In this document: one piece after another, positions 1-64,000 of the stretch
How the letters are laid out: each line of letters starts with the position of its first letter
Numbering within the stretch: the first letter of the stretch is position 1
The notes under the pieces: generated by a model
The model's database searches: none
Told to the model about the DNA's origin: nothing
What the model saw: the letters and a program-made list of their open reading frames with translations, nothing else
Program-made: the position numbers and the translations under genes
Assembly (NCBI GenBank): GCA_903831595.1
Contig: CAIKXY010000013.1
Span: 6,793 to 70,792 of the forward strand
Direction of reading: 5' to 3'
Length of the DNA stretch: 64,000 nt
Source of the DNA: an uncultured bacterium
GTDB taxonomy: Bacteria; Patescibacteriota; Minisyncoccia; Phycocordibacterales; GWA1-40-21

Positions 1-444
1 ACCAAGAGAACTATACGCTTCAGCTATTTTTTTAAGTTTCTCCTCTTCTTTTGAATCATTGGCATAAATATAATTTGTACATCTTGAAAACTCGCATTCA
101 ATATTTTCTGATTTGATAATTTGTTCAATATTGTTTATTGCATCTTTTTGCGATTCAAGTATTAGCGTGGCATTTTTTTTGCCAAATCTCCCAATAAGTA
201 TTTGAGGTTCAGTATCAATAGTAGTTGTAAGAAAACCAGTTGTAGCACTTGTGACATAATTTCCAATTTTTTTCTTTTCAAGCAAAACTACTTTTTTACC
301 AGCTTTTGCAAGTAAATAAGCAGATGTGATACCGGCTATACCACCACCTATAATCAATACTTCAGTTTCGCTGGGTAGGGAAGTCTTTGGATATTGGTCA
401 ATTTTTATATTTTCAAACCAAATGTCATAATTTTCTTTGTCCAT
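1..444 (-). CDS. FAD-dependent oxidoreductase, N-terminal part (3' end runs off the window start)
   Basis: Reverse-strand translation begins MDKENYDIWF...VLIIGGGIAGITSAYLLAKAGKKVVLLEKKK. This is a Rossmann GxGxxG dinucleotide-binding motif followed by an acidic residue. The ATG is at 444-442. The reading frame is open to position 1. Confidence 0.55.
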   Translation of the reverse strand, partial: MDKENYDIWFENIKIDQYPKTSLPSETEVLIIGGGIAGITSAYLLAKAGKKVVLLEKKKIGNYVTSATTGFLTTTIDTEPQILIGRFGKKNATLILESQKDAINNIEQIIKSENIECEFSRCTNYIYANDSKEEEKLKKIAEAYSSLG

Positions 445-525
445 AATAATATATTTTTGATTATAACATTCAGGTTTTAATATTGCCATTATCGATTTAT
501 TAGTATATTATGTATTTATTATGGC

Positions 526-636
526 AAAACGAATGGCAGTGAATACTAAGAATAAAGCTTCTCGTTCTAAAAAGACAAAGAAGCGACTTGCAATAAAAAA
601 TGCAAGAATCGCAAATAGAAAGAGAAAAAATTTATA
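526..636 (+). CDS. Small highly basic protein (37 aa: MAKRMAVNTKNKASRSKKTKKRLAIKNARIANRKRKNL), possibly ribosomal-protein-like
   Basis: Short ORF absent from the 60-aa track. It is extremely K/R-rich. A hairpin/T-run terminator at 641-672 follows directly. No confident family assignment. Confidence 0.25.
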
Positions 637-640
637 GTAT

Positions 641-672
641 TTTTAAAAAACACCCAAGTGGGTGTTTTTTAT
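641..672 (+). terminator. Intrinsic terminator hairpin (cacccaagtgggtg) followed by a T-run
   Basis: Sequence is aaaaaacacccaagtgggtgttttttatt. A GC stem is flanked by an A-run and a T-run. Confidence 0.6.
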
Positions 673-715
673 TATTAGTATCAATACTTTATTTTTTTTG
701 CTATAATAATTTCCT

Positions 716-1504
716 ATGAATTTTGATAAACGTAAAATCTTTTCAGTTGTAATTTTTGTTGTAATCCTCGTTGGGTTAATACTTTTATATTCGGGTGTTT
801 TTCAGCTTCATGTTCCAGATATGAGAACTTACAAAGGTTGGATGCCAGCACTAGTCGGCTCCGCTGCACTTATTGATAGCGTAAATCCATGTGCTTTTTC
901 TGTTCTATTTTTAACTATAACTTTTTTGTTTAGTCTTGGAAGAAAAAGAAGGGATATCGTTTGGGCAGGGCTTGCTTATGTTTTTGGTATATTTGCCACT
1001 TATATTTTTATTGGTTTAGGTTTGTTAAAAGCATTAAGTCTATTTAATATTCCAAATTTGATGTCAAAAGTTGGCGCGACAGCTCTTATCTTATTCGGCT
1101 TAGTTGCACTTATAAATGAATTTTTTCCAAGTTTTCCAATCAAACTAAAAATTCCAAAATTTGCTTACGGGAGAATTTCAGTACTAATAGAAAAGGCGAC
1201 TTTACCAGCATCTTTTATTCTTGGTGTCGTTGTCGGTCTCTTTGAATTTCCCTGCACCGGCGGTCCATATTTGTTTGTTTTAGGACTTTTGCACGATCAG
1301 CACAATATTTTGAAAGGTACAGCTTATCTTTTGTTTTACAATCTTATGTTTGTTTTGCCTTTACTTGTTGCTCTTGGGATTGCTGTAAACAAAAAGGTTT
1401 TGGATACAATGGACAGAATTAGAAAGGCAGAAACAAAACAGGCGAGAATTTGGATTGCACTTATAATGATTCTTTTGGGTTCATTGGTTTTTATGATAAA
1501 CTAG
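716..1504 (+). CDS. CcdA/DsbD-family thiol-disulfide transmembrane electron transporter (cytochrome c biogenesis CcdA-like)
   Basis: Polytopic membrane protein with two conserved Cys in TM segments (DSVNPCAFSVL and FEFPCTGGPYLF), typical of CcdA/DsbD. A thioredoxin-fold CxxC gene lies downstream. Confidence 0.55.
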   Translation: MNFDKRKIFSVVIFVVILVGLILLYSGVFQLHVPDMRTYKGWMPALVGSAALIDSVNPCAFSVLFLTITFLFSLGRKRRDIVWAGLAYVFGIFATYIFIGLGLLKALSLFNIPNLMSKVGATALILFGLVALINEFFPSFPIKLKIPKFAYGRISVLIEKATLPASFILGVVVGLFEFPCTGGPYLFVLGLLHDQHNILKGTAYLLFYNLMFVLPLLVALGIAVNKKVLDTMDRIRKAETKQARIWIALIMILLGSLVFMIN

Positions 1505-1553
1505 GAATTAGTTAGAAAGTCGAAGGTCTATAAAGTCAATAAAGTAAAATTTT

Positions 1554-2045
1554 ATGAAAAACGAACTTGGTTATGAAGAAATAGTAAAAAAAGTTGAAGA
1601 ACTAAAGAAAGGTAAGAATTTTGATCTTTCGACTGAAGAAGATTTGGCAATTGCTATTATGAATCTTATTAGTCTTGAAGAACATTTTTTCTTTACAGGA
1701 GCTAAGACTAATAAATCGGATTATTTTGATATGTTACAGGAAATTCGTTCACTCCGCGCTAAACTTTTAGCAAGAATGATAGATAAAAAAGAGGGCGAAA
1801 CATGGTGCATATCGAAGCATTTGCTCGCAACCTCGATGAGGCTTATGGAAGTTGGTACTAAGCTTCAATCTGATAATAAAAAAGAAGAAGCAAAAGAAAT
1901 GTTTCAGAATGCATACAAAATGTTCAATATGTTTTTTGCTATAAGGTTGAAAATTGTTAATGTACCAGAAATAAAAAGTGAAAATAAACCGATGACAATG
2001 GACGACATTATGGCCAAGCTCGTGAATTGTTGTGATGAAAAATAA
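1554..2045 (+). CDS. Hypothetical protein (163 aa)
   Basis: ORF with coding-like composition. No recognisable motif. Confidence 0.4.
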   Translation: MKNELGYEEIVKKVEELKKGKNFDLSTEEDLAIAIMNLISLEEHFFFTGAKTNKSDYFDMLQEIRSLRAKLLARMIDKKEGETWCISKHLLATSMRLMEVGTKLQSDNKKEEAKEMFQNAYKMFNMFFAIRLKIVNVPEIKSENKPMTMDDIMAKLVNCCDEK

Positions 2046-2490
2046 ATTTAAAAATAAAATGAAAGACGAAAAAATAAGTAAGGGAAATATTATAATTATG
2101 GTTTTTGCAGTGTTAGTTATTATCGCTGTTCTTATTTTTGCTGCAGTATCTAAAACTTCTAAGCCTATAATAGTAAACAATGATATTAGAATCGAAGGTT
2201 TTGAAGGAGAAAAGACAATGCAAACATTAGCATCCACTACTGAGTGTGTTTTACCAACTAACAAAAATTTTGACGAATTTGCCAAATGTTTAACTCAAAA
2301 AGGCGCGGTTATGTATGGTGCTGTTTGGTGTCCTCATTGTAAAGATCAGAAAGCTGCCTTTGGTGATTCTTTTAAATATATAAATTATGTTGAATGTCCT
2401 GATAATACACAACTTTGTATCGATAAGGGTATTCAGGGCTATCCAACATGGATTATTGCTACAAGTTCAACCGATATAAAGAAAAACTGA
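2032..2490 (+). CDS. Membrane-anchored thioredoxin-fold thiol:disulfide oxidoreductase (WCPHC active site)
   Basis: N-terminal TM helix followed by a thioredoxin-like domain with the CxxC motif in AVWCPHCKDQK. Adjacent to the CcdA-like gene. Confidence 0.55.
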   Translation: MMKNKFKNKMKDEKISKGNIIIMVFAVLVIIAVLIFAAVSKTSKPIIVNNDIRIEGFEGEKTMQTLASTTECVLPTNKNFDEFAKCLTQKGAVMYGAVWCPHCKDQKAAFGDSFKYINYVECPDNTQLCIDKGIQGYPTWIIATSSTDIKKN

Positions 2491-2504
2491 TTAGTTTATT
2501 ATAT

Positions 2505-2954
2505 ATGAAAAAATCTATCATATTTACAATAATAATTTTAATAATTATAACTTTACTCGTGCTTATTTTTGATATTGGAAGAAAAGAAGTCAAAACACCA
2601 GAAAATGATATAAACGCAACTTCAACAGTTGGAATGCCTATTGTTGTAAATAATATAAAAGATAATCAAATCGTCTCAAATCCAATAAAAATATTTGGAA
2701 AGGCTAGGGGTAACTGGTTTTTTGAAGCATCGTTTCCTATTCAACTTGTTGATGCAGATGGAAATATTCTGGCTTCAACGGCCGCAAAAGCAGATGGTGA
2801 TTGGATGACAACTGATTTTGTAAATTTTAGTGCTGAACTTTCATATACCAAATCAACAAGTACCAGAAGGGCACTGTTGGTTTTAAATAAGGATAACCCA
2901 TCTGGTAATCCTGATTTCGACCAGTCGATTTTTATTCCTGTAATATTAAAATAA
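2505..2954 (+). CDS. Hypothetical secreted/membrane-anchored protein
   Basis: Track ORF 2448-2954. The likely start is MKKSIIFTIIILII at 2505, an N-terminal TM/signal anchor. No catalytic motif seen. Confidence 0.4.
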   Translation: MKKSIIFTIIILIIITLLVLIFDIGRKEVKTPENDINATSTVGMPIVVNNIKDNQIVSNPIKIFGKARGNWFFEASFPIQLVDADGNILASTAAKADGDWMTTDFVNFSAELSYTKSTSTRRALLVLNKDNPSGNPDFDQSIFIPVILK

Positions 2955-2956
2955 TA

Positions 2957-3721
2957 ATGAAAAAACAACCGACCTCATGGGGAAATGTATCAAATTGGTA
3001 TAATGATTTGCTTAAAAAAGAAAACACTTATCAGAATGAGGTTATTTTACCGAACCTGCTAAGGTTAATAAAGATTAAAAAAACAGATATAGTTTTGGAT
3101 CTTGCTTGTGGACAAGGTTTTTTCTCTCATGAATATGCAAAGTTTGGTGAAAAAATAATAGGGGTAGATGTATCTGAAGAACTTATTAAACTTGCAAAGA
3201 AAGGATCTGTTGCAAACGAAAACTTTTTTGTTTCTCCTGCTGCTAATTTGTTTTTTTTGCAAAGTAAGATAATTGATAAGATTTCAATAGTTTTAGCCCT
3301 TCAGAATATTGATAATTTTGATGCTGTTATAAAAGAATGCTCAAGGGTTTTAAAAGATAACGGTAAATTATTTATTGTTTTAAATCATCCAGCTTTTCGC
3401 ATACCCAAAAAGAGTGATTGGGGCTATGATGCTAAAAATAAAGTCCAATACAGAAGAATTGAGAAATACATGTCAGAAATAAATATAAACATCGATATGA
3501 ACCCAGGGGAAAAAGTGCAAAAATTTAAACAATATACAAAGTCTTTTCATATACCACTACAATCATATTTTAGGGCTTTTAATAATAACAATTTTGTTGT
3601 TAAAAATCTTGAAGAATGGATTTCAAACAAAAAAAGTCAAAATGGCCCAAGACAAAAAATTGAGGATATTGCTAGAAAAGAGATACCAATGTTCATGTGT
3701 TTAGAAGTTATTAAAATATAG
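2957..3721 (+). CDS. Class I SAM-dependent methyltransferase
   Basis: Motif I VLDLACGQGFFS and downstream acidic residues GVDVSEE are typical of the Rossmann-fold MTase family. Confidence 0.6.
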   Translation: MKKQPTSWGNVSNWYNDLLKKENTYQNEVILPNLLRLIKIKKTDIVLDLACGQGFFSHEYAKFGEKIIGVDVSEELIKLAKKGSVANENFFVSPAANLFFLQSKIIDKISIVLALQNIDNFDAVIKECSRVLKDNGKLFIVLNHPAFRIPKKSDWGYDAKNKVQYRRIEKYMSEININIDMNPGEKVQKFKQYTKSFHIPLQSYFRAFNNNNFVVKNLEEWISNKKSQNGPRQKIEDIARKEIPMFMCLEVIKI

Positions 3722-3764
3722 TATAATTTACCCCGTTAAATGGTTTTAATTTTTTTTCAATATA

Positions 3765-4019
3765 ATGTACTATACTTATGTATTAAGGTCGCCCAAAGAT
3801 AAAAAGTTCTATACAGGTTTTACAAAAAATTTTAAAATAAGATTTGAAGAACATACAAAAGGTAAAATTGAATCTACAAAAGAAAGGCGGCCGTTAGAAT
3901 TAATATATTACGAAGCGCGTCATAATCGACAAGATGCAACATATAGGAAAAAGTATTTAAAAAGTTATCATGGAAAGTCATTTATTAGAAAAAGAGTCAA
4001 ATCTTATTTAACAGGGTAA
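3765..4019 (+). CDS. GIY-YIG nuclease domain protein (84 aa)
   Basis: YTYVLRS...KFYTGFTKN...RFEEH matches the GIY-YIG motif arrangement. Confidence 0.5.
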   Translation: MYYTYVLRSPKDKKFYTGFTKNFKIRFEEHTKGKIESTKERRPLELIYYEARHNRQDATYRKKYLKSYHGKSFIRKRVKSYLTG

Positions 4020-4025
4020 AAAAAT

Positions 4026-5198
4026 ATGAGTATAAATTTTTCAAAATTCAAAAAAACCACTTTGTTTGTACTTTATGTAATAGGTTTTATTTTTGCTTTT
4101 ACATCATCAATACCTGCTTATGTTAACTCAAGTTTTCTTGCGAGTTTAACGAGTCAGCAATCTATCGGGGTATTTTATACAGTAAGTGCTATATTTTCAT
4201 TGATATCATTATTATATATTCCCAAATTACTGAAAAAGTATGGTAACTACAAAGTTACCTTGATATTGTCAATTCTATACTTTTTTAATTTTCTTGGGAT
4301 AGCATTAATATCGAATATTTTTTTTGTTTTATTCTGTTTTGTTTTATCTGGTGCTTTTGCTTCAGTATTGTATTTCAACTTTGACATTTTCGTTGAACAT
4401 AACTCTACTGATGAAAAAACGGGTGAGATAAGAAGTATATATTTAACGTGTATTAACTTTGCTTGGTTATTTTCTCCATGGCTAGCAGGTATAATAGTTC
4501 AAGAATTTTCTTACAGAACTATATATCTATTGGTTGCATTAATATTAGTACCTGTTATTTTTATTATTTTATTTAAATTAAAGAATTATAAAGATAGAGA
4601 ATACATGGCTTTTAATTTTTTTGAAACAGTAAAAAGTTTGAAGGGTAATAAGAATATTACAAATATTATAATTGCTGGTTTTTTGTTGCAGTTTTTTTAT
4701 TCTTGGATGGTTGTATACAGTCCAATCTATTTAAATCAGGTTGTTGGATTTAATTGGATTATTAGTGGTCTTATATTTTCAATTGCTCTCGTACCTTTTG
4801 TCGTTGTTCAGGTTCCACTCGGATATTTAGCAGATAAAAAGATCGGTGAAAAAGAGATGCTTATTGTTGGTTTCATTCTTATGGGGGTGTTCACTATAAT
4901 AATTCCATTAATTCATGGTAATAGCTTTCTTCTTTGGACGATAATACTTTTTATGGGGAGACTTGGTGCAGCAATCGTTGAAATTATGGCGGACACATAT
5001 TTTTTTAAAAATATTACTGATAAGAATTTGAATGTAATTAATTTATACAGAACAGTTAGCCCATTTGCCTATATTATTGGGCCAATAAGTGCAAGCATTA
5101 TTATGATATTCTTGCCTTTTAGTAGTATTTTTTATATTTTGGGTTTTTTGATGATTATAAGTGTACAATACGTTTGGGTTATAAAGGATACTAAATAG
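4026..5198 (+). CDS. MFS-type transporter (about 12 TM)
   Basis: 390 aa, highly hydrophobic, with two 6-TM halves and an MFS-like D/R-containing loop (GYLADKKIGEK). Confidence 0.55.
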   Translation: MSINFSKFKKTTLFVLYVIGFIFAFTSSIPAYVNSSFLASLTSQQSIGVFYTVSAIFSLISLLYIPKLLKKYGNYKVTLILSILYFFNFLGIALISNIFFVLFCFVLSGAFASVLYFNFDIFVEHNSTDEKTGEIRSIYLTCINFAWLFSPWLAGIIVQEFSYRTIYLLVALILVPVIFIILFKLKNYKDREYMAFNFFETVKSLKGNKNITNIIIAGFLLQFFYSWMVVYSPIYLNQVVGFNWIISGLIFSIALVPFVVVQVPLGYLADKKIGEKEMLIVGFILMGVFTIIIPLIHGNSFLLWTIILFMGRLGAAIVEIMADTYFFKNITDKNLNVINLYRTVSPFAYIIGPISASIIMIFLPFSSIFYILGFLMIISVQYVWVIKDTK

Positions 5199-5269
5199 TT
5201 ATAAACCATACGTTAAAAGTAAACACAAAAGGTGGGGCTGCGAAGGGCCCCACCTTTTATTTTGTAAAT

Positions 5270-7297
5270 TTATACTCCAATTACGACGGGTATCACCATT
5301 GGTTTTTTTGCAGTTTCTTGGAACAAGTATCTGCTAACATTATCATTTATTGCATCTTTCAACATGTCAAAATTGATTGGTTTACCAATAGCACCTTCCT
5401 CAATTGTTTTTTTAACAATAAGTCTTGTATGTTTTAATAAATCCTGTGATTCTTTTAAGTAAACAAAGCCTCTGGAAATAATATCTGGAGATTTTTTTAA
5501 TTTACCAAGATTTACATCAATACTTGCAATGATTACAAACATTCCATCCTGTGCAAGCATTTGCCTGTCACGGATAACAACCTCTTGAACATCTCCAACT
5601 GAGAATCCGTCCACCATGACTATTCCTGACGGTGCTTTTTCTTTTAACATTTTTATTTTTGCACCATTATCTACTATTTCAACTACGCTTCCGTTATCTG
5701 GTACAACAATATTTTCTTTTGGAGTACCAATATTCATTGAAAGTTCAGCATGCATTTTAAGCATGTAGTGGTGGCCGTGGTATGGCATAAAGAATTTGTA
5801 AGGGATTTGTCTGTGAATCCATTCAAGCTCGGATCTTTTTCCGTGGCCACCAGCGTGAACATCTGTGTCGGTGTAGGTAATTATTTTTGAATCATGTCTA
5901 TAAAGATTATCTTTTAGGTCTGCAACTGCACGTTCATTTCCGGGAATAATCGATGAAGATAAGATTATTGTATCTGTCTTGTTTAGTTTAATTTCTTTGT
6001 GTGTGTTATTAGACATTCTCATCAACCCTGCAAATTCTTCACCCTGAGCACCAGTTGAAAGTATCATGAGTTTGTGAGGAGGGTAGTCATGCATATCCTT
6101 AACATCAATAATATGTTTTGTATCAGCAAGTTTTAAGAACTTAATAATTTCAACATTATTTTTCATACTCCTTCCCTCGATGACTAATTTTTTCCCATAT
6201 TTTTCTGACATTCTTATGAAGTGTAAAATCCTTTCTACCTGAGATGAGAAAGTGGCAATGATTATTCTGCCCGTAACATTTTTTACTATATTATCAATTG
6301 TTGAAATAACTAGGTCCTCTGATATACCCCAACCAGGTTTTTCTATTCCAGTTGAATCCATCATAAGTAGTAAAACTTTTCTGTCTCTAAACATTTTATA
6401 TTGTTCAAACTCTTTTTCTTTTGGAATTCCGTTTGTATTATCAACCCTTACATCTCCAGTGCAGACAATATCTCCTTGTGGGGTTGCGATAATAACACCA
6501 GTTGAATCTGGTATTGCGTGAGTAATACCAAAGAATTTAATTTTTAAATTAGTGCCTATCGGTAAAAAATCAGTATTTTTATCTATCATCTTAATGTTCA
6601 ATTCTGGTAGGTGAGGGAATTCAGATTGTCGTTTTTTTATGAGTAGTGCACCGAATTCTCTTGTGTATATTGGACAATTGCCCAAAGATTCCATAACGAA
6701 AGGAATTGCGCCAATATGGTCCAAGTGTCCGTGGGTGATTATTAATCCACGAATCTTGCCTTTTCTTTGCTCAAGGTATTTTGTATTTGGCAAAATATAG
6801 TCAATCCCAGGGGTTTCTTCAGTCTTAAACTGAATCCCTGCATCTACAACCACAATGTCATCCCCGTATTCAATTGCAGTCATATTTTTCCCTATCCCCT
6901 CTACTCCACCAAGTGGAATTATTCTAATGTTTCCATCAATAAGTGAAGGAATAATTTGTTCTTTTTTTGTTGCAATATCTGATGTTACTTTTCTAACCCC
7001 GTGTTTTTTTTGCTGACCTCTGTGAGTCTGGCTTTGATTATGTGTATTTTGTGGTTCTCCTTTTCTGACAAAAATCAATTTCTTTTTTGGTTGATCATTT
7101 AGAAGCGTTTCTGGTTTATTTAAATTTTCAGCTACAAAAGATTTGGTATTTGTATTTACCACATGTGTATTAGCTGAAAAAGAGCCACTGTTTGTATGGT
7201 GAATTGTATTAGCACGATTCTGTCCAAAAGAAGAATTTCTTTTTGGCATGAATCTTCTTCCACCGTGATTATTTTGATGTTGTTGATTATATATCAT
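5270..7297 (-). CDS. rnj: Ribonuclease J (metallo-beta-lactamase / beta-CASP) with a long low-complexity N-terminal extension
   Basis: Motif HGHLDHIGA (HxHxDH), beta-CASP region and C-terminal domain are present. The first 110 aa or so are Q/N/H/T-rich low complexity. Confidence 0.85.
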   Translation of the reverse strand: MIYNQQHQNNHGGRRFMPKRNSSFGQNRANTIHHTNSGSFSANTHVVNTNTKSFVAENLNKPETLLNDQPKKKLIFVRKGEPQNTHNQSQTHRGQQKKHGVRKVTSDIATKKEQIIPSLIDGNIRIIPLGGVEGIGKNMTAIEYGDDIVVVDAGIQFKTEETPGIDYILPNTKYLEQRKGKIRGLIITHGHLDHIGAIPFVMESLGNCPIYTREFGALLIKKRQSEFPHLPELNIKMIDKNTDFLPIGTNLKIKFFGITHAIPDSTGVIIATPQGDIVCTGDVRVDNTNGIPKEKEFEQYKMFRDRKVLLLMMDSTGIEKPGWGISEDLVISTIDNIVKNVTGRIIIATFSSQVERILHFIRMSEKYGKKLVIEGRSMKNNVEIIKFLKLADTKHIIDVKDMHDYPPHKLMILSTGAQGEEFAGLMRMSNNTHKEIKLNKTDTIILSSSIIPGNERAVADLKDNLYRHDSKIITYTDTDVHAGGHGKRSELEWIHRQIPYKFFMPYHGHHYMLKMHAELSMNIGTPKENIVVPDNGSVVEIVDNGAKIKMLKEKAPSGIVMVDGFSVGDVQEVVIRDRQMLAQDGMFVIIASIDVNLGKLKKSPDIISRGFVYLKESQDLLKHTRLIVKKTIEEGAIGKPINFDMLKDAINDNVSRYLFQETAKKPMVIPVVIGV

Positions 7298-7375
7298 GTT
7301 TTGTTTTTAAAGTTCTAGATTTTAGGTGCGAGAAATATCTAAAATGCTAGAAAATATTTAATTAATAATAATTTT

Positions 7376-9133
7376 TTATTTTATAAAAATTTTCCAAAGA
7401 TTGTTTGTTTCAATATACCAATTATTAATATCAAGAAATCTTTCGAATGGTAATGTTACAGTATCTATTGTAAATCCTTGGATTTTTGCTGGTGTTATGT
7501 AAATGAATTCTGGTGAGTATAAAAATACTGCTGGAGTGTCTTTTTGAATTTCGTCAGCAAATAATTTGTATTTTGTTATTCTTGCGGAAGTATCAAGGGT
7601 CGTTCTTGCATCTTCCAGTAGTTTATCAACTTTTGCATTGGTATACATTGCAATATTTAGACCAGGGTCATTTCTTTGAGATGAATGCCAAAAGGCAAAG
7701 AAGTCCATATCTCTACCAATAACTTCACCAAAAAGAAGTGCCTCAAATTTTCTTGGTCTAATAATGTTTTGTTGTAAATCACCAAAATCAAATTGATTTA
7801 CATCAACTTTTGCACCGACTTTTTCCCAAGCGCTTTTTATGAGTTGTGCTGCCTTCACAAGATCATCACTATTTAATGTCGAAATTGTAAATGAAAGTTG
7901 AACTATTTTTGTTTTACTAATTTTTTTAGTCATAATACCAGTACTTGTACTTTTTACCCAGCCAGCTTTTGTTAGGAGTCCAATTGCTCCATCTATATTG
8001 TTGTCGACAATATTATTATTTGAATTGTCTATAAGGCCTGCGGGTATTGGACCATAAAGTGGACTACCATAGCCTGATAAAACGTTATTTACAATTGCAT
8101 ATCTATCCACTGCCATATTTAAAGCTTGCCTAACTTCTTTATACGTTAATGCTTCTGATTGATTTTGATTAAAAAATACCGCGAAAACTCTTGGTAGGGG
8201 AGAAACGTTAATTTTTGCACCACTATCTTTATTTATACTGACAATTTTTTCTGGTGAAATTGAATTTATTGATTCAACTTCACGTTTATTATATGCATCA
8301 ATCAGACTAGCTTCGTCTTTATAAAAATTAATAATAAGTTGTTCCACAAATGGTTTGCTAAAAACATAACCATCAAAAGCATTTAATTCGTAATATGTTG
8401 GAATAAGCAAACTATTTTTTTGCAAGGTTTCCATTTTTGTAATTTTATATGGTCCAGAACCAACGGGGTCAACATTGTATTGGCTTAAAGGAAATTGATC
8501 TGATGTCAAATCATCCCATAGATGTTTTGGTAGTATACCGACAGTAAGATTGCCCAAGAAAGGTGAATATGGTTTTTTAAGAATAAATTTGATAGTTTTA
8601 TCATCAACTTTTTCAACTTTTACATCATAAAATCCCGGTCTCTTTGGACTTTTAATTGTGCTATCCTCAATTTTATTTATTGTAAATTCAACATCATCTG
8701 TTGTAACCTTTGTTCCATCATGAAAATAAATGTCATCACGAAGTGTAAAAGTATAGACTAAACCATCATTTGAAACGTCATAGCTTTTAGCCAAATCATT
8801 AATTATAGAATTGTCTTTCCCAAATTTTAATAACCCAGAGTATACAAGTTCGGTCAAATCATGGTCTACATCTGAAACCGCAAGTACGGGATTAATAAAT
8901 CTTGGGGTACCAATAATACCTTCTTTCAAATATCCGCCATTTGTTGGTACTTTTACAGAGACTAAATTATTAACTTTATTTAATATTACTAGACCTGAGA
9001 CTACTAATATGGTACTTAAGGTATAAAATAACAATTTTTCAGATATACTGAATTTTTTTGTCATATCTGAGAGATTTTCAAAAAATCTAATCTCCCATTT
9101 TTTATTGAGAATTTTTTTAATCTTTTCTTTCAC
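7376..9133 (-). CDS. ABC transporter substrate-binding protein, family 5 (peptide/oligopeptide type)
   Basis: 585 aa, N-terminal TM anchor, large solute-binding fold typical of OppA/DppA-like SBPs. Confidence 0.65.
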   Translation of the reverse strand: MKEKIKKILNKKWEIRFFENLSDMTKKFSISEKLLFYTLSTILVVSGLVILNKVNNLVSVKVPTNGGYLKEGIIGTPRFINPVLAVSDVDHDLTELVYSGLLKFGKDNSIINDLAKSYDVSNDGLVYTFTLRDDIYFHDGTKVTTDDVEFTINKIEDSTIKSPKRPGFYDVKVEKVDDKTIKFILKKPYSPFLGNLTVGILPKHLWDDLTSDQFPLSQYNVDPVGSGPYKITKMETLQKNSLLIPTYYELNAFDGYVFSKPFVEQLIINFYKDEASLIDAYNKREVESINSISPEKIVSINKDSGAKINVSPLPRVFAVFFNQNQSEALTYKEVRQALNMAVDRYAIVNNVLSGYGSPLYGPIPAGLIDNSNNNIVDNNIDGAIGLLTKAGWVKSTSTGIMTKKISKTKIVQLSFTISTLNSDDLVKAAQLIKSAWEKVGAKVDVNQFDFGDLQQNIIRPRKFEALLFGEVIGRDMDFFAFWHSSQRNDPGLNIAMYTNAKVDKLLEDARTTLDTSARITKYKLFADEIQKDTPAVFLYSPEFIYITPAKIQGFTIDTVTLPFERFLDINNWYIETNNLWKIFIK

Positions 9134-9185
9134 GAGTCAAAAATGATACTAAATATTGTACCAAGGACTAGCCAACAAAGCAAAT

Positions 9186-9503
9186 TTACTTAATAATTAT
9201 AGCTAAAAGTGAGAATAATGCAAAAAGTACGCCGAGAATAATTGTTATATTAAAAGTTACTTTTTCAAAGCCCCTTCTTGTGTGATATCCAGCATTCCAG
9301 TTGTCAGCACCACCAAAGGCACCACCAGAGCTAGCATCTGACTGTTGTACTAAAACAGCTGCTATTATAAGAATAGCAAGAATTATTTGTATATAGGGTA
9401 TATATGAGGCAAAGCCAGTCATTACGAGAAAGAGTATAGCAAAATGAACAAAAAACACAAGGTTTTGCTTTTTTATAATAGTATTCTGTGATAGAATGTA
9501 CAC
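9186..9503 (-). CDS. secG: Preprotein translocase subunit SecG (true start probably the internal M near 9422)
   Basis: LVQQSDASSGGAFGGADNW...RRGFEKVTFNITIILGVLFALFSLL matches the SecG glycine-rich loop and two-TM layout. Confidence 0.55.
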   Translation of the reverse strand: MYILSQNTIIKKQNLVFFVHFAILFLVMTGFASYIPYIQIILAILIIAAVLVQQSDASSGGAFGGADNWNAGYHTRRGFEKVTFNITIILGVLFALFSLLAIIIK

Positions 9504-9696
9504 TAAGCTTTTTCACATTATCTTGAAAGCTTTTCTTTGTTTATCGAAACCCCGCAAAGAATTTTATAATAATAACTGTCAACATTAATTTTGAATATAA
9601 AAAATAAATTATTATTTTATTTTTTAATTTAAAAAAAAGTGAAAATTCACACGGGGCAAGCAAGAAATAATTTATTAGTAAATAAAATTTAAAAAA

Positions 9697-10251
9697 ATGG
9701 GAACTATATTGTTAATTATTTTGATAGTGGTTGTATTGTGGGGTGTTTTTAGCTACAACAAGTTTGTGACCCTTATAAATAGAGCAAAAGAAGCGTGGTC
9801 AGATATCGATGTACAATTAAAAAGAAGATACGATCTTATACCAAATCTTGTAAATACAGTAAAAGGTTATGCAACTCATGAAAGTGATGCTTTTGAAAAT
9901 GTTACAAAAGCTAGAGCTCAAGCAATGGGTGCGCAGAACATAGTTGATAAAGGGAAAACAGAAAATATGCTAGCAAGTGCATTGAAATCTGTTTTTGCAG
10001 TAGCGGAAGCTTATCCAGATTTAAAAGCAAATCAAAACTTTCTTTCTTTACAATCCGAACTTTCAGATACAGAAAATAAAATACAGGCAGCAAGAAGATT
10101 TTATAATGGTAATGTTAGAGACTTGAATATTGCCGTTGATTCATTCCCAAGCAATATAGTTTCAAATATTTTTCATTTTGTGAAAATGGAACTCTTTACT
10201 CTAGATGAGGGTGAAGCAGCTGCGAAGCAACCGGTTGAGGTTAAGTTTTAA
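9697..10251 (+). CDS. lemA: LemA family protein
   Basis: N-terminal TM plus the conserved stretch NRAKEAWSDIDVQLKRRYDLIPNLVNTVKGYATHE. Confidence 0.8.
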   Translation: MGTILLIILIVVVLWGVFSYNKFVTLINRAKEAWSDIDVQLKRRYDLIPNLVNTVKGYATHESDAFENVTKARAQAMGAQNIVDKGKTENMLASALKSVFAVAEAYPDLKANQNFLSLQSELSDTENKIQAARRFYNGNVRDLNIAVDSFPSNIVSNIFHFVKMELFTLDEGEAAAKQPVEVKF

Positions 10252-10255
10252 TTAA

Positions 10256-10284
10256 AAAACCGGCGATAAAGCCGGTTTTTTTAA
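10256..10284 (+). terminator. Intrinsic terminator (aaccggcgataaagccggtt + T-run)
   Basis: Perfect GC-rich hairpin followed by TTTTTTT. Confidence 0.7.
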
Positions 10285-10287
10285 ACG

Positions 10288-11172
10288 ATGAATAACATTC
10301 AAAACAAAAGCATAACTATAGAAGATATAAATCAGCTCAAAATACAATCGGTTATTGTTCTAATGAAGGAACACACCAAAAAACATTTTATTTTTTATAT
10401 TGTTTTACCTGTATTAAGCATTGTTTTATTTTTTTTATTATTAAGTTTTTTTTTCCAATTGAAAGATTTGCTTTTTGGAAGTAACTTCATCATATTATTT
10501 TTACCTTTTCTTCCTTCGCTAATACTATATTCCTTTTTGTATTATAAAAAAAACAGGGAATTTTTTACTTCATTTGCTAAACAATTAGGTTTTTCATTTT
10601 CTCAAAACGGAGATATGTCATCGGTTGAAGGAATGCTTTTTAAGGCCGGAAGAGCACAGACAATTTGTAATGTGATAGCTGGTACATATTATAATCATTT
10701 AACTAGATTTTATAATTTTCAGACAACTATTGGATATGGAAAAAGCCAACACTCTGAGTCATTCATGGTTTTAGAGGTTACATTCGATACATTATTACCA
10801 GAAATAATTTTGAATAGAAAATTTTGGATTTTTTCTGATATGACAATACAAAGAGATAATGAAAGAAAAATCTCACTTGAGGGCGATTTTGATAAATATT
10901 TTAATTTATACACCGTTGAAGGATATGAAAATGAAGTTTTACAAATTTTTACTCCAGAAATTATGAAAATATTTATGTATGACACAAAAGAACTTAATGT
11001 CGAAATGTTTAAAAATAGAATGTACATATATTCCAGGTCATTTTCGGCAGATATGAAAGGTCTCATTAAATTTTATGATTTTGGAAAGGATGTCATTATT
11101 AATCTTGACCAAAGATTAAAAAATTTAAAAGGTGATGTAAGTGCAATGGAAAAATATATTAAACTTACTTAA
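10288..11172 (+). CDS. Membrane protein of unknown function (two N-terminal TMs; LemA-associated, DUF3137-like context)
   Basis: 294 aa, hydrophobic N-terminus, sits between lemA and htpX. Family assignment is an inference from gene context only. Confidence 0.4.
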   Translation: MNNIQNKSITIEDINQLKIQSVIVLMKEHTKKHFIFYIVLPVLSIVLFFLLLSFFFQLKDLLFGSNFIILFLPFLPSLILYSFLYYKKNREFFTSFAKQLGFSFSQNGDMSSVEGMLFKAGRAQTICNVIAGTYYNHLTRFYNFQTTIGYGKSQHSESFMVLEVTFDTLLPEIILNRKFWIFSDMTIQRDNERKISLEGDFDKYFNLYTVEGYENEVLQIFTPEIMKIFMYDTKELNVEMFKNRMYIYSRSFSADMKGLIKFYDFGKDVIINLDQRLKNLKGDVSAMEKYIKLT

Positions 11173-12073
11173 AAATATGGCAACACTTTATACACAACAA
11201 TCTAAAAATGTTACCAAAACTTGGTTATTGATGACCTTGTTTTTTGTAGTAGTTATTTTTTTGGGATACTTTATTTCATATTACTACAATAGCCCAGGAA
11301 TTTTATATTTTGCCTTAATATTTAGTATTGTTATGAATATAATGAGCTATTGGTATTCAGACAAAATAGTTTTATCTATGTCAAAAGCGACTGAAGCGGG
11401 GCATGATGAATATATAGACCTATACAATATTGTTGAAAATCTTTCTATTACCGCTGGTTTACCGATGCCAAAAGTTTATATTATTGATGATGCGTCCCCA
11501 AACGCTTTTGCTACTGGGCGAAACAAAGAGCATGCCGTGGTTGTTGTGACAACTGGATTATTGGGAATATTAAATAAAACTGAACTTGAAGGTGTAATCG
11601 CGCACGAGCTTTCTCACATAGGAAATAGAGACATTTTGCTTTCCACAGTTGTTGTGGTGCTTGTTGGTTTTATTTCAATTCTAGCTAATATTTTTATGCG
11701 CGGAAGTTTTCTCGGAGGTGGTAGAAGCAGAGAAAAAAATGAAGCCGGAAGTATTTTTATGATAATAGGAATTATTTTTTTAATTCTTTCACCAATTGTC
11801 GCAAAATTAATACAACTTGCGATTTCAAGAAAAAGAGAATTTCTTGCCGATGCATCGGGTGCTCTGCTTACTAGATATCCAGATGGACTTGCCTCAGCCC
11901 TGCAAAAGATATCAAATGCAAATATTCCAATGAGAAATACAAATAATGCAACTGCACATCTTTTTATCGCAAATCCTTTTGGAGGTGAAGGCAGAAAAAT
12001 CTCAAATTTATTTAGCACACATCCACCGGTTGAAGAGAGGATAGAAGCACTTACTGGGATGAATAATAAATAA
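11141..12073 (+). CDS. htpX: Zinc metalloprotease HtpX (M48 family)
   Basis: HEXXH in GVIAHELSHIGNRD, TM helices flanking the active site, C-terminal STHPPVEERI as in HtpX. Confidence 0.8.
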   Translation: MQWKNILNLLKNMATLYTQQSKNVTKTWLLMTLFFVVVIFLGYFISYYYNSPGILYFALIFSIVMNIMSYWYSDKIVLSMSKATEAGHDEYIDLYNIVENLSITAGLPMPKVYIIDDASPNAFATGRNKEHAVVVVTTGLLGILNKTELEGVIAHELSHIGNRDILLSTVVVVLVGFISILANIFMRGSFLGGGRSREKNEAGSIFMIIGIIFLILSPIVAKLIQLAISRKREFLADASGALLTRYPDGLASALQKISNANIPMRNTNNATAHLFIANPFGGEGRKISNLFSTHPPVEERIEALTGMNNK

Positions 12074-12120
12074 TTTTGATTGAAAAACTTTTTTATTTGA
12101 GTAGTATAAAATTGTTTTAC

Positions 12121-12205
12121 GGAGACGTCGCATAGTGGTCTAGTGCGTTCGCTTGGAAAGCGAATGGGGTGAAAGCTCCCGCGAGTTCGAATCTCGCCGT
12201 CTCCG
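12121..12205 (+). tRNA. tRNA-Ser (anticodon GGA), class II long variable arm
   Basis: Acceptor ggagacg/cgtctcc, anticodon stem ttcgc/gcgaa with loop ttGGAaa, T-loop ttcgaat. No encoded CCA. Confidence 0.8.
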
Positions 12206-12220
12206 CTCATAATATTTTAG

Positions 12221-13249
12221 TTGATTGTTATAAAAATTGATTTCATGATAAAATCAAATTATATGAATAAAGATTCAATAATAGTTTCTAATCTTACAAA
12301 AAAATTCTCTTTTCAAGTAAAAAATGCAAATTCAAACTGGCTAAAAAATATTTTTTTCCCAGGCAAAAAAGAAATTGTTGCTGTAAACAATATTTCTTTT
12401 TCAGTAAGAGCTGGTGAAAGAATAGCCTTTATAGGACCCAACGGCGCTGGAAAGTCCACGACAATTAAAATGCTTACTGGTATTTTGTTTCCAACTTCTG
12501 GAAAAATAAATATACTAGGTTTGGATCCAACGAATGATAGAAAAAAACTCGCTTATCAGATAGGAACAGTTTTCGGACAGCGCTCGCAACTTTTTCCAAA
12601 TCTTCCACTTACAGATTCACTAGAATTTTTTGGTGTTATGTATGATTTATCTGATGATGATATAAAAAAGAGAATTGCTGAACTTATTAAATTATTTGAT
12701 TTAGGTTCTTTTATTGAGCAGCCCGTTCGTAAATTATCACTTGGTCAAAGGATGAGGGCAGAAGTAGCCGCATCTCTTATTCACAAGCCAAAAATAATAT
12801 TGCTTGATGAGCCTACAATTGGTCTTGATGTTGTAGCAAAAAAATCATTACGTGATTTGTTGCTAAAGATAAATAAAGAAGAAAATACAACAATATTTTT
12901 GACTTCACACGACGTTGGCGATGTTGAATTTTTATGTGAAAGAACAATTGTTATTAACCACGGAGAGATTATTAAAGATTTGCCAACAGAAGAATTATCA
13001 AAAACTTTCGTTAGTGAAAAGTACATTGATTTAATTCCAGAAAAAATATTTACAGTTTTTCCAGATTTACCAGCGGGGATAAGATATTCTCTTAAAGATA
13101 AAGATAAAATCACTGTTATTGTTGACGTAAAAATAATTGATGTTCAAGAATCATTGAGACAATTACTTAGCACTTTTAAAGTTGAAGATATTGATGTCTA
13201 TAATGTTGATTTAGAGACAGTTATTAGAAATATTTATGAAAGGAATTAG
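12221..13249 (+). CDS. ABC transporter ATP-binding protein (ABC-2 type)
   Basis: Walker A GPNGAGKST, signature LSLGQRMR, Walker B ILLDEPTIGLD. Confidence 0.8.
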   Translation: MIVIKIDFMIKSNYMNKDSIIVSNLTKKFSFQVKNANSNWLKNIFFPGKKEIVAVNNISFSVRAGERIAFIGPNGAGKSTTIKMLTGILFPTSGKINILGLDPTNDRKKLAYQIGTVFGQRSQLFPNLPLTDSLEFFGVMYDLSDDDIKKRIAELIKLFDLGSFIEQPVRKLSLGQRMRAEVAASLIHKPKIILLDEPTIGLDVVAKKSLRDLLLKINKEENTTIFLTSHDVGDVEFLCERTIVINHGEIIKDLPTEELSKTFVSEKYIDLIPEKIFTVFPDLPAGIRYSLKDKDKITVIVDVKIIDVQESLRQLLSTFKVEDIDVYNVDLETVIRNIYERN

Positions 13250-14036
13250 GCTATCAAAAAAAATAGTTGCCACTCTTGTAAAAGATCAAGTAAATTATCC
13301 AAGTAGACTTATTATTGACACATTTGGCCTAATTGCTCGTTGCGGGATATTATTAATTTTATATTGGTATATTTTTAAAATAAATGGCGGTGTTCTTAAT
13401 GGTACAACTTTTATTTTTACAGCATGGAGTATTTTTTTCTATTTTTCATTTTCAGTACTGCGTTTGAGAGATATATCAAGATTAATTATGCAAGATATTC
13501 AATCTGGTAATATTGAAGTTTTGTTTAGTAAGCCTATGTCATACCTTTTTTATCGTATTTGGTGGCAGGTTGGCCTTGGCGTTTATTCTTTTGTAGTAAT
13601 TAATTTTTTTGCAACTATTATTTTAATATTAATGCTTGGTATACCAAGCACAATGACAATCGGTATTTTTATTCCGACTTACATATTGACTTTTATTTTT
13701 TCGGCGGTTCTTTCTTTGCTTTTATATACCGTTGTTGGTTTATTGTCATTTTGGATTGATGATATAAATCCGATATATTGGATCGTTGATAAAGCAGTTA
13801 TGATTTTGGGTGGCTCGTATCTTCCAATCGCACTTTTTCCAGTATTGATGTACAAAATTGCATTATATAGTCCATTTGGCGCAACATTATTTGTTACACA
13901 CACAGTATCAGAATCTTGGAAGACAAATTGGTATCAGCTCGTTGGTATTCAGTTTATTTGGATAGTTATATTTGTCATACTTACGTTTATTATGTTTAAA
14001 AAAGCAAAACAAAGAGTATCGGTTAATGGGGGATAA
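13236..14036 (+). CDS. ABC-2 family transporter permease
   Basis: 266 aa polytopic membrane protein directly after the ATPase gene. Confidence 0.5.
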   Translation: MKGIRLSKKIVATLVKDQVNYPSRLIIDTFGLIARCGILLILYWYIFKINGGVLNGTTFIFTAWSIFFYFSFSVLRLRDISRLIMQDIQSGNIEVLFSKPMSYLFYRIWWQVGLGVYSFVVINFFATIILILMLGIPSTMTIGIFIPTYILTFIFSAVLSLLLYTVVGLLSFWIDDINPIYWIVDKAVMILGGSYLPIALFPVLMYKIALYSPFGATLFVTHTVSESWKTNWYQLVGIQFIWIVIFVILTFIMFKKAKQRVSVNGG

Positions 14037-14841
14037 TTATATGAGCATAAAAAATGAAATAAAATTTGCGGTTTACGCAATAAAGAAAAATATCGAAAGT
14101 AGTGCTGAATTAAGGACTAGTTTCTTGATGAATGTTTTAGGAATGATGATAAATAACGTAGCTTTTATATTGCTTTGGATGTTTTTTGCTAAATCTGCTG
14201 GGCCTATTGGTGGTTGGACACCAATGGATATTATTGGAATGCAGGGCTTTCTTGCTATTAGTTATGGAATAGTACTGTCTGCTGGAAATGGAATACGTAA
14301 AGTTGCGGAGTATACTGCATCAGGAGCATTAGATAGGTTTATGTTGTCTCCCAAAAATCTATTAACAAGAATTGCCACATCCAGTATGAATGTTTCCGCA
14401 ATTGGAGATTTATTTTTTGGGATCGTCTGTATGACAATATATTCAATAGCTATTCATGTAAGTTTAATTCAGGTTTTTCTTATTTTTGCATTATTAATTA
14501 TTTCTATGGTTTCTTTTTTTTCAATAATAATTATTATATATTCAACAAGTTTTTTCTTTATAGATGCGAACAATGTCACGACTGGAATTTATGAATTGTA
14601 TTTTACACCGGCGCTTTTTCACGGTGGGGCATTTCAAGGAATTATGAGATTTGTTTTTACGTTTGTAGTTCCAACATTACTTATTGCTTCAATACCAGTT
14701 GAAATACTAAAAAATATTTCTTTAGATAAGCTTTTAATGATTTTTATTTTAACTATAGTGTGGTTATTGGTTTCGATTTTTATTTTTAATAAAGCTATCA
14801 GACGATATGAAAGTTCAAACCTCATGACTTTTGGTAATTAA
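13972..14841 (+). CDS. ABC-2 family transporter permease (second permease)
   Basis: 289 aa polytopic membrane protein in the same apparent operon. Confidence 0.5.
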   Translation: MSYLRLLCLKKQNKEYRLMGDNYMSIKNEIKFAVYAIKKNIESSAELRTSFLMNVLGMMINNVAFILLWMFFAKSAGPIGGWTPMDIIGMQGFLAISYGIVLSAGNGIRKVAEYTASGALDRFMLSPKNLLTRIATSSMNVSAIGDLFFGIVCMTIYSIAIHVSLIQVFLIFALLIISMVSFFSIIIIIYSTSFFFIDANNVTTGIYELYFTPALFHGGAFQGIMRFVFTFVVPTLLIASIPVEILKNISLDKLLMIFILTIVWLLVSIFIFNKAIRRYESSNLMTFGN

Positions 14842-14847
14842 ATAAAT

Positions 14848-15351
14848 ATGAAAATTAAAATATTTAAAGTAATTTCATTAATTGTTATTGTTTTAATATT
14901 TATTTTTATAATTTATTTCAAGTTTATAAAAATAAATAGAAATATTCAAAATACAGTAACAGACACATACCAAACAAATTGTGGTGAATATAAAAAGGGT
15001 GAGGTTGGTATTGAAAATAAAAAATTACCAGTAGTAATTGCTGACGATAAATGCAAAATCATATTAGGTTTATCGGGAAATACAAATCTAAATAATGGCG
15101 GGATGATTTTTATTTTTAAAAAAGCTGGAAATTATGGATTTTGGATGAAAGATATGAATTTTGCATTAGATATTTTATGGATAAATGACAATTATGAAAT
15201 CGTAGGCATTGAAAAATCCCTTTCGCCAAGTACTTACCCAAATTCTTTCGGACAAAAGTATTTTGCTAAATATGTTTTGGAAGTTTCTGCAGGATATTGT
15301 GAAAAAAATAATATTAAAGTTGGAGACAAATTAATTTTTAACCAGAATTAG
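14848..15351 (+). CDS. DUF192 domain protein (secreted/anchored)
   Basis: N-terminal TM, then NNGGMIFIFKK...GFWMKDMNFALDILWINDNYEIVGI resembling the DUF192 (COG1430) core. Confidence 0.45.
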   Translation: MKIKIFKVISLIVIVLIFIFIIYFKFIKINRNIQNTVTDTYQTNCGEYKKGEVGIENKKLPVVIADDKCKIILGLSGNTNLNNGGMIFIFKKAGNYGFWMKDMNFALDILWINDNYEIVGIEKSLSPSTYPNSFGQKYFAKYVLEVSAGYCEKNNIKVGDKLIFNQN

Positions 15352-15621
15352 TTTTTTTATTGATTTTAATAAAAATTTAATGAAAAAATGTCTCATAAAA
15401 GGCATTTTTTCATTAAATTTCTTGAAAGAAAAAACAGTTAGTAATTAAAAATAATTTTTTATTGCTAAAACATCTATATTTTTAAGCATGTAATTACACC
15501 AAGCTTTACAGTGTATAATTTTTAGTTTATTTTTTGTAAAAAAGTTGTTTTTCTGTTCTTTTTTATTCAATTTAGGTGTAAAATTATTTAGCAACTTTAT
15601 TAATTATTAATTTTTATTACA

Positions 15622-17895
15622 ATGGTCAAAACAGGAAGCGGGAGAGCAAATCTCATCACAAGTATTAAGAAAAGAGACGGACAAATTGTCCCTTTTAATT
15701 TGTCAAAAATCACATCAGCGATAAATAAAGCGATGACGGTTTGTGGTGAAGGGTCACCAGAAGAAGCTGAACTTGTTGCAAATAAAGTTTTGGCCGAGCT
15801 TGTAAAAATAGCTAAGAAATTCAAGGATTTTATGCCAGATGTTGAGGGTATTCAGGATATTGTTGAAAGAGAGCTTATCCTTAGCGAATATGTTAAATCA
15901 TCAAAAGAGTACATTATTTATAGACAGGAAAGGGCAAAGCTTAGAAGTGTTGGTATACAAGTTCCAGCAAAATTAAAAAAACTTACTGCTGATAGTAAAA
16001 AATATTTTAAAAATCAACTTGGGGAATTTGTTTATTATAGAACATATTCTAAATGGATTGATTCAGAGGCGCGCAGAGAAACATGGATTGAAACTGTCGA
16101 CAGGTATTTGTTTTTTATGAAAGATAAGCTCGGAAAGCTTGTAAAAGATTCTGAGTACCAAGATTTGAGAGAGGCAATTTTAAATCAAGAAGTCATGCCA
16201 TCGATGAGACTTTTGCAATTTGCTGGGTCTGCGGTTGATAGGACAAACGTCTGTGCTTACAATTGCTCTTTCATTGCTCCATCAGTGCTAACAGATTTTG
16301 CAGAAATAATGTATATCTCAATGTGTGGAACCGGCGTTGGTTTTTCAGTTGAAAGTCAAAATGTTCAATCACTCCCACAAATTAAATTTCAAACAGGAAA
16401 AAAATTGGCGAAACATATTGTCGGTGATAGCAAAGAGGGTTGGGCAGACGCATTAACTTTTGGTTTGAAAACTTGGTTTGATGGAAATGATGTTGAGTTT
16501 GATTATTCTCAAATTAGACCAGCGGGTGCAAGATTAAAAACAATGGGAGGAAAAGCTTCTGGTCCAGATCCACTAATTAGACTTATGAATTTGGTGAGAA
16601 CGAAAGTCTTAGCAAAGCAGGGGAGACGATTATCAAATATTGATGCGCACGATATTGTCTGTGCTATTGGAGATTGTGTAGTCGCTGGAGGTGTTAGAAG
16701 AAGCGCACTCATCTCTTTGTCTGATTTGGACGATGAAGCTATGAGAGACGCAAAAAAGGGCCAATTTTATCTTACAGAACCACAAAGAAGTATTGCCAAC
16801 AACTCAGCCGTTTATATACACAAACCATCAGCGACAGAGTTTTTTGATGAATGGATTGCACTTATGAAATCTGGTTCTGGTGAGAGAGGAATATTTAACA
16901 GAGGGAGCTTAGCAACCTCACTACCTGAGAGAAGATTGAAAAAGCTCGGTGGTTTCATTGGAAATCTGGGTACCAATCCATGTGGAGAAATCATTCTACA
17001 ATCAAAACAGTTTTGTAATCTTTCAGAAGTTGTTGCCAGAGCAAATGATACAGAAGCGGATTTAATTAGAAAAATGAAACTTGCAGCGCTTCTTGGAACA
17101 TATCAAGCGACACTTACAAACTTCCAATATCTATCAAAAGAATGGAAAGAGAATTGCGAAAAAGAAAGATTACTCGGAGTTTCTATCACCGGTCAGTGGG
17201 ATTGCGCTGTAGTTCGTAATGCAAAAGTGTTAACAAAACTAAGAAAAGAAGCAATTAAAGCAAATGAAAGTTTTGCAAAAAGATTTAAGATAAACCCATC
17301 GACTTGTGTTACTTGTGTGAAGCCATCAGGTACAGTTTCTCAAACAGTTGATTGTGCTTCTGGTATGCACCCAAGATATGCACCATTTTATATTCGCAGA
17401 ATCAGAATTGCAGCAACCGATTCTTTATTTAAAATGATTCGAGATCAGGGCGTTCCTTATCAGCCTGAAGTTGGGCAGTCAAAAGAAAATGCTACAACTT
17501 ATGTTTTTGAATTTCCAGTTAAGGCTCCAAAAGGTGCAGTAGTTAAGAATGATATTTCTGCAATAGATCAGCTTGAATTTTGGAAAATGGTTAAAATAAA
17601 TTATACAGAGCACAACCCATCAGTAACAATTTATGTAAGTGAAAGTGAATGGATTGAAGTAGCAAATTGGGTTTATACAAACTGGGATATTATTGGTGGG
17701 CTTTCGTTCTTACCAAGAAATGATCATATATACCAACTAGCTCCTTATGAAGAAATAAATGAAGCCAGATACAATGAGCTTGTAAAGAAAATTGGAAATA
17801 TTGATTTTTCGAAAATTATTACTTACGAAAAGACAGATGTTTCCGATATGAAAAAAGAGTTGGCTTGTGCTGGGGGAACGTGTGAAGTTGTATAA
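15622..17895 (+). CDS. nrdJ: Ribonucleotide reductase, class II (adenosylcobalamin-dependent NrdJ-type) with N-terminal ATP-cone
   Basis: The N-terminal segment looks like an ATP-cone (SIKKRDGQIVPFNLSKITSAINKA). It has the active-site finger loop GTNPCGEI and a C-terminal Cys pair, CAGGTCEV. There is no glycyl-radical motif, so it is not class III. Confidence 0.7.
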   Translation: MVKTGSGRANLITSIKKRDGQIVPFNLSKITSAINKAMTVCGEGSPEEAELVANKVLAELVKIAKKFKDFMPDVEGIQDIVERELILSEYVKSSKEYIIYRQERAKLRSVGIQVPAKLKKLTADSKKYFKNQLGEFVYYRTYSKWIDSEARRETWIETVDRYLFFMKDKLGKLVKDSEYQDLREAILNQEVMPSMRLLQFAGSAVDRTNVCAYNCSFIAPSVLTDFAEIMYISMCGTGVGFSVESQNVQSLPQIKFQTGKKLAKHIVGDSKEGWADALTFGLKTWFDGNDVEFDYSQIRPAGARLKTMGGKASGPDPLIRLMNLVRTKVLAKQGRRLSNIDAHDIVCAIGDCVVAGGVRRSALISLSDLDDEAMRDAKKGQFYLTEPQRSIANNSAVYIHKPSATEFFDEWIALMKSGSGERGIFNRGSLATSLPERRLKKLGGFIGNLGTNPCGEIILQSKQFCNLSEVVARANDTEADLIRKMKLAALLGTYQATLTNFQYLSKEWKENCEKERLLGVSITGQWDCAVVRNAKVLTKLRKEAIKANESFAKRFKINPSTCVTCVKPSGTVSQTVDCASGMHPRYAPFYIRRIRIAATDSLFKMIRDQGVPYQPEVGQSKENATTYVFEFPVKAPKGAVVKNDISAIDQLEFWKMVKINYTEHNPSVTIYVSESEWIEVANWVYTNWDIIGGLSFLPRNDHIYQLAPYEEINEARYNELVKKIGNIDFSKIITYEKTDVSDMKKELACAGGTCEVV

Positions 17896-17941
17896 AATTA
17901 AAAAAAAAAAGAAAGCCGTCGCGAGCGACGGCTTTTTTTTG
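17896..17941. terminator. Bidirectional intrinsic terminator (gccgtcgcgagcgacggc flanked by A-run and T-run)
   Basis: Sits between convergent nrdJ (+) and the Cys-rich gene (-). Confidence 0.7.
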
Positions 17942-18409
17942 TTATACAGCAAGTGTTTGTTTTTTTTCCCTTTTTAAGCATTTATTACACAAAGGCCTTC
18001 TTTTCTTATCATAACCTTGTATGTGTTTCTTTCTATTACATGAAGAGCATACCTTGTGTTTTGAAGTGTCATTTCTATAACCTTTCGCGTAGCAAGAATG
18101 ACATATTCTCCCATCTATACATCTTTTATGCACCGCTTTAATTTTTTTGCAAATTGTGCAACGGAAATGATTTTGTGGATTTTTTCTGAAAATGATTGAG
18201 TAACAACTTACACAAATTGCCTCTCCTTTTTTATTTCGTTTTTGAACATGTGCCTTTTTTCCACATCTGTAACATTTTTCGTGTAATGATTTGTTTTTGT
18301 ATTTAATCTTTTTATTGCAGGCTGGACAAATTTTTTTTCCACTCTTTTTGTTCCTATAAACCATTTTTTTGTATTTCCCGCAAATTTGACAAGTGTCAGA
18401 GCTTCTCAT
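17942..18409 (-). CDS. Lysine- and cysteine-rich protein made of five tandem CxxC...CxxC zinc-ribbon-like repeats
   Basis: 155 aa with about 20 Cys in a periodic C-x2-C-x(8-12)-C-x2-C pattern roughly every 28 aa, and more than 25% K/R. Confidence 0.5.
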   Translation of the reverse strand: MRSSDTCQICGKYKKMVYRNKKSGKKICPACNKKIKYKNKSLHEKCYRCGKKAHVQKRNKKGEAICVSCYSIIFRKNPQNHFRCTICKKIKAVHKRCIDGRICHSCYAKGYRNDTSKHKVCSSCNRKKHIQGYDKKRRPLCNKCLKREKKQTLAV

Positions 18410-18635
18410 TTAGCCTCCTTTGGCTACGTTGTAGTCAAAAAACATAAATCTAAAAACATAATACATCAATTTTTGTTAGAAGTCAATTAAGAGAAGGATT
18501 CTAGCATGGGTATTTAATTGTTTTTTACTTTGTATTAACTAGTAAAAAATTATCAAAGGTCTTTAAGTCCTCACGCAAACAAAAGCCTCTTATTGTTTCC
18601 TGACACATCAAAAAATCAGCTTTCGCTGATTTATT

Positions 18636-18662
18636 TGTGCACGGGAGAGGAGTCTTGACCAT
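18636..18662 (-). pseudogene. tRNA-Leu(UAG) 3'-end fragment (degenerate direct duplicate)
   Basis: tgtgcacgggagaggagtcttgacc duplicates the plus-strand image of the tRNA-Leu 3' end at 18813-18835. It has its own downstream hairpin at 18611-18636. Confidence 0.6.
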
Positions 18663-18812
18663 TACATGGTCAGTATAGTCTTCGTATTTTTTCGGATTAT
18701 TAAATCCTCAAAAATATGCTCAGACTTTTCAAGCCCTCTCACGCAAGCAAAGTAGTTTGCTTGCTCCTTAGCAAATGAAAAACCTCAGCAGAAAGCCGAG
18801 GTTTTTCATTTG

Positions 18813-18893
18813 TGCACGGGAGAGGACTTGAACCTCCATGCCTTGCGGCACTAGCTCCTAAGGCTAGCGTGTCTGCCATTTCACCACCCGTGC
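18813..18893 (-). tRNA. tRNA-Leu (anticodon UAG), class II
   Basis: Reverse-strand read gcacgggtggtgaaatggcagacacgctagcCTTAGGAgctag...ggttcaagtcctctcccgtgca. Acceptor and T-arm are canonical. Confidence 0.8.
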
Positions 18894-18898
18894 ATATG

Positions 18899-18971
18899 TG
18901 CGCCCAGTTGGAGTCGAACCAACGACCTTATCCTTAAGAGGGATTTGCTCTACCAGCTGAGCTATGGGCGC
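18899..18971 (-). tRNA. tRNA-Lys (anticodon CUU)
   Basis: Acceptor gcgccca/tgggcgc, D-stem gctc/gagc, anticodon loop ctCTTaa, T-arm gttgg-ttcgact-ccaac. One A.A mismatch at the top of the anticodon stem. Confidence 0.7.
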
Positions 18972-19294
18972 AAGACCCACATGCGCAACTATAAAAATAA
19001 CAGAAAAATACGGAAAAATCAATTAAAATTAGGGAATCGGTTATATTTTCTACTTGAGTCCCATCCCGAACTCTAACAGCATATTTCTTTTGGTCCCATT
19101 CAAAACAATAAACAGACGGGGAGGGACCGCTTCGCTTATCTCTCCTTACAGGAACTGTACACCTTTCGTATCGTACTCACGACGTTCCGTGCGATAGACT
19201 CAAGGTTTTTCGATTCCCGCACACAAGCAAGTAATCTTGCTTGTTCCCGAGCACAAAATTAAAATACACATTTGAAATGTGTATTTTAATTTTG

Positions 19295-19378
19295 TGCTCG
19301 GGGCGGGAATCGAACCCGCATGGTGTTGCCACCGAGAGATTTTAAGTCTCTAGCGTCTACCAATTTCGCCACCCGAGC
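19295..19378 (-). tRNA. tRNA-Leu (anticodon UAA), class II
   Basis: gctcgggtggcgaaattggtagacgctagagaCTTAAAAtctct...gggttcgattcccgccccgagca. Confidence 0.8.
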
Positions 19379-19414
19379 AAAATTATTATCGAAACTTTAC
19401 TTATGTAAAATTTC

Positions 19415-19489
19415 TGGAGGCCTGGGGGAGAATTGAACTCCCGCATAGAGATTTTGCAGATCTCTGCCTTACCACTTGGCTACCAGGCC
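19415..19489 (-). tRNA. tRNA-Cys (anticodon GCA), 3' CCA encoded
   Basis: ggcctggtagccaagtggtaaggcagagatCTGCAAAatctc...gggagttcaattctcccccaggcctCCA. Confidence 0.8.
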
Positions 19490-19493
19490 TTTT

Positions 19494-19817
19494 TTATTTT
19501 AGAGGAATAGTATCTATTTTTTGTCTATGCTTTTCACCTAAATCGACTTCAAAATCAAATGATGGAATTCTACCAAGCTTTGTATTACTTTTGATAAAAT
19601 GTCGAAATTCAGACCTTATTCTTTTGGTAAACTCCAAGACCGCATCCTCTTTATCTTCTGGAAGAACTGTAAAAAGAATATTAGCATATTTTTCATCATT
19701 TGAAAGCTTCACATCAGTAATTGTGATGAGAGATGCGCCGTTTGACTCTTTTTGCATAAATTCTGCAGCGGCTTTTTTTATTATTTTTATTATTTTATCA
19801 GATCTGTTATCGGACAT
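19494..19817 (-). CDS. rbfA: Ribosome-binding factor A
   Basis: About 107 aa KH-like protein immediately downstream of infB, the conserved infB-rbfA order. The sequence KRIRSEFRHFIKSN..GRIPSFDF fits RbfA. Confidence 0.7.
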   Translation of the reverse strand: MSDNRSDKIIKIIKKAAAEFMQKESNGASLITITDVKLSNDEKYANILFTVLPEDKEDAVLEFTKRIRSEFRHFIKSNTKLGRIPSFDFEVDLGEKHRQKIDTIPLK

Positions 19818-21365
19818 TTATTTTTCTATCAATTTAAATATTTGTAATTTATCTCCAGGTGCTGGGGTGATTTCAGATTGGAATTGGCAACCAAATTCAA
19901 CCCCTTCACGGACTTCACCAGTTTTTTGTTTTTGTTGTTGTAGCTCACGAATTTTTCCTCTTCCAATTTCTGCATCTCTTCGCATTATCTTTACTTCTTC
20001 ACCTACAAAAACGGTTCCTTTTTCTACTCGTCCCCCGATAATATGTTTGTCTTTCATTGAACTAAATACTTTTAAAACTTTTGCTTCCGCAGTGACCTCC
20101 TCCACCATTACTTTTGGTGTTCTTTTTACAACTTCTTCATTTAACCATTCAGCAATTTTGTAAATTATATCAAAAGTCTTTATTTCTACTTTATATCTTT
20201 CGGCCAATTCTTTTGCAGAGGCGTCTGTACTGACATCAAAGCCAAGTATTATTCCAGGGTTTCTACCTGATGCAAGCTTTACATCATTTTCGGAAATATT
20301 TCCTATTCCGGCCCCAATTATTTTTATTTTTACCTTATCGCTGACTATTTTATTTATTTCATGCTCAACTGCGTTTATTGAACCGGCTGCTTCTGTTTTT
20401 ATCATTATTCTTATGTAATTCAATTCTGGATTTTCAGCTGAATTATCTGCGTTGTAATTTTTAATTGGGATTTTTTTCTCATTTTCTTTTTCATCAGAAA
20501 TATATTGTTCAGCTTCCTTTTTTGTTTTAAAAGTAATAAAAGGACCACCAACTTTTGGAAGTTTATCAAAACCAATAATCCTGATAGGGGATGAGAAGAT
20601 TGCTTCTTCTATTTTTTTACCCAAGAAACTTTCCATCATTCTTGTAGAAGCTATTTTGTCTCCGGCGACCACATACATTCCATTTTCTATATAACCATTT
20701 TTTATTACAAGGACTGCAGTAATACCTTTTTGTTTATCTAGATTTGCTTCTATCACCAAACCCTCAGCAAGTTTTTTGCTATCACCTTTAAGGTCTTCCA
20801 TTTCGGCGACAAGAAGAATCATGTCTAATAACTCTGGTATTCCTTCGCCGGATTTTGAGGAAATTGGAACAAATGGAACTGTGCCACCATATCCTTCAAT
20901 ATAAATTTCATTCTCAACTAAACTATTTTTTACTTTTTCGACATTAGCTGACGGCTTATCGATTTTACTAATTGCAACAATAAAAGGAATTTTACTTTCC
21001 GTAATACATTTCAATGCTTCGAGCGTTTGTTTTTTCACTCCTTCTTCTGCGGAAACAACAAGAATGGCTATATCTGCAATTGTTGTGCCACAAGTTCTCA
21101 TTGCACCAAAAGCTTCATGACCAGGTGTGTCGAGAAAAGTTATTCTCTCGTCTTTTCCATCTGGCATTTTGTGAACAAGTTCATATGCTGAAATCCTCTG
21201 AGTAATTCCACCAGCTTCAGTATCAACAATATTAGTTTTTCTTATATAGTCTAAAAGAGCCGACTTTCCATGGTCAATATGGCCCATTACACAAACAATA
21301 GGAGAGCGCTTTATTATGCTGTTTTTTGCATTCTTTTCCATGACTTTTTGACAATATAAAAACAA
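19818..21365 (-). CDS. infB: Translation initiation factor IF-2 (short form lacking the long N-terminal region)
   Basis: G-domain GHIDHGKSALLDYIRKTN, DTPGHEAF, NKID. The C-terminal beta-barrel domains are present. Total length is 515 aa. Confidence 0.85.
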   Translation of the reverse strand: MFLYCQKVMEKNAKNSIIKRSPIVCVMGHIDHGKSALLDYIRKTNIVDTEAGGITQRISAYELVHKMPDGKDERITFLDTPGHEAFGAMRTCGTTIADIAILVVSAEEGVKKQTLEALKCITESKIPFIVAISKIDKPSANVEKVKNSLVENEIYIEGYGGTVPFVPISSKSGEGIPELLDMILLVAEMEDLKGDSKKLAEGLVIEANLDKQKGITAVLVIKNGYIENGMYVVAGDKIASTRMMESFLGKKIEEAIFSSPIRIIGFDKLPKVGGPFITFKTKKEAEQYISDEKENEKKIPIKNYNADNSAENPELNYIRIMIKTEAAGSINAVEHEINKIVSDKVKIKIIGAGIGNISENDVKLASGRNPGIILGFDVSTDASAKELAERYKVEIKTFDIIYKIAEWLNEEVVKRTPKVMVEEVTAEAKVLKVFSSMKDKHIIGGRVEKGTVFVGEEVKIMRRDAEIGRGKIRELQQQKQKTGEVREGVEFGCQFQSEITPAPGDKLQIFKLIEK

Positions 21366-21401
21366 TCTGGCTTTCCATCTCGTTTATTTATTAGTTATTG
21401 A

Positions 21402-21863
21402 CTATATTATGCTTTCTTTAGCTTTTTGCAAGGCCGTTTTCTCCTCAGCGGTAAGTTCATATTCTGAAGAAGAATTTTTTATGGGTTTAGAAAATACGCT
21501 TAAATGGTCCCTTGAATATATGCTAGAAATCACAACGCCATCGCCTTCACTGTTTATAAGTGCAGTCGCAAAGCTCTGATTGCTTCCTGAGCCATCACCC
21601 TTAAATGGATTAAACCTTATGGTTTGATTTCCAGATACTGTTTTTTTAAGTTTTTTGTCTACGATTTCTAATTCCTCAACTGTTTTTTGTGCATGCCTTT
21701 TAAGTATATCTGTATCTTTTCGAATAGAGTTTATTGCGTCATCAAGAGAACCATTTTTACTTCCGAGAAGTTTTTTTAATTTAATCTCAAGTCTAATAAT
21801 CCAAACTAATAGTAATAAAATTATTAAAGCAACCCCAACAATTGTATATGTTTCAAAATTCAT
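21402..21863 (-). CDS. Membrane-anchored hypothetical protein (DUF4446-like)
   Basis: N-terminal TM, then a coiled-coil/charged region. Assignment is tentative. Confidence 0.4.
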   Translation of the reverse strand: MNFETYTIVGVALIILLLLVWIIRLEIKLKKLLGSKNGSLDDAINSIRKDTDILKRHAQKTVEELEIVDKKLKKTVSGNQTIRFNPFKGDGSGSNQSFATALINSEGDGVVISSIYSRDHLSVFSKPIKNSSSEYELTAEEKTALQKAKESII

Positions 21864-21937
21864 GTTGTTAATTATATATTTTAAAAAATATTTTGCAATT
21901 AATTTAAGGTCCCTAGTATAGATAAATTAATAATATT

Positions 21938-22633
21938 ATGGTATTCTGGCATTTAATATTAATATATATGATTGATGCACCTACAAAAAATAATGAAATG
22001 AAGGGGCCTTTTTTTGTTAAATCGTTAGAAAAGGATTTTGCTACAAAAACACTAAAAGGAAGAAAAAAAATATCGTTTCAAACTATTCATAATATTATAA
22101 AAACTGGTACGATAAAACCAAATACTAAAAGTTTTGGTTATAAAATGAGACTTGCATGTTCGTTACTTTTTGATGAATACACAAAAACTTATCGCGCTCA
22201 AGGTATTATTTTTAAAACAAAAAATAAACCAGATTATATTGCCCCATTCGATATAGTTTTACTAACAGAAACAGACGACATCATTGTTCAATACTATAGA
22301 ATAGAAGACAATCTTCATCTGTATTATAATCACAAATTAATTCCTGGTTACAAAAAGTTTATATTTAATAATATTGATATGATGACTAAGAAAATTCCTA
22401 ATCCAAAAATTGCTTGGGAAGAAGTAAATAAATTTAGAATGTCGGCTGGACATAAAAAACTTTCTAAACAAAAATATAGATTAGTCCAATATGTTGAAGC
22501 TATTTTTCATAAAACAATAGACATAGAACCGGTTGCCGTATTTGGATACACAAAAAAAGCAAGAATAGTAGCAAAGGAAAACGGATTATCTTGTTTCTCT
22601 TCAGCAAAAAAGTTTTATCAAAAATTTCGTTAA
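21938..22633 (+). CDS. Hypothetical protein (231 aa)
   Basis: ORF with no recognisable motif. The start may be the internal M at residue 11. Confidence 0.35.
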   Translation: MVFWHLILIYMIDAPTKNNEMKGPFFVKSLEKDFATKTLKGRKKISFQTIHNIIKTGTIKPNTKSFGYKMRLACSLLFDEYTKTYRAQGIIFKTKNKPDYIAPFDIVLLTETDDIIVQYYRIEDNLHLYYNHKLIPGYKKFIFNNIDMMTKKIPNPKIAWEEVNKFRMSAGHKKLSKQKYRLVQYVEAIFHKTIDIEPVAVFGYTKKARIVAKENGLSCFSSAKKFYQKFR

Positions 22634-22651
22634 TTTGTTATAAAATTACTT

Positions 22652-23821
22652 ATGAAAAAGATTTACTTAGATAATTCAGCCACAACACCTGTAGATAAGA
22701 AAGTGTTATCTGAAATGGCCAAATATTGGTCTATTGATTTTGCTAATCCAAGTTCTATTCACTCAATGGGTGTTATTGCAAAGGTGGCTTTACAAAAAGC
22801 TAGGAAAACTATTGCAGATATTATCTCTGGTCACGATAGAGAAATAGTTTTTACTTCAGGTGGTACAGAAGCAAACAATCTTGCTATTTTTGGTATTGTA
22901 AATAATTTAATTAAAAATGGTAAAAAATATTCTGATATTTATTTAATTACAACTGAAATAGAACACAGCTCAATCCAAGAGTGTTTCAAAAAACTTGAGT
23001 CTGATGGATGCAAAGTTGATTATTTAAAAGTAGATGAATTTGGAATTGTTAATCCAAAAGATTTGAGAAAATTAATAAAACCTGAAACCGCACTTGTCTC
23101 AATTGGCTATGCAAATAGCGAGATTGGTGTAATCCAATCTATCAAAGAAATAATAAAAGAGATTCGTCACAAAAGAAAAGAGTTTGAAAGAGCTGGAATT
23201 AATTTTCCGTATTTGCATATTGATGCATCACAGGCTGGACTTTATTTAAACGTAAATGTTGAAGAACTTGGCGTTGACTTAATGACTTTGGATGCACAAA
23301 AAATGTTTGGGCCAAAAGGAGTTGGTGCTTTGTTTGTGCGAGATGGGGTAAAAATTGAGCCAATGATGCTTGGCGGCGGTCAAGAAAATAACAGAAGGAG
23401 TGGAACAGAAAATATTCCATTAATTGTTGGATTTGCAAAGGCTTCTGAGTTGGCACAAAAAAATAAAGAGAAGGAAAGTGCAAGATTGATAAAGATAAGG
23501 GACGAATTTTTTGACAGCGTCAAAAGATTCGTTCCGAACGCAATTGTGAACGGTCATCTGAAAGAACGTCTTCCAAACAATATCAATATTTCTATACCAG
23601 GATTTGATGGAGAAATGATGGTGTTTAGACTCGATGAAGCTGGAATAATTTGCTCGTCATCGAGCGCTTGTGCTTCTGGTAGTGGTGAATCAGAAGTTGT
23701 AAAAAAAATCAGTTCAAGTGAAAGAGCAAAATCAACACTTAGATTTTCTATGGGTAAAGAAACAAAAAAAACTGATATAATAAAGCTTCTAAATACATTA
23801 AAAAAATTATGTCAAAATTAA
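22652..23821 (+). CDS. Cysteine desulfurase (class V aminotransferase, IscS/NifS-like)
   Basis: DNSATTPVD start, SGGTEANNLAI, the PLP-lysine region DAQKMFGPKGVGALFV, and the active-site Cys loop SSSSACASGSG. Confidence 0.75.
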   Translation: MKKIYLDNSATTPVDKKVLSEMAKYWSIDFANPSSIHSMGVIAKVALQKARKTIADIISGHDREIVFTSGGTEANNLAIFGIVNNLIKNGKKYSDIYLITTEIEHSSIQECFKKLESDGCKVDYLKVDEFGIVNPKDLRKLIKPETALVSIGYANSEIGVIQSIKEIIKEIRHKRKEFERAGINFPYLHIDASQAGLYLNVNVEELGVDLMTLDAQKMFGPKGVGALFVRDGVKIEPMMLGGGQENNRRSGTENIPLIVGFAKASELAQKNKEKESARLIKIRDEFFDSVKRFVPNAIVNGHLKERLPNNINISIPGFDGEMMVFRLDEAGIICSSSSACASGSGESEVVKKISSSERAKSTLRFSMGKETKKTDIIKLLNTLKKLCQN

Positions 23822-24141
23822 TAGCTTTTATTACAGCAATTTTTTTATCGGCAGTTGCAGTCCTTGCAGATTATTTTATTAAAAAAGCATCACAATTTCC
23901 TAATGTTTGGAATAAATCTTTGTTGATTGGGGCAGTAATATATGGGATAAGTGCTATTGGATGGGTTTTGGTTATGAAAAGTATGAAGCTTTCCACTTTA
24001 GGAGTTATCTTTGGATTAAGTTGTATTATTATGGTCACAGCCATTAGTGTTTTTATTTTTCATGAAAAATTATCAACTATAGAAATCATTGGTATTTTGC
24101 TCGGAATTATTTCTTTGAGTATTTTGTATAGATTTTCATAA
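23809..24141 (+). CDS. Small 4-TM membrane protein (SMR/DMT-superfamily-like)
   Basis: 110 aa with four hydrophobic helices, similar in size and topology to EmrE/EamA-type half-transporters. Confidence 0.4.
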   Translation: MSKLIAFITAIFLSAVAVLADYFIKKASQFPNVWNKSLLIGAVIYGISAIGWVLVMKSMKLSTLGVIFGLSCIIMVTAISVFIFHEKLSTIEIIGILLGIISLSILYRFS

Positions 24142-24191
24142 ATTGTTTTACAAGTTTCTATTTTGTTTTAAATAATATATAATATTGATGT

Positions 24192-25055
24192 ATGGAGAAT
24201 TTAACTAAACAACAATTAATTTTACTTGCGCTTTTAGTGAGCTTTGTTACGTCTATCGCGACGGGAATTGTTACTGTAGCTCTTATGAGTCAGGCACCAG
24301 TAGGTGTTGTACAAACGATTAATAAAGTCGTTGAAAGAACCGTTGAAACAGTTACAGGTCCAACAAAGGAAACACAGACGGTTGTAAAAGAAACAGTTGT
24401 CGTTAGTACAGATGATCAGATAGTTGCCGCGGTAGAAAAAAATAAAAACAGTGTAATTAGAATTTACAGAACAAATTCAGACCCAACTGCTGGATCAAAC
24501 TCGATGGTATTTGTTGGTTTGGGTGCAATTATTAGTACAGATGGTATGGTTGCAACAGATAATAATCTTATTACAGACGGCGCAAAATATTTTACAACCA
24601 ATGCTGATAGTAAATTGAGTGAATTGTCAGTCTTACGAGCAGTTTCTGGTGAGCAGATTGCACTATTAAAAATTAAAGGTGATGATAAAAATCCGATAAA
24701 ATATTCTGCCGTCTCTATTTCTAAAAATGATTTGAAACTTGGGCAATCAGTCATATATATAGGAGGAGAATCAAAAGACTCCGTTTCAACAGGAATTGTT
24801 TCGACATTATCAGCAAAAGAAATTAAATCAACCGACAACTCAACTTCAACCCCAATCACAACTCAAATATCAAGTATCGAAACTTCCGTTCCAGCAAATT
24901 TTACATCCGGGGGCTTATTATTAAATCTTTCTGGAGAGCTTGTTGGTATAAAAGCAATATATATGGATAGTTCAAAATCAGATTTATTTACACCTAGCCT
25001 AGATATACAAAATGCACTAAATGCGCTCGCAGATTCTCAGAAAAAAGCGCAATAA
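24192..25055 (+). CDS. Membrane-anchored trypsin-fold (S1C/HtrA-like) domain protein lacking the catalytic His; probable pseudoprotease
   Basis: It has GLGAIISTDGMVATDNNLI where HtrA has ...TNNHVV. The oxyanion/Ser box is FTSGGLLLN where HtrA has GNSGGPL. The whole protein contains no histidine. Confidence 0.5.
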   Translation: MENLTKQQLILLALLVSFVTSIATGIVTVALMSQAPVGVVQTINKVVERTVETVTGPTKETQTVVKETVVVSTDDQIVAAVEKNKNSVIRIYRTNSDPTAGSNSMVFVGLGAIISTDGMVATDNNLITDGAKYFTTNADSKLSELSVLRAVSGEQIALLKIKGDDKNPIKYSAVSISKNDLKLGQSVIYIGGESKDSVSTGIVSTLSAKEIKSTDNSTSTPITTQISSIETSVPANFTSGGLLLNLSGELVGIKAIYMDSSKSDLFTPSLDIQNALNALADSQKKAQ

Positions 25056-25133
25056 AACTATTAAATATAACGTTTTTTGACAAATTGCATTTTAACCGCT
25101 AAAATGCAATTTAAGTAATGATTTACAAAAAAT

Positions 25134-27812
25134 ATGCCACCATTTAATAATTTTACAACTAAAGCAAAGGAAACAATCAGAAGAGCTCACGAGCTTGCTA
25201 TTGAACGTGGACAAAATCATGTGAACCCGTTGCATCTTCTTGCAGCACTTGTGCTTCAAGAGGAAAGCGTTGTATCTTCAATTTTAGACAGACTAGAAAT
25301 TGATTTAATTTTATTTACAGATTCTATTCTTGAAGCAATCGAATCTAGTGCGGGTTCAACAACTCTTTCCCCAGCAAATCAAATTTATTTAACTCCAGAC
25401 TTGGCAAAAATTTTAGATTTATCTGGAAAAGAAGCGCAAGATTTGAAAGATGAATTTATTTCAACAGAGCATCTTTTTTTAGCGGAACTTGATACACCAA
25501 CTTCTGCTCGAGATATTTTAGTTAGATTTAAAATTGATAAAGCAACCATATTAAAAATTCTTTCTGAATTAAAAACTTTAAAAGGTGATGAAATAAATCA
25601 ACCAAAAAAATACAGAGCGATTTTGAAATATACTAGAAATCTCACAAAACTTGCAAAAGATAATAAACTTGACCCAGTCATCGGACGAGATAATGAAATC
25701 TCAAGAATAATTCAAATTCTTTCAAGAAGAACAAAAAATAATCCAATTCTTATTGGTGAGGCTGGAGTAGGAAAGACAGCAATTGTTGAAGGACTTGCGA
25801 TTAGGATTGCAACAAACGATGTCCCCGAATCTTTGAAAGATAAAGAATTGGTTTCACTCGACCTCGGACTTCTTATCGCAGGAACAAAATATAGAGGAGA
25901 ATTCGAGGAAAGATTAAAAGGAATTATAAAAGAAATTGAAAAATCAGAAGGTAAAATAATTTTGTTTATCGATGAGATACATACTATTGTAGGGGCAGGT
26001 TCAGCCGAAGGTTCAATGGATGCATCAAATATGTTAAAGCCAGCATTATCAAGAGGTGAACTTAGAACTATCGGTGCAACAACAATTAAAGAATATCAAA
26101 AAATCGAAAAAGACCCAGCATTAACAAGGCGTTTTCAGGCCGTCATTGTTTCTGAGCCATCAATTGAAGATGCAGTTGCAATACTTCGAGGGCTTAAAGA
26201 AAAGTACGAACTTTATCATGGAGTCAGGATTACTGATGATGCAATTTTGTCTGCTGTGAATTTGAGTTCAAGATATATTACCGATAGATTTTTGCCTGAC
26301 AAGGCGGTTGACCTTATTGACGAGGCTTCATCAATGCTAAAAATTTCTCTCGAAAATATGCCACCAATTCTTGAAGAGACAAGAAGAAAAGTTATGCGAC
26401 TTGAAATTGAAAAAGAAGCATTGAAAAAAGAAGTTGAAGGCGAAAAGAAAAAAGAAACAAAAAAGCGAGTTGAAATAATTGAAAAAGAAATTGCAGATTT
26501 GAAAGAAAAAACTTCTGACCTTGAACTTCGATGGACAACAGAAAAAGAAATATTAAGTGGGATAAAATTTCTGAAAAAACAATTGGAGATTTTGAGAATC
26601 GATGCAGAAAATGCAGAAATACAAGCCGACCTTTCAAAAGCTGCTGAAATAAGATATGGAAAAATACCAGAAGCGGAAAAAGAATTGGATATAAAATTAA
26701 AGAAATTAAAAAAACTTCAAACTTCACGAAGGGTTTTGAAAGAAGAAATTACAGAAGAAGACATTGCATCAGTCGTTTCCAAATGGACTGGTGTGCCGGT
26801 TTCTCGCATGCTTGAAAGTGAAGCTCATAAGCTTGTCAGGATGGAACAAGAGCTTGAAAAGAGAATTGTCGGTCAAAATGAAGCAGTAAGAAAAATTGCC
26901 GATACAATAAAAAGATCCCGTGCCGGTATTGCCGACCCAAATAGACCAATCGGTTCATTTATTTTCTTGGGTCCAACTGGGGTTGGAAAAACTGAACTTA
27001 CAAAAGCACTTGCAGAATTTATGTTTGATGACGAAAGAGCTTTGATAAGAGTAGATATGTCAGAGTTCATGGAAAAACATTCAACCTCAAAACTTATTGG
27101 TTCGCCTCCAGGATATGTTGGTTATGAAGAAGGTGGAGCACTCACAGAAACAGTTCGCCATAGACCATATTCAGTTATTTTATTTGATGAAATTGAAAAA
27201 GCACATCCAGAAGTATTTAACTTATTACTTCAGGTTCTTGATAATGGACGACTTACAGATTCAAAAGGAAGAGTAGTAAACTTCAAAAATACTTTGATCA
27301 TTATGACATCAAATATTGGGGCTCAATTCATAGATAAAATGGAGCAAATTGGTTTTACAGCAAAAGATGAAAAGAAAAACGAATACAATTTGGTAAAAGA
27401 AAAAGTATTGGCAAGTTTGAAAGATTTCTTTAGACCAGAGTTTATGAACAGACTTGATGATGTAATTATCTTTGATATCTTGTCGAAAGAAGCCATTAAA
27501 AAAATTGTTGATATTCAATTAAACTTGGTCAGAGAAAGGTTGAATGCGAAGGAAATTACTTTGCAGATGTCAGAAAAGGCGATCGAATATCTTGCAGATA
27601 AAGGTTACAATCCACAATACGGTGCAAGACCACTTAAGAGATTGATTCAGGATAAAATTTTAAATCACATTGCATCATTAATTATTTCAGAAGGAATATT
27701 AAAAGGTGGAACTGTTGTTGTTGATATAAAAAATGATGAGATGTCTTTTAGTGTAAAGAAGGGGAAAAGAGGAATGATTATTGAAAAGCAATTAGTTGTA
27801 AGTAAACCCTAA
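25134..27812 (+). CDS. clpB: Chaperone ClpB (two AAA+ modules with a middle coiled-coil domain)
   Basis: 892 aa with a Clp N-domain, NBD1 GEAGVGKTAIVEGLA, a long coiled-coil M-domain, NBD2 GPTGVGKTELTKALA and a sensor-2 region. Confidence 0.9.
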   Translation: MPPFNNFTTKAKETIRRAHELAIERGQNHVNPLHLLAALVLQEESVVSSILDRLEIDLILFTDSILEAIESSAGSTTLSPANQIYLTPDLAKILDLSGKEAQDLKDEFISTEHLFLAELDTPTSARDILVRFKIDKATILKILSELKTLKGDEINQPKKYRAILKYTRNLTKLAKDNKLDPVIGRDNEISRIIQILSRRTKNNPILIGEAGVGKTAIVEGLAIRIATNDVPESLKDKELVSLDLGLLIAGTKYRGEFEERLKGIIKEIEKSEGKIILFIDEIHTIVGAGSAEGSMDASNMLKPALSRGELRTIGATTIKEYQKIEKDPALTRRFQAVIVSEPSIEDAVAILRGLKEKYELYHGVRITDDAILSAVNLSSRYITDRFLPDKAVDLIDEASSMLKISLENMPPILEETRRKVMRLEIEKEALKKEVEGEKKKETKKRVEIIEKEIADLKEKTSDLELRWTTEKEILSGIKFLKKQLEILRIDAENAEIQADLSKAAEIRYGKIPEAEKELDIKLKKLKKLQTSRRVLKEEITEEDIASVVSKWTGVPVSRMLESEAHKLVRMEQELEKRIVGQNEAVRKIADTIKRSRAGIADPNRPIGSFIFLGPTGVGKTELTKALAEFMFDDERALIRVDMSEFMEKHSTSKLIGSPPGYVGYEEGGALTETVRHRPYSVILFDEIEKAHPEVFNLLLQVLDNGRLTDSKGRVVNFKNTLIIMTSNIGAQFIDKMEQIGFTAKDEKKNEYNLVKEKVLASLKDFFRPEFMNRLDDVIIFDILSKEAIKKIVDIQLNLVRERLNAKEITLQMSEKAIEYLADKGYNPQYGARPLKRLIQDKILNHIASLIISEGILKGGTVVVDIKNDEMSFSVKKGKRGMIIEKQLVVSKP

Positions 27813-27842
27813 CACCTAAATTATAAGATTTAGGTGTTAGGG

Positions 27843-27890
27843 TAAATAAATAAAACAAAAAGAGCGGGGCGCTTTGCGCCCCGCTCTTTT
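27843..27890 (+). terminator. Intrinsic terminator (agagcggggcgctttgcgccccgctct + T-run)
   Basis: Long GC-rich perfect hairpin flanked by A- and T-runs. Confidence 0.75.
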
Positions 27891-27931
27891 TGTTTGAAAT
27901 TCCGAATAATAAATGATACTATGCTTTTATT

Positions 27932-28013
27932 GCGCCGGTCGTATAGTGGCAATTACACGAGACTGTAAATCTTGCGGCTTCGGCCTTCGGGGGTTCGAGT
28001 CCCTCCCGGCGCA
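27932..28013 (+). tRNA. tRNA-Tyr (anticodon GUA), class II
   Basis: gcgccggtcgtatagtggcaattacacgagaCTGTAAAtcttgcggcttcggccttcgggggttcgagtccctcccggcgca. Confidence 0.8.
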
Positions 28014-28051
28014 CAAAAATAAAACGCTTTAATAGCGTTTTTATTTTTGTG
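28013..28051. repeat. 39-nt near-perfect palindrome immediately 3' of tRNA-Tyr (cacaaaaataaaacgct ttaat agcgtttttatttttgtg)
   Basis: Read directly from the sequence. Equivalent long palindromes follow tRNA-Leu(UAA) at 19252-19296 and tRNA-Phe at 32584-32623. Another lies between tRNA-Glu and a tRNA-Glu-like 5' fragment (39606-39634), and a self-complementary stretch occurs at 63941-63956. Confidence 0.7.
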
Positions 28052-28372
28052 CGTCCGGAGTAAGTGCTAGGATGCACTTACGTGAGGGACTCGAAGCCTG
28101 TTTGAGCAGATTTTGTGAGTGAAGCGAAACAAAATCTCCAAACAGGGTACTGACCCTGTAAGGGTCGAATGTCCCTCCTCGTGTTCGTATTTCAAATTTG
28201 GCGTGGGGACCTGAATTTTATGACTTGACCGAGTCCCTCCCGGCATTTCGTTGCGCTCAAAATTTTGTTGGACCCCAAATTTTATGACTCTCATCTCTTG
28301 ATTAATCAAATTTGTCATGCTTTACTTGCATTAGAAGTTAAGTCTAAAAATTCTGATGGACGGAGGTCCAAT

Positions 28373-28786
28373 ATGCACATAAAAGCGCCGATTGTTTCTA
28401 AACCTGTAGGAGCAAGTGAAATACCTGAAGGAGGCTTTGGATGGAATCTTGATCATCGCGGAACTGACGGTCCAATTCTGTGTGAATTTTGTGGAACGAA
28501 TCACCCAGAGCGATTAGATCAGTCATACACACTGGGCACAGTTCTTGGTTTGCAAGTGGTTGAGGAGTGTTGCGGAAAAGTAATAGATATTTTGTACAAA
28601 GAGCTAGCGGAAGATTTTACACAAGCTTATCTTGAAGAATTTGCTAGAAACCCGACCAATCCTCGCTTTTTCTTTTTTCTAGACAAATTGTCAAAGGTAC
28701 TTGAAGTAGCCGCGAAAAAAGTAAATGAAACATCCGCTGCTATTTCTAGCAGCAAAGAGTCACTCTCAAAGATAAAAAATGTTTAA
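28373..28786 (+). CDS. Hypothetical protein (GC-richer than its surroundings)
   Basis: Track ORF 28265-28786. The likely start is MHIKAPIV, preceded by a ggaggt RBS. Composition differs from the flanking genes. Confidence 0.4.
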   Translation: MHIKAPIVSKPVGASEIPEGGFGWNLDHRGTDGPILCEFCGTNHPERLDQSYTLGTVLGLQVVEECCGKVIDILYKELAEDFTQAYLEEFARNPTNPRFFFFLDKLSKVLEVAAKKVNETSAAISSSKESLSKIKNV

Positions 28787-28962
28787 CAAGTATTTAAACC
28801 AGCCCGAGATAATTTCAAAGGCTGGTTTTTAAATTTTTATCAATGGTTGAACTTAAATCAAAACTTTACATTAAACTTTTTTTATGCTATAAAATGGCAA
28901 GGTGTTCTAGCTTTGGATATCCGAAAGGATAAATCAAATCCAAGGCTTAATAGGGGGATTTA

Positions 28963-29463
28963 ATGAATAAAAGCTTGTCGGCAAGAGAAGTAATTAAGAA
29001 AGCGTGTCATTCTTTAAGTTCAGAGTTAAAAGGATGTAAATTCGATATACACGCGATTTCAGAAGTTTCTACATGCTGGGAAGGAAAGGGATACATGAAA
29101 TATCACGAGGCCTACATTTTACGTGGGGCCAAAGGATATTGGGGGGTATGTTTGGGTGAACACGACAAAAGCGTGTTCACAAAGCAATACGACTGTGATT
29201 TAACAGTTATAAGAATTCTCGGCCCAGAAAAGAAATTCATTGTTAGTGCAATTGAACAGGCGAAATGGTTTTCTAAGTCTCTGATGCACGCGACGCGGGA
29301 TAATGTGTTTCACTTTAATTTAGATAATTATCCCAAGCACATAAAAATACTAGAAACAAAAATGAGGGAAAATTTAATCAGACTTGACGTAGGAGGTGTC
29401 CGATATAAAGAAAGTTTCCCAAATGAATTACATGGTGTCATGAGAAAATTGGTGACATCATAA
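28963..29463 (+). CDS. Hypothetical protein (GC-richer than its surroundings)
   Basis: 166 aa with a ggggga RBS upstream. No recognisable motif. Confidence 0.4.
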   Translation: MNKSLSAREVIKKACHSLSSELKGCKFDIHAISEVSTCWEGKGYMKYHEAYILRGAKGYWGVCLGEHDKSVFTKQYDCDLTVIRILGPEKKFIVSAIEQAKWFSKSLMHATRDNVFHFNLDNYPKHIKILETKMRENLIRLDVGGVRYKESFPNELHGVMRKLVTS

Positions 29464-29546
29464 AGTAACAATCCGAGCCTCGGCGTTTACGCGCTGGGGC
29501 TTTTTTCATTTCAATTTTTTCCATTTTTCTGCTAATATGAACAAAC

Positions 29547-31358
29547 ATGAACATAAGAAATTTTAGTATTATTGCCCATATAGACCACGGAAAATCGACC
29601 CTAGCAGATCGTATGCTTGAGATTACAAATACCATAGAAAAGCGCAAAATGATGGACCAGGTGCTTGATAGTATGGAGCTTGAAAGAGAGCGTGGAATAA
29701 CCATTAAAATGCAGCCAGTTCGCATGAAATGGCACCTAAATAACGAGGAATATGTAATGAACCTCATTGATACGCCTGGCCATATTGACTTCTCTTATGA
29801 GGTTTCTAGGGCTCTAAAAGCCGTTGAAGGATCTATACTTTTGGTGGATGCTACACAGGGTGTTCAAGCTCAAACTTTGACTACTTTAAATATGGCGCGA
29901 GAATCAAATCTTGTGATTATCCCCGTCGTCAGTAAGATCGATTCACCACTTGCACGCACTATTGAAGTTAAAGAAGAAATCGCAAAACTATTAAATATTA
30001 ATGAAAGTGAAATCCTTGAAGTGTCAGGAAAAACAGGTGCAGGTGTCGCTGAACTATTGAATGAAGTTATAAAAAGAATTCCTGCACCACGCGGAGAGTT
30101 TGGCGAGGAAAATTATAAATTAGAAATAAATGAAAAATCTTTTAGAGCTTTGGTTTTTGATTTTAAATATTCAAATCATAGTGGGGTCACCGTTTTTGTC
30201 CGCGTTTTTAATGGTCAGGCAAAAAGAAATACACCGCTAACTTTTAAAGTTTCCGGTAAATCTTTTTCAGCAGTTGAAGTTGGAATTTTTTCTCCATCAG
30301 AGCTCGCAACTGACACTTTGTCTGCTGGAGAAATAGGATATATTACTACTGGAATTAAAGAATCTGATATAGCATCAGTCGGAGACACAATTTCTCATGT
30401 AAATGATACTCAACCGCCACTGCACGGATACTTCAAACCATCTCCTGTGGTCTGGGCCTCAATTTATCCAGAAGGTGCTGATGATTTTGCAATGTTAAAA
30501 CTTGCACTTGGGAAACTTAAGCTTTCTGATTCTTCTTATACATTTGATGAAGAAACTTCTGGAACATTAGGCAGAGGATTTCGTTGTGGTTTTTTGGGAA
30601 TGTTACACTTGGAAATTATTGTTGAGAGATTAAAAAGGGAATTTAATTTACAGCTTATTGTCACAACTCCTAGCGTAAATTATGAAGTAACTTTTAATAA
30701 TGGGAAGAAAGAAATGATTTTTTCTCCATCACTATTTCCGGAAGATCATATGATTGCGAAGGTTATGGAGCCATGGGTAAGAGTGAGAATTATTACTCCA
30801 GGACAATATATTGGTGCAATTATGCAACAACTTTATGAGCACGAAGCTGTGATAGGCGACTCTGAAAGTTTTGGAGACAACAGAGCTTCTCTTACACTTG
30901 AAATGCCGCTTCGCGAACTTATGAGAAATTTTTTTAATGAATTAAAAAGTATGACTTCTGGTTATGCGTCAATTTCATATGAAGCAATGCCTATGAAGGA
31001 AGCTGATGTTGTTAAAATGGAGGTTTTGGTGGCGGATGAGCCAGTTGCTGCTTTTTGTAAAATTGTTGCAAGAAGAAGAATGCAAGAAGAGGCGGAACAA
31101 ACAGTTGAAAAACTTCATGGTGTAATAGAAAGAACAATGTTCAATTTTAAAATTCAAGCAAAAGCCACAGGAAGAATTCTTGCTTCAAGGTCTGTTTCAG
31201 GAATGAAAAAAGATGTTACGGACTATTTATATGGCGGAGATATTACAAGAAAAATGAAATTGAGAGAAAAGCAAAAGAAAGGGAAAAAGAGAATGAAGGA
31301 GAGGGGGAAGGTAAATATTGGTCATGATGTATTTTTGAAGATGATGAAACAGGAGTAA
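29547..31358 (+). CDS. lepA: Elongation factor 4 (LepA)
   Basis: NIRNFSIIAHIDHGKSTLADRML, DTPGHIDF, and the LepA-specific C-terminal domain. 603 aa. Confidence 0.9.
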   Translation: MNIRNFSIIAHIDHGKSTLADRMLEITNTIEKRKMMDQVLDSMELERERGITIKMQPVRMKWHLNNEEYVMNLIDTPGHIDFSYEVSRALKAVEGSILLVDATQGVQAQTLTTLNMARESNLVIIPVVSKIDSPLARTIEVKEEIAKLLNINESEILEVSGKTGAGVAELLNEVIKRIPAPRGEFGEENYKLEINEKSFRALVFDFKYSNHSGVTVFVRVFNGQAKRNTPLTFKVSGKSFSAVEVGIFSPSELATDTLSAGEIGYITTGIKESDIASVGDTISHVNDTQPPLHGYFKPSPVVWASIYPEGADDFAMLKLALGKLKLSDSSYTFDEETSGTLGRGFRCGFLGMLHLEIIVERLKREFNLQLIVTTPSVNYEVTFNNGKKEMIFSPSLFPEDHMIAKVMEPWVRVRIITPGQYIGAIMQQLYEHEAVIGDSESFGDNRASLTLEMPLRELMRNFFNELKSMTSGYASISYEAMPMKEADVVKMEVLVADEPVAAFCKIVARRRMQEEAEQTVEKLHGVIERTMFNFKIQAKATGRILASRSVSGMKKDVTDYLYGGDITRKMKLREKQKKGKKRMKERGKVNIGHDVFLKMMKQE

Positions 31359-31370
31359 AGATAGATATCA

Positions 31371-31408
31371 ATATAAAAGGGCGGCGCCGTAGGCGCCGCC
31401 CTTTTGTT
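31371..31408 (+). terminator. Intrinsic terminator (gggcggcgccgtaggcgccgccc + T-run)
   Basis: Perfect GC hairpin followed by ttttgttgttttt. Confidence 0.7.
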
Positions 31409-31416
31409 GTTTTTAT

Positions 31417-31530
31417 TTAGTCCAAAGCGATGGGGCATAAAGTACAAGCATTCCGAGAATCAATATTGCTCCTACTACAACCCAAGCATACTTCATAAAT
31501 TTTCTAGTTTTTTTGTGGAAAAGCATTTTA
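31417..31530 (-). CDS. Small single-TM protein (37 aa, MLFHKKTRKFMKYAWVVVGAILILGMLVLYAPSLWTK)
   Basis: Short ORF not in the 60-aa track. It has a basic N-terminus plus one hydrophobic helix. Low confidence. Confidence 0.25.
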
Positions 31531-31577
31531 CTGGTTAATTATTCTTTTAAAATGTTATATACTAACTATACACCAAA

Positions 31578-31952
31578 ATGATAGATTTTCAACAAAAGAA
31601 AAAAATAAATAAGTTTTTGTATTCGAAAGTGACTTTGGTTATTTTTTTTATAATTATAATTTTTTTAGCTAAAGCGACCTATAATATTTACCAGAAATAT
31701 AAATTAAATGCGGAAAATTATGATACAGTTAAAAAACAATATGATAGTTTGAATGAGCGAAAAGATATGCTAAATTCAGAAATAGAAAGGTTAAAGACGG
31801 ACACTGGTGTTGAGGAGGAAATACGAAGTAGGTTTAACGTCGCAAAGCCCGGGGAGACAGTAGTTGTTGTCATAAATGGTAGCAGTAGCGGTTCAAGTAC
31901 TAGTAGCCAAAATAAAGGATTTTGGGCAAGTTTTTGGAGTATATTCAAATAA
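31578..31952 (+). CDS. Septum formation initiator (FtsB/DivIC family)
   Basis: N-terminal TM, a coiled coil, and the conserved EEEIRSRFNVAKPGE motif. Confidence 0.5.
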   Translation: MIDFQQKKKINKFLYSKVTLVIFFIIIIFLAKATYNIYQKYKLNAENYDTVKKQYDSLNERKDMLNSEIERLKTDTGVEEEIRSRFNVAKPGETVVVVINGSSSGSSTSSQNKGFWASFWSIFK

Positions 31953-32004
31953 TAATACAATTTAACGGGCGAAGAACATTGGTTTCTTAAAATTAATATG
32001 CTAA

Positions 32005-32075
32005 GCGAGTATGATTTAGTGGTAGAATGCGACCTTCCCAAGGTTGATATGCGGGTTCGATTCCCGCTACTCGCA
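32005..32075 (+). tRNA. tRNA-Gly (anticodon CCC)
   Basis: gcgagtatgatttagtggtagaatgcgaccTTCCCAAggttg...gggttcgattcccgctactcgca. Confidence 0.75.
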
Positions 32076-32163
32076 CAAATTGAATATTACGTACCAAAAT
32101 ATTATTATTGCATTTTAAAACTTATGATATAATAAAAAAGTTATAAGTTAATAAACAAATAAT

Positions 32164-32403
32164 ATGCAAAAAAAAGTAGTAATGTATTCAACGCCAACAT
32201 GTCATTATTGTAATCTAGCAAAAGATTTTTTTCACGATTATAATATTTCTTATGAAGTATTTAATGTACAAACAGATTTGGCCAAAAGAAAAGAGATGGT
32301 AGAAAAGAGTGGACAAATGGGAGTACCTGTAATTATTGTCGATGATGAAATTATAAAAGGATTCGATGAAGATAGATTGAGAGAATTGTTAGAAATAAAA
32401 TAA
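32164..32403 (+). CDS. nrdH: Glutaredoxin-like protein (NrdH/YruB-type thioredoxin-fold redoxin, CHYC active site)
   Basis: 79 aa, VVMYSTPTCHYCNLAKDFF, and a C-terminal GVPVIIVDDEIIKGFDEDRL glutaredoxin fold. Confidence 0.6.
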   Translation: MQKKVVMYSTPTCHYCNLAKDFFHDYNISYEVFNVQTDLAKRKEMVEKSGQMGVPVIIVDDEIIKGFDEDRLRELLEIK

Positions 32404-32623
32404 ACAAAAAACCGCGAAAGCGGTTTTTTAATGTGCCAAGGGCCGGAATCTCTCCCTCACCTCTCATTTCGTCGACACTCAATTCGGGCTAGGCACCAGC
32501 TCATTCATTTTTTCTGCTGAAAAAATATCATTCCGCTGTTCTCGTCCGGACAGAAGCAAAGCAGTTTGCTTCTTCCCTTAGCCCAAATTTAAAAACACCA
32601 GATACTGGTGTTTTTTAAATTTG

Positions 32624-32697
32624 TGCCAAGGGCCGGACTCGAACCGGCGACCACATCCTCTTCAGGGACATGCTCTACCAACTGAGCTACCTTGGCT
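32624..32697 (-). tRNA. tRNA-Phe (anticodon GAA)
   Basis: gccaaggtagctcagttggtagagcatgtccCTGAAGAggatg...gccggttcgagtccggcccttggca. Confidence 0.8.
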
Positions 32698-32748
32698 TTA
32701 CAATGAGATATTACACTATTTGATAGAAAAATTCTAGGGTCAAAAAAC

Positions 32749-33015
32749 TTATTTTATTATATTTGTAATGGAAGTAGGAATTTTATTTGTTACCGATTTA
32801 ACACTATTTATGCTACCCTGTAAGCTTTGATATGCTTTAAGTGCTGTGTTCAAATATGGCTGGACAAAATTATATGCAATCACAGCAACAACAATAATTA
32901 TTATCCAATAAATCACCCTAATAATTGAAGACCAGCGATTTGCCCGTCTCATTCCTTTGAGCATGTGGTTATTTTCTTTTACCAAATCATAAATTTCTTT
33001 TTCGTTTGGGTTCAT
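32749..33015 (-). CDS. Small membrane protein (88 aa), hypothetical
   Basis: A single central TM helix. Confidence 0.35.
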   Translation of the reverse strand: MNPNEKEIYDLVKENNHMLKGMRRANRWSSIIRVIYWIIIIVVAVIAYNFVQPYLNTALKAYQSLQGSINSVKSVTNKIPTSITNIIK

Positions 33016-33258
33016 AAGTATATTATACTATACGGTTGGTATTTATCAATTATTTGTGGTGCGTCCCTGGCCAGACCATGAGTACATTTATTTCCTTCGA
33101 CTAAAACTTTGCCGTCACTCAGCTTTGTCTAGGCACCTGCTCATTTGTTCCACAAGCTTGTGGAACATCATTCCGCCGTTCGATTCTGGCTCACAAGCAA
33201 AGAAGTTTGCTTGTTCAGCGACACATAATAAAACTGCTAGAAAAGCATTATTATTATG

Positions 33259-33330
33259 TGTCCCTGGCCAGAATCGAACTGACATCTATCCCTTAGGACG
33301 GGATTGTTCTATCCATTGAACTACAAGGAC
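33259..33330 (-). tRNA. tRNA-Arg (anticodon CCU)
   Basis: gtccttgtagttcaatggatagaacaatcccgTCCTAAgggat...gtcagttcgattctggccagggaca. Confidence 0.7.
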
Positions 33331-33448
33331 ATAGAGCAAATATAACATGAAAGCAATAATTGTTTAATCTAGTAATTTATGTTATTCTCTGCTGAGATTT
33401 CTAGGCGTTGGTCTAGAAAAATTCAAATACATCTTAAAAGGGGGTAAA

Positions 33449-33805
33449 ATGAAAAAGATTTTCTGCATTGAAGATGATGAAAAAATTTTGAATATGTGGA
33501 AACTTTCTTTTCAAAAAGAGATCATGCAAGGGAAAATCACTATCATATCGGCAATGACGATAAAAGAAGCAGAAGAAAAATTTTTATCGAACCATGATAT
33601 CGACATAATCGTAATTGATGGATGTGTTCCGGGACGTGAATTAAACACAATTCCTCTCGTAAAGAAAATTAAGAAGTCCTTTAAAGGAATTATGATCGGA
33701 ACTTCATCAGTAGATGAATATAGAAGGCAGTTGTTAGGCGCAGGTTGTGATTTTGAATGCACAAAATGGAACCTACCAATAACACTTTCGCAATTAATAA
33801 AATAA
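33449..33805 (+). CDS. Single-domain response regulator (CheY-like receiver)
   Basis: 118 aa with an acidic pocket (IEDDE), a phospho-acceptor region DIIVIDGCVPG, and a conserved Lys near the C-terminus. Confidence 0.55.
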   Translation: MKKIFCIEDDEKILNMWKLSFQKEIMQGKITIISAMTIKEAEEKFLSNHDIDIIVIDGCVPGRELNTIPLVKKIKKSFKGIMIGTSSVDEYRRQLLGAGCDFECTKWNLPITLSQLIK

Positions 33806-33842
33806 ACAAAGGCCCCGAGGTTTTTCCTCGGGGTCGTTTTTA

Positions 33843-34292
33843 TTATGAATTTTTAATCTTTAATTTTGCCTGTCTATGTTTATCTATCTTTGGCATTCTA
33901 ATTACAAGTAAACCATTCTTATTTATTGCTTCAGATTCATCAACATCTATTTCTTGGGGAAGTATGATAGTTCTTGAAAATAAACCCCAATACAACTCTT
34001 TATGAAAATAATCATTTCCAAGCGTATCGTTTGATTCTTCTCTGTGGCCTTTTATAACAACCATATCTCTAGTGATTGAAATATCTAAATCTTCCTGTTT
34101 AACACCTGCAATCATAGTTTTTATGATTATTTCAGAAGGAGTTTGATACATATCAACAGCTAGCTGACCTTCTTCCTCAGATTCAGCATCTTCAAGCTCA
34201 GTTTCAATATCGTTTTCAGATTCAAGCTCTTGTTTATCATCATCCACCCGAATAATTCCAGTAAGTTTTTCAAAAAAAGATTTTTTCTTCAT
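33843..34292 (-). CDS. Small heat-shock protein (Hsp20/alpha-crystallin family)
   Basis: Alpha-crystallin domain ...VVIKGHREES...LYWGLFSRTIILP...GLLVIRMPK. Confidence 0.75.
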   Translation of the reverse strand: MKKKSFFEKLTGIIRVDDDKQELESENDIETELEDAESEEEGQLAVDMYQTPSEIIIKTMIAGVKQEDLDISITRDMVVIKGHREESNDTLGNDYFHKELYWGLFSRTIILPQEIDVDESEAINKNGLLVIRMPKIDKHRQAKLKIKNS

Positions 34293-34325
34293 TTATTTTA
34301 AATAATTAATCTAATAAATATAAAA

Positions 34326-35111
34326 TTAAATTTTTTCTAATCTGATTTTCTTAATTTTTTCAAAGGCTATTAGAACTATTATAACAGCTATCCAAATAAG
34401 TTCCAATGCCGTGACAGATGTATCATTATTTCCTAGCATAAAATAGTTGAAAACACTGTGAACAATAATGGCTACAATAATACCTAAAATTGTATAAAGT
34501 GTTTTTTCAATTTTTTTGTCAAAGAAATTAAAACTTATAAACAATGCGATTGTGGCAGAAGAAACGGTGTGTAAAAGTGTCGCTCCAATAAATCTCATAT
34601 TGCCACTAAAAATTGACGCGATTACATTTTGTTTTGAAATAGGGTCAATCAAAAAAAGCATGTTTTCTATGGCAGCAAATCCAAGTGCTGTTGTAATCAT
34701 GTAAATCATTGGATCAAGTGGCTCGTCATCTTCTTTTGATCTCAATACTAAAATGAAAGCTAAAATGAATTTTGAAAGTTCTTCTATAAGTGGGGCGCAT
34801 ACCATTACTAATAAAACTTTGTCTATTGAAATACCTGTTTTTATTGCAATACCTTGGAACCATGGCAAAATATGACTAAATATTCCTGTTGAGAAAAAGT
34901 TTTTTAAACCCAAACCATAAAAATATTTTTCTAAAAAAAGTGAGATAACAACGGCAACCATTCCTCCCAAGAAGGCAAGTGCTATCATACTTTTTGGCTC
35001 AGGATTTTTTTTATCTTCTCTTGTCCAAAACCAAAGCCAAACCAGCGTTGGTAAAACACCACTAAAAAATGCAATTACTATTGTCCCTAATTGTGCGTTT
35101 CCTTCAATCAT
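34326..35111 (-). CDS. PrsW-family intramembrane metalloprotease
   Basis: Polytopic membrane protein with EELSK (EExxK), GFAAIENM (GFAxxEN), and His-containing helices (LLHTV, IVHSVFN). Confidence 0.5.
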   Translation of the reverse strand: MIEGNAQLGTIVIAFFSGVLPTLVWLWFWTREDKKNPEPKSMIALAFLGGMVAVVISLFLEKYFYGLGLKNFFSTGIFSHILPWFQGIAIKTGISIDKVLLVMVCAPLIEELSKFILAFILVLRSKEDDEPLDPMIYMITTALGFAAIENMLFLIDPISKQNVIASIFSGNMRFIGATLLHTVSSATIALFISFNFFDKKIEKTLYTILGIIVAIIVHSVFNYFMLGNNDTSVTALELIWIAVIIVLIAFEKIKKIRLEKI

Positions 35112-35112
35112 A

Positions 35113-37326
35113 TTATATTGGCCATTTTTCTATCATTAAAATACTTTTATCTTCATTTATTGATTGCCAAATTTCCTCAGTTAAAAAAGGCATGAATGGG
35201 TGAAGAATAGTGAGGATTATTCTAATTGTAGATAATAAAAATTGTTTTCTTGATGTTTTTGATGTTTCATCGGTATTTTCCTCTGCAAAAACTTTTTTAC
35301 TATCCTCAAGTATTATGTCTGCAAATGTATGCCATGCATAATGATATATTTTTTCTCCTGCCATGTAAAATCTAAATTCTTCCATGTCAGATGTTATATC
35401 AGCAACAAAATTATTTCTTTCTTCAATTAATTTTTTATCAGCATCAGAAAATTTATTAAACTTTGAATCAAATTTTGTTTCTTTTACTGACTCTAAAATA
35501 AATCTAGTTATATTCCAAATTTTGTTTGCGAAATTTTTATAGGCCTTAACTTTGTCGTCTGACCACCGAGTATCTGTACCAGGAGTATTACCGATTACGA
35601 GCGCCATTCTCAATGCATCTGTACCAGATTTTTTTGATATATCAACTGGATCAATATTATCTCCCAAAGACTTTGATATTTTTTGGCCTTTTTGGTTGCG
35701 AACCATTCCGTGAAAGTAAACAGTTTTAAATGGAATATCTCCTAAAACATAAGTGGACATAAGTATCATTCTTGCTATCCAAAAGAAAATTAAATCATAG
35801 CCACTCTCAAGCACATCTGTTGGATGGTAAAATGACAAATCTTTGGTCTTTTCTGGCCATCCAAGCGTTGAAAATGTCCATAAACCAGAGGAAAACCATG
35901 TATCTAGTGTATCCTCATCTTGTGTCCATCCGCCACCTTTTGGGGCTTCTATTCCACAATAAACCTCTGTACCTTTGTACCAAACGGGAATACGGTGGCC
36001 ATACCATATTTGTCTTGAAATACACCAGTCTCTTAGAGTATCAATCCAGTGGAAATAAGTTTTTGTAACATAATCAGGGATAACATTTATTTGCCCACCT
36101 TTTACCGCATTTTCCATTAGTTCTTTAAGTGTTGTCTCTTGTCCATTTTTTATACCTTTAATATTCGAGTGTTCAATTTTAAAAGATTTATTTACAGCAA
36201 CAAACCATTGAAGTTTTGGTAATGGTTCAATAATTCCTCCCGTTCTTTCAGCAGTAGAAACATTTTGTTTTATTTCTTCCTCTTTTTCCAGAAGTTTTTC
36301 CGATTTTAACCACTCAACAATTATTTCTCTTGCCTCAACAACTTTTTTACCAAAAATATTTTCACCACCAACCATCATTCTTGCTTTTTCATCTATTACT
36401 TGTACAACAGGTAATTTATTTTTTTCTCCAATTTCCCAGTCAATCATTGAGTGTGCTGGAGTTACACCAAGCGCACCTGTTCCGAATTCTTTATCGACTG
36501 ATTCATCCGCAATAATTTTTATATGAATTTTTACACCACAAAATACGGCATCATATTCTTTACCAATATATTTTTGATAGCGAGCATCATCGGGATGAAC
36601 AGCAACGGCAGTATCACCAACTTTTGTTTCGGGCCTTGTGGTAGAGATTGAAATAGGGAAGTCCTTCGAATACTTAAAGGTATAAAATTTTGCTGGTCTT
36701 TCTTCATAAACTATTTCTTCATCAGAAATTGTTGTTTGACCTTTTGGATCCCAATTCACGATTCTGAAACCTCGATAAATAAGTCCATCATCATACATTT
36801 TTTTAAATACTGTCCTTACTGCAAGATTTCTTTTTTCGTCCATTGTAAACGCTTCACGTGACCAATCTAAAGATGCACCCATTACTTTTGATTGAGAAAT
36901 AATTGTGTCATGGCTTTGTTTTACAAAAATACCTATTCTTTTTAATAGTTCTTCTCGTCCCAAATCGTATCTCGATTTGTCTTCTTTTTTCTTAATATCT
37001 TTTTCTACACGCGATTGTGTTGCTATTGCGGCATGATCTGTACCTGGAACCCAAAGTGTTTTTTTACCACGCATTCTTTGATAGCGAATCATAATATCTT
37101 CTATCGTCAAAGTCAGAGCGTGACCCATATGAAGAATACCCGTCACATTTGGCGGAGGTAACATTATTGAGTATTTTTCTTTGTGTCTTGGTGGGAGGTT
37201 ATCGGGATTAAAATAACCAGAATCTTCCCATAGTTTGTATATTTTAGATTCGGTTTCTTGTGAATTATATGGCTTTAGGAATTTGCTTGCCACGTGTGAA
37301 TTTTCGCTTTGTTCTTCTTTTGACAT
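35113..37326 (-). CDS. valS: Valine--tRNA ligase (compact form)
   Basis: PPPNVTGILHMGHAL (HIGH), KISKSLGN (KMSKS), an editing-domain region, and a C-terminal coiled coil. 737 aa. Confidence 0.85.
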   Translation of the reverse strand: MSKEEQSENSHVASKFLKPYNSQETESKIYKLWEDSGYFNPDNLPPRHKEKYSIMLPPPNVTGILHMGHALTLTIEDIMIRYQRMRGKKTLWVPGTDHAAIATQSRVEKDIKKKEDKSRYDLGREELLKRIGIFVKQSHDTIISQSKVMGASLDWSREAFTMDEKRNLAVRTVFKKMYDDGLIYRGFRIVNWDPKGQTTISDEEIVYEERPAKFYTFKYSKDFPISISTTRPETKVGDTAVAVHPDDARYQKYIGKEYDAVFCGVKIHIKIIADESVDKEFGTGALGVTPAHSMIDWEIGEKNKLPVVQVIDEKARMMVGGENIFGKKVVEAREIIVEWLKSEKLLEKEEEIKQNVSTAERTGGIIEPLPKLQWFVAVNKSFKIEHSNIKGIKNGQETTLKELMENAVKGGQINVIPDYVTKTYFHWIDTLRDWCISRQIWYGHRIPVWYKGTEVYCGIEAPKGGGWTQDEDTLDTWFSSGLWTFSTLGWPEKTKDLSFYHPTDVLESGYDLIFFWIARMILMSTYVLGDIPFKTVYFHGMVRNQKGQKISKSLGDNIDPVDISKKSGTDALRMALVIGNTPGTDTRWSDDKVKAYKNFANKIWNITRFILESVKETKFDSKFNKFSDADKKLIEERNNFVADITSDMEEFRFYMAGEKIYHYAWHTFADIILEDSKKVFAEENTDETSKTSRKQFLLSTIRIILTILHPFMPFLTEEIWQSINEDKSILMIEKWPI

Positions 37327-37429
37327 GATATTAATTTATTGAATACTAGAAAATACTAGCAGTGCTACCACTTATTACAAAATTCTTTACGTGGTTTTGC
37401 ATTGTGGCTTTATAATAGCAAATATATAT

Positions 37430-37466
37430 AAAATTGGGAATAAAATAACCCCTTTGTAAAAAGGGG
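37430..37466 (-). terminator. Intrinsic terminator on the minus strand (cccctttttacaaagggg followed by ttattttatt)
   Basis: Plus-strand hairpin cccctttgtaaaaagggg at 37449-37466. A T-rich run follows only in the minus orientation. Confidence 0.5.
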
Positions 37467-37628
37467 CTTATAAGTCACGAAGTACTTATATATTTTGTGC
37501 GTGGGGGAACCTAGAGACTCCGGTATAGGCTATTTAGAGCCTAAGTCTCCCATAGGGTTTTGGGTCACATAGGTATCCCCCTCGCATAGGAAAGGATATT
37601 AATATAAATCAAAATAAAAATCAAGTGT

Positions 37629-37664
37629 TATTATTAATCATATTAATTATTAATTAATAAAAAA
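37629..37664 (-). terminator. Strong intrinsic terminator on the minus strand (ggcccagcgtatgagcgacgcttgggcc + 8 U)
   Basis: On the plus strand: aaaaaaaa ggcccaagcgtcgctcatacgctgggcc. A GC-rich 9-10 bp stem. Confidence 0.7.
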
Positions 37665-37886
37665 AAGGCCCAAGCGTCGCTCATACGCTGGGCCCCATTG
37701 GAAGACCTATCATTTCAATTTATTTGGTCCCCCTAACTCTAACAACAAGGAGCTAGCGGCATGGTCCCCGAGGCTAAATCTCATTGGATTTTAGCCTACA
37801 TTACCCTCCTCCCTCGAGTTATCTTGGATATGTTATTCCTATTAATAAAAAAGGCAACATCAAACTGTTGATAACTTTTTGGCTTA

Positions 37887-39050
37887 TTATAAGCTTAAAT
37901 TTCCTTTTGCTTTAAATTCAGTTTCTGGTTTTTTACCAGCTTTAATATTTATATACCCAGCAAGTGCAATCATAAAAGCGTTGTCTGTTGATGCACTTAT
38001 TTCCGGTACTAAAAATTTAATATTTAAATCTTCGGCAAGTTTTGTAAAATCATTTCTAATTTTTTTGTTTGCACTGACTCCACCTCCCATGATTATGGTT
38101 TGGGCACCATATTGTTCAACAGCTTCTTTTGTTTTTTTAACAATTACTTCGACAACGGCATCTTCAAATTCTCTGGCAATTTCTTGCTTCATTGTGTCAG
38201 TTAATTTATCAATTTTTTGCACGGTATATAGAACGGCAGTTTTTATTCCTGAAAATGAAAAATTTAAATCATGAGAATGAATCATTGGTCTTGGAAGAGG
38301 GAATGGAGGAATCTTGTTTGGAAACTCAATTCTTTCTTTTTCCGCAAGTTTTGAAATCTGTGGACCACCGGGATATGGAAGTCCAAGTATTCTTGCAACT
38401 TTATCAAACGCTTCACCAATAGCATCGTCTTTTGTATTTCCAACTATTTCGTAATTCAAATTATCTTTAATTAATACAAGCTGAGTGTGTCCACCACTTA
38501 TTAAGAGTGCAATAGCGGGGAATTGAATATCAGTCATCTCGTATTCTTTGTCAGACGTTTTTTTAAGTGGAGCTACCATAATATGTCCTTCCATGTGATT
38601 TGTCGGTATCACTGGAATATCCCAAAGTGCTGAAAGAGCTTTTGCAAAGCTAACACCCACCCAAAGTGCTGGTTCAAGCCCTGGACCGTTTGTGACGGCT
38701 ATGGCGTCTATTTTTGGCTTTTCAATTTTTTTGGCTAATTCTATTAATGGTTCAAATAAACCTTCTTCTCTAATCAAAATTTGTTTTAATTTAGTATTTT
38801 TTTCTTTTGAGACATTTGTTTTTTTATTTTGTTTTAAAACATTTGCTTCTTCCAGACACTTTTCCAAAAGGGGAGTTAGATTTTTTCCATGTTCTCTTTT
38901 TGCCATCATTGGAAATACACCACCATATTGTGCATGGAGTGCGACTTGAGAATATAGTTGATTGCCTAGTATTTTAACCGAATTATCTTTTGCTTCAATA
39001 AGGCAAATCGCAGTTTCGTCACAGGATGTTTCAATACCTAAAATAATCAT
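37887..39050 (-). CDS. tsaD: tRNA N6-adenosine threonylcarbamoyltransferase TsaD (Kae1/YgjD family)
   Basis: MIILGIETSCDETAICLI, metal-binding HMEGH, GGGVSAN. It has an insertion of about 45 aa relative to typical TsaD. Confidence 0.85.
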   Translation of the reverse strand: MIILGIETSCDETAICLIEAKDNSVKILGNQLYSQVALHAQYGGVFPMMAKREHGKNLTPLLEKCLEEANVLKQNKKTNVSKEKNTKLKQILIREEGLFEPLIELAKKIEKPKIDAIAVTNGPGLEPALWVGVSFAKALSALWDIPVIPTNHMEGHIMVAPLKKTSDKEYEMTDIQFPAIALLISGGHTQLVLIKDNLNYEIVGNTKDDAIGEAFDKVARILGLPYPGGPQISKLAEKERIEFPNKIPPFPLPRPMIHSHDLNFSFSGIKTAVLYTVQKIDKLTDTMKQEIAREFEDAVVEVIVKKTKEAVEQYGAQTIIMGGGVSANKKIRNDFTKLAEDLNIKFLVPEISASTDNAFMIALAGYINIKAGKKPETEFKAKGNLSL

Positions 39051-39115
39051 AATAGAATCTAATTTAGCAGAAATATCAATAAAAAACCACTTCTTGAAGC
39101 GAAGTAAAATACTTT

Positions 39116-39382
39116 TTATTCCACATCACCATTCTCTTGAATTTTTTCTTCCTCGTATGGCCCTATTATTTTTCTGTAAAATTCTTGAGTTATTGCTGTT
39201 AAAACTCCAAGCGCTCTATTGAAATGGAAATATTTTTTTGGATAAACATTTTTTAATATTTTAGTTACAGCATAATTAATTGAACCGTCCTGATCTTCAA
39301 CGGGGAGCGATTTAACATGCTCAATAATTGGTTGAACTAATTTATCTATTTGTGGGCGTTGTTCTTTTTTAATATATGGCAT
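39116..39382 (-). CDS. Hypothetical protein (88 aa)
   Basis: ORF only. No motif recognised. Confidence 0.35.
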   Translation of the reverse strand: MPYIKKEQRPQIDKLVQPIIEHVKSLPVEDQDGSINYAVTKILKNVYPKKYFHFNRALGVLTAITQEFYRKIIGPYEEEKIQENGDVE

Positions 39383-39426
39383 AATTATATTCTATCAGAA
39401 TTTAATTATAATAGAAAATACTTTTG

Positions 39427-39498
39427 TGACCTTACGGGGAATCGAACCCCGATTCCAGCCTTGAAAAGGCCGTGTCCTAACCGTTAGACGATAAGGCC
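39427..39498 (-). tRNA. tRNA-Glu (anticodon UUC)
   Basis: ggccttatcgtctaacggttaggacacggccTTTTCAAggctg gaat cggggttcgattccccgtaaggtca. Confidence 0.7.
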
Positions 39499-39600
39499 AA
39501 AACATAATTCATAAACTATACCGAACCCCGAATTTCCCTTCTTACAGAAGCTGTACACCTGTTCTGTTTTTTATTTCGCTATAACTCATAAAAAACTATC

Positions 39601-39680
39601 ACAGGTCTTGTGTTTGGGTCCCATATCCCAAACACAACCTTTCAAAGGCCTATGTCTAACTATCAGACGATAAGGCCGAT
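39601..39680 (-). pseudogene. tRNA-Glu-like 5' fragment (acceptor 5' strand, D-arm, degenerate anticodon arm; no T-arm or acceptor 3' strand)
   Basis: ggccttatcgtctgatagttagacataggcctttgaaaggttg is near-identical to the 5' half of tRNA-Glu. It then runs into the palindrome ttgtgtttggg...cccaaacacaa instead of a T-arm. Confidence 0.55.
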
Positions 39681-39742
39681 TAAATACACTATGCAATATA
39701 GCATTTTTTGAGAAAAAGGCAAAAAATGCTATTGTTATTTAA

Positions 39743-39762
39743 TGGAAGAGTGGCTGAGTGGG
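39743..39762 (+). repeat. Direct copy of the 5' end of tRNA-Ser(CGA) (tggaagagtggctgagtgg), about 120 nt upstream of the gene
   Basis: Matches 39866-39885 exactly. The interval between holds the hairpin ggaagccacgtttcgcgaaagcggcttcc. Confidence 0.7.
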
Positions 39763-39866
39763 AAAAAGTTAAACTACTTTAATTTTTTCCACGAGCGAAG
39801 CGAGGGCGGCAACCAGGAAGCCACGTTTCGCGAAAGCGGCTTCCATTTGAACGAAGTGAAATATAT

Positions 39867-39954
39867 GGAAGAGTGGCTGAGTGGTTGAAGGCGCCGCATT
39901 CGAAACGCGGTAGGGGCGAAAGTCTCTCGTGGGTTCAAATCCCACCTCTTCCGC
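39867..39954 (+). tRNA. tRNA-Ser (anticodon CGA), class II
   Basis: ggaagagtggctgagtggttgaaggcgccgcaTTCGAAAcgcgg taggggcgaaagtctctc gtgggttcaaatcccacctcttccg. One A.C mismatch closes the anticodon stem. Confidence 0.7.
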
Positions 39955-39996
39955 ATTAAAATGGTATTTCTTTTTTCCTAGTAGTATAATATTGGT

Positions 39997-40380
39997 ATGA
40001 CAAAGATATTTATGGCGGATGATGATTCTTTGCTTGTTCATATTTACGGAAAAAAATTTCAGGCGAGTGGCTTTGATATTGAGTTTGCTATGGATGGTGA
40101 AGAAGCTATTTCTAAATTAAAAAATATGGAAATAAAACCAGTCATGATTCTTTTGGATTGTCAGATGCCAAGAAAAAGTGGTTTTGAAGTAATGGAAGAA
40201 ATAATAAAAGATAAAGAATTGAAAAATATTCCGGTTGTATTTTTAACAAATATGTACGAACCAAATGATGAACGAAGGGGAATAAATTTGGGGGCTGTAG
40301 CATATTTAGTGAAGAGCCAATATATTCCTTCTGAAATAGTAGATAAAGTAAAAGAGGTTTGTGATAAGTATTGTAGTTAA
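39997..40380 (+). CDS. Single-domain response regulator (CheY-like receiver)
   Basis: FMADDDSLL acidic pocket, ILLDCQMPRKSGFEV phospho-acceptor region, and AVAYLVKS near the C-terminus. Confidence 0.6.
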   Translation: MTKIFMADDDSLLVHIYGKKFQASGFDIEFAMDGEEAISKLKNMEIKPVMILLDCQMPRKSGFEVMEEIIKDKELKNIPVVFLTNMYEPNDERRGINLGAVAYLVKSQYIPSEIVDKVKEVCDKYCS

Positions 40381-40384
40381 TAGA

Positions 40385-40432
40385 AAAAAACAATTACGCC
40401 GTTTTCGCTTTGCGAAAACGGCGTAATTGTTT
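40385..40432 (+). terminator. Intrinsic terminator (caattacgccgttttcgctttgcgaaaacggcgtaattg + T-run)
   Basis: Long perfect hairpin followed by ttttat. Confidence 0.7.
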
Positions 40433-40480
40433 TATAGATATTTTTGTGATAATATCTTTTTTGTTAGTGTGTGTTATTGG

Positions 40481-40553
40481 GGGCGGTTAGCTCAGTTGGT
40501 AGAGCATTTCTTTGACGTAGAAAGGGTCAGAGGTTCGAATCCTCTACCGCCCA
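40481..40553 (+). tRNA. tRNA-Val (anticodon GAC)
   Basis: gggcggttagctcagttggtagagcatttctTTGACGTagaaa gggtc agaggttcgaatcctctaccgccca. Confidence 0.8.
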
Positions 40554-40839
40554 CAAAAATTCCCGAATAGGGAATTTTTGGGACGGTAAGAAAGCTCTGG
40601 GAGAGCTTTCGTGGGGATTCGAAAACCTTTGATAGTTTTTTGCAAGCTAACGCGAAGTAAAAAACAGAAAAGGTGTACAGAAACTGTAAGTTTCGAAATT
40701 CCTCTACATCACAAACAAAAAACTAGTGACCGAGTACTGCACCGTCCACAAAATAAAAAACCGCCATTTGGCGGTTTTTTATTTTTTCAAAAATTTAAAA
40801 ATATATTTTTAGACTTTAATAGTATCACCAATAACTATG

Positions 40840-42168
40840 TTATTTTATTAGGAGCACCCCAGCAAAACTTAGAACTACAATTATTGCAAGCGAAAGGAAT
40901 AATTTAACAGCAAATTTTCTATTACCTTGAAAGAATGAGTAAATTGATTTGCTAGCTAAGTTTGTTGCACTTACACACAAGAATGTTATCAAAGCAAATT
41001 TGTACGTGATTATTCCACCGGCCATTTCTGCCAAGTTTACAACTATCGCATCAATACCAGCAAAAGACGCAACCATAGAGCTTACAAGGAATCCTGATTG
41101 ACCGAAGATAATTAAGCAAATCTTTGTCGCTAACTTAACAATGATTAATATTAAAGCAAACTTTAAAGCTGGTACTAAAGAAAATATATTACCATCTTCT
41201 TTTTTCTCTTCTTCGGAGTTATTTTCATTTGTTTCTTTATCTTTCTTTTTTAAGAAAATGATAGACAGAATGATGGCCGTAATTATCATTATTAATAAAC
41301 TTGGGATTATTGCTATCAGCCATTTACCATTTAGTGGCCCAACTAAAAGAAATATTTGTAAGAAACTTGCCATATTAGCTAATAGTGCCGCGCCAACTAA
41401 ATAATTTACAATCCCAGTTTTCTTACTTTTTTGTGCTAACGATTGTGTGGTTGATGTTGAGGAAATAAAGCCACCAACAGTACTAGCTAAAGTGAAACTA
41501 CTTTTATTTCCAATTATTCTGCCTAGTACGTATCCAAAAACATCAATACCAGTAATCAAAGCGACCGTCATCCATATTTTATATGGATTAATTAATTCTA
41601 GTGTTGCGAATGCCCCTAAGTTTATACCTAAGTTGCTAAAAATGGACGATAAAAACGGAATATCAATCAGTTTATATCCGATGTTTGGTAGAAATGGCAA
41701 AACGACTAAAGCAATAATTGCGTAGCTTATAAAAGACTCAATTTCTTTTGACGTTATACCAGCTACTAATTTACTAATTTTTTCTTTTAATGAAAGTATT
41801 AAAACGATAACCACAAAAATAACCACAATGATTTTTAAGGGAATTATTTTTAGCATAGGTAATAATCCAATTAGGAAGGTAAAAAAAATTGCCAATTCAT
41901 TTGTCATACCAAAACTTTTTGTAAAAGTTGAGTTTGTAATGTAATAAGATATCAATATGACAAAAAATACTGCGGCTATCAAAATGGCTAGGACAGTTAA
42001 ATTATTTATGTAGAAAATACCACACAAGGCTCCAAGCAGTGAAATTAGGGCAAATGTACGTATTCCACCAGCAGAACCGGCATGTTGTCCTCCGCTTTCT
42101 CTTTCTAAACCAATAGCAGCTCCAAATAACAAAGCTAAAACGAGATTAATAACTATTGAAGTATCCAT
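40840..42168 (-). CDS. MgtC/SapB-family membrane protein with a C-terminal DUF4010-like polytopic domain
   Basis: N-terminal GLERESGGQHAGSAGGIRT matches the MgtC family signature. 442 aa with many TMs and a K/E-rich loop. Confidence 0.55.
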   Translation of the reverse strand: MDTSIVINLVLALLFGAAIGLERESGGQHAGSAGGIRTFALISLLGALCGIFYINNLTVLAILIAAVFFVILISYYITNSTFTKSFGMTNELAIFFTFLIGLLPMLKIIPLKIIVVIFVVIVLILSLKEKISKLVAGITSKEIESFISYAIIALVVLPFLPNIGYKLIDIPFLSSIFSNLGINLGAFATLELINPYKIWMTVALITGIDVFGYVLGRIIGNKSSFTLASTVGGFISSTSTTQSLAQKSKKTGIVNYLVGAALLANMASFLQIFLLVGPLNGKWLIAIIPSLLIMIITAIILSIIFLKKKDKETNENNSEEEKKEDGNIFSLVPALKFALILIIVKLATKICLIIFGQSGFLVSSMVASFAGIDAIVVNLAEMAGGIITYKFALITFLCVSATNLASKSIYSFFQGNRKFAVKLFLSLAIIVVLSFAGVLLIK

Positions 42169-42239
42169 AGTAAAAATTTAATTAATAAATAATTCTATAA
42201 ATTATATCACTTTACTAAAAAATATAGCAAACATTAAAT

Positions 42240-43166
42240 TCACTTTTGTATCCTTAAATATTTATAAATATCTTCTAATGCTTTTATAGCATCACCGGCT
42301 GCAATATTATTTTGATGATATATTCCGTCTGTACAATCTCCAGCCGCCCAGATACCTAGCTCTGAAGTTTTTTGTGTTTTTGCATCAACGATAATTTCTT
42401 GTTTGTCGTTGAGTTTTATTATTCCGTTTTCTAAATATGCAACTGACGGATTTGCCCCAATCTCTACAAAAATCCCGTTGGTAGGCAATTCCACTTCTTT
42501 TCCTGTGTCCTTATCTTTATATAAAAGTGAAGTAACAAATTTATCACCTTTTATTTCAAGTAAATCAACATTGGAAATACCGCGAATTTTTGGATTCGAA
42601 AGTACTTTTTTAATAGTAATTGGATCTGCTCTAAAATCGCTTCTTTGTACTATTGTTACACTTTTTGCATATGCAGAAAGCTGAGAAGCAGATTCAAATG
42701 CAGAGTTTCCTCCACCAATTACCACAACGTCCATATCGGTAAACATAGGACCATCACATGTGGCACAATAGGTGATACCTTTTCCGTCAAATTTATCTGC
42801 GCCTGTAATTTTTATTTTTCTTCTAACACTTCCAGAAGCTATCAACACTGTTTTTGCTGAATATTCAGCTTTGTCGGTTTTAATTTTAAATGTGCTGTCT
42901 GTATTTTTTAATAATTCAGAAACAATTTCTTTTTCTTTTATATCAATATCTTTCGAGTAATTTTTAACATGTTTTTCTAAACTTTTTGCCAAATCTTCAC
43001 CGCTTATTGAAATCGTTCCTATCCAATTTTGAATATTATCTGAAACAACACTTTGATTACGAAAGTTTTCTGTAATCAGAACAGTTTTAATTTTCTTTCT
43101 AGCGGCGTAAACTCCAGCAGATACTCCTGCTGGTCCTCCACCAATTATAGCTAAATCATATAACAT
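42240..43166 (-). CDS. trxB: Thioredoxin-disulfide reductase
   Basis: LAIIGGGPAGVSAG FAD motif, redox-active CATCDG, a second Rossmann VVVIGGGNSA, and GDCTDG near the C-terminus. Confidence 0.85.
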   Translation of the reverse strand: MLYDLAIIGGGPAGVSAGVYAARKKIKTVLITENFRNQSVVSDNIQNWIGTISISGEDLAKSLEKHVKNYSKDIDIKEKEIVSELLKNTDSTFKIKTDKAEYSAKTVLIASGSVRRKIKITGADKFDGKGITYCATCDGPMFTDMDVVVIGGGNSAFESASQLSAYAKSVTIVQRSDFRADPITIKKVLSNPKIRGISNVDLLEIKGDKFVTSLLYKDKDTGKEVELPTNGIFVEIGANPSVAYLENGIIKLNDKQEIIVDAKTQKTSELGIWAAGDCTDGIYHQNNIAAGDAIKALEDIYKYLRIQK

Positions 43167-43167
43167 A

Positions 43168-44334
43168 TTATTTTTTGTTACCTCTTCTCAAAAAAGCTGG
43201 GACAACACCCCAGTCATCTTCATCTGTGATGGCTTGTTTGTTTGTTTCGTCATCGATTACAATAGTTGCAGTTTTTTTCTCCTCTGGCTTAATTTTCTTT
43301 TCTTCAACTTGAGGTGTATGTTTTGGTGTATTTACTACTGGTGCTGGGGATGAAAAAAATAAAGATTTTTTAGCTGGCATATCTGAAAATCCGGAAGCAA
43401 TGACTGTAATTTGCATTTCGTTTTTCTTTAGTTTGTCTGTAGAAATAGTTCCAAAAATAACTTTTGCATTTGCGTCAATTGATTCTGTAATAACTTTTGC
43501 GGCCTCTTGTATTTCAAACAAGGTTATATCATCGCCGCCAGCAATTGAGAACAATACTCCTTTTGCACCGTTGATAGAAACCTCAAGAAGTGGGGAATTA
43601 ATAGCCATTTTTGCTGCTTCTTCCGCTCTCTTTTCTCCTGAAGCTCTTCCGATACCCATAAGTGCAGAACCGGCATTTTCGATGACTGCTTTAATATCTG
43701 CGAAATCAATGTTAATTGTACCAGGAGTTGTAATCAAATCTGAAATACCCTCAACAGCTTGTCTTAGAATATCATCACAAATAGCAAAGGCAGATTTAGC
43801 AGTTGTGTCTTTACTGACCATAGACATCAATCTATCATTAGGTACTATAATAATAGCATCAACGTTTTTCTTTAATTCTTCGATAGAAACCTCAGCGATT
43901 TTGTTTCTTTGCAATCCTTCAAACATAAAAGGTCTGGTAACAACAGCGATTGTAAGAATGCCCAAATCTTTTGCAATTTTTGCTATAACAGGTGCAGCAC
44001 CTGAACAAGTTCCTCCACCCATTCCTCCCGCGACGAAAACCATGTCAGCACCTTTCAACATTTCTGTTATTTCTTCTTTTGTTTCTTCCGCGGCCTTTTT
44101 ACCAAGTTCTGGATTCATTCCTGTTCCCAAACCTTTCGTAAGATTTTTTCCAATGTGAATTTTTTTCTGAGCGAGTGATTGATGTAAATCTTGGGCGTCA
44201 GTATTTATAGCAATAAAATCAACCCCTTTAACTTTTGAGCTAATCATATGGTTGATAGCATTCTTTCCTGAACCTCCAACACCTAAAACTTTTATTCTTG
44301 CGAATGTTTCTACGTCTGGTTTGATTTGTGGCAT
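43168..44334 (-). CDS. ftsZ: Cell division GTPase FtsZ
   Basis: GVGGSGKNAINHM, NTDAQ, GGMGGGTCSGAAPVIA tubulin signature, and a C-terminal conserved tail DDWGVVPAFLRRG. Confidence 0.9.
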   Translation of the reverse strand: MPQIKPDVETFARIKVLGVGGSGKNAINHMISSKVKGVDFIAINTDAQDLHQSLAQKKIHIGKNLTKGLGTGMNPELGKKAAEETKEEITEMLKGADMVFVAGGMGGGTCSGAAPVIAKIAKDLGILTIAVVTRPFMFEGLQRNKIAEVSIEELKKNVDAIIIVPNDRLMSMVSKDTTAKSAFAICDDILRQAVEGISDLITTPGTINIDFADIKAVIENAGSALMGIGRASGEKRAEEAAKMAINSPLLEVSINGAKGVLFSIAGGDDITLFEIQEAAKVITESIDANAKVIFGTISTDKLKKNEMQITVIASGFSDMPAKKSLFFSSPAPVVNTPKHTPQVEEKKIKPEEKKTATIVIDDETNKQAITDEDDWGVVPAFLRRGNKK

Positions 44335-44516
44335 TTTAATTATGTTATTAAACTAATAAAGCAACTAAATATTATGTGATAATAATATCAGAATAAATAA
44401 AAAAAAGAAAAGGGTTGTCGAGGGGCTATATTTATGTTGAAAAAAGTTGACTTTAAGCTTTGTAAGTTATAATATTTTTAAGGACGCAAAAATTCGTGCT
44501 TTAATGGAGGAATATT

Positions 44517-44636
44517 ATGGTTGAAAGAAATTTGTATATTCAGCTGATTAATATTGTAAAAAAGATACAAGAGAAAAAAATTGCAGAAAGAAAAAAGAAT
44601 GCAAAATTTTCAAAGATTCTAGTTGAAAAGATGTAA
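44517..44636 (+). CDS. Small basic protein (39 aa, MVERNLYIQLINIVKKIQEKKIAERKKNAKFSKILVEKM)
   Basis: Short ORF with a ggagg RBS 7 nt upstream. A strong terminator at 44637-44672 follows directly. Its leader resembles that of the next small ORF. Confidence 0.3.
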   Translation: MVERNLYIQLINIVKKIQEKKIAERKKNAKFSKILVEKM

Positions 44637-44672
44637 AAGGCGGGCTCGTTTACGAGCCCGCCCTTTTTTTGT
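44637..44672. terminator. Bidirectional intrinsic terminator (ggcgggctcgtttacgagcccgcc flanked by A-run and T-run)
   Basis: Perfect 10-bp GC stem. Confidence 0.75.
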
Positions 44673-44738
44673 TTTACTTTATTTTTGTAAGTGATATTAT
44701 TTGAAAGGAAGTAAATTCTAGTTTTAATAGGAGGTATT

Positions 44739-44945
44739 ATGCTTGTAGCAAAGAGTGAAAATTATATGTCTTTGCCAAGATGTATAATAATGTCAAAGAA
44801 AAAATTTTCAGATAAACAAGCTGAAGAAGCGTTCATGAATGCCGAGGTAAATTCATTGAGCGATGTTTTATCTTTGGCGGCAAGTTTAAAAAAGTATAGG
44901 CCAGCTCTATTCAAAAAAATTGAAAAGAAATATGTGTGTGTTTGA
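44739..44945 (+). CDS. Hypothetical small protein (68 aa)
   Basis: The leader aataggaggtattATG closely resembles the leader of the 44517 ORF. A terminator hairpin follows at 44948-44982. Confidence 0.35.
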   Translation: MLVAKSENYMSLPRCIIMSKKKFSDKQAEEAFMNAEVNSLSDVLSLAASLKKYRPALFKKIEKKYVCV

Positions 44946-45000
44946 TAAAAAAAGCTAGGTTGGCCGCCTAGCTTTTTCTTTATAAAAAAATCTAAAATAA

Positions 45001-46275
45001 TTAAGGTAAGAATTTTTTAAACCAATCAGACATACCCTTGAAAGCTTTATTTGTTGTGTCTTTTGCAACATTAAAAATTTCAGTTGAGCTTTCTTCATCA
45101 TTTAAATTTAACCCAAAAACTGAAAGCCCATAAGCAACAGACCAGTATGAATCTTGAAGATGACTATTTTTTAAAGCAGTCATAACATCAACACAAGACA
45201 CTTTTGATGGAAGTTTAAGTGATGCCCTCGCAATATCTTCTATTGTATCTATACCAGAGCCACCGCCGGTAAGAATGATTCCTGCAGGCAATAGTCCACT
45301 TCTGCCAATTTTTTTTAGGTGCGCCTCAATCAATTCAAAAATATCTGAAAGTCTGGCTAAAATGATCTCATCCAATTTCTTTTTTTGGTATGGCATTTCT
45401 CCTGTGCAACCAAGCTTAATATTTTCTGCTTCAGTTATAGGGATTCTAAAACCTAGCGCAATGTCATTTGTTATGTCTGCACTACCGATAGGGAAAACTT
45501 CCAAAGATATTGGAATATTATTTTCAAACACAGCAAGAGAAACAGTTTCTGAACCAATATTTACCAAAATACAGCCGGCAATCTTCTGGCTTTTTGTGAG
45601 AGAAACTATACTTGCTGCGATAGGTGATGGAATGACATCTATTATATCAATATTTGCATCTTCGACAGCTTTTAGAATATCAGAAAAATGTTGTCTCAAG
45701 GAAACAATAAACAAAACTTTTGCTTCAAGTTTTGTACCCTTCATTCCGACTGGTCTACCCATAAGTAGTTGGCCATCAATCTTGAATGCTTGTGGAATAA
45801 CTTGAATAATCTGCTTATTTAATAATGCAGACGCTGGTAAAGATGCTTCAGCTTCTGCTAGAACATTTTTTACATCAAGGTCTGTGATTTCCATATCAGC
45901 TCGCGTCGTCATGACAGAACCTTTACTAATCATTGAACTAAGTCCGATGCCACCGATCGAAATATAACCCTTTCTTATTTTTATTTTTGCATTTTTTTCG
46001 GCTTGGGCTACTGCGAGTTTGATACAGCGAGTTACGTCAGCAATATTTATAATATAGCCGTGTCTCAAACCTTTCGATTCTGCTTCGCCGGTAGCAATTA
46101 TTTTTGGGGAGTAGGAGCCATCTTCAGTCAAAACACTTTCAGATACCACAACTTTGATTTGGTATGTTCCGATGTCTATTCCAACTGAAATTTTTTGTGA
46201 CATGATTGATTTATAATGAGCGAAGCGATTAAAAAAATCATCACCCTGTGAAATATTTTGCTTCAGCAAAATCAA
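45001..46275 (-). CDS. ftsA: Cell division protein FtsA (actin-like ATPase)
   Basis: VGIDIGTYQIKVVV phosphate-1, DIGSETVSLAV, and GGGSGIDTIED adenosine motif. The true start is probably the internal M (MSQKISVGIDIGT). Confidence 0.8.
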   Translation of the reverse strand: MILLKQNISQGDDFFNRFAHYKSIMSQKISVGIDIGTYQIKVVVSESVLTEDGSYSPKIIATGEAESKGLRHGYIINIADVTRCIKLAVAQAEKNAKIKIRKGYISIGGIGLSSMISKGSVMTTRADMEITDLDVKNVLAEAEASLPASALLNKQIIQVIPQAFKIDGQLLMGRPVGMKGTKLEAKVLFIVSLRQHFSDILKAVEDANIDIIDVIPSPIAASIVSLTKSQKIAGCILVNIGSETVSLAVFENNIPISLEVFPIGSADITNDIALGFRIPITEAENIKLGCTGEMPYQKKKLDEIILARLSDIFELIEAHLKKIGRSGLLPAGIILTGGGSGIDTIEDIARASLKLPSKVSCVDVMTALKNSHLQDSYWSVAYGLSVFGLNLNDEESSTEIFNVAKDTTNKAFKGMSDWFKKFLP

Positions 46276-46393
46276 ATCGTGTAAGATTTATATTTCACTG
46301 GGGTTGGGAATATTGCTTCACTACTTATTGATAAGATTATATCAAAATAGTTTTATAAAAGCGATAGGGAAATGTGTTATTTACAAATCAATA

Positions 46394-46777
46394 CTAAACC
46401 TTAAAATATGCTCTAAATTTTCTTTCTAAAGCCTCCATTTTGTTTCCGTGTTTATTTCCTAAAAGGTGAACACATCCATGTATAAATAGAAAAGCAAAAA
46501 AATTATTATATTCTCTTTCAAAATCTTTACATTTTTTCTTAGCAATTTTTTTGCAAATAAATATTTCCCCAGAATTTTTTTCAAGAGGGAAGCTAAGAAT
46601 ATCTGTGGGCGAATCCACGTGTCTATAAGTTTTGTTTAATGCGTGTATTTTTTTATCGCTTACAAATATCAAATCAAGCTCGTATTTTTTACCGAGGATT
46701 TTGTTTTTTATTTTGTCAAAAGGCAAGCTTGGAAGCCTGCCTTTTGTTTCGTTTATAATTGAGAATTTTTCTTCCAT
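46394..46777 (-). CDS. ybeY: Endoribonuclease YbeY (rRNA maturation factor)
   Basis: Zinc-binding HGCVHLLGNKH motif, about 127 aa. Confidence 0.8.
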   Translation of the reverse strand: MEEKFSIINETKGRLPSLPFDKIKNKILGKKYELDLIFVSDKKIHALNKTYRHVDSPTDILSFPLEKNSGEIFICKKIAKKKCKDFEREYNNFFAFLFIHGCVHLLGNKHGNKMEALERKFRAYFKV

Positions 46778-46783
46778 TTAAAC

Positions 46784-47050
46784 TTATTTACTTTTTGTGT
46801 TTTGTCTTGATTGAGCGTCGTTTCTGTCTGCCATTTTACCCATTCTTATAAGCTCTTCTATTTCAGCTTTTTTAGAAATTGATGCTAATCTTTGAACTTT
46901 TGTTTTGTATGATGATAGCTCTCTTTTTGCATATCTGATTGAACGGACACGAGGAAGAACTCCTGAACCTTGAACTTTCTTTGTAAAACGTCTAAGCATA
47001 CTTGCGTTGCTTTCGTTGCTATTTTTGCTGATTTCTATATTTATTGCCAT
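46784..47050 (-). CDS. rpsU: 30S ribosomal protein bS21
   Basis: MLRRFTKKVQGSGVLPRVRSIRYAKRELSSYKTKVQRLA resembles the S21 core ([27 protein letters not shown]). Confidence 0.6.
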   Translation of the reverse strand: MAINIEISKNSNESNASMLRRFTKKVQGSGVLPRVRSIRYAKRELSSYKTKVQRLASISKKAEIEELIRMGKMADRNDAQSRQNTKSK

Positions 47051-47092
47051 AGAACAAAGATATTAACACTTTAGATATATAAAAGCAAGATA

Positions 47093-48322
47093 TTAAGCCT
47101 TGATTTTCTTAATATGCTCCACCAACTGATGTATTGGTACGCTTTGTTGCGTTCGTGTGATGTTTTCTCGCACAGTAACTGCGTTTTCTAAAAATTCCTT
47201 TTTACCCATGATAATCACGAAAGGAACTTTTGTTTTTTCGACATGAGCAAACTGACTGCCAAATTTATCTCGTCCAAGCATATGGTGAACAAATATTTTT
47301 TCTTGTTTTAACATTTCAATTATCTCCAAACTTTTATGTTTTGCTTCATCACCTAGCTGAATATAAAACGCGACTGGTTTTTCTACTTTTGAAACTTTTC
47401 GTACAACAGCTTTCTTTGGCAAGAAAATTTTAATTCCAACGCCAGGGTTGTCTCTCTTGTGTCCAACTTTTTGCGCTATCCCGTCATATCTAAAACCAAC
47501 AGCAAGAGTTTCTCCGACTTTTCCGTCGCTTAGATTTTCTTTTATTTCAAAAATTGTTCCAGAGCAGTATTTTTTATCAGGCACCAAATTATTGTTTATT
47601 TTATATGGAATATTCATTGTTTCGATGAATTCCAAAACTTCCTTAAAGTGTTCTCGGCTTACATCGGAAAGGCAACTAATAGATGTTGGCGCAGCTTCCT
47701 TTAGCTTTCCTTCAGGGTCACATTCGTTACAATGCAAAAGACACAAAGCGTCTTTTTTGAAATTTTGTCGGCAGTGAGCTGAAAGGCTATTCAAATTTTT
47801 CTTATAATAATTTGTAAGCTCTCTTGAAAATTTATTCATTGATTCTTTGTCGCCGATGCTGTTGATTTCAATTGTAAAATCTTTGTAGCCGTTGTCTTTC
47901 AAAATTGAGACAGCGGTTTTGATAAGCATTGCTTCTGCAATACTTCTGTTTGTCCCCATAACTTCAAGATTGATTGTGTGTTTTGCCCTTTCTTTTATAA
48001 TGTCGCTTTCATGAACAAGCATAACTGGCTGGGGAAGTGACGAAAGATTTTTTTCTAAATATTCACGAAGCAAAGCAATCCTTTCTTCAGCAAATACTTG
48101 AGAAAAAGTCCAAGGCAAACCGGAAACATTTTTTGTGTAAGCGTCTTTCAAAGACGAAGCTTTATGGACATCATCTTTTGTAATTTGAAGTGGTTTAGTA
48201 GGTGTAAAGCCAAAGTAAAGCGAAGCTTCAGCCATTTTGTTGATTGGCAAGAAGTTTATGTAACTAACTTTTTTAATCTTTGACTTTCTACTTGATTTTT
48301 TTGTTGTTTTTTTCTTTTTCAT
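47093..48322 (-). CDS. Histidyl-tRNA synthetase-like class II aaRS protein (HisS/HisZ family, divergent) with a poly-Lys N-terminus
   Basis: GFRYDGIA (cf. HisRS GGRYDGL) and a C-terminal anticodon-binding-like domain (VPFVIIMGKKEFLENAVTVRE). Class II motifs 1/2 are not clearly recognisable. Starts MKKKKTTKKSSRKSKIKK. Confidence 0.45.
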   Translation of the reverse strand: MKKKKTTKKSSRKSKIKKVSYINFLPINKMAEASLYFGFTPTKPLQITKDDVHKASSLKDAYTKNVSGLPWTFSQVFAEERIALLREYLEKNLSSLPQPVMLVHESDIIKERAKHTINLEVMGTNRSIAEAMLIKTAVSILKDNGYKDFTIEINSIGDKESMNKFSRELTNYYKKNLNSLSAHCRQNFKKDALCLLHCNECDPEGKLKEAAPTSISCLSDVSREHFKEVLEFIETMNIPYKINNNLVPDKKYCSGTIFEIKENLSDGKVGETLAVGFRYDGIAQKVGHKRDNPGVGIKIFLPKKAVVRKVSKVEKPVAFYIQLGDEAKHKSLEIIEMLKQEKIFVHHMLGRDKFGSQFAHVEKTKVPFVIIMGKKEFLENAVTVRENITRTQQSVPIHQLVEHIKKIKA

Positions 48323-48326
48323 TCTT

Positions 48327-49019
48327 TTAATAATTAAAATAATCTCCCGGGTTAATACCTATTTCATTAAAAGGGAAGAGTCTGATATACGATTTCCCGA
48401 TTATGTTTGCTTTTGGTAATACTCCCCAAAGTCTTGAATCGGAGCTGTTGTGTCTGTTGTCTCCCATTACGAAATACTCGTTATCTTTCAATGTTATTTT
48501 TTCTTTAATCTCTGTAAATTGTGAAGGCACGTTTTTATTTATGTTTATGTATGGTTCATTCAAAACTTTTCCATCGGGATTTTCTTTATTGAAAATTTTT
48601 ACTTCATCGCCGTTTATCTCAACAGTTTCTCCAGGAAGTCCGATGATTCTTTTTATATAATAAACAGTTTGTGTCGTTGAAACTTTTTGTAATTCAAGCG
48701 CTGAAGCGGGTGCTTTCAAAACTATCACCTCACCTCTTTTTGGTAATTGAAATCTGTATGAAATCTCATCAATAATTAAATAATTTCCATCTTGATATGT
48801 ATTGTCCATTGATGCGCCAGATACGACATAGGGTTGAGCGATAAAAGCTCGTATAGGCAACACAATCAAAAGTGATATAACAATAATATAAGCTGTTTCT
48901 TTAATGAACGATTTGGCTTGTTGCATCTTATTAGGAATTATTTCACTATTATTATCTTCTTTATTTGTGTCGTTCATTTCAAAAATATGGCTAAAAATAT
49001 GACTAAAATTACTATTCAA
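48327..49019 (-). CDS. lepB: Signal peptidase I
   Basis: Catalytic Ser box VVSGASMDNTY (SM.P/N), GDNRHNSSDSRLWG (S26 box E), and an N-terminal TM. Confidence 0.8.
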   Translation of the reverse strand: MNSNFSHIFSHIFEMNDTNKEDNNSEIIPNKMQQAKSFIKETAYIIVISLLIVLPIRAFIAQPYVVSGASMDNTYQDGNYLIIDEISYRFQLPKRGEVIVLKAPASALELQKVSTTQTVYYIKRIIGLPGETVEINGDEVKIFNKENPDGKVLNEPYININKNVPSQFTEIKEKITLKDNEYFVMGDNRHNSSDSRLWGVLPKANIIGKSYIRLFPFNEIGINPGDYFNY

Positions 49020-49094
49020 AGCCTATTATATAGTAAAAAATGATAAAATGCAAATTTTAGTTATTTAATAAATAATTACAGATAAATACAAATA

Positions 49095-50072
49095 TTGTAT
49101 AGTGGCAATTATTTTTGTTTAATATATTCATGTTATACTTTTAATATGGAAGAAAAATTTAAATTTACTGGACCCAAAAATGAATATACTTTAAATTTAG
49201 AAAAGAAAGTAAAAGGCTTGAGTGAATTTCATGATAAAGGAAAAGAAAAAATTGAAGGAGAATTTGAGAAGACTCCCGAACAAATTGAGATGATAAATAC
49301 TGTGAATCAAACACTAATAAGCATTTTTAATTTTTTAAATCTAAAAGAAAAAAAACAAATAAATGAAGATCGGGTTCATTTTTTAAATAACTTTCTTTTT
49401 GAAAAAAACTGCCATTCTGATAATTATGGTATATATAATTCGGTTCGTGATTCTATATATCTAAACTTAGAAAAAATTGGAAATGATAAGGCACATCTTT
49501 TTTCCACCTTACTACATGAAGCGGTCCATGCGGTCTCAGAAAAATATTTTTTCGCAGAAAAAACAGACAAAAATAATATCGATATATCTGATGCAAGGGT
49601 GGGCTTTAGATTAAATTCTCAGTGGAAGAGGGAGAGAAGTATATTAAGAGGATTTAATGAATTTGTTGTTAATGAAATAGTTTATAATTCAGTAAATATG
49701 ATAGCTAAGTCACTGGAAACTCGTTTTGGTATTTCAAAAAATGATTTGAAAAGAAATATCTACAGTAGTGGTGGTGTTCATCAAAAATTGATGGAGACTA
49801 TATATGGCAAGTTAATTAATAGTAAAGAAGTAGATGAAAGTTATATAACATTTATTGCAAAAACACATTTTAGTGGTTCATTAAGGATACTTCGCCCAAT
49901 AGATAAAGTATACGGAAAAGGTTCTATTCATGTATTAAGTTGTCTGGACATTTTTGATGATGGTAATATAGAAAAAGACAAAGTAAATAATATGGTAGAA
50001 GAGTATTTTTTGCATGCAGACGAAAAAAGGAAATCTGAAATTCGTGATATTTTGACTAAAATAATCAAATAA
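49095..50072 (+). CDS. Hypothetical protein with an HExxH motif (possible metallopeptidase-like)
   Basis: LLHEAVHAVSE. The likely start is MEEKFKF at 49146. No further family resemblance recognised. Confidence 0.35.
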   Translation: MYSGNYFCLIYSCYTFNMEEKFKFTGPKNEYTLNLEKKVKGLSEFHDKGKEKIEGEFEKTPEQIEMINTVNQTLISIFNFLNLKEKKQINEDRVHFLNNFLFEKNCHSDNYGIYNSVRDSIYLNLEKIGNDKAHLFSTLLHEAVHAVSEKYFFAEKTDKNNIDISDARVGFRLNSQWKRERSILRGFNEFVVNEIVYNSVNMIAKSLETRFGISKNDLKRNIYSSGGVHQKLMETIYGKLINSKEVDESYITFIAKTHFSGSLRILRPIDKVYGKGSIHVLSCLDIFDDGNIEKDKVNNMVEEYFLHADEKRKSEIRDILTKIIK

Positions 50073-50559
50073 ACAAATTTTTTAAAATATAGTTTATAAT
50101 TTTTGATTGCAGTTACTTCTTTGAAAAATGGTTTGACTAAAATTTAAAAACAAAAAGCGGCTCCTATCCAAGGAACCGCTAAAGTAAAATTTGTTGCTAT
50201 TTGTTTCTATTCACCATTTCCTTATGAACAATGAATATTACAAATGCACAAATTAGTGACAAAAAAAACGGGGAAAAAGTCAATACCCTTTTTACCTGCC
50301 AAAAAATAAAAAAATACCTCGCTGAAACAATTAACATTATAACTTCTAGCAAAAATAATAATGTTTGAAACAACCTAAATAAATTTTTTCTCATTTAAAC
50401 CTCCTGTGTTTTTTTAAAAATTAATAATACTTTCAACTAGATTTATTTATTGTAGAAAGAATCCATACTCCTGATTTAAGGCTAACTGAAAACATAGATT
50501 TTGTAAACAGCAATGATTTTGCGACTTTTAATAATTTATTAATAAGTTATACTTTAGAA

Positions 50560-50970
50560 ATGAAAATTTTTATAATTTGTAGCAAAGCATTTTATGGAAA
50601 AGTTCCTGGAATAAAGAAAATTTTAGAAAATAAAGGAAATATTATAACTTTACCAAACTGTTTTGATGCACCGGAAACGGAAGATAAATATAGAAAACTT
50701 GGTTTTGAAGCACATTCAAAATGGAAGGGTGAAAAATTAAAACATAGTGCTACAGTCATTCTTGAAAATGACGCTGTTTTAGTTTTAAATTTTGAGAAAA
50801 ATGGAATTAAAAATTATATTGGTGGTGCCACATTTTTGGAAATGTATGATGCTTTTAAGCTTGGGAAAAAAATATATTTATATAATGATATTCCTGATGG
50901 TATGTTGAAAGATGAAATCGTTGGATTTTACCCCGTGATTATAAATGGTGACCTAAGTAAGATTAATTAA
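50560..50970 (+). CDS. Nucleoside 2-deoxyribosyltransferase-like protein
   Basis: NDAVLVLNF...IGGATFLEMYDAFKLGKKIYLY resembles the Ndt/Rcl core (DsGTafElGyAyalGKPv). Confidence 0.45.
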   Translation: MKIFIICSKAFYGKVPGIKKILENKGNIITLPNCFDAPETEDKYRKLGFEAHSKWKGEKLKHSATVILENDAVLVLNFEKNGIKNYIGGATFLEMYDAFKLGKKIYLYNDIPDGMLKDEIVGFYPVIINGDLSKIN

Positions 50971-51012
50971 AATCGGCTTTACATTATTGGTTTTAACCTA
51001 TAAAATTGAAAT

Positions 51013-51612
51013 ATGAATTATATAATTGTTGGTCTCGGAAATCCGGGACAGGAATATGAAAATACAAGACACAATACAGGCAGAATGATTGTGGATGCTT
51101 TTGCTAAAAAAATTAGAGAAGAAGATTGGAAGGAAGATAAAAAAATAAAATCAGAAGTTGTAAAAGCAAAATTGGGAAAAAATTCTGTGCTTTTAATAAA
51201 GCCGAATACTTTTATGAATAAATCTGGAGATGCTGTTCGCTCTTTAGTAAAAAGTAAAAAAGCTGCAGAGACATTAGTCGTGGTGCATGACGACCTAGAT
51301 TTACCTTTTGGAAAAATTAAAATTTCATTTAATAAAAGTGCTGGTGGTCACAGGGGAGTGCAGTCAATTATGAAAGTTGTAAAGACGGAGGCCTTTATAA
51401 GAATGAGAGTTGGAATTTCTCCAGTTACAGCAAGTGGAAAAATGAAAAAACCTTTTGGAGAAAAAGATGTTACAGCTTTGATTCTTGGAAAATATAAACC
51501 AAGCGAGCTCGAAATTTTTAAGAAAACAGCAAAAAGGGGAGCTGAAGGACTTGAATCTATAGTTATTGATGGAAGAGATACTGCGACGATGAAGGTGAAT
51601 AGCAATAATTAA
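51013..51612 (+). CDS. pth: Peptidyl-tRNA hydrolase
   Basis: IIVGLGNPGQEYENTRHNTG and VVHDDLDLPFGKIK. 199 aa. Confidence 0.85.
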   Translation: MNYIIVGLGNPGQEYENTRHNTGRMIVDAFAKKIREEDWKEDKKIKSEVVKAKLGKNSVLLIKPNTFMNKSGDAVRSLVKSKKAAETLVVVHDDLDLPFGKIKISFNKSAGGHRGVQSIMKVVKTEAFIRMRVGISPVTASGKMKKPFGEKDVTALILGKYKPSELEIFKKTAKRGAEGLESIVIDGRDTATMKVNSNN

Positions 51613-51619
51613 TTTTTAT

Positions 51620-51662
51620 AATAAAAAAAGCTCCGGTGTCCAGCCGGAGCTTCTGCTTTTTA
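51620..51662. terminator. Bidirectional intrinsic terminator (gctccggtgtccagccggagc)
   Basis: Hairpin flanked by an A-run and a T-run, between convergent pth (+) and the zinc-ribbon gene (-). Confidence 0.65.
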
Positions 51663-51663
51663 T

Positions 51664-51897
51664 CTATTTTGCATTATTTTCCTTCACGCCAGTTCCACAT
51701 TTAGGACAAACACTGTGGTTTGGGTGTACCAGCGTCCCGCATTTACATTTGTGAATGGGGTTTGCCACATCTTTACATGTCGGGCATATAGACTGGTAGA
51801 TTATTTCGTCACATTTTGAGCACAAATATTTTTTTACCATTTTTACACCTCCTTTTATCAATTTTTTTATCGGCATAATCAAAATAGTTATTTCCAA
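51664..51897 (-). CDS. Small zinc-ribbon protein (two CxxC pairs plus a CxC)
   Basis: MVKKYLCSKCDEIIYQSICPTCKD...CKCGTLVHPNHSVCPKCG. The probable start is at 51841. Confidence 0.4.
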   Translation of the reverse strand: MEITILIMPIKKLIKGGVKMVKKYLCSKCDEIIYQSICPTCKDVANPIHKCKCGTLVHPNHSVCPKCGTGVKENNAK

Positions 51898-52079
51898 GGA
51901 TAAAGATAAAATCTAAGAACATTCAAAATAACTTTGTCTCGAACTCTATAAATAAAATTAATCATTCTATATATAAAATCCAGCATTTTTCCTCCTTTGT
52001 AAAATAGCAAAATAATAACTGCGTACTACTCTAATTAAAAAATAGCAGATAGCGGGGAATTGTCAAACAAATAAAAAGA

Positions 52080-52108
52080 GGGGCGGCCTTCGGCCGCCCC
52101 TCTTTTTA
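52080..52108. terminator. Bidirectional terminator (gaggggcggccttcggccgcccctc)
   Basis: Perfect GC hairpin flanked by A/T runs, downstream of rpsA. Confidence 0.7.
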
Positions 52109-52114
52109 TTTTAA

Positions 52115-53227
52115 TTATTTTACAAAATTTAACCCCATCTTCTGATTCTTTGGTTCAAAAACATTGATTTTGAAAGTATAGCTTTTACCCAAACTAATTT
52201 TTTCTTTCATTTTTGCTTCTGAGCCAAAATCTGAAATGTGAACAAGTCCTGAAACTCCTTCTTCAATACTTGCAAGAGCTCCGTATTTGTTAAATTTAAT
52301 AATAACAGCTTGTATCTCATCTCCTTTTTTGTATTTCTTTTCTGCTTCTGTCCAAGGATTTGGTTTCAATGCTTTTATAGAAAGTGAAACTTTTCCGTCT
52401 TTTACTTCTATAACTTTTACGTTTACTTTATCGCCAATTTTGAACATTGTTTTTGGATCTTCAACAAGTGCCCAATCTATTTCTGAAATGTGTACAAGAC
52501 CTTCAAGTCCATCTTCAAGTTTGACGAAGACACCAAAGTCTACTGTTCCTGTAACTTCACCTACAAATATGTCTCCAACTTTATATTTATCAGCTTTCTT
52601 TTGGTTTTCTTTTTTCTCAAGATTTTTCTCAGAGAAAATAAGTTTACCTTCTTTTGGAACAGCTGTGATAATCGCAACTGATATTTTTTGTCCGACAAGC
52701 TTTTTTAATTCTTCATGAATCTTGTCTTTATCTCCATCAGAAACTTTTGGATAGTGTTCAGACTTTAATTGTGAAGCGGGAAGGAAACCGATAATACCTT
52801 GCCATGAAATAATAAGACCACCTTTGTTTGCTTCCTGAATTGGAAGTTCAAAAGTTGTTTTGTTTTTGATTGCTTTGTCTGCTTCATCCCAAATAAGTGC
52901 TTGTCTTGCTTCTTTTAGGGAAATTTCTATATAACCTTCTTTGTTAATGTGGTCTACGATTTTTGCAGAAACAGTGTCGCCAATGTTTAATTTTTTAATA
53001 ACATCTCTTGCTGTAATAAATTCTTTTCCGTAGATAATACCTGTTCCGTATGGTTGTAAATCTACATAAACTCTAGATTTTTCTATACCAATAACTTTTC
53101 CTTCAATAACTTCTCCAGCCATTGGCGGGTTTTTTGTGTCATTGAAATACTTTGCCATCACACTGCTGTTTTTAGCTTTTGTTTTTTCGTCTTCTATTTT
53201 AACTGCTTTAATTTTTTCTTTCGCCAT
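52115..53227 (-). CDS. rpsA: 30S ribosomal protein S1 (four S1 domains, compact)
   Basis: Repeated S1/OB motifs (GDIFVGEVTGTVDFGVFVKL, GDKVNVKVIEVKDGKVSLSIK and others). 370 aa. Confidence 0.75.
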   Translation of the reverse strand: MAKEKIKAVKIEDEKTKAKNSSVMAKYFNDTKNPPMAGEVIEGKVIGIEKSRVYVDLQPYGTGIIYGKEFITARDVIKKLNIGDTVSAKIVDHINKEGYIEISLKEARQALIWDEADKAIKNKTTFELPIQEANKGGLIISWQGIIGFLPASQLKSEHYPKVSDGDKDKIHEELKKLVGQKISVAIITAVPKEGKLIFSEKNLEKKENQKKADKYKVGDIFVGEVTGTVDFGVFVKLEDGLEGLVHISEIDWALVEDPKTMFKIGDKVNVKVIEVKDGKVSLSIKALKPNPWTEAEKKYKKGDEIQAVIIKFNKYGALASIEEGVSGLVHISDFGSEAKMKEKISLGKSYTFKINVFEPKNQKMGLNFVK

Positions 53228-53426
53228 GTTTTTATAATAAAAAATGCACCCTCAAGGCGCATACGTTTTGACAAAAAGTTTCGCGTCATTTTACTCTTCC
53301 ACGCGAGGTTAGCTTTCTGTGCAACCTTGTAATAGATATAAGGTACTACAAGTCTTTTATAAAGTAAAGCACAATTTAGTGTAAAAATTTGGTTGATAAT
53401 ATATTTAATTTTGCTATAATTACTAA

Positions 53427-54062
53427 ATGATAATAACTTACCTAGGGGTGGAGTTTTTTAAAGTTCAATTTGGCGATACCACCATCGCTTTTAATCCTAT
53501 TTCTAAAGATTCAAAGTTTAAGCCAACAAGATTCTTTTCTGATATTGCACTTGTTAGTTTAAACAATCCAGATATGAATGGTACGGAAAATCTTTCCTAC
53601 AACGGCAAAGACCCATTTGTTATTTCTGGTCCGGGAGAATATGAAGTCAAAGATATTTTCATAAAAGGTTTTGCTTCAAAATCAAATTATGGAGGAAAAG
53701 AAAGAATCAATACAATATATTCTGTTACTCTTGAAAATATGAACTTGTGTTTTTTGGGCGCGCTTTCCGATATCAATCTTTCATCTGAAGTCAAAGAGGC
53801 GCTTGGTGATGTTGATATTTTGTTTTTACCAATCGGAGACGACAGCGTTCTTGATGCCGGAAAAGCAGAAAAGCTTTCTGTTGAAATTGAGCCGAAAATA
53901 ATTATTCCTATGCATTTTGGCCAAGTTGGAATCAAAGATGCTTTGAAAAAATATTTGAAGGAGGCAGGTGAAGATGCAGTAAAGCCGATAGATAAATTGA
54001 CGATTAAACGAAAAGATTTAGAAGGGAAAATGGGCGAGGTAGTAGTTCTTTCAGAAGCATAA
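53427..54062 (+). CDS. MBL-fold metal-dependent hydrolase (COG2220-like)
   Basis: ITYLG... and DILFLPIGDD, IIIPMHFG are typical of the UlaG-like beta-lactamase superfamily. Confidence 0.5.
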   Translation: MIITYLGVEFFKVQFGDTTIAFNPISKDSKFKPTRFFSDIALVSLNNPDMNGTENLSYNGKDPFVISGPGEYEVKDIFIKGFASKSNYGGKERINTIYSVTLENMNLCFLGALSDINLSSEVKEALGDVDILFLPIGDDSVLDAGKAEKLSVEIEPKIIIPMHFGQVGIKDALKKYLKEAGEDAVKPIDKLTIKRKDLEGKMGEVVVLSEA

Positions 54063-54077
54063 AATTTTGTAAAAGGA

Positions 54078-54413
54078 ATGAAATTGATAAATCAAATAAA
54101 AAAATTATCTTTTGAGAAAAAAAGAATTTTAGCAATTTCGTTGGCGGTTTTGTTAACAATTATTTTAATCATTATTAATTCAATAATTAATTCAGTGTGG
54201 AAAGATGATAGCGTTGGTGCAGTAAAAAGTAAAAATGACCCAATAAAATCTTTACAACAATCGGTATCAGAAATTATTAATCAAGCAAAACCAATAATAA
54301 GCCAAGCATTTGGTAGTTCGACAAGAAACATGGCTTCAGGCACGGACCAAACAATAGATCAGAATAATTTGGCAAGTTCTAGTGTTAGTACAAGTTCAAA
54401 TGTAGTACAATAA
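54078..54413 (+). CDS. Membrane-anchored hypothetical protein (S/T/N-rich)
   Basis: N-terminal TM, low-complexity C-terminus. Confidence 0.35.
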   Translation: MKLINQIKKLSFEKKRILAISLAVLLTIILIIINSIINSVWKDDSVGAVKSKNDPIKSLQQSVSEIINQAKPIISQAFGSSTRNMASGTDQTIDQNNLASSSVSTSSNVVQ

Positions 54414-54418
54414 AAATC

Positions 54419-56869
54419 ATGAGTAAAGAAAAAGAAATAAGCGGAGAACATAAAGCGCTTTCAAATAGAAATATAGTAACAGAGATGAAAGAATCTTATT
54501 TGGATTATGCTATGTCTGTTATTACACAGAGAGCTCTCCCTGATGTACGCGACGGTTTGAAGCCAGTTCACAGAAGAATTCTTTTTGCTATGGGTCAGAT
54601 GGGAATCACTGCTGGTTCAAAAACTAGAAAGTCTGCATCAGTAGTAGGAGAAGTTATGGGAAATTATCACCCACACGGAGATGCGGCGATTTATGAATCT
54701 ATGGTGAAGCTTGCACAAGATTTTGCTACCAGATATCCACTTATAATTGGACAGGGAAACTTTGGAAACATTGATGGAGATTCTGCTGCTGCTATGAGGT
54801 ACACTGAGGCAAAAATGTCTAAAATTTCTGGTGAAATGTTGAAAGACCTTGAAAAAGATACCGTTGAATGGAGACCAAACTATGACAATACAAAAAAGGA
54901 GCCCGCAGTTCTTCCAGCTGCTGTTCCAAACCTTCTATTAAATGGAACGCTTGGTATTGCTGTTGGTATGGCGACAAATATTCCACCTCACAATCTTACA
55001 GAAGTTGTGGATGCGACTTTGCATTTAGCTGACAATCCAGACGCATCAACAGAAGATTTATTACAATTTATAAAAGGACCAGATTTTCCAACTGGTGGAA
55101 CAATTTTTAATCAAACAGATATTAATCACGCTTATGCTACTGGCCGAGGTGGAGTTGTCACACGAGGACATGCAGAAATAGTTGAAGACAAAAAAGGCAC
55201 ATTCCAAATTATTATTACTTCTATTCCTTATAGAGTAAATAAAGCTGAGCTTATTATTTCTATTGCAAACCTTGTTCGCGATAAAAAAATTGAAGGTATA
55301 AAAGGTTTGCGAGATGAGTCAGCAAAAGATATTCGTATTGCAATTGATTTGAAAAATGGAGCTCAGCCACAAAGTGTTTTGAATTATTTATATAAACATA
55401 GCCAGCTTGAAGAAACATTTCACTTCAATCTTGTCGCGCTTGTAAACGGAGTTCCAAAAACTCTTTCACTAAAAACATTTTTGGATGAATTTATTGAACA
55501 CAGAAAAATTGTTATAAAAAGAAGAACAGAATTTGATTTGAAAAAAGCCGAAGCACGTGAGCATATTTTGCTTGGCTTGAAAAAAGCGCTTGATCACATC
55601 GATGAAATAATAAAAATAATTAAGAAATCAAAAGACGTTGATGATGCACGAGCTCAGCTCATGAAGTCATTTAAGTTTTCTGAAATTCAAGCAAATGCGA
55701 TTCTTGAAATGAAATTACAAAAGCTTGCCGGACTCGAAAGAAAGAAAATTGAAGATGAATTGAAAGCTGTTCAAGAATTGATAAAAGATTTGAAAGATAT
55801 CCTTTCAAAAACAAAGAGAATTTTGCAAATCATAAAAGATGAGCTTGTTGAAATTAAAACAAAATATGGTGATGATAGAAGAACCAGAATTGTTAAAGGT
55901 GGAATAAAATCATTTTCTGAAGAGGATTTGATTCCAGATGCACCAAGTATGCTTGTTCTTACTGCTGGTGGCTATGTAAAGCGAACAAATCCAGACGAAT
56001 ACAGAAAACAAAAAAGAGGTGGCGTTGGTGTAGTAGACCTTGATACAAAAGATGAAGATTTTATTACCCATTTCCTTACTGCAACAACACACAACGATAT
56101 TTTATTCTTTACTGATAAAGGAAAAGCTTACCAATTAAAAATGTATGAATTACCAGAAGGAAAGAGGGCAACAAAAGGAAAGGCAATAGTAAATTATCTT
56201 GCAATTTCAAGCGAAGAAAAAATTACCTCTGTTCTTGCAATGCCGAAAGAATTAAAAAATCTCAAACTCTCACTTATTTTGGTAACAAAAAATGGAACAA
56301 CAAAAAGAGTGGATGCAGATGCGTTTAAAGATGTCAGAAGAAATGGTTTGATTGCTATAACTCTTGATAGTGGAGATGAACTTCGTTCAGCTTTGTTTAT
56401 GTCAGAAGGCGACCAAGTTATACTTGCGACAAAAGAAGGACAAGCAATCAGATTTAAAGATAAAGATGTGAGAGTTATGGGCAGAAATGCAAGCGGCGTA
56501 CGTGGAATGAAGCTTGATAAAGGTGATTCTATTGTTGGTGCTGATGTCGTAAAGAAAGAAATGAAGAATCCAGAATTACTTGTCATCAGTTCTCACGGTT
56601 ATGGAAAGAAAACTCCACTAGATGAATATAAGGTTCAAGGGAGAGGAGGTTCTGGAATTATCACAATGAAAGTTACAGATAAGACTGGGCAAATAATTTC
56701 ATCAAAAGTTGTCACGGATGAAGAAGATGAAATTGCAGCAATTTCAAAAAAGAGCCAGGTTATAAGAGTTGAGGTAAAAGAAATTCCAAGTTTGGGAAGA
56801 CAAACACAAGGCGTAAGAATTATGAAACTTAGAGAGGGAGATTCGATTGCTTCAGTGACGTGCATTTAA
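54419..56869 (+). CDS. gyrA: DNA gyrase subunit A
   Basis: YAMSVITQRALPDVRDGLKPVHRRILFAM, an active-site Tyr region, and six C-terminal beta-pinwheel repeats. 816 aa. Confidence 0.9.
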   Translation: MSKEKEISGEHKALSNRNIVTEMKESYLDYAMSVITQRALPDVRDGLKPVHRRILFAMGQMGITAGSKTRKSASVVGEVMGNYHPHGDAAIYESMVKLAQDFATRYPLIIGQGNFGNIDGDSAAAMRYTEAKMSKISGEMLKDLEKDTVEWRPNYDNTKKEPAVLPAAVPNLLLNGTLGIAVGMATNIPPHNLTEVVDATLHLADNPDASTEDLLQFIKGPDFPTGGTIFNQTDINHAYATGRGGVVTRGHAEIVEDKKGTFQIIITSIPYRVNKAELIISIANLVRDKKIEGIKGLRDESAKDIRIAIDLKNGAQPQSVLNYLYKHSQLEETFHFNLVALVNGVPKTLSLKTFLDEFIEHRKIVIKRRTEFDLKKAEAREHILLGLKKALDHIDEIIKIIKKSKDVDDARAQLMKSFKFSEIQANAILEMKLQKLAGLERKKIEDELKAVQELIKDLKDILSKTKRILQIIKDELVEIKTKYGDDRRTRIVKGGIKSFSEEDLIPDAPSMLVLTAGGYVKRTNPDEYRKQKRGGVGVVDLDTKDEDFITHFLTATTHNDILFFTDKGKAYQLKMYELPEGKRATKGKAIVNYLAISSEEKITSVLAMPKELKNLKLSLILVTKNGTTKRVDADAFKDVRRNGLIAITLDSGDELRSALFMSEGDQVILATKEGQAIRFKDKDVRVMGRNASGVRGMKLDKGDSIVGADVVKKEMKNPELLVISSHGYGKKTPLDEYKVQGRGGSGIITMKVTDKTGQIISSKVVTDEEDEIAAISKKSQVIRVEVKEIPSLGRQTQGVRIMKLREGDSIASVTCI

Positions 56870-56875
56870 AGTAGT

Positions 56876-56930
56876 TAATAGGTTAATAAAATAAAATACA
56901 GGGAGGCCGCTTCGCGGCCGCCCTGTATTT
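56876..56930 (+). terminator. Intrinsic terminator (acagggaggccgcttcgcggccgccctgt + T-run)
   Basis: Long GC hairpin after gyrA. Confidence 0.75.
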
Positions 56931-57007
56931 TTGTTTGACATAGCAATTTGCATGTGTTAATTTAAAAAAGGGAGTACGAAATTATTTATTGTCCAAAGGA
57001 GGACATT

Positions 57008-57301
57008 ATGATAGGCAGCAAAAAAGAAATGAACAAGTTTTTTCTTTTTAAGTTGGCAAAGGTAAGGAGGAAATTTTTTAACTTACGTGCGCACTTAAAA
57101 AAGAGCGTTTCCGATTCAGTTTTAAGAAGAACTTTAATTAAAGAAACAAAGGAAATTGAAAGCAACATGCAGGATTTGGTTGAAAAGCAAAAAAAGGATT
57201 TTAAGACCATGTTTTGTGATATGGAGACCCAAGCAAAAATAAAAGAACAGTGCATACGTGCGAAGATTTTAGCTGAAATAGCTGAAAGACAGAATAAGTA
57301 A
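57008..57301 (+). CDS. Hypothetical basic/coiled-coil protein (97 aa)
   Basis: ORF followed by a terminator hairpin gggcggtcagcgatgaccgcc at 57306-57330. Confidence 0.35.
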   Translation: MIGSKKEMNKFFLFKLAKVRRKFFNLRAHLKKSVSDSVLRRTLIKETKEIESNMQDLVEKQKKDFKTMFCDMETQAKIKEQCIRAKILAEIAERQNK

Positions 57302-57388
57302 ATTAAGGGCGGTCAGCGATGACCGCCTTTTCTATATTTATCCACTAGCAAGATTTCTATTGTGGGGTTATAATATAGACATAAAAAA

Positions 57389-57916
57389 ATGTTTTCAGAC
57401 CCGCAAAAAAATATTGAACAATTTGGTTTAGGAAAAGGTAATTATGTCGCCGATTTTGGTACGGGCTCTGGTTTTTATGCATTTGCTGCCGCTGAGATAA
57501 TTGGTGTTTCTGGAAAAGTGTACGCTGTAGATGTACAAAAAGACTTGTTAGCCAGGATAAAAAGTGAAGCTATTAATGTTAGACATTTAAATAATATTGA
57601 GATTATTTGGGCTGACTTAGAACATGTAGGAGGTACAAAACTCCGAGAAAATTCAATGGATGCAGTCATTGTAGCAAACACTTTTTTCCAATTAGAAAAT
57701 AAGGATAATGCATGTCGGGAAGTTAAAAGAATCTTAAAACCAAATGGTAGAGTGCTTTTTGTTGATTGGTCTAGTTCTTTTGGTGGCATTGGTCCTCAGC
57801 CGGAACATGTTTTTTCAGAGAATCAAGCTAAAGATCTTTTTAATAAACACGGCCTTGTAATAGACAGATTAATTAGTGCGGGGGCTCAGCACTATGGTAT
57901 AATTTTTAGAAAATAA
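57389..57916 (+). CDS. Class I SAM-dependent methyltransferase
   Basis: Motif I VADFGTGSGFYAFAAA, motif II VDVQKD, and LKPNGRVLFVDW. Confidence 0.6.
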   Translation: MFSDPQKNIEQFGLGKGNYVADFGTGSGFYAFAAAEIIGVSGKVYAVDVQKDLLARIKSEAINVRHLNNIEIIWADLEHVGGTKLRENSMDAVIVANTFFQLENKDNACREVKRILKPNGRVLFVDWSSSFGGIGPQPEHVFSENQAKDLFNKHGLVIDRLISAGAQHYGIIFRK

Positions 57917-57918
57917 TA

Positions 57919-59220
57919 ATGAATCCAACATCAAGCAAATTTAAATTAATCCTTATGATTGTTTTCGGTTTTTTTATTGTTTTTGGTATGATAGCTTTTT
58001 CAAGTTACAAAGCCACCAAACAGGTAAACACAACAACAGAAATTAAGGTGTGGGGTACGATTGATAAGACGGTTTTTGACTCTTTTATAAAAAAATATCA
58101 GGAAGATAACAGTATTAAATTTAATTTGACATATACTTATAAAAGTATAGATACAATTGATAATTTACTTGTCGAGGCTATTGCTACTGGAAATGGTCCA
58201 GATGCTATTTTAGTTCCGCAATCTTTAGAAAAAAGGTATTTGGATAAGGTTTTGTTAATTCCATTTTCAAACATCTCAGAAAGAACTTTTCGTGACACTT
58301 TTGTACAAGAATCAGACATCTATGTTTACCCAAATGGCATTTTTGCACTCCCCCTATTTGTTGATCCAATGTTGATGTATTGGAATAAAGATATGTTTGC
58401 GACAGCTGGTATAGCATTACCGCCAACAAAATGGAGTGAATTTCCACAATTAGCAAGTAAATTATCGCAGAGTGATAGTAATGCAAATATAATTTCAAGT
58501 GCTGCCTCCCTAGGTGAATATAGAAACGTTGATAATGCAAAAGCTCTACTTAGTACACTAATATTGCAGGCCGGTAGCCCAATAGTTTCGTTTACCAATA
58601 ACTCATTTAATGCAGAATTAAAATTCCAATCATCCAATGACGTTTTAGTACCCACAGTTTCAGCTTTGCAATTTTTTACTGATTATTCTAACCCCAAAAA
58701 ATCAATATATTCATGGAATAGATCCTTACCTTCATCGAAACAGTCATTTATAAGTGAAAATCTTGCTACCTTTTTTGGTTTTGCTTCAGAATATCAAGAC
58801 ATAAAAGATAAAAACCCAAATTTAAACTTTGATGTTGCAATTATGCCGCAGGCATTGGGACAAAAAACAAGTACAACATTTGGAAATATTTATGGTTTCT
58901 CTATATTAAAAAGCTCAAAAAACCCTACACTTACATTCAGTTTATTATCCTCCATTACAGATTCTTCAGCAGCGTCAGTTTTTCTTGGTATGACAAACTA
59001 TGCTCCAGCTAGAAAAGATCTTATCTCTATTGGTTCAACTGACCCAATTAAAACAATATTTTATAATTCGGCATTAATATCAAAAGCTTGGATAGATCCA
59101 GATTCAAAAAAAACAGATAAAATATTTCAAGACATGGTTGAAAATATCACTACGGGGCAATTAGATGTATCTGGTTCAGTGTCGAAGGCGAATGGAGAAT
59201 TAGATGTTTTATTGTTATAA
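57919..59220 (+). CDS. Extracellular solute-binding protein (ABC-type, family 1-like), N-terminally membrane-anchored
   Basis: 433 aa with an N-terminal TM and a periplasmic-binding-protein-like fold composition (WGTIDKTVFDSFIKKYQ...). Confidence 0.5.
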   Translation: MNPTSSKFKLILMIVFGFFIVFGMIAFSSYKATKQVNTTTEIKVWGTIDKTVFDSFIKKYQEDNSIKFNLTYTYKSIDTIDNLLVEAIATGNGPDAILVPQSLEKRYLDKVLLIPFSNISERTFRDTFVQESDIYVYPNGIFALPLFVDPMLMYWNKDMFATAGIALPPTKWSEFPQLASKLSQSDSNANIISSAASLGEYRNVDNAKALLSTLILQAGSPIVSFTNNSFNAELKFQSSNDVLVPTVSALQFFTDYSNPKKSIYSWNRSLPSSKQSFISENLATFFGFASEYQDIKDKNPNLNFDVAIMPQALGQKTSTTFGNIYGFSILKSSKNPTLTFSLLSSITDSSAASVFLGMTNYAPARKDLISIGSTDPIKTIFYNSALISKAWIDPDSKKTDKIFQDMVENITTGQLDVSGSVSKANGELDVLLL

Positions 59221-59242
59221 TATTGTATGTTAACATTAAAAA

Positions 59243-59707
59243 ATGAAATATAAAAAAATTATAATATCTTGTTTATTGTTATTAACGTTTTTACCATCAT
59301 TCGTCATTGCTGCTGGTTTAATTCCTTGTGGAAATGTTACTGTTGAAGGTGGAAAAGTGAGCAACGACCAAAACACTGATGCACACATGTGTACATTTGC
59401 TGATGTTATGACTTTTGTGAATAAGACGATAACATGGTTTATTGATGCTTCAGTATTTATTGCTGCTATTACATTTACTGTAGCTGGAGTAAAAATATTA
59501 TTTAATCCTTCTAGTCCAGAAAAAATTAAGGAAGGATGGAGTATGTTCAGGAAAACTGTAATTGGTTTGCTTATCGTTCTAGGTGCGTGGTTGGTGATTC
59601 ATACGCTTATCATAACTTTTGTAGACCAACCTGAAAATCCCGGTGGTGCGCTACAATTTTTTACAAAAACAAATCAAACAACAAATACAGATTCGACACA
59701 ACAATAA
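59243..59707 (+). CDS. Small secreted/membrane protein, member 1 of a tandem paralogous family (signal peptide, Cys pair, C-terminal TM)
   Basis: The signal peptide ends at VIAAG. Two Cys (CGNVTVEGG...AHMCTF). The C-terminal motif KEGWSMFRKTVIGLLIVLGAWLV is shared with the next four ORFs. Confidence 0.5.
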   Translation: MKYKKIIISCLLLLTFLPSFVIAAGLIPCGNVTVEGGKVSNDQNTDAHMCTFADVMTFVNKTITWFIDASVFIAAITFTVAGVKILFNPSSPEKIKEGWSMFRKTVIGLLIVLGAWLVIHTLIITFVDQPENPGGALQFFTKTNQTTNTDSTQQ

Positions 59708-59731
59708 TTTATTAATAATTTTTATAAAACA

Positions 59732-60088
59732 ATGAAAGCAAACATAATTAAAATATCGGCAACAGTTTCAGTGGCATGTTTGGTATTACTTCCATTGATT
59801 GTCTTTGCTGAGACAGCACAGACAATCAATAATCCTTTAGGTAATCAATACAATACCTTGTCGGCTTTTATACCGTACATATTAAGTTATGTTGTTAAAA
59901 TTGCTGGAGTTATTGCCATAGGTGCATTTATGTACTCCGGTTTTCTTTTTGTTAAATCACGAGGTAATCCAGAGGGAATTAAGACAGCAAAAACTGTTTT
60001 TATGAATACATGTATAGGGGTTGCTGTTCTTCTAGGTGCTCAATTAATTGCAAATATTATTCATGGGACAATAACTGGTTTAAAATAA
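59732..60088 (+). CDS. Small secreted/membrane protein, family member 2
   Basis: Signal peptide (VFAETAQ), a central TM, and the C-terminal motif KTAKTVFMNTCIGVAVLLGAQLIANI. Confidence 0.5.
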   Translation: MKANIIKISATVSVACLVLLPLIVFAETAQTINNPLGNQYNTLSAFIPYILSYVVKIAGVIAIGAFMYSGFLFVKSRGNPEGIKTAKTVFMNTCIGVAVLLGAQLIANIIHGTITGLK

Positions 60089-60091
60089 TTT

Positions 60092-60553
60092 ATGAAAAAA
60101 ATATTAAAAATTTCTTTTATATCATTATTTTTATTCATGACTATATATGGCATTGGATTTGCAATAGGTACTATTGAGGAGCCAAATGCAAATCTTAATC
60201 CATCTGGTTCGGTCCCCGTAGAGCAAACATTACATCAGGTTGTTTGTAATAATATTAGTTTTGTTAAGAGTTTCAGTGATCTTGCTTACACCGTTGTATA
60301 TTGTTTCTTTAATACGGCCGTTGAGATTATTTTAGCCTTATCTGTTGTGGTTTTTCTTTGGGGTATTTTTAGGTTTTTGTCTTCTGAAGAAAAAAAGGAG
60401 GAAGGTAAACAATTTATGTTTTGGAGTATTATTGGTATTTTTGTAATGGTGTCTCTTTGGGGCTTGGTTAGCATACTTAAGAGTACTATTGCAGTAAACT
60501 ATGATACATTGAATAACATTCCCGCAATTAAAGTGCCTGATATATTTAAATAA
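60092..60553 (+). CDS. Small secreted/membrane protein, family member 3
   Basis: Motif EEGKQFMFWSIIGIFVMVSLWGLVSIL. Confidence 0.5.
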   Translation: MKKILKISFISLFLFMTIYGIGFAIGTIEEPNANLNPSGSVPVEQTLHQVVCNNISFVKSFSDLAYTVVYCFFNTAVEIILALSVVVFLWGIFRFLSSEEKKEEGKQFMFWSIIGIFVMVSLWGLVSILKSTIAVNYDTLNNIPAIKVPDIFK

Positions 60554-60686
60554 CTAATAATATATTAATACTCATTGCATATGTTGATTGTGAGCTTGCT
60601 TGTTCATTAATATGGTTATATAATTGTATATGTAATTTTTATTGGTCGTTTCTAGTTTGATTATTAATTTATTAATATAATAATAT

Positions 60687-61058
60687 ATGAAAAGAAAAAT
60701 TTTAGCTTTTGTTGTAGCAGGTTTGGTACCATCAGTGTCATTTGCAGCTGTAGCCATTACAACTTCAGTAAGCGGTGGTGTTTATGGTTTGTTAAAGTGG
60801 TTTGGTGATATGCTTAGTTTGGTTGTTCCGCTAATTATTTCTTTAGCGGTTGTTTATTTTATTTGGCAAGTATTTCGATATGCTATTGCGGGTAATGAAG
60901 AGGACAAAGCAAAAGCAAAAACACACATGATATGGGGTATTGTAGGAATCTTCGTAATGGTTTCTGTCTGGGGATTGGTAGGAATACTCACAAGCACTTT
61001 TGGTACTGCCGGTCAAAGTGCAATGACTGGACCATCAATAAATGTTATAGGACAATAA
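60687..61058 (+). CDS. Small secreted/membrane protein, family member 4
   Basis: The signal peptide ends at SFAAV. Motif KAKTHMIWGIVGIFVMVSVWGLVGIL. Confidence 0.5.
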   Translation: MKRKILAFVVAGLVPSVSFAAVAITTSVSGGVYGLLKWFGDMLSLVVPLIISLAVVYFIWQVFRYAIAGNEEDKAKAKTHMIWGIVGIFVMVSVWGLVGILTSTFGTAGQSAMTGPSINVIGQ

Positions 61059-61064
61059 TATAAA

Positions 61065-61352
61065 ATGGATTTTTTTGTTCAAACAGTTTACGCTGCAGAT
61101 TTTCAAAGTAGTTCATTTGATTCACTATTTGGGAAGATCATAAACAATATTGTTAACCCAGGGATAACATTATTATTGGGTTTAGCAGTTGTATTTTTTG
61201 TTTGGGGATTGTTTGAATTTATTTCAAATTCTGCGCAATCAGAAAAGAGAGATCAAGGGTACCAACATATGTTGTGGGGAGTAATAGGAGTCTTTATTAT
61301 GTTAGCAGCAAAAGGGATAATAAATATTATTTTGGCTACCGTTGGAGCATAG
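61065..61352 (+). CDS. Small secreted/membrane protein, family member 5
   Basis: Motif RDQGYQHMLWGVIGVFIMLAAKGIINI. Followed by a hairpin/T-run at 61376-61400. Confidence 0.5.
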   Translation: MDFFVQTVYAADFQSSSFDSLFGKIINNIVNPGITLLLGLAVVFFVWGLFEFISNSAQSEKRDQGYQHMLWGVIGVFIMLAAKGIINIILATVGA

Positions 61353-61454
61353 AAAAATTTAATCTTAATTAATAAAAAACACCTATTTATAATAGGTGTT
61401 TTTTATTTTTTTATATCAGTTTGCTTAATAGTAAATTGTATTGTACAATTGCTT

Positions 61455-61795
61455 TTGCCTTTATATTGGATAACCGCTTTAGCTGTAAAGTTGGAGAGGA
61501 AAGTCCGAACACTACCTCGATGTTAAAGTTGAGGAGAAGGGTAGCGGGTAACACCCGTCCATAGCAATATGAGAGGTGCGAACAGTGACGCCGATGCCGA
61601 AAGGCTAGGATTCCTTCGGGAATAATCTCATTGAAAAGTGAGGGTGCAACGGCAAAATTCCTTACCTTAGTGCAAGGCCGTGCCTACCTCGTGTAGGAGC
61701 GCCGCTTGAGCCAATCAGTAATGTTTGGCCCAGATAGATGGTTATCTCGTTGTAGTAATACAGCGAACAGAATTCGGCTTATAGGTATAGAGGTT
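61455..61795 (+). ncRNA. rnpB: RNase P RNA (bacterial type A)
   Basis: Universally conserved P4 strands ggagaggaaagtccgaacac and acagaattcggcttata, plus a P15-like ggtaacacc and internal conserved loops. The 5' and 3' ends are approximate. A terminator follows at 61800-61835. Confidence 0.8.
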
Positions 61796-61799
61796 ATGG

Positions 61800-61835
61800 A
61801 GGGGGCGCACCGAAAGGTGCGCCCCTTTCTCTTAT
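61800..61835 (+). terminator. Intrinsic terminator (gggggcgcaccgaaaggtgcgcccc + T-run)
   Basis: Perfect hairpin after rnpB. Confidence 0.7.
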
Positions 61836-61887
61836 AAATTTTTTGAAAATAATTCGAAAACCTGTATAATGAATCAAATATAAAAAA

Positions 61888-63564
61888 ATGGTCAAAAGAT
61901 TTTTTAGTGTAATTAACAAAGAAGTTAGTGGTTTGCATCAAGCAGCATATCTTTTGGCTTTTTTTGCGATATCATCTCAATTACTTGCCCTTGTGAGAGA
62001 CAGACTTTTAGCATCACATTTTGGGGCAGGCCACACTCTCGATCTTTATTATGCAGCTTTTAGAATTCCTGATTTTATTTTTATTACAGTTGGTTCTATG
62101 GTTTCTGTTTCAGTACTTATTCCGTTTCTTGTTGAAAAAATGAAAGCTGGTGCGGAAGAGGGAAGAAGATTTATTGGTAATATTTTTACTTTTTTCTTTT
62201 TATTAATTATTGTAATAAGTATAATTGCATTTTTCTTTATTCCAACAATAAATAAATTACTTTTTACAGGCTTCAGTACTGCAGATTTGAGTATTGTAAA
62301 CAACATGACAAGAATTTTGCTTTTGTCACCTATTTTTCTTGGTATTTCAAACATTTTTGGTACTCTAACTCAAACATACAAACGCTTTTTAATCTATTCT
62401 TTAAGCCCTATTTTATACAATCTAGGCATTATTTTAGGCATCATTTTACTTTACCCAATGTTTGGCCTAGTTGGCTTGGTCTTGGGGGTTGTGGTAGGAG
62501 CATTTTTACATTTCGCAATCCAGATCCCATTTATAGTTGAGAATAATTTTTTTCCAAAACCAAAATTAAATTTTGATTTTGCCGAAATTAGAAAAGTTTT
62601 GCTCGTTTCTATTCCAAGAACTTTTACTTTGGGTTCAGATAATATTTCTGTAATCTTTTTACTTTCTTTTGCTTCATCAATGGTTGCAGGCTCTATTGCA
62701 GTTTTTAATCTTTCATACAATATGCAGTCTGTTTTGCTCTCTGTTATCGGCGTCAGCTATTCTCTCGCTGCGTTTCCCATACTTGTGAGATTTTTTGCCG
62801 ATGGGGAAAGAGGTAAATTTTTAGATCAAATTATTCTTTCAGCACAGCATATTATTTTCTGGTCGCTACCATGTGTGATTTTGTTTATTACACTTCGAGC
62901 GCAAATTGTCAGAACGATTTTAGGCGCGGGAGTTTTTAATTGGACACAAACCCGTCTTACTGCTGCAGCGCTCGCTGTTTTTGTTATTTCAGTGATTTTT
63001 CAAAACCTTACTCTTTTGTTTGTCAGGGCATATTATGCGACTGGAAACACAAAAAAACCATTTATAGCCAAATTTATTAACGCCACTTCGACAGTAGCAC
63101 TTGGTTTTGGTTTTATGATTTTGTATAAAGTCTATCCACCATTTAAGGATTTGCTTGAAAGTTTATTGAGAATTAAAGATGTTCCCGGAACTATTATTTT
63201 AGCTTTACCCTTAGGCTGGTCTGTTGGGGAAGTATTAAATAGTTTAGTTTTATGGTTTGTTTTTGAAAAAGATTTCAAAGGTTTTTCAAAGCCAGTATTA
63301 AAAACAGCACTTCAGGTTTTGCTATCATCAATTTCAATTGGCGTGGTAAGCTATTTTTCTTTGAATCTTTTTGCTATTATTTTTGACCTTGATACCACTA
63401 TTGGAATATTTATGCAGGGCTTTTTATCAGGGTTACTCGGTATTATGGCTGGTATAATTGTTCTAATTGTATTAAAAAACAAAGAAATTATTGATGTTCA
63501 CAATACTTTAAAGAGCAAAATATCAAAAATTAAAATATTTGCACCAACACAAACTGGTCTATAA
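61888..63564 (+). CDS. murJ: Lipid II flippase MurJ (MviN family)
   Basis: 558 aa, 14-TM MOP-superfamily layout. N-terminus AAYLLAFFAISSQLLALVRDRLLASHFGAG and conserved Arg/Asp in TM1-2. Confidence 0.8.
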   Translation: MVKRFFSVINKEVSGLHQAAYLLAFFAISSQLLALVRDRLLASHFGAGHTLDLYYAAFRIPDFIFITVGSMVSVSVLIPFLVEKMKAGAEEGRRFIGNIFTFFFLLIIVISIIAFFFIPTINKLLFTGFSTADLSIVNNMTRILLLSPIFLGISNIFGTLTQTYKRFLIYSLSPILYNLGIILGIILLYPMFGLVGLVLGVVVGAFLHFAIQIPFIVENNFFPKPKLNFDFAEIRKVLLVSIPRTFTLGSDNISVIFLLSFASSMVAGSIAVFNLSYNMQSVLLSVIGVSYSLAAFPILVRFFADGERGKFLDQIILSAQHIIFWSLPCVILFITLRAQIVRTILGAGVFNWTQTRLTAAALAVFVISVIFQNLTLLFVRAYYATGNTKKPFIAKFINATSTVALGFGFMILYKVYPPFKDLLESLLRIKDVPGTIILALPLGWSVGEVLNSLVLWFVFEKDFKGFSKPVLKTALQVLLSSISIGVVSYFSLNLFAIIFDLDTTIGIFMQGFLSGLLGIMAGIIVLIVLKNKEIIDVHNTLKSKISKIKIFAPTQTGL

Positions 63565-63622
63565 TATGGTTGCTTTTTTAGTCTTTTTGATATATACTTT
63601 TTGAACTTAAATAAATAATGCA

Positions 63623-63781
63623 ATGTCACAAGATCAATTAATCAAACTTGCTTGTAAAACCTGTAAAAGAGTAAATTACTTTACAAGAAAAAACAAAAAG
63701 AAAGTTGAGAGAAAAATAGAACTCAATAAGTTTTGTAAATGGTGCAAAAAAACTACTTTACACAAAGAACTCAAGAAATAA
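63623..63781 (+). CDS. rpmG: 50S ribosomal protein bL33 (zinc-ribbon type)
   Basis: 52-aa ORF MSQDQLIKLACKTCKRVNYFTRKNKKKVERKIELNKFCKWCKKTTLHKELKK. It has the CxxC...CxxC arrangement and the NKKN..KLEL.KFC..C.KHTLH pattern of L33. A terminator follows at 63786-63812. Confidence 0.7.
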   Translation: MSQDQLIKLACKTCKRVNYFTRKNKKKVERKIELNKFCKWCKKTTLHKELKK

Positions 63782-64000
63782 TATTAAAAACCGCCGAGGG
63801 GGCGGTTTTTTAGTGCGGGAGATGGGGATCGGTCACAAGTATTTTTCTGCTGAAAAATCTTGCGACCATTACATGGTCAGTACACCATTTTGGATATTTT
63901 ATTTTGCTGCACTCATAAAATATCTCAAAAGGTCTTTCGGTTGGGTCCCAACCCAATCCTCAACCCGACTCAGCTCGTCAGCTTCCGTCTTCCGATTCCT

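Follow-up and report, generated by a model that had tools for sequence, protein, structure and literature searches.

A conserved array of five T4SS_pilin-family genes beside methyltransferase and solute-binding protein genes in an uncultured member of the Patescibacteria

Background

A large part of bacterial diversity falls within the Patescibacteria, whose members live attached to other microbes. Members of the phylum with tandem arrays of 2 to 11 divergent VirB2-like pilin genes have been described (Quinonero-Coronel et al. 2025, PMC12102498), an array being defined there as at least two such genes, in tandem or with one non-pilin gene between them, whose paralogues are highly divergent; paralogue identity averages 25% and reaches at most 54%, and pilin genes lie near virB4 in 1135 of 1948 assemblies. 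The discussion in that study favours versatility in host adaptation for these arrays. In the only species tested, the cultivated Saccharibacterium S. epibionticum, the T4SS and its unusual series of pilins proved essential (Wang et al. 2023, PMC10633639). The function of the Patescibacteria T4SS has been described as completely unknown (PMC11665869).

TrbC/VirB2 systems (PF04956; T-pilin, RP4 TrbC, pKM101 TraM) have one major pilin, a small protein with two hydrophobic helices and a short charged loop. The Mbov_0395/MMCAP2_0565 family (NF045849, the pilin-like conjugal transfer protein of Mycoplasma ICEs) is encoded by a single-copy gene on a mobile element and belongs to monoderm MPF-FATA-type conjugation, which fits the origin that has been published for the Patescibacteria T4SS. 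In Bartonella and Anaplasma, pilin genes have multiplied in tandem in a host-dependent organism, and a role in antigenic variation is attributed to the VirB2 paralogues.

Here we describe a five-gene array on a stretch of 64,000 nucleotides from an uncultured patescibacterium (contig CAIKXY010000013.1; the whole stretch analysed is hereafter the window). It resembles the published Patescibacteria arrays in its PF18895 (T4SS_pilin) matches, phylum, tandem same-strand arrangement, gene number (five, within the range of 2 to 11), divergence and monoderm cell. Whereas the pilin genes of S. epibionticum lie inside the T4SS cluster and those of many Microgenomatia a few genes from virB4, this array has no virB4 within 10 kb and is located between gyrA and rnpB/murJ; unlike the published arrays it is coupled to a methyltransferase gene and a solute-binding protein (SBP) gene; and where host-adaptation variability was discussed for those arrays, this one has position-specific orthologues under purifying selection. 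Its products are small, as TrbC/VirB2 pilins are, and have in common with them a pair of hydrophobic helices, a short charged loop and, in four of the five, a predicted leader, but there are five different subunits in place of one major pilin, and, unlike in the Gram-negative systems, the cell is monoderm, the genes are not part of a virB operon and neither a cyclase nor an acetylase partner was identified. In contrast to the Mycoplasma gene, the five genes are chromosomal, and in contrast to the Bartonella and Anaplasma paralogues, their order, class and sequence are conserved. The array is a well-supported but ordinary case of the known Patescibacteria pilin arrays and nothing categorically new; what is new are the position-specific classes, the purifying selection, the methyltransferase-SBP module, a promoter-like element before the fourth gene, and fused and ectodomain-bearing versions in relatives. 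Our preferred reading, to which we assign a probability of roughly 0.6, is that the array encodes five different VirB2-like subunits that together form a fixed set within the Patescibacteria T4SS.

Gene content and paralogy

Five plus-strand ORFs occupy positions 59243-61352, with products of 154, 118, 153, 123 and 95 amino acids and intergenic gaps of 3-133 nt. In the independent annotation of this sequence by NCBI (GCA_903954215.1, L081) the same five genes appear, each flagged as PF18895; it differs solely at member 3, where a later start gives 138 amino acids. The run of consecutive same-strand genes reported in the first-pass annotation was thus recovered at its exact coordinates, as were the neighbours named there: an SBP gene directly upstream, and rnpB (61458-61797; 112 bits) and murJ (61888-63564; PF03023, E 5e-63) downstream.

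The proposal that the five genes are paralogues also holds, with matches of all five to one Pfam model and pairwise BLASTP E-values of 6e-20 (members 3 and 4), 4e-19 (members 3 and 5) and 8e-16 (members 4 and 5); members 1 and 2 are more remote from the other paralogues (18-28% identity; E 3e-7 to 0.04). Judged by these alignments, the five genes are homologous, and their paralogy lies far above chance. With gaps of the size given above and paralogue identities of 18-37%, the locus is an array as defined in PMC12102498. The C-terminal motif that had been attributed to every member is more restricted: in its strict form (h-M-h-W-G-I-h-G-I-F-V-M-V-S-h-W-G-L-V, in brief WG..G.F.M.S.WGLV) it occurs in members 3-5 only, and members 1 and 2 have in common with the rest only a helix-loop-helix layout and a handful of invariant positions, one of them a Gly in helix 2. 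Variation among the array pilins is greatest in their N-regions and C-tails.

Family assignment and fold

PF18895 matches all five products (E 1.5e-5 to 2.1e-12), with scores that exceed the curated gathering cut-off (26.6 bits) for all but member 2, and the two hydrophobic helices with a short polar loop, seen in hydropathy profiles, segment charges and the AF2 model of member 4, fit the core build of this family. The homologues of the array pilins are all from Patescibacteria (Paceibacteria/Nomurabacteria-type MAGs). NF045849 is the best NCBIfam match for every window pilin, at 39.1 bits for member 4, 35.2 for member 5, 26.3 for member 2, 22.9 for member 3 and 19.9 for member 1; all five fall short of its equivalog cut-off of 40 bits, and the setting is one of chromosomal housekeeping genes, not of an ICE. 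All 49 family members tested match this model at E <= 0.01 (best E 9.8e-17), and a few family members also match the pLS20_p028 and TraQ models.

The TrbC model PF04956 scores 22.9 bits with member 2 (E 1e-4, near-full model), 19.0 with member 1 and 15.7 with member 5, and no window protein reaches its gathering score of 27.9 bits; as far as such profiles can tell, this indicates a superfamily-level relationship to TrbC/VirB2 and not membership. At E <= 0.01, TrbC matches 48 of 52 orthologues in the member-2 class (best E 9.6e-10) and 16 of 43 in the member-1 class. By profile score, the member-2 class is the most TrbC/VirB2-like of the five. Comparison by hhalign with 25 VirB2 proteins of the Agrobacterium/Rhizobium type gave no significant match (E 0.23 for the member-4-type family and 0.11 for the member-2 class), a comparison that is weak because the VirB2 profile is narrow (at least 56% identity), its alignment having been drawn from the closest 120 proteins listed. 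The best sequence-profile match in the PDB is the pKM101 pilin TraM (E 0.16). Foldseek with the AF2 model of member 4 found nothing in the PDB at E <= 0.001: unrelated helical hairpins headed the list, with an archaeal conjugative pilin no higher than rank 9 (probability 0.14). Foldseek is uninformative for a bare helical hairpin. The VirB2/TrbC-type resemblance put forward at the outset is borne out by the PF18895, TrbC and NF045849 matches together with the published arrays in the phylum.

Other families had been suggested for the same proteins. A reading of them as class II bacteriocin-like or holin-like secreted peptides, or as type IV pilins (T4P), draws on small size, leader and hydrophobic helices only, and we consider it very improbable indeed. 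Neither the window proteins nor 144 orthologues match a class II bacteriocin or holin family in Pfam or NCBIfam, the five sequences contain no double-glycine leader, no immunity gene or C39-ABC exporter adjoins them, and, unlike bacteriocin loci, the five genes are deeply conserved among housekeeping genes. The earlier remark that immunity and ABC-export genes are missing from the window is correct for the surroundings of the array; the window as a whole does encode an ABC ATPase and an ABC-2 permease, at 12221-14841, 45 kb away. For T4P there is likewise no family match and, in the five sequences, no class III leader of the G/FTLIE type (cleavage at the slash), and the two membrane helices without a globular domain do not match the T4P architecture of a single N-terminal helix plus a globular domain.

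Features of the individual pilins

Judged by eye and by hydropathy, members 1-4 begin with predicted leaders, each made up of a K/R-rich n-region, a hydrophobic core and an A-x-A-like site, and member 5 does not; the signal peptide or TM segment first ascribed to each product therefore stands for members 1-4 and falls for member 5, which has the two core helices only.

Member 1 (59243..59707, plus strand; 154 aa; PF18895 28.7 bits, above the cut-off) combines a predicted Sec-type leader (MKYKK...VIA/A) with two hydrophobic helices and a polar C-tail. Its previously noted Cys pair, C29 and C50 in the exposed N-region, is kept in 51 of 53 orthologues, and PF18895 matches 43 of 43 proteins of its class. 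Large N-terminal ectodomains belong to this class: in 14 relatives, 150-530 aa precede the pilin domain, Fn3-like in one of them (L020), an arrangement that suggests exposure of the N-end. Member 2 (59732..60088, plus strand; 118 aa; 25.4 bits, just under the cut-off) has a predicted leader (...VFA/E) and the conserved motifs I-x-N-P-L and GFLFV-x-ARGN; PF18895 matches 51 of 52 in its class.

Member 3 (60092..60553, plus strand; 153 aa, or 138 aa from the NCBI start; 40.8 bits) carries a predicted leader (GFA/I) followed by two helices with the WG..G.F.M.S.WGLV motif, and is 37% identical to member 4; in 21 relatives a fused protein with two pilin domains stands at its position. Member 4 (60687..61058, plus strand; 123 aa; 47.4 bits), with a predicted leader (...SFA/A), two helices and a K/E-rich loop, is the best family match and the most conserved member of the array. 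Its AF2 model (pLDDT 78) has helices at residues 3-26, 28-67 and 71-104, corresponding to a leader helix and a two-helix hairpin. Member 5 (61065..61352, plus strand; 95 aa; 40.8 bits) starts with a 24-residue acidic N-tail (net charge -2) in place of a leader, followed by the two core helices; all 53 orthologues in its class have just two hydrophobic segments.

Conservation and selection

The five genes form position-specific ortholog classes that are collinear in about 80 related genomes, each class having its own conserved motifs and a degree of conservation about that of the neighbouring SBP. Against a close relative (L001), dN/dS of the five pilins is 0.012-0.099; member 4 is 100% identical in amino-acid sequence at a dS of 0.89 (dN/dS 0.012). 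No recent duplications were found among the array paralogues, and a search between them for DNA repeats that would reflect recombination or gene conversion returned only short AT-rich chance matches. To judge from these comparisons, the five classes are ancient, singly conserved and not now diversifying. The first-pass annotation had described a diversified family and proposed a check for diversifying selection: the paralogues did diverge, anciently, but their classes are conserved at present, and purifying selection in all five means that the array is not a diversifying cassette.

These results bear on an alternative in which the genes encode interchangeable major-pilin variants that serve to change antigens or host range, a role proposed for the Bartonella and Anaplasma VirB2 paralogues and suggested for Patescibacteria arrays. 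High divergence (18-37% identity), concentrated variability in the N-regions and C-tails, and the preference for host-adaptation versatility in PMC12102498 would all suit it; however, every position has its own ortholog class in the same order across those genomes, every member is under purifying selection, with member 4 the extreme case, neither recent duplications nor recombination repeats are seen, and the builds differ from class to class (leaderless, Cys pair, TrbC-like), which argues for non-redundant roles. Interchangeability is accordingly quite unlikely in our estimation, and the comparative results constrain the build of the apparatus to five fixed subunit classes, not variable copies.

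The methyltransferase and solute-binding protein module

Directly upstream of the array lies a gene (57919..59220, plus strand) for a membrane-anchored extracellular SBP homologue of 433 aa (SBP_bac_8 E 7.5e-19; SBP_bac_1 E 3e-16) with an N-terminal TM helix and no adjoining ABC permease. It occupies position -1 from the array in 68 of 71 loci, has a dN/dS of 0.054 and remains beside the array in loci where both flanks have been rearranged; its homologues among the matches listed are all Patescibacteria-type, down to 47% identity, which reaches no deeper in the clade than the array loci do. It is preceded by a gene (57389..57916, plus strand) for a cytoplasmic class I SAM-dependent methyltransferase of 175 aa (Pfam Methyltransf_11, E 1.6e-15), found at position -2 in 60 of 67 loci (dN/dS 0.064) and kept with the SBP and the array even where gyrA is displaced. 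A terminator-like hairpin with an 11-bp stem including 6 GC pairs (57305..57330, plus strand) ends the gyrA/small-ORF unit and is the proposed 5' boundary of the module; another, with a 17-bp stem followed by a T-run (61371..61407, plus strand), lies just before rnpB and is the proposed 3' boundary. The tight spacing and the bracketing hairpins suggest one operon. Methyltransferase, SBP and pilins are a conserved module, bracketed by terminator-like hairpins and away from virB4, and we found no discussion of such conserved partners in the T4SS literature consulted.

The only long spacer within the array precedes the member-4-class gene (median 106 nt versus 6-12 nt at the other junctions). Comparative alignment of these spacers revealed a putative sigma-70-like promoter element (60596..60624, plus strand), composed of a -35 box TTGCTT (60596-60601), a 17-nt spacer and a -10 box TATAAT (60619-60624), with a conserved GGTCG box 3' of it at 60644-60648; across 15 spacers that were aligned, TTG and TATAAT hardly vary. 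A generic promoter scan showed no enrichment (27 sites versus 23.6 expected from shuffles) and missed this element because its -35 box matches at just 3 of 6 positions.

No gene for VirB4, VirD4 or VirB6 was found in the window, which covers 59 kb upstream of the array, or in about 8 kb past its end, in line with what had been reported initially for VirB4 and VirD4; nor did any of the three turn up within 10 kb on either side of the array in 80 related loci, and no relaxase, integrase or coupling protein gene was found near the array. Such surroundings would suit a second alternative, in which methyltransferase, SBP and pilins make up a self-contained membrane device apart from the T4SS, for example a receptor or uptake complex whose two-helix proteins are the membrane component for the anchored SBP. 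The constancy of the SBP gene through rearrangement of both flanks, the suggestion of a single operon, an SBP with no adjoining ABC permease, the distance from virB4 in every relative and the weak similarity to classical VirB2 all speak for it. However, no case is known of an SBP that works with proteins as small as these. PF18895 genes adjoin virB4 in many other Patescibacteria and are essential together with the T4SS in S. epibionticum, and the similarity to pilin-like proteins of conjugation systems is consistent. On balance we hold a device separate from the T4SS to be unlikely.

A possible heteromeric pilus or conduit

If the array encodes five T4SS subunits, as we prefer to think, the Sec-type leaders of members 1-4 would be cut off by signal peptidase I (LepB is encoded in the window at 48327-49019, and SecG is encoded there as well), and member 5 would be inserted leaderless, with its short acidic N-tail translocated. 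In the membrane, both ends of each of the five pilins would then face outwards and its charged loop inwards. Such an N-out, loop-in, C-out layout is consistent with hydropathy and charge; four of the five members have acidic N-regions, and a net positive loop occurs in members 1 and 2 alone. A machine of the VirB4/TrsD/VirB3/VirB6 type, presumably encoded elsewhere in the genome, may draw on this membrane pool to form a heteromeric pilus or conduit, which could be used for host contact or exchange of material. We know of no pilus ever seen on these organisms.

Member 4, together with member 5, may supply the bulk of such a structure, and is the candidate major subunit because it is the most conserved member and has its own conserved promoter-like element; one class would thus be a likely major subunit with its own putative promoter. 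Member 1, with its Cys pair and the ectodomain fusions of its relatives, may be an exposed or adhesive minor subunit. The 21 fusions of two pilin domains are what would be expected from physically adjacent subunits, so that the fused versions hint at which subunits adjoin one another, and the ectodomain-bearing ones at which end is exposed. The SBP and the methyltransferase, presumably co-transcribed with the pilins, would be conserved accessories. A broader proposal is tentative and rather doubtful: that the T4SS-type pilins of Paceibacteria are not interchangeable variants but five subunits of different structure that evolve together (one lacks a leader, one has either a Cys pair or an adhesin ectodomain, one resembles TrbC and two are of the WGLV type) and form an obligatorily heteromeric filament or channel, expressed from a housekeeping locus with a dedicated SBP and methyltransferase and physically uncoupled from virB4. 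On this proposal, should the SBP truly work with the pilin structure, a T4SS-derived conduit that captures or imports host molecules, not one for export, would be indicated.

In the portion of Table S3 of PMC12102498 considered here, the PF18895-based calls are all virB4-proximal, and the present type of array may therefore be uncounted there; the comparative results also suggest that surveys anchored on virB4 neighbourhoods under-count the pilin arrays of Paceibacteria. Isolated T_virB2 hits far from virB4, such as gene 48 of GCA_000989355.1, do stand in that table and may be genes of the member-2 class. The genome that holds a further locus with the same array (L038) is listed as VirB4-positive in Table S1 of that study.

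Gene organization and membrane topology of the array

Five tandem ORFs lie on the + strand exactly where the first-pass annotation had placed them: member 1 (59243-59707, 154 aa), member 2 (59732-60088, 118 aa), member 3 (60092-60553, 153 aa), member 4 (60687-61058, 123 aa) and member 5 (61065-61352, 95 aa), with intergenic gaps of 24, 3, 133 and 6 nt. A separate NCBI call of identical sequence (GCA_903954215.1, contig CAJBML010000019.1) contains the same five genes, with a later start for member 3. This start is ambiguous: the long ORF of 153 aa begins MKKILK… and has a typical leader, and the NCBI start, 15 codons downstream (138 aa), loses the charged n-region. The array is preceded by gyrA, a small ORF, a methyltransferase gene (57389-57916) and a solute-binding protein (SBP) gene (57919-59220), and followed by rnpB (61458-61797; 112 bits) and murJ (61888-63564), the SBP gene, rnpB and murJ being located as annotated. 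Terminator-like hairpins bracket the seven genes from methyltransferase to member 5 on the 5' side (57305-57330) and the 3' side (61371-61407), and the AT-rich composition of the window (~32% G+C) is unbroken at the array. The small ORF (57008-57301, 97 aa), between gyrA and the first hairpin, is 40% identical to its counterpart in the close relative L001, versus 85-96% for the flanking genes; either this ORF evolves very fast or it is not a genuine gene.

Members 3, 4 and 5 share 31-37% mutual identity (BLASTP E 1e-16 to 6e-20); for members 1 and 2, identity to other members is only 18-28%. The helix motif that had been ascribed to all five (WG..G.F.M.S.WGLV) is common to members 3-5; all that members 1 and 2 have in common with them is the overall architecture and a handful of invariant positions, one of them a Gly in helix 2. 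Hydropathy analysis gives members 1-4 three hydrophobic segments, namely a leader (K/R-rich start, A-x-A-like end) and two core helices; member 5 has an acidic 24-residue N-tail and the two core helices only, so that the N-terminal signal peptide or TM segment claimed for every member appears to apply to the first four. For member 4, AlphaFold2 predicts a leader helix and, after it, two helices folded into a hairpin (residues 28-67 and 71-104), at a mean pLDDT of 78. The window also encodes signal peptidase I (48327-49019), SecG and a DsbD-like protein.

Family membership

All five proteins match PF18895 (Type IV secretion system pilin; cut-off 26.6 bits), at 28.7, 25.4, 40.8, 47.4 and 40.8 bits for members 1-5, respectively; matches to PF04956 (TrbC/VirB2) and to NCBIfam NF045849 (Mycoplasma-ICE 'pilin-like conjugal transfer protein') are weaker and sub-threshold. 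Queried against 5.8 billion proteins, member 4 retrieved 236 relatives; almost all of the matches listed carry PF18895, those named by organism are all Paceibacterota/Minisyncoccia, and three are called 'pilin' by NCBI. A genome scan found 574 related stretches, every one in Patescibacteria MAGs (Paceibacterota, Nomurabacteria, Parcubacteria and 'Saccharibacteria'-labelled). The TrbC model is matched independently by 48 of 52 member-2 and 16 of 43 member-1 orthologues (best E 9.6e-10); NF045849 is matched by all 49 member-4-type family members (best E 9.8e-17), a few of which also match the pLS20_p028 and TraQ models. The top match in a PDB profile search was the pKM101 pilin TraM (E 0.16); Foldseek was uninformative about a link to classical VirB2, and hhalign gave no significant similarity to a VirB2 alignment of Agrobacterium type, which was validated but narrow. 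From these sequence comparisons we conclude that the five proteins belong to PF18895 and not to PF04956 proper, and that they are superfamily-level kin of VirB2/TrbC and of small membrane components of monoderm conjugation systems, which supports the VirB2/TrbC-type reading first offered. It is highly improbable that they are bacteriocins, the other identity first offered, or holins or T4P pilins.

Five orthologue classes under purifying selection

Across 80 related loci the arrays typically comprise five genes (range 2-8, the shortest at contig ends) in a collinear order: member-1-like, member-2-like, one to three member-3/4-like, member-4-like and member-5-like, the commonest patterns being 12345 (21 loci), 12445 (15) and 124445 (9). 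Every position corresponds to a distinct ortholog class, recognizable by features of its own: G-L-V-P-C…C-x-F in class 1, where the Cys pair already noticed in member 1 is present in 51 of 53 orthologues; I-x-N-P-L and GFLFV-x-ARGN in class 2; and the lack of a leader, in 53 of 53, in class 5. Within a pilin class, median pairwise identity is 31-41%, close to the values for the neighbouring SBP (38%) and methyltransferase (47%); for GyrA it is 67%. The first-pass annotation proposed a diversified family, and interchangeable variants serving host or antigenic variation are one rival reading; between the window and L001 (83-94% DNA identity), however, dN/dS of the five genes is 0.012-0.099, indicating purifying selection as in neighbouring genes, the member 4 proteins are 100% identical at dS 0.89, and no DNA repeats linking the paralogues were found. 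Such variation is accordingly unlikely, and the members are ancient, non-redundant paralogues rather than a diversifying cassette.

Junctions within the array are short (medians 6-12 nt) except for the one before the member-4 class, whose spacer has a median of 106 nt. In the window this spacer spans 60554-60686, a length conserved across relatives, and contains a near-invariant promoter-like element, TTG…17 nt…TATAAT (60596-60601 and 60619-60624), followed by a conserved GGTCG box (60644-60648). The element is read as a putative internal promoter boosting members 4 and 5, perhaps with a 5'-UTR element; this would fit member 4 as the bulk subunit.

A conserved methyltransferase-SBP-pilin module

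The SBP gene lies directly 5' of the array in 68 of 71 loci and is itself preceded by the methyltransferase gene in 60 of 67, all on the same strand. The trio is intact where gyrA is displaced (L010, L021, L045 and L070) and where downstream genes differ; rnpB-murJ is confined to the sub-clade of the window, rnpB being confirmed in the related loci L007 and L010. In ~70 related genomes the cytoplasmic class I methyltransferase and TM-anchored orphan SBP (57389-59220) form a conserved unit with the pilins, and the neighbourhood lacks an ABC permease; candidate roles include pilin modification or ligand capture. A second orphan SBP (SBP_bac_5, 585 aa; 7376-9133) adjoins RNase J, and a few kb away an ABC ATPase and ABC-2 permease are encoded (12221-14841), so that ABC transport genes do occur in the window, contrary to what had been implied.

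As first noted, VirB4 and VirD4 are absent from the window, as is VirB6, other large ORFs reading as IF2, ClpB, LepA, ValRS, FtsZ and FtsA; none of the three occurs in ~8 kb past the window end (L33, MiaA, ParB, RelA/SpoT and TopA) or, in any relative, in the 10 kb on either side of the array. This absence, together with the near-constant SBP neighbour, would suit an SBP-linked membrane device independent of a T4SS, which is improbable, though slightly less so than host or antigenic variation. We favour, at a probability of about 0.6, a heteromeric T4SS pilus or conduit. Members 1-4 would be inserted by the Sec pathway and their leaders removed by LepB, and member 5 would insert leaderless via its acidic N-tail; a VirB4-type T4SS encoded elsewhere would extract and polymerise this membrane pool into a structure for host contact, with member 4 (and member 5) as putative major subunit, member 1 as exposed minor subunit, and the SBP and methyltransferase as accessories.

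The genes parB (L081:12511-13512 in the GCA_903954215.1 locus, ~3.5 kb past the window end), gyrA, rnpB and topA are all close to the array, which may be origin-proximal, as reported for Patescibacteria T4SS genes; the window contains no GC skew switch.

Relation to known Patescibacteria pilin arrays

Quinonero-Coronel et al. 2025 (PMC12102498) ran PF18895, PF04956 and CONJScan profiles on 3,035 Patescibacteria genomes, reporting VirB2-like pilins in 1,948 VirB4-containing assemblies, and a pilin series within the S. epibionticum T4SS cluster is essential (Wang et al. 2023, PMC10633639). The array of the window is therefore another example of a described kind. Its value lies in the details of its organization, which narrow the possible models of a machine that is essential yet has no explained function. 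In a 2025 review it is speculated that the T4SS and pilus act together as a conduit, either for signals or to take up material from the host; a 2024 perspective (PMC11665869) calls the T4SS role 'completely unknown'. Nomurabacteria RIFCSPHIGHO2_12_FULL_42_19, whose genome carries the related locus L038, is listed as VirB4-positive (PMC12102498). In the available portion of Table S3 of that study, PF18895-based calls are all virB4-proximal and Nomurabacteria genomes have only single 'T_virB2' matches, far from virB4; these entries suggest, and do not prove, that the array counts of that study omitted gyrA-linked arrays of this kind.

Fusions and extensions in relatives

At the member-3/4 position, 21 loci encode two complete T4SS_pilin domains in one ORF (L035:8871-9923, L038:9848-10627, L050:9073-9879 and 18 more). 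These are natural fusions of neighbouring pilin genes and would fit co-assembly of adjacent subunits. An extension of 150-530 residues separates leader and pilin domain in 14 proteins, most of them from the member-1 position (L020:7280-9133, L045:8268-9872, L023:7094-8488, L036:1857-3098 and others), and is Fn3-like in L020; such proteins resemble pilins equipped with their own adhesin-like ectodomains and would fit an exposed N-end. Upstream of the main array, some relatives carry one more T4SS_pilin gene on its own, lying between gyrA and the methyltransferase gene (L064:5075-5542 and L066:4808-5278).
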